From the NCBI GenBank assembly GCA_024626585.2, contig JANKJI020000004.1, positions 80,617,597 through 80,637,421 on the forward strand: a stretch of 19,825 bases of DNA, in the 5' to 3' direction. This stretch comes from Ginkgo biloba (Eukaryota > Plantae > Ginkgophyta). The notes beneath the pieces were generated by a model, which was not told the origin of the DNA, ran no database searches, and saw nothing but the letters and a program-made list of their open reading frames with translations. Positions 1 to 19,825 of this stretch are shown piece after piece (the stretch's first letter is position 1; each line of letters starts with the position of its first letter). Position numbers and translations under genes: made by a program.

Positions 1-279
1 TCATCCATTCTGCTTTGAATTTTCTAGGGATTACTGTAGGTAGAAGCATTACAATGGTAGGATGATTAGTTGGAGGGACGATTAGTTGTAAAGAAGATGA
101 GAATTCATATAAGTTGCAATTTGACATGCTGCCCAGGATTTTAATTTAACGATTTCACTGATAAAATACATCATGAATGTAATTAACAACATTTAAAAAT
201 AAATACAAAGCACAACCGTATCTTATTTGCAAGTAATGTGTGCAAAAATTCTAAGTTATGGGTGATTTATTTGTAGATT

Positions 280-2037
280 CTTATGCCTTCCTAATGCTTA
301 GCATCTCATCCATACTTACTTCCCTAACCCTAACAGAACAACCTCGTCTACTACTCTTTCTAGGAAACTTTTTCAAATGTGTCAAAAATAATGAAGACAA
401 CCGATGAACATTCATCCAAGTGCTTCTTATTGGTGATAATATTGAAGCCCTGGAAGTAGGTGGAACCATGAGGATGTACAAAGAAATGAATTTAGTCCCC
501 ATGTTTCCTTTCAATTTTTATGCCTTCAACTATTAGAAGACACTACATTAATTGGGATTCCACAACACTGTGTGATATATTCCATATCCCCTCCTTTGGT
601 TTTTGGATTTGGATTTGATTGCTTATTATTTCTCTTTTGGGACCTTCCTTGATAATACTTTTCGTAGCACTATCTATTTTAACAATTGCTCCACAGGTGC
701 AATAAATCCCATATCCTTTTCACCTCCCATATCTCTACTAATATATGTGGGTCCCTTATTTCTAATCCTCCTATTAGCTTAGAAGCATAGACAATGGTCC
801 AATTAACTACATAATATATTTTTATATGCTTCTTCCATGGTGCCCACACAAATTTTATTTCAATCTTCTTTAAAATGTTAGGACTATCTTTGGCAACATA
901 AACAAATAATCTATGCATTTTAGTATCAAAGAAAGTATGGATTAGAAAATAATTCTTCTTTTAGCCAAATTCAAGTACTCATTGCCAAGAATCTAATGTG
1001 TTACAATTTTTTTCTATAAAAGGTAGGCACTTTGCAACCTTCATATTTGATAACCAAGTGGGTGCCCAAAAACTTGAGTACTTCATCTCCTTTGATGCTA
1101 ACCAAATTTAAGGTGACAATCAACTACTCTCTGGTTGGTTTTAGAACACCAACTATTAATATTCTAGTTTTGACTGGGTTAAACTTACCTCTTGATGTTG
1201 CTAAAAGGATTATTATAATCTACTTTCATATGCTTAATTAAGCTTTAGATGGGTTTCTAATTAATATAAGATCATCTACAAATATCTGATAGCTACATGT
1301 GATTCCTTAAGTGATTTCAAAACCACTTAGAAGGTCCCTATCTCGCTAATATGAAAACATGTTTGATACAGAGTCCACCAATACAATACATAAATATGGA
1401 GAGAGAGGGTATCCTTGTTTAATCCCTCTGCATCAATAAAAGGAAACTATATTTTCCTCATTTATGAGTATAACATAGTTCACTATAATGAGTATCCCTC
1501 TAATCCACTTCAGATCCGTTCATTCAATTCCTTTATCCAGAGAATAAGGAATAAATTCCCACTTAACTATGCAATATGATTTCTCCATATCAACTTCCAT
1601 CATCATCATGCAATTCTTTTGAGTTATGGTAGTATGTAGTGCCTCGATTATGACATTGATACTATCCATTATTTTTCTACCTTTAATGAAAGCAATTTGA
1701 ATTTAGGAAATCATATTAAACAAAATTGGTGCCATTATTTCTACAACCACCTTTCCTAATATCCTATAGGATATGTTGCATAGGCTTATTGGTCTCTAAT
1801 ATCTAATTATTTTTGGACATTTTTCATAGGCATGACAAATGAGTGTGGAATCAATGGCTAGGAGAAGTATTACCATAGTTTGTAATTTCTTTGCAATTTC
1901 CACCAGTAATAGAGTCATCCTACCTTTGGATAAGATGTTGTAAACTTTAGGGGGAAACCCATGTAATATCAATGATTTCTCCAATTCCATATAGTTGATT
2001 CCATATTCAATTTTAACCTCTCTTTGATTTTTGGTAA
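280..2037 (-). mobile_element. Degenerate L1-clade LINE ORF2, reverse transcriptase and C-terminal half
   Basis: Minus-strand motifs occur in canonical order: EVK..MELEKS..HGFPPKVY (KSPGxDGFPxEFY-like), RPISLCNISYRILGKV (from 1795), QIAFIKGRKI, VDMEKSY..VKWEF, RGIKQGYPLSPYL (1429-1391), FVDD catalytic motif (1282-1271), KFLGTHL and GGLEIRD. Many stops and frameshifts. The left boundary is approximate. Confidence 0.9.
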
Positions 2038-2375
2038 AGCATATGCCTCGGGGGCTCACTTAGTTATAAACTCTCAAAACATGTGCATGATAGAACTAAT
2101 AAATAATCCTCTATATAGGCTCACAACTCAATATTTTCACCCCCTATTTTATAACCTTATGTAATTTCTTAACCCTCTTTTATATAGTATATAATTGTAA
2201 ACAAAATAAAATTACAGAGAAACTCTTGTGGGATGATCTTAAGCTTTAAAACAGTTTAATGCCAAAACTAGTCCTCTTTATCATGGAGATACAGAAGTAG
2301 TTGTTCTGAAGATTCAATTCTAAAGGGGAAGGTGAAAGGGCGGGTGCCCACTTGATCTCTGGGCTTTTAATTCAA

Positions 2376-2393
2376 ATCTCTTCAATTTTCCAG
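2376..2393 (+). promoter_or_regulatory. 3' splice acceptor with polypyrimidine tract
   Basis: atctcttcaattttccag lies immediately before the composition switch and the start of the conserved reading frame. Confidence 0.8.
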
Positions 2394-3308
2394 GGATGAA
2401 AAATTCATGTGGAATACCATCGGTGAGTCAGGGAATGTTGGAGGATGTATCGGACCGTCTCTCAGGATTTGCAACAGCTGGCGATGGTGAATCTGCTATC
2501 GATTATGGTTGTCAGTGCTGGGATTCTGACACATACGAAGATGATGATGATCCTGGGTATCACAGACAGCCAATTGAAAATGAAGCGTGGTTTTTGGCAC
2601 ATGAAATTGAAAATCCCACAGAGGATGAACTGGCGAGCAGCATAAAGTTGGAAAATGATTGTAACCTTAATGAGGACGTCAGATCTGTTATGGAAGAAGA
2701 ATCTTCTCTCTTTGTTGAGAACGAGTTGAGGCATGCTTGGAAGGAAAGAGTAGAGCCTAATTTGGATGCTCTTACTGTGCCTGATGGTAATATTTCGAGT
2801 GGCCACGAAGGAGAGTTCATGAGCTCAAAAGCGCCAGATTCGTTAAAGGTAATGGATTCATGGCATTGTTTGAACAGGGACATCCGGGCGGAAGTTGGCA
2901 ACGGCCAAGGACGATTTGATTGCCCATTAGAAGTTGGCAATAGTTTTCTTGGAGCAACAAGATCTGATGATTTATTGATGAACAATTCAGGAAGCGGTGA
3001 ATACATGGCAGGGGACAGCAGTGAAGGAGACCCAAGAGAGGGAGAGACAGAGACTCTGAATTCTATGCAGGGCACATATTGGCAAAGTTCAAGCTTCCAG
3101 GAGCGTTTGGGGGCATGTGCAATCAGTCAGCTCCAATCAAATGATGTGGCAGGGAGTTCAGTTGAAGATGATTACGAAGAGCATTTTGGGCACCGTTCCT
3201 ACTACAATGAAGCATTGTTTCGTAAAAGTCAAAACTTAAAATTACAATTGTCTGAGCAGGATTTACTGGAACAAGGTTCAGCATTGGTCGAAATGCGTTC
3301 AAGTACGA
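2394..3308 (+). CDS. DYRKP: Internal coding exon (915 bp, phase 1-1) of a plant-specific DYRK-family Ser/Thr kinase gene (DYRKP, similar to Arabidopsis At1g73450/At1g73460/At3g17750); acidic N-terminal region, no kinase domain in this window
   Basis: Stop-free frame, clearly more GC-rich than its flanks and retaining CpG. It translates to SVSQGMLEDVSDRLSGFATAGDGESAIDYGCQCWDSDTYEDDDDPGYHRQPIENEAWFLAHEI, matching the DYRKP block SVSQG..ED.SDL.SGFATxGDG...WDSDEYxDDDDxGYxRQPIEDExWFLAHEI (recalled from memory). Acceptor is tctcttcaattttccAG| ending at 2393. Best donor is |GTAAGT at 3309-3314. The ORF track 2396-3379 runs past the donor to TAA. Confidence 0.85.
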
Positions 3309-3314
3309 GTAAGT
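3309..3314 (+). promoter_or_regulatory. 5' splice donor GTAAGT (alternative same-phase GT at 3303)
   Basis: Perfect GTAAGT consensus, with T-rich intron-like sequence soon after. Confidence 0.65.
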
Positions 3315-3624
3315 CGAGCAGACATATTTTTCTTAGGGCCGCTTCGCCCTTTCCTATATTTACGAATAAATTACATTAAGGATCTCTTTTNNNNNNNNNN
3401 NNNNNNNNNNNNNNNNNNNNNNNNNNNNNNNNNNNNNNNNNNNNNNNNNNNNNNNNNNNNNNNNNNNNNNNNNNNNNNNNNNNNNNNNNNACTTTTAAAA
3501 AATTACAACTTAACCCCATTGTATATAAGTATATACAATTTAAAAAATTATTAATAAAAACACCGCTTGTATCACTCACATGGTTATGCATAGGAAACTC
3601 TAGTGACCCCCCTTGAGCATATTT

Positions 3625-4975
3625 TAGTTCTTATAAATATGTATCATCTAATCTAATTAATATTTCAAACATGATGTTTTGGGTCCACATTCTACTAGTA
3701 GAAATGCCAACAACCTTCCACATTTATGCAAAGATTTTAATAGCTTATTTTTTTAACTCAACCTCATTGACAAGAAGTTTTCCTTTTTCATCAATTAAGT
3801 AGTGAATGCTATTTTGTGCTTTCCATTCTTTTGACGTTATGTTAAAATTTGAAGTATTTTTATCTCTTTCCAATGTCCATTTGGTTTTTTCCTAGACCTT
3901 TTAGTTTGCATCTTTGAGAGTATTAAGTTGATTCAACTCTATTGTGATTTCCCCTAATTTTATGGATCGTTCCATTGAAGTGCCATATTCCTAAATTTGC
4001 TTTCACATGTTTTTTAGCATTACTTCCAAGTCATATTTTTGCAACATTTGTCTCCTATGGGTTTCCTTGGCATGAACCTTGATTTTCTCTTTTAGTTCCT
4101 TCAAAATTGCTAATCATTTTTCACTTGGAGGTAACTCTATAGACAAGGCTTGAACTAATTCATCTCACCATCCCTTGAGATTCTCTATATATTTCTAAAT
4201 TTTTGGTATTGATGTGTTGAACTTGAAGGGTTTATTAACTTTACCCCCACCTGTCTCCTTGGTTTTTAATTGAAAGAGTAATGGGACATGGTTGGAATAA
4301 TTTGATGGGTCAACAAATTTGTACATATAGCCAATGAATTTATCTCTAAGTTCTATTGGGATGTATACCCTATCTAGTCTCTCTTGCACTTGNNNNNNNN
4401 NNNNNNNNNNNNNNNNNNNNNNNNNNNNNNNNNNNNNNNNNATTCCCTTAAGATCTTGGTACTCTTTAATTTCAACAATTTTTGATCTTTGAGATATCCT
4501 ACCCTTTTTAGTAGTAGAATTTTCATTAAAATTGAAATCATGCACCACTATTGTGTGATGATTGTGAGAATTAAAGACAAATGCTTATAAAGAAACCTTT
4601 GTTTAGAAACCTAATCTTTCCTAGGATGATATAGGATAACATATTCCAATTATGATCCATTTAAAGGTACCTTTCTAGGATTATGTCATTATTCAATGCC
4701 CTTTCGAATTCATCTTGGTTTTTATTATTGTTCCCACTTTGTCTTCATTCCACATTATCAAGATTCCACTTCTTGTTGATTGACAACGTCCAACCATGTG
4801 TAAGGATTTAGGCCAAATTTGTTGAACAATCTTATATACTTCATTATTTATCAAATGAGAGTTAGTGTGCAATACCATAATTAGATACCATTTCTTGATT
4901 GATCATTTTATTTCATTTTTCTTTCTCTAATTATTTCCATTCATTCATCTTGTATTCCAAGTTAATATATTGCTT
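3625..4975 (-). mobile_element. Degenerate L1-clade LINE ORF2, APE endonuclease and linker half
   Basis: Minus-strand NILTWNTR (4971-4948, ILSWNVRG-like), RSGILIMWN, ERLDRVY, SNHVPL..KPFKFN (SDHxP..PFRF-like), KWTLERDKNTSNF (3882-3844, WLxEGDRNTxFF-like) and DEKGKLL. Interrupted by stops, frameshifts and one N-run. Confidence 0.85.
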
Positions 4976-7900
4976 TCCCAATGATCCCGAGTCATTAATT
5001 CTACAAAAATTAAAAGGGTTTTAAAGTGTACCTCTCATTACTATCTTTTGCCTGACATATTTTGAGGACTTCAATCCTTGTTAACTTATTATTTCTAGGT
5101 TTCCTGGCTTGGATCGTTCAATTTGGATAACATGCACGTCTCTAGTAATTATTCTCTCCAGAATTCTATTGATTTTCTATTACTCATTATTTTACCAAGT
5201 AATCGATCTAAGAAGTTGACATTACTAGTTTATGTGGGAACTTCACTATGAATCTCCATCCATATCTTTATTACTTTTTGATTAATTATAGTAAGAGTAG
5301 TAAATTCCAAACCTCTTTGGTGTTTTTAAATAGGCCTTACTTTTTTTTTTCTTCTATTTCCTTTCATTTGGTAATCTTTCCTCCTATTATAATTTTTTGA
5401 TTCCATACCTTTGTAATCCCCCTTGTGATGCATTACTTGATGGGGGTTTATATTACTTTATTAGTGGGAAACCTAATCTCAACTAGCATTGCAATGGGGT
5501 CTAGGTTCATGAGAGACTCTTTTGGTCCCTGTGTTCANNNNNNNNNNNNNNNNNNNNNNNNNNNNNNNNNNNNNNNNNTCATAGTGGATGCTACCTTATC
5601 ATGGTTGAAAAAAATGATAAGATTTAAGTCTGATAGTTATCTAAGTGCGTTTCAAACCCTTTCAAATTAATAAAATATTAACACAAACCTTTCGATAATA
5701 TTCATAAATGTAGCCATAACATGCATGTATTCTTATGGGATATTCTATAAATAATGACTAAGATAGCTTACCCAACTTAGATTACTAGAGAAATACNNNN
5801 NNNNNNNNNNNNNNNNNNNNNNNNNNNNNATATTAACATAGATGGCTGACTGATGTGTGGTCGATGTTGTAATATTGATTAATGAGAATACGAAAATGTA
5901 TAGAGGCTTTTCCTAAAATAAATTCTTATTGGTTATTGATTTTTTTCTTCTAGTTTTTGATTAATTGAAGCATCAATATTAGGTTATAGTTACTAAATAT
6001 TGTATTTGTATTTAATATCTCCTCGAATTTGCTTGCACAGAAGGCAATGAGAGATCTCTAGGCAACTAGTATGTACCTAGTGNNNNNNNNNNNNNNNNNN
6101 NNNNNNNNNNNNNNNNNNNNNNNNNNNNNNNNNNNNNNNNNNNNNNNNNNNNNNNNNNNNNNNNNNNNNNNNNNNNNNNNNNGGTTCTAACTTCAAGTAA
6201 TCCAAAGCACCTTCTTCTATGAAAAAATTCATTCAAGAATGATTCTAAAGTGGATATTATAATATTCAATGGAAACATGAATTCATAAAAGTTAGACGCA
6301 AGGATCTAAACACTCAAGATATATTAGTCTTCCCAATTTTATTTAGATTTATAAAATATCACCTTTGTTTCATTAAAAATTTCTAAGTCTTTGGGACTAA
6401 AAATTCTTAGTTTTAGTTTTCTATAATAAGTTACTTTGAAAAATATAACCTTATATGGATTTTAATATCTCTTGATATCCCTATAAATAAGTTGATTTAT
6501 TATTTTAGTCTTTCCAAAATTTGTGTGATCGTTCAATCTCTTTAGGTCCCAATGCACCTCAATAAGCTTCTTGGTCATTTACCCATAATACATTTTTGAG
6601 GTCTTTTAAAGAGGAATATCTAATGGTTATCATGTCTTTGATCATTTGATATTTTATTACTTATCTCATTATAGTCTTAGTGTTTCTTTGTTATCTTAAT
6701 AAGGGTATTAAGTCAACTATATATAATGAGTTCATCTTTTTCATGTCATTCTTATCATTCTATTCTTTGTTATGATATCTCTTGATTCTTTCTTATCTTC
6801 ATAGTTCATACATCTCATATTTACTGATATGTTCTTCAAGGCAGTCTTCCAACTCTTATGGATTGATAATTCTTCATGAGATTCTTCTCTAATTAATTTC
6901 TTATCACTTCCTTTAAATATGTACTTTGTATTTTCTTCCACCTTTATTTCTTGCTTTGGTAGTTTTACCTTGAACTCCTTGGTAAAATCAGTAAATGAAT
7001 AGGTGGCCTTTTGTTGAGGTGTGAATGGATGATATATCTCATGTGCTACAAATAAATAAGTTTTGTTATTGATCTAAATCACTTAATATTTCACATTGAA
7101 AGTTGTTTATCCAAATATACAAGGAAGTTTTTTTTCTCTCTATAAAGATACCATTCAAAACTTCTTTTTTTGTATAAATAGTCTAGCCATTTTGTGGTAC
7201 TCATGCGAAAATTGTTCCATTTGCTCAAATTATATTTTTCTTTGTATTTGATCAAAGACATGCTTTTAATCATTGGTATTTTTTTCTTGAGGCCTAATAT
7301 ATCGAAGTTATTGGTTGAATCCTTAGTGGAAGGGTCTAAGTGGGATAATTCCCATGTCATCCATAATAATAATATTTTTGCAAATGATCAATCAACTCTT
7401 AAAAAGGGTTTTGGAAATGTTCACAATTGAATTTTAAATTGATACTTGTGTAAAATCCTAATGGCCAAGATTAATTAAAAATTAAAAGCTTTTATAGACT
7501 AAATAAGTCTTAAGAACCACCGAGGTCACATGAACTTAAGAAACACCCTTTAAATTTAAGATGATTAATTACACAAGTTCCTTTAATCACACTTTTAAAT
7601 TAAAGTATATATAATTGTATACTTATTTTAATTATATTTTATGTGGAACTTTATTACTTTTTATGTGGAGAATACCATTGAGGTGACATTGTGGAGTCGA
7701 GAATAGGTGAGACGACTAGTAGGTTGAGAAGAGGATGATAATGGAAAATAGCCATAAGATAATATGTAGAAGATGTGAACAAATGGGAAATTGAATGTTT
7801 GGGATTGCAGATGATAACATAAAATAAGAGATCGATGATTTAATTATATAATTAAAATATGGAGGAGATGATGTTGAGATGGGACTGAGGAAAAATAGAA

Positions 7901-10900
7901 GATGGAATGGATTAAATGGTTAATGAGATGCTGTTCTAGACCATTTGATGATAGAAGACATAGGTATAAATTATAGGTGACAAATGTAGGGACATAAATT
8001 TATGGNNNNNNNNNNNNNNNNNNNNNNNNNNNNNNNNNNNNNNNNNNNNNNNNNNNNNNNNNNNNNNNNNNNNNNNNNNNNNNNNNNNNNNNNNNNNNNN
8101 NNNNNTATTACATAAATCTCTATATAGAGAACATATTTAGGCCATACAAGTGGACATAAAACCTTAATTCCAGTGTAGTAGGGAATACATAAGGTTATAA
8201 ACTAGATTATCCCCTTGGATTTATGATCATATGCTTCTGTATATTTAAAGGTCATCCCTTCAAGCCTCCATTACTAGGTGGGTGCATAAATAGTTATCTA
8301 GTTCTAAGCATAAACCTTCTTGGCATTGACATGGATGGTGCTTAAATTTTCTAGGACACATTTATTGAAAATATTAGGACATATTTCTTAATGATTATAA
8401 TATACAATATTCTCTCATTGTATATTATTCTATTAATTAGAACAACCCATTAAATTATAACTAATTCACCTCTAGTTGGAGGGTTTATTAGATATTTAAT
8501 TAAAAAGAGAATATCTATAAATGAATGTGTATAAATTGATTACTTATCACATTATTTTTTTTATAGTATTTGTATGCATATGTTTTGGTATGTCTCCAAA
8601 GAAAGAAAGCATCATTGTGACTATTCCATGTTGTTTTCTCACCTTGAGACTTGTAATATTCANNNNNNNNNNTTATATAGTGTTTATATGTACAATGGTT
8701 GGTGATTAATGGATGTATGTGGATGAATGGAGTGCACAATCTATGTGATGCATAATAGGGTTGTAGGTAAGAGTTGGGCTTGATTTACCTATAGTGCTCA
8801 AGGCTTGATTCAAGTAGAAGTACCACTTCAATAAATAAGGATAGTACTCATGGAACCAAGTACCATGGGAAGTATTTTTGGAATTAATAATATTCTTTAC
8901 AAGGATAGGGAAGGGACTCTATTTATTGAAGGATCTTAAAAGATCATGTGGATCAATTACATGTTCTGTTTCAAACTATAATGGATGAACAAACAAGGAC
9001 TAGTGAGATCATGTCCAACATTGTATTTTAGTGCATAATTTGGCATAAAATCCCATAACAAAAGTTCAAACCAATAATGCAATTTATTAAATTAATTATC
9101 CTAGTTGTAGGTGTCATTATGTAGATTCCCTAAGGGTAAGGATGAGGCCCTCCTCTAAATCAATCGTCTTGTTAACCTCTAAGGAATCCAAAACAACTAT
9201 TAATGGCATAGTGTCCTTTTAATGCAAAGTCTAAAGTTGATAATTAAGTCTTCTAAGGTAGAGTCCAATTGGATTCATGGATATAGGTTCTTATAGTATA
9301 CTATTCTTGTTAGAATTATACTGATTTTCTCAAAAAAAAACCTTGTACTATTATAAAGAACGAGATCAAAATAGATTGATTGTTAGTTTTATAGGTAGAT
9401 TTCAAGAGGGGATCAATGTATAATTTCTATCTTCTTAGTTATAAAGATTCACTTATCTTAAAGTCGTAACATTTCAAGTAGACAATCTAGATTAGCATGA
9501 TAAGTTCAAGACTTATTTATCCAAGTAGATGTGTACAATGAAAGAGAATAATTGACTTGAAATTTATAGATAGTCTCCACTTGCACTTATAATAGGATTT
9601 ATTATTATTTCCTCTTCATAGTATATAAGCTATCTTCCATTATACTTCTAGGGTCAAAGGAGGAGAAAGGAACCTAATACTTATATGAGAAATCCTCAAA
9701 TAAACTACTTTAGAACCTCTTAGAGTTCTTCCAAATTGAAGAAAAACTAAGAAATTACAAGTAGAAAAAATAATTCATCTTATAATAAAATCAAGACTTG
9801 GAACAACTAAAATAAGGTTGGATATGATGAGTATAATTGCTTTTTCTTTTCACATCTAAAAGAACTATGAATGTTTCTAAGTCTTTGTGCAAGGATAGAG
9901 GAGTTATATACAACTATTTAATTTGATGAATTACATCTCGCTTTAGCTGTAGTGAACATAAAACAAACTTTAACAATAATTGATAAGTAATTCACTTTGA
10001 AGATGAAAATTAAGAACAAGATCTAAAAATTTTAGACAATGAAATCCATAAGAGATATAATGACAATAATGGTGCATGAGATCAATTTGCATACTTCCAT
10101 ACATTCAAATCCCTACTTCATAAGTGAGAAAATAAAATAAGATAATGGAAAGGTAAGTCCAAGTCCATTAATACAAACTATGCCATAGATGAAATTATTT
10201 GTGATGTTGTTACTATGGACAATACTATTGGGGAGTCCTAAGCTGCTTTAATTTTTTTTGTATAAAGACAAATGTTGATTGAATAAATATAGATCTTTTT
10301 CTATCATTATATCGCTTCCTACAACAATTTTTTAAATTTAGTTTGAAATGCACTAGTTGAATACTTACTGTAAGCCTTACAAAAAATTATGTTCATTATG
10401 TTGAGAGGACTAGGAACATCTAAAAAAGAGGCCAAATTTAATTTATGACATCTACACATATTCAGGGTATACAAAATCAATATTATGCTACATTGAATAA
10501 TTATGATAATTTGTTTAAAGAGACATTCACATAGACATGGTATACAAAAGAGGACTTACTCTCAATACATTCATTTCACATCTCATTAATCTACTATCAA
10601 GGGAACCTGTACTGAATGGTATACTTTATATGAAGTATTCTACAGAGAATGAGGAGTTCCATAGATAAGCCAATATATATTGAAAAAGGGACATATTTAA
10701 ACTAGTTCTTCACCACATAGATAATGGATAATTCTAGTGTTAAAGAAGGATGACACATGGTGTACGTGTATGAATTTTAGTGCCATTACCAAGATAACAA
10801 GAAACATATAACTAGGATTGATAATTTTGGACTAATTACAAGGAACCTAATACTTTATAAAAGTGGCATTAAATATCAAATATGAGGAACGAGAAACATA

Positions 10901-12455
10901 AAACTACCTTTAAATAAGACAAAGGCTATATGAGTGGCTAATCATGCCACTTGGAATGATTAATACATTGAATATGTTAATGAATTTGATGAAATATGTT
11001 CTTCATGATTTCATGGACAATTTTATGATTTTATACTTAGATGCTATTCATTTTTTTTTTTTTTTTAGAGANNNNNNNNNNNNNNNNNNNNNNNNNNNNN
11101 NNNNNNNNNNNNNNNNNNNNNNNNNNNNNNNNNNNNNNNNNNNNNNNNNNNNNNNNNNNNNNNNNNNNNNNTGGAGGAGAAATGAAATCCACAAAACCCT
11201 TTATGGAAGTCTAAAAAATGCAGCACCATTGGTGAATCCCTCGAATGGAATGTTGACCCTATGTAGATAAAGGAGAATAACCCTAAATCGTGGAACTTAT
11301 TATATAGAATCCATTGGAAACCCTTGAATAGGAAGAAAAATTTGACAAGAAACATTCACCAGCTACTATGCATGTCACCAAAGAGACAAAACATATTTTC
11401 CACCAATAATAGAGAAGAAAGAGTATTATTAGAGGAGTATGCTAAAACCCTCACCATTAATAGAGAAGTCACACTACTTCACCTTTTAGAGAAAAGAATA
11501 AACCAAAACATCCGCTAAAAAATATGAAAGCATTGGAGCATTGTAAATGAGACACATTAATAAAGAAGAATGCAAGATTCAAGAATAATGTAGGAATCTA
11601 GAGGAATAAAGAATCAAAAAATTAATTTTAGGCCAAAATGGGCAACTATTTTTGTCAACCATAGAAATTCCTATTTTAGTTTTTGTATGGAGTAGGATGG
11701 GTTGAAAATATGTGCTACTAAAGGTAAGTTTTGAGAGATTGGACTATGCTACCTATTATAAACAAACTTCACATTTTCCTTGGTCTAGCTTACTTCTACT
11801 AGACAATAATTCTTAAGTTTTTTAAGAATAGATTTTCCATATAATAAACCTCTAATGCATTCATTGCTTGACTTGTTTGATTCTATATGCATTGGATATT
11901 TATAATGAAAGGACATAAATGTATGTGACTTGGAAATTGCATCTATTTAAAAAAATGTAATTGGACCTTTATGTGAGATGGAGGGTAATTATTATTATTT
12001 TCATCTCAAGAAAGGGCTTAATTACAAATTGATCCTGCTACCTTTTTATTCTCATAAATAAATTTAATTTCAATAAAAAAAAGAAAAGAAAAGTCTATTC
12101 TATGTTCCATGCAATAATTCTTTCCTATAAGTGATCTGGGACATATCTGTTTAACAATTCTAAGTAGTTTATGGATAACAAAACTTTTTATCCAACACTT
12201 GTATTTTTCTATTCTCTTAGGCTGTAATTAAATGTGGAGAAGAATGATAAAACATGTGCCTCTTATTGTGTATCCAAGGTTTCTCATAAAAAAATTAAAA
12301 ATTAATTATTGATTCTAATTATACCACGCTAGTCTATTTTTATCATTTTTATTCAGGTGTAGGAATGAGTACATCTATTGATTTTGATAGATTCAATAAT
12401 ATTGTGATCCTCATGGATTTTAGGAAGACCATATATAATCCTCAAGTAAGTAAAT

Positions 12456-12517
12456 TATTCTTTATTCATATTTGGATCATTTTGTCTTATTATATTCTTT
12501 ATTCATATTTGGATCAT
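12456..12517 (+). repeat. Exact 25-bp direct duplication (period 37)
   Basis: tattctttattcatatttggatcat occurs at 12456-12480 and 12493-12517. Confidence 0.9.
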
Positions 12518-12747
12518 ATTGGACATGTTCTTTAGTCACTATTTGACTATACTTTGGGCTATGATGGATAACAAATTCAAAGGGACGCAAAACCTCATTA
12601 TTGACGGAGAACTAAGGTGATGGATAAAACCATAGTCTGTTCTTTATATATTTATGTCATAAACATTTAGAGACTTAGGATGTGAGTCTTCTTTTATATC
12701 CAATGCAACTACAACGTGGCCTTTCATAGGCGCATTGGGTTCTTACC

Positions 12748-12860
12748 ATTTAAGGTATATTTGGGTCACCTTCCTTTTTATCCTATTAATTTTAGTATTG
12801 GATATTTATAATTTGAGGCATATTTGGGGAACCTTCCATTTTCTCTTACTGATTTAGTGT
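12748..12860 (+). repeat. Diverged tandem duplication (period 63) in the integrase C-terminal part
   Basis: atttaaggtatatttgggtcaccttcc (12748) versus atttgaggcatatttggggaaccttcc (12811). Confidence 0.8.
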
Positions 12861-13899
12861 TTTAGTTANNNNNNNNNNNNNNNNNNNNNNNNNNNNNNNN
12901 NNNNNNNNNNNNNNNNNNNNNNNNNNNNNNNNNNNNNNNNNNNNNNNNNNNNNNNNNNNNNNNNNNNNCTATTCATTTTTATTTTTTCTATAATTTTTAA
13001 AAATTATAATATTTTAGTCATTCCTATAATTTTTTATTTTTATCCATTTTTATTTTTCTATTATTGTATAAATTTTTAACATTTTTCTAAATTCTAATTT
13101 TTTATTATATTCCTATTTTATGCAAGAAATTTTTATTATCAAAGAACAAATTTCATAATTAATAATTTTTACAAATAATTTTGTAAAAAATATTTGTGCT
13201 TAGTTAGGATTCACAGATTAATTTACCCCAACCTACAACATAAAGTGAGTTTAACTAAATTCATTAAATGAACCTAGATCAAGATCACATTTTTCCTTCT
13301 ACGATACACTAATATTTTACAAGAATGGGATTTGTGTATTTAACTATCACACTATCAAACCATTCTACATGATAAATAAGCCTAATTTGGGATTGGGTGG
13401 GAGCCTTGTAAAAACTATAACCTTATGGGGTAGAAATCTAGTAGACATCAACTTATGGTTGGGAAATCCTATAAAGGTTAAGGATTGGATCCCTTTGGGT
13501 CACCTTGCATATGATGACATTTATTTAAGGGATGGGTATAGGGACATATGGATAAATGATCCTCCATTGGATTGGTTGATATATATTAGCACATTAGGAT
13601 TTTTTATTTTAGATTTCCCTTCTTAAGTGTTGGGATTCTCTAACTAAGGCCTTTTCCTTTGAGGCCTTATTATCTTAAGAATCTATGTCTCTCTCATAGT
13701 TCCCAATTGCCTTACTATTATCTACATCACATACTTAATATGATGAATTCATCCTCACTTGCATTTCATTTTCATCTTAATTTAATAAGGAACAATTAAT
13801 TCCACTTTGACATATTGCAAATACAATAATCCCCTTTGCCCATCATTGTCCATTTTAACAGGATATTTTTTTTCTCACTTTTTGTTATTTATGTTGTGT

Positions 13900-14520
13900 T
13901 TTATGTTTGGAGTACTCATTTGGTTTAACATTGGACACTTTTTTCTTATTTGATCAAGAAAAAAATTGTGCCCAACTAGACCATTGTCTAGTCTTATGCG
14001 CAAGAAGTGACCCTATAAGCTTATAAAACTTTCCATTAAGTTTTCTATGCATCTTAAAGGACTTCAACATTTAGGCATATTGAATCAAATTTCTTATTCT
14101 TCTTCCATATCCTCCACTAAGTATGATTCTAATAGGATTGACATTTCTACTAAACTTNNNNNNNNNNNNNNNNNNNNNNNNNNNNNNNNNNNNNNNNNNN
14201 NNNNNNNNNNNNNNNNNNNNNNNNNNNNNNNNNNNNNNNNNNNNNNNNNNNNNNNNNNNNNNNNNNNCTCTAGTGGTATTCCTATATAAACACGTAATTA
14301 TAAGGCTTTTCATAATCCATTATATGGGTTTTCTTCATCCCTCCATATGGTTGAAACATCCATCCATTACACCTACAACTATTCTTCTATGGATTCCATC
14401 ACAATGTAACACTTCACTGACAGAGTCATGAAAAATGTATCAACCAATTCCATTGTTGGTTTATATATTTTTGTCCATACCAAATCTCCCATCATGTCTA
14501 ATCAATGAGCCTATTTGATT
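13900..14520 (-). mobile_element. Highly degenerate Ty3/gypsy integrase relic
   Basis: Minus-strand GRFGMDK at about 14490 (GHFGxDKT-like), PIRIILS at about 14130 (PxSIVSD-like) and LLAHKTRQW at about 14000 (KPxQW-like), in the expected order. Confidence 0.45.
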
Positions 14521-15425
14521 CTAGTCCTTTAATCCACTCAAGAAACATCTCCAAGTCCTAGGTCTCTACATTCATATATGATTTCTTTTGTACCCACTTC
14601 TTATGTCCCCTCATAAAGTCCACCTCATACATCTCCATACACTACACTTTATACAACCAACCCAAATCAAGGGTCTAATGTATCTCTATAATCTAACTTT
14701 ACAATTTAAGGACCCATAGTTTCCTTGCTAAGAGGTTCTAGTCTCGTCAATTTCACATCCATTATGAAATAAATATTTCAATTTTAATTAAGTCTATCAT
14801 CATTTAAAACATCACCATCTAGTATCCCTATAGTTCCCATTTATGACCACCTCTTACACAATCCATTCCATTATCATATGTGACTGTGACAACTACTCTT
14901 CATTTTGATACTTCCACAATTATGCCTATACTATCCACAAAATTTAACCCTCATTAATTGACAACCCCTATTGTGTACCTAATCATAACTTAAGCCCGAA
15001 ATAGAAATCTATACATGGATTATAACTAGGATAGAGACTAGATAGTTAAAAATAATATTATATTAAGATAAAAGGGTAAAAATCCTAAAGAGGGAGGCTT
15101 AATAAGCCTAAATTTACCTTAATTAAGCCTTAAATAAAATGTGCCTACACTTAAGTGCTTAAACTAGGTTAATTAAGGAAAAAATACACCTCATCTCTAA
15201 GAGTTATGACTCTTATGTTGAGGCACCCTATTTTATATGAAAATAAAATATAAGAATTAGTCTAATACTCCATAAAGAACACATACACGTAAATCTTGTA
15301 TAATAGCTCTACTTTTAATTTCTCANNNNNNNNNNNNNNNNNNNNNNNNNNNNNNNNNNNNNNNNNNNNNNNNNNNNNNNNNNNNNNNNNNNNNNNNNNN
15401 NNNNNNNNNNNNNNNNNNNNNNNNN

Positions 15426-15493
15426 CATGTATGACAAGTGTTATTATGCGAATATGAATGAGAATAAGTACTCTGCATGTATGATAAGTGTTA
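15426..15493 (+). repeat. 18-bp near-perfect direct repeat (period 50)
   Basis: catgtatgacaagtgtta (15426) versus catgtatgataagtgtta (15476). Confidence 0.85.
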
Positions 15494-17005
15494 GAAGAAA
15501 GGTAGGTAGAGTAGGTGGATGTAGATAAAAGAATTAGAAAAAGAGAGAAAGGACCAAGGGATCGAGGTTCATAACATTTTACTTGTATTCAGTGGATAAG
15601 GTATCCTAGGTTGAGTGCTCCTAGCCATACTTGAGGTATTTTTATCTCTTACAGTTCAATCGCATAACTCACACAAATGAATTATAAAATTGACCAAATT
15701 CCTATTTAAATTTTGACTTTTTGGCTATATGTGCATCTTTCAAGAAGCATAACTTTAAAATCAAAGTTTATTTTTTGTAAAATTGTAGTCAATGAAACTA
15801 ATTGTTAATGTAGAATTTAAAAATATCACTTTTATTAGTTGTTAGTATTATTTTCTCAGATAATTTTATATATTTATCACTTTTAAGCTTATTTGGAAAA
15901 TGTACTCAATAATTCTTAGTGCACTAATACAATTTACATCTTTATATTTTAATATTTGATTTTCATTTACCATTTTTGTCGACGAAATTATTTTGATTAT
16001 ACACATTCTCTCATAAGTTGGCCTAAGTCTTTGTAGTGGTAGGAATATTATATTCACATATCAAGGCATATGTAGATCCCAAGCTATTATGAGTTTAAAG
16101 GGACATTCCCTTATTTCTTTTTTACATAAGTCATTCTTATGGTTTGTATTATACTTAGGGAAATGTTTTCCCTCATACTTGTATAGGAACTATTGGGGTT
16201 GAAACTACACCCAACCACTACTCTTGTTATGTAGGCATAGGATACTAATCCTTTACTTGTATCTTTATTATATAATCATCCATCATTTATAATACAAAGG
16301 AAGAGTACCCAATGCTACACCATAAATCTTTTAAATTTTGTTTCATATATTTAAAAAAAAGGTTGATGAAGAACCTAGATGGTGATGTTTTAAACGATTG
16401 GGTGCATTACATGATATCGAGACCTAACTTTAGGTTTATCTATACCATAAAATCATCTATACGTAATGGAGTGGATGAATATTGTAGAGAAAAAGTCAAA
16501 AGTCAAGAATAATGAGTGTCAAAGACGTAGAAGAAAAATAAAGTTAGGAAAAAAAAGAAAAAGAACCACAGAAGTAATATTAAGTTCATAAAGACTTTGC
16601 TCTTTGAATGGATTTTTTTGTATGTATTGATTCCCATATACATTCATTTAAGAACTACAATTGGTGGTTTCCTTATACTATAGAGATATATTTAAAAAAA
16701 TAACTAGAACATAATGGATTAAGAATACTATTATAGGGATGTGGAGATGGTCATGGGATGGGCTCAAGTAACTCTTTAGAAGATATTTATTGGAAGGAAT
16801 ACTAAATATTTTAATACTTCATAATGAATACATTATGATAAGAGAGATAACATCATGAAGAATAATAGAGTAATGGAGATAAATATCAACCATTATACAT
16901 AAAAAGTGAATAAGAAGAATGTCAATTTATCTTAGTATTATTTTTATTTATTTATTTATTTAATTATAATTATTATTTATTATATTTTTNNNNNNNNNNC
17001 AATAT

Positions 17006-17006
<1 letters not shown>

Positions 17007-17036
<30 letters not shown>
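17007..17036. repeat. (CA)15 microsatellite
   Basis: Perfect dinucleotide run. Confidence 0.97.
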
Positions 17037-17038
<2 letters not shown>

Positions 17039-17629
17039 ATCAAATTGACTTTGATATGGGGTTGAGATGTCATCTATCTTTGAGACCATTTTAAATGACC
17101 CTAAAATATGTTTCTAAAAAAATAAGATTTATAAATTTATGACTGTTATAATTGCACTGAGTGTCCCATATATAGATTACAAAATGGAAAGGGTGATTAT
17201 GAGGATAATTCTCTTCNNNNNNNNNNNNNNNNNNNNNNNNNNNNNNNNNNNNNNNNNNNNNNNNNNNNNNNNNNNNNNNNNNNNNNNNNNNNNNNNNNNN
17301 NNNNNNNNNNNNNNNNTACAAGATTTTAGAGGATATTAAGGGTTTTTTTTTTTTTTTTTTTTAATATCTAAGATAATTAAGTGTTGTTTTGTTGGGTTTT
17401 TTTCCCTAAAGGGTTTTCCATGGTAAAATTATCTTGTGTATTCTTGTGGATGTTCTCTTATTATTTTTTTTCTACATTATTTTAAAATTATGTTAGCATT
17501 TCTTCTCTTATATCGATTTATCATTTTTTCTTTAAATAAGTGGTTTAACATTTATTTAATTTATCTTTTATGTATATATTGTGAAACACAAATAAAAAGA
17601 GTGATTATATTACAATTTTATGGATATAG

Positions 17630-18150
17630 GATTTAAGTGATATGTGACTATCACTTGCTAGTTTATGTAATATTATTACAACAACATACTATTGGTATTT
17701 ATGTGAAGGTTGAGTTTCAATATTTAGATTATATTTTCAAGAACCAAAAAATTTTAGGAATGGAACTTTGTATCAGTTTGATATTGTGGATATTAAAGAT
17801 ATTACTTCAACTTTAAGTACTAGTTGATGCATTATATTATCTTCTTCATTTAGTAGAGAACCTTGTCATATNNNNNNNNNNNNNNNNNNNNNNNNNTTCT
17901 ATGGCCCTAATAAGGGAATTAGGAAAGTGAGATATTTTTATCAAATTTACATGTAATCCAAAATGGATAGAAATCCCTTTATCACTACTTCCTCATCAAA
18001 TAACTCAAGATATTCTTGATTCTACCACACATGTAATTCATTTGAAACTTACTGAACTAATTAAGACTTGATATAATGGCACATTATTTTTCATATAATT
18101 GATTATGTTTATATTATCAAGTTCTAAAATATAGTATCTCTCATGTACAT
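17630..18150 (-). mobile_element. Highly degenerate Ty1/copia RT C-terminus and RNaseH relic
   Basis: Minus-strand IKNILSYL/GSSDKGI at about 18020-17975 (VKRILRYLKGTxDxG-like, one frameshift), followed in order by weak KK...VE (SKKQ..STxEAE-like) and VTYHL (IDVRYHF-like) matches. Confidence 0.4.
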
Positions 18151-19208
18151 ATTTTACTAATATTTATTGTTGAAGATAAACCACAAAGTCCAAAAGATTA
18201 TAATAAAATTATTTGTATATATATTTTAGATCAAGTTTTGAATCCAAGTACATATACAATAATTATATCAACCATAATATAAGGACAACATGGTATAATG
18301 TGATGTGTCACAAGACACATTGAGGCCTTAACACTTGGTATCATGGAGTTCTAATCCTTAGAGGGATGTGAGATAATAGAATCTCTTTTGATTATTAATT
18401 TCTTTTATATTTATTATCTAATAGGAGTTATCTCCACCATTGGTTTCTCCTATTATGTGGCATAGTCTTATTGATGCACATGGCCTCNNNNNNNNNNNNN
18501 NNNNNNNNNNNNNNNNNNNNNNNNNNNNNNNNNNNNNNNNNNNNNNNNNNNNNNNNNNNNNNNNNNNNNNNNNNNNNNNNNNNNNNNNNNNNNNNNNNNN
18601 NNNNNNNNNNNNNNNNNNNNNNNNNNNNNNNNNNNNNNNNNNNNNNNNNNNNNNNNNNNNNNNNNNNNNNNNNNNNNNNNNNNNNNNNNNNNNNNNNNNN
18701 NNNNNNNNNNNNNNNNNNNNNNNNNNNNNNNNNNNNNNNNNNNNNNNNNNNNNNNNNNNNNNNNNNNNNNNNNNNNNNNNNNNNNNNNNNNNNNNNNNNN
18801 NNNNNNTTAGATTTAGTGCAAATATCTAATAGTGCATCTACACATGCGAAGCCACACATTTGCATGATAAATTTCTAATCTTTTTAAGGATAAGAAAAAA
18901 ATTATGGCACTCATTAGGAGAAAGTGTAGTACTTGATGTAGAAAAATATAATGCTTGGGAGAAGTCATATCACTCAACTATGTTCAACTCAAAGTTCATC
19001 CATAAGCCAGGATTTGTATTNNNNNNNNNNNNNNNNNNNNNNNNNNNNNNNNNNNGATTCATTGAGGTTACCTAGACCTCCTCCATATGTCTAAGATATT
19101 CATTTGATTGCATACTGTTGATTTATCTTGATGAGAAATGATTTGTTATTACTTCTTATTCCACGATAGTTTTCAAATTGTGGAATCTACTTGACATCTT
19201 GTATCAAT

Positions 19209-19220
19209 TGGTATCATAGT
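19209..19220 (+). promoter_or_regulatory. Primer-binding site complementary to the tRNA-iMet 3' end
   Basis: TGGTATCATAGT is 10/12 to the canonical TGGTATCAGAGC, lies 2 nt after an ATCA end and is upstream of gag. Confidence 0.7.
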
Positions 19221-19635
19221 AGTTCTTATCTAGGGTGAAAAGGTGCTTTATTATCATTTTATTCTAAAATATTATTTTTTGTTATGTTTTATTTATTATG
19301 GTCAACACTAGATCCATGCAAAGGAATACAATCTGAGTCAAGGGAATGGATCCTCTATTTGATCAAGTTAAGAATGATATTATTACATCTCTAATACATC
19401 CATTCATCATGAGGATGCCTTTATAAGATGAATGAATCAACTGATACAACTCAATGACTATAAGGAAGGAACTATTAAGAGTAGAATGGATCATATGAAG
19501 CTCATGGTTTCTGAGATGAAGAGATAACAAAATAAAACACAACATATGGTAATCAAGCTTGTGATCCTTATGGATTAATTTTAATCTCAACATATGAAAT
19601 TAAATTTGAATCCTATGGGTTCAATATCTTCTTCT

Positions 19636-19653
19636 CCTCCTCCTCCTCCTCCT
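19636..19653. repeat. (CCT)6 microsatellite
   Basis: Perfect trinucleotide run just upstream of the gag motif. Confidence 0.9.
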
Positions 19654-19825
19654 TTTTATTATCATGTTGGCACTTTTATTTCATAAGCTCTATCTTCCCC
19701 TATTGTCAATACGACCTTTGGATAGAATCCTTTTTTAATGGAATTTAAGGTGGATATTAATTTTTTTGATGGAAGTATGGATGCCAAATCCTTAGAATCA
19801 TGGATTCAATCTTTGGAAGTTTATT

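Follow-up and report, generated by a model that had tools for sequence, protein, structure and literature searches.

The window, a stretch of 19,825 nucleotides of Ginkgo biloba DNA, is AT-rich (GC approximately 0.22-0.43) and contains 16 N gaps, of which seven measure exactly 100 N. Its first part is occupied by a LINE on the minus strand, broken by an insert that includes an exon of a DYRKP-type kinase gene. The RT and C-terminal half of a decayed L1-type ORF2 lies at 280-2037, and the linker and endonuclease half of the same ORF2 at 3625-4975. In stop-to-stop translations, the endonuclease-type motifs HDFNFN, ERLDR, SNHVPLLFQL and KPFKFN were read at 4584-4198 of the minus strand and the linker motif KWTLERDKNT near 3880 of the same strand. 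Beyond the break, the RT side continued with HGFPP (approximately 1955), RPISLCN, QIAFIKGR and RGIKQGYPLSPYL, with RT pieces at 1795-1349 (minus strand). Three RT pieces matched Pfam RVT_1 at profile positions 10-34, 41-87 and 117-141, in colinear order and each weakly. No Pfam family was detected with the endonuclease pieces, and an Atlas look-up of 4198-4392 led to endonuclease/RT clusters, which lends weak support. Colinearity was judged from motif spacing rather than from an alignment to a family consensus, because PDB sequence searches with two LINE pieces, intended for placement on human L1 ORF2p, returned nothing usable.

The order of an apurinic-type endonuclease followed by a reverse transcriptase in one ORF2 is that of L1-type elements, and on its translations the element is read as a real, decayed LINE split at 2037/3625. 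The frame runs through ELKYA up to 3616 and resumes with YALPKIKE from 2046, so that the joined reading is ELKYA/LPKIKE; AGCATAT, found on either side of the break, encodes the Y-A that the two readings share. Once the insert (2047 to 3615/3624) is removed, the W of the W..D.NT linker motif lies approximately 112 residues from HGFPP, a spacing that we take to be that of L1-type elements. The motif order, the colinear RVT_1 matches and the ELKYA/LPKIKE reading bear out the preliminary description, in which the two halves were said to be colinear and abutting.

Positions 1-6000 of the window were compared, at a likeness of at least 80%, with two DNA contig sets (X5 and X8), with RNA contigs filed under a second organism label (X18, organism B) and with raw polyA RNA reads (X24). 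Within the LINE, the endonuclease frame continues across the 49-N gap at 4393-4441; the X8 contig that fits 3531-4392 goes on for 342 nt unlike 4442 onward, so that either the contig has hopped to a different LINE copy or sequence is missing here. In one X8 contig, 5537 is followed immediately by 5579, and 5796 by 5830, so that the N gaps 5538-5578 and 5797-5829 hold no sequence in that sample. Further along the plus strand, a decayed retroelement RT-like reading (…FMDNFMILYLDAI…) at approximately 10560-11060 runs into a gap at 11072 and looks, on its translation, like a Ty3/gypsy-type fragment.

The insert is flanked by AGCATAT at 2038-2044 and 3616-3622. The left copy of this presumed target-site duplication (TSD; 2038-2046) reads AGCATAT followed by GC and encodes the Y-A of the LINE frame, and the right copy (3616-3624) reads AGCATAT followed by TT. 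The seven sure bases and the GC/TT difference are compatible with a 9-bp duplication carrying two changes, and thus with the seven of nine matches originally noted; the alternative is an 8-bp duplication in which one base has changed and the G run has slipped by 1 nt. As GCATATGC is palindromic, the TSD and the outermost inverted repeat are not fully separable.

Inside the duplication, GGGGGCTCACT at 2050-2060 faces GGGGGGTCACT at 3602-3612 on the minus strand in a 10/11 block, and these two sites are the only matches to the pattern in the window. A second block on this diagonal matches 2077-2095 to 3567-3585 at 15 of 19 positions. The composition-aware local score of the two 70-nt ends was equalled by 4 of 4965 random window pairs (approximately 1 in 1000). 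The terminal match was revealed by this score only; plain, stringent local alignment of the ends gave nothing in register and returned just an off-diagonal AT-rich 40-mer. The in-register similarity is weak and spans only about 50 nt, with none on the same diagonal beyond approximately 2096. The inverted ends described earlier were therefore recovered in register, whereas the weaker similarity said to extend to about 110 bp was not. Members of the hAT superfamily have 8-bp TSDs and YARNG termini. Here, the termini are CTCGG on the left and CAAGG on the right, and the duplication reaches 7/8 only if the 1-nt slip is allowed.

Two parts of one MITE-like family make up the outer portions of the insert, both on the plus strand. 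The left unit (2047-2236) comprises a TIR, a core at 2160-2213 and a decayed right-end remnant at 2216-2232, and the right part (3491-3615) comprises a core and the right TIR, recognized by contig depth, loose ends and its inverted match to the left end. Against single-copy levels of approximately 18 in X5 and 77 in X8, the summed contig depth reached 78105 (X5) and 20665 (X8) in the bin 2001-2200, and 1408 (X5) and 5168 (X8) in the bin 3401-3600. Between 30 and 57 contigs fitted from 2050-2056 onward and were unlike the flanks before, while others lay on 2051-2213 in both orientations; on the right side, the family had loose ends at 3509 and 3560. Many genomic copies thus share termini and end at the same base. 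Because copies stop at approximately 2050, the two ends (approximately 2050-2213 and 3509-3615) are termini of a real transposon family with hundreds to thousands of copies. Direct similarity was found between 2168-2229 and 3509-3570 and between 2219-2230 and 3594-3605, so that the left unit looks like a whole member whose right tip has decayed. Taken together, the data support the interruption of the LINE by a DNA-transposon-type unit with TIR ends and a flanking target duplication. A further copy of the family lies on the opposite strand at 8106-8217, with a terminus CCAAGGGG ending near 8217; its remainder is hidden in the 100-N gap at 8006-8105.

Between these ends lies a working internal exon of a DYRKP-type kinase gene (2394-3312, plus strand, 919 nt), identified by homology, polyA RNA and single contig depth in DNA. 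It is preceded by the 3' end of the upstream intron (2237-2393), with the acceptor CAG at 2391-2393, and followed by the start of the downstream intron (3313-3390), in which a rise of depth in the bin 3201-3400 and the stop of an X8 contig mark the beginning of a further repeat before the gap. The exon is open over 304 codons from 2396, and the earlier statement that it has no stop or frameshift holds. PolyA RNA covered 2401-3400 and almost nothing else in 1-6000, with loose ends in 8 reads before 2391 and in 11 reads behind 3312. A 3635-nt RNA contig of organism B fitted 2391-3312 with one difference in 922 nt and carried identical loose ends. When just the 30-letter loose ends were added to the exon by script, the frame stayed open, and the spliced-on part read ...STSNQRCKSEAS, homologous to STTNQKFKGDES of the Cryptomeria protein. 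Over 2192-2393, contigs of DNA and of pre-mRNA from other samples match with zero differences. The candidate donors are GTAAGT at 3309 and, 4 nt further on, GTCGAG at 3313; the RNA fit through 3312 favours the weaker-looking GT at 3313, unless the next exon begins with GTAA. Of the junctions first suggested at 2394 and 3308, the former agrees with the observed splicing at 2391/2394 and the latter gives way, under the same proviso, to 3312. Elsewhere in the window, five polyA RNA reads fitted just 46 nt at 27-72 with consistent loose ends on both sides; since canonical splice sites are absent from its flanks, these reads probably derive from a related repeat elsewhere.

At a likeness of at least 80%, the depth over 2801-3200 was exactly one contig in both DNA sets (18 in X5 and 76.8 in X8), and no donor copy of the exon was seen in either. 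Further contigs were drawn by its conserved first third (2401-2800) alone and presumably represent paralogues. Because the exon is single-copy and its polyA RNA is spliced at both borders into the DYRKP frame, it is the gene's own, only and actively spliced copy, not a stray captured one. The preliminary description had envisaged a Pack-MULE-like capture of a duplicated fragment and had found it puzzling that a transposed copy should be under selection. With a single spliced copy and no donor locus seen, the capture of a duplicate is not upheld, and the puzzle falls away as well: the exon is intact because, as a working part of its gene, it is presumably under ordinary purifying selection.

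The coding content of the exon was compared with 1.84 billion representatives by phmmer, which gave 58 matches with a best identity of 43%. In the matches that were tested, a Pkinase domain lies at the C-terminus, and the part aligned with the exon precedes it. Its best relatives by phmmer and tblastn are Cryptomeria japonica SUGI_0940390 (845 aa) and Taxus KI387_025373, to which it is approximately 40-43% identical in a poorly conserved region. Its full length aligns with residues 97-421 of SUGI_0940390, in which the kinase domain occupies 534-836, and it contains the conserved DYRKP N-terminal block (e.g., the YHRQPIE..AWFL motif). By these alignments, the exon codes for a region upstream of the kinase domain and not for the domain itself; the label "kinase exon" is therefore right as to the DYRKP-type gene and wrong as to the domain. 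The 3635-nt RNA contig has room for a kinase domain, which itself lies outside the window. No Pfam family was found on the exon, public assemblies had no exact match to the 327-aa ORF on record, and word searches with the exon and with the Cryptomeria region returned no protein from this species. No other DYRKP exon was found in the window, including the 16.5 kb downstream. The Cryptomeria gene SUGI_0940390 spans 53 kb, so giant introns are normal for it, and Ginkgo introns have a mean length of 7.9 kb, with 12% longer than 20 kb (PMC5118899); a lone DYRKP exon in the window is accordingly unremarkable.

Two joins determine whether the layout described above is contiguous. The gap at 3391-3490 was not bridged by any listed contig, and the assembly risk pointed out there earlier is real. 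An X8 contig stops 36 nt into the gap, the next one starts at 3531, and a 10.8-kb X5 contig continues past 3390 for 2064 nt that do not fit 3491-6000. The true size of the gap probably differs from 100, and the insert length of 1.6 kb is therefore not fixed. The other join lies in the left repeat unit, within a part of the window that has no N from 1 to 3390. Two X8 contigs, 591-2091 and 2063-3389, fit the window without difference and overlap by only 29 nt of repeat. The contig graph branches at a repeated 31-base word (2062-2092), which forms the link between the LINE with the left end and the exon; no independent contig bridges this word.

Position 2192 gives further cause for caution. The 10.8-kb X5 contig fits 2192-3390 only, with 7553 nt before and 2064 nt after that are unlike anything in 1-6000, and it leaves the window exactly where the organism-B contig does, at 2192 inside the left unit. 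An X8 contig reads through 2191/2192 without difference. The departure could be a contig hop in the repeat, a polymorphic or large insertion, or the exon's true native context. Three X8 contigs, namely that of the LINE RT and left end, that of 2063-3389 and that of the right end and LINE EN, show no difference from the window and have equal depth (77-81), which argues that no second copy exists in this sample. A heterozygous deletion between two MITEs was considered and rejected, given this equal depth and a 2063-3389 contig that is unbroken at 2192. X8 seems to cover only part of the genome, as its contigs total 1.6 Gb and include far fewer copies of the family than those of X5, and its clean graph consequently sets no bound on the problem faced by a whole-genome assembler. 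A Ginkgo draft, which may not be the present assembly, was assembled at K=89 (PMC5118899). In total, we consider that the layout is probably real.

We propose that a composite or cargo-bearing MITE-like unit moved the working exon by cut-and-paste into an intronic LINE, and give this reading a probability of about one half. As assembled, the left unit and the right end enclose the exon together with intron sequence, approximately 160 nt upstream and at least 80 nt downstream. The exon would have been carried as cargo by one element, or two nearby family members in the same orientation would have lain in the introns on either side of it. Transposase would have acted on the outer left and right ends together, so that the composite unit, working exon included, was excised and reinserted a short distance away. 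The target, an older L1-type LINE on the minus strand, may have lain in an adjacent intron of this gene, and a duplication of 7-9 bp would have been made there. If orientation and exon order were kept, splicing would have continued and the gene would thereby have kept working. The fully specified version, in which a two-MITE composite relocated the exon and its splice sites into a LINE in the neighbouring intron with function kept, is more tentative and falls a little short of even odds. The proposal is consistent with LINE halves that are colinear and abutting and with a terminal inverted similarity in register with the flanking seven bases. As the exon is the gene's own, the paradox of old ends around an intact exon is removed. 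Evidence against relocation comes from the two unbridged joins, the departures at 2192, the X5 contig that passes 3390 by 2 kb and does not reach 3491, the lack of another DYRKP exon in the 16.5 kb downstream, the left end of the right neighbour being hidden in the gap, and the decayed right terminus of the left unit. Moreover, we are aware of no reported case in which a transposon has moved a working exon inside its own gene, and the prior for such an event is therefore low.

The strongest competing explanation is an assembly artefact, a serious possibility that we nonetheless hold to be less probable than a real layout. The LINE would carry an ordinary small MITE with its TSD, and two loci would have been joined inside the repeat: the exon would lie elsewhere, or far off in the same gene, with another family member approximately 160 nt upstream of it. 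A short-read assembler or gap filler would have made this join, and a scaffolder would have set the LINE endonuclease contig behind the N gap. Such an origin would account for the X8 overlap of just 29 nt of repeat, for the unbridged gap of a placeholder-like size (the seven 100-N gaps of the window), for the X5 and X18 departures at 2192 with the X5 contig failing to match 3491 onward, and for the lack of any other exon of the gene in the window; the low prior of a relocated working exon points the same way. Nevertheless, the window is N-free from 1 to 3390, and the word shared by the X8 contigs, only 31 nt long, is well below the K=89 of the Ginkgo draft (PMC5118899), if that is the same genome. 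For at least one sample, the contiguity of the repeat body with the exon is proved by the X8 contig 2063-3389. Little weight attaches to contigs that leave the window at a repeat, since contigs likewise depart at 4392, where the LINE frame clearly continues.

Two further explanations were weighed. By Pack-type copy-capture, a non-autonomous element already in the LINE would have gained a copy of the exon through aberrant gap repair, and the donor would be an identical exon elsewhere, as in the X5 contig, or would later have been lost. The succession of left end and core, host DNA, core and right end, with the core partly duplicated, is what is expected from filler-DNA acquisition, as in the origin of Ds and Pack-MULEs, and the 2192-3390 segment shared by the X5 and X18 contigs with different flanks is how a donor would appear. 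The exon depth of one contig in both X5 and X8, neither of which breaks at 2192 as two forms would, the lack of a related copy of at least 80% on 2801-3200, and the fact that a captured copy need not be spliced into mRNA make this origin unlikely. Chance would require a native exon to lie between fragments of one LINE family that are unrelated to each other, one of them 5'-truncated, with two independent MITE insertions next to them. LINE and MITE fragments are indeed dense in the window, but the break points coincide within a few residues, carry the same seven bases and fall exactly at opposite termini of one transposon family in matching orientation, so that we consider such a coincidence highly improbable. 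Relocation by the MITE-like unit thus remains the preferred reading.

If the layout is real, the sole functional copy of the exon rides within a transposon-bounded unit, whereas the cargo of Pack-type elements is generally described as gene fragments that are dead or regulatory. If relocation is true, DNA transposons would be able to carry live exons, splice sites included, to new positions, the step that exon-shuffling models require; within the giant introns of gymnosperms, the places of live exons would be reshuffled by transposons, the locus would represent a direct exon-shuffling intermediate, and long gymnosperm introns would seem to tolerate such moves. If the locus is a mis-join, it serves as a warning that a high-copy MITE beside an exon can yield convincing false "capture" structures in this draft.

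Several known systems resemble the locus in part. The exon is like the plant DYRKP kinases of Cryptomeria and Taxus in that its full length aligns with residues 97-421 of the Cryptomeria protein, and differs in its low identity in this region and in that the rest of the gene lies outside the window. An ordinary MITE insertion into an intronic LINE would likewise split it at a duplicated target by high-copy MITE ends, and would be the whole case if the assembly is mis-joined; as assembled, however, at least 1.3 kb of unique gene sequence lies between the ends. Pack-MULEs commonly have Mutator-type TIRs of 100 bp or more and TSDs of 9-11 bp. These and other Pack-type elements of rice and Arabidopsis (Pack-CACTA) are similarly non-autonomous TIR elements with a TSD, enclosing host gene sequence with intron flanks. 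In contrast, they hold duplicated fragments whose parent gene persists elsewhere, whereas here a single copy, at one contig depth over 2801-3200, is the gene's working exon; long MULE-type TIRs were not seen, and a 9-bp TSD is matched in seven positions. In macrotransposition or alternative transposition of closely linked Ac/Ds (hAT) elements in maize, the former a term used in PMC9910405 and PMC4270019, among others, two neighbouring elements contribute their outer ends, so that the intervening DNA moves as a unit and acquires a single target duplication, as proposed here. Ac/Ds macrotransposition has been observed experimentally for segments of kilobases to megabases, whereas the present event is inferred from one draft gymnosperm locus, and the piece moved would be a functional internal exon that stays in its gene.
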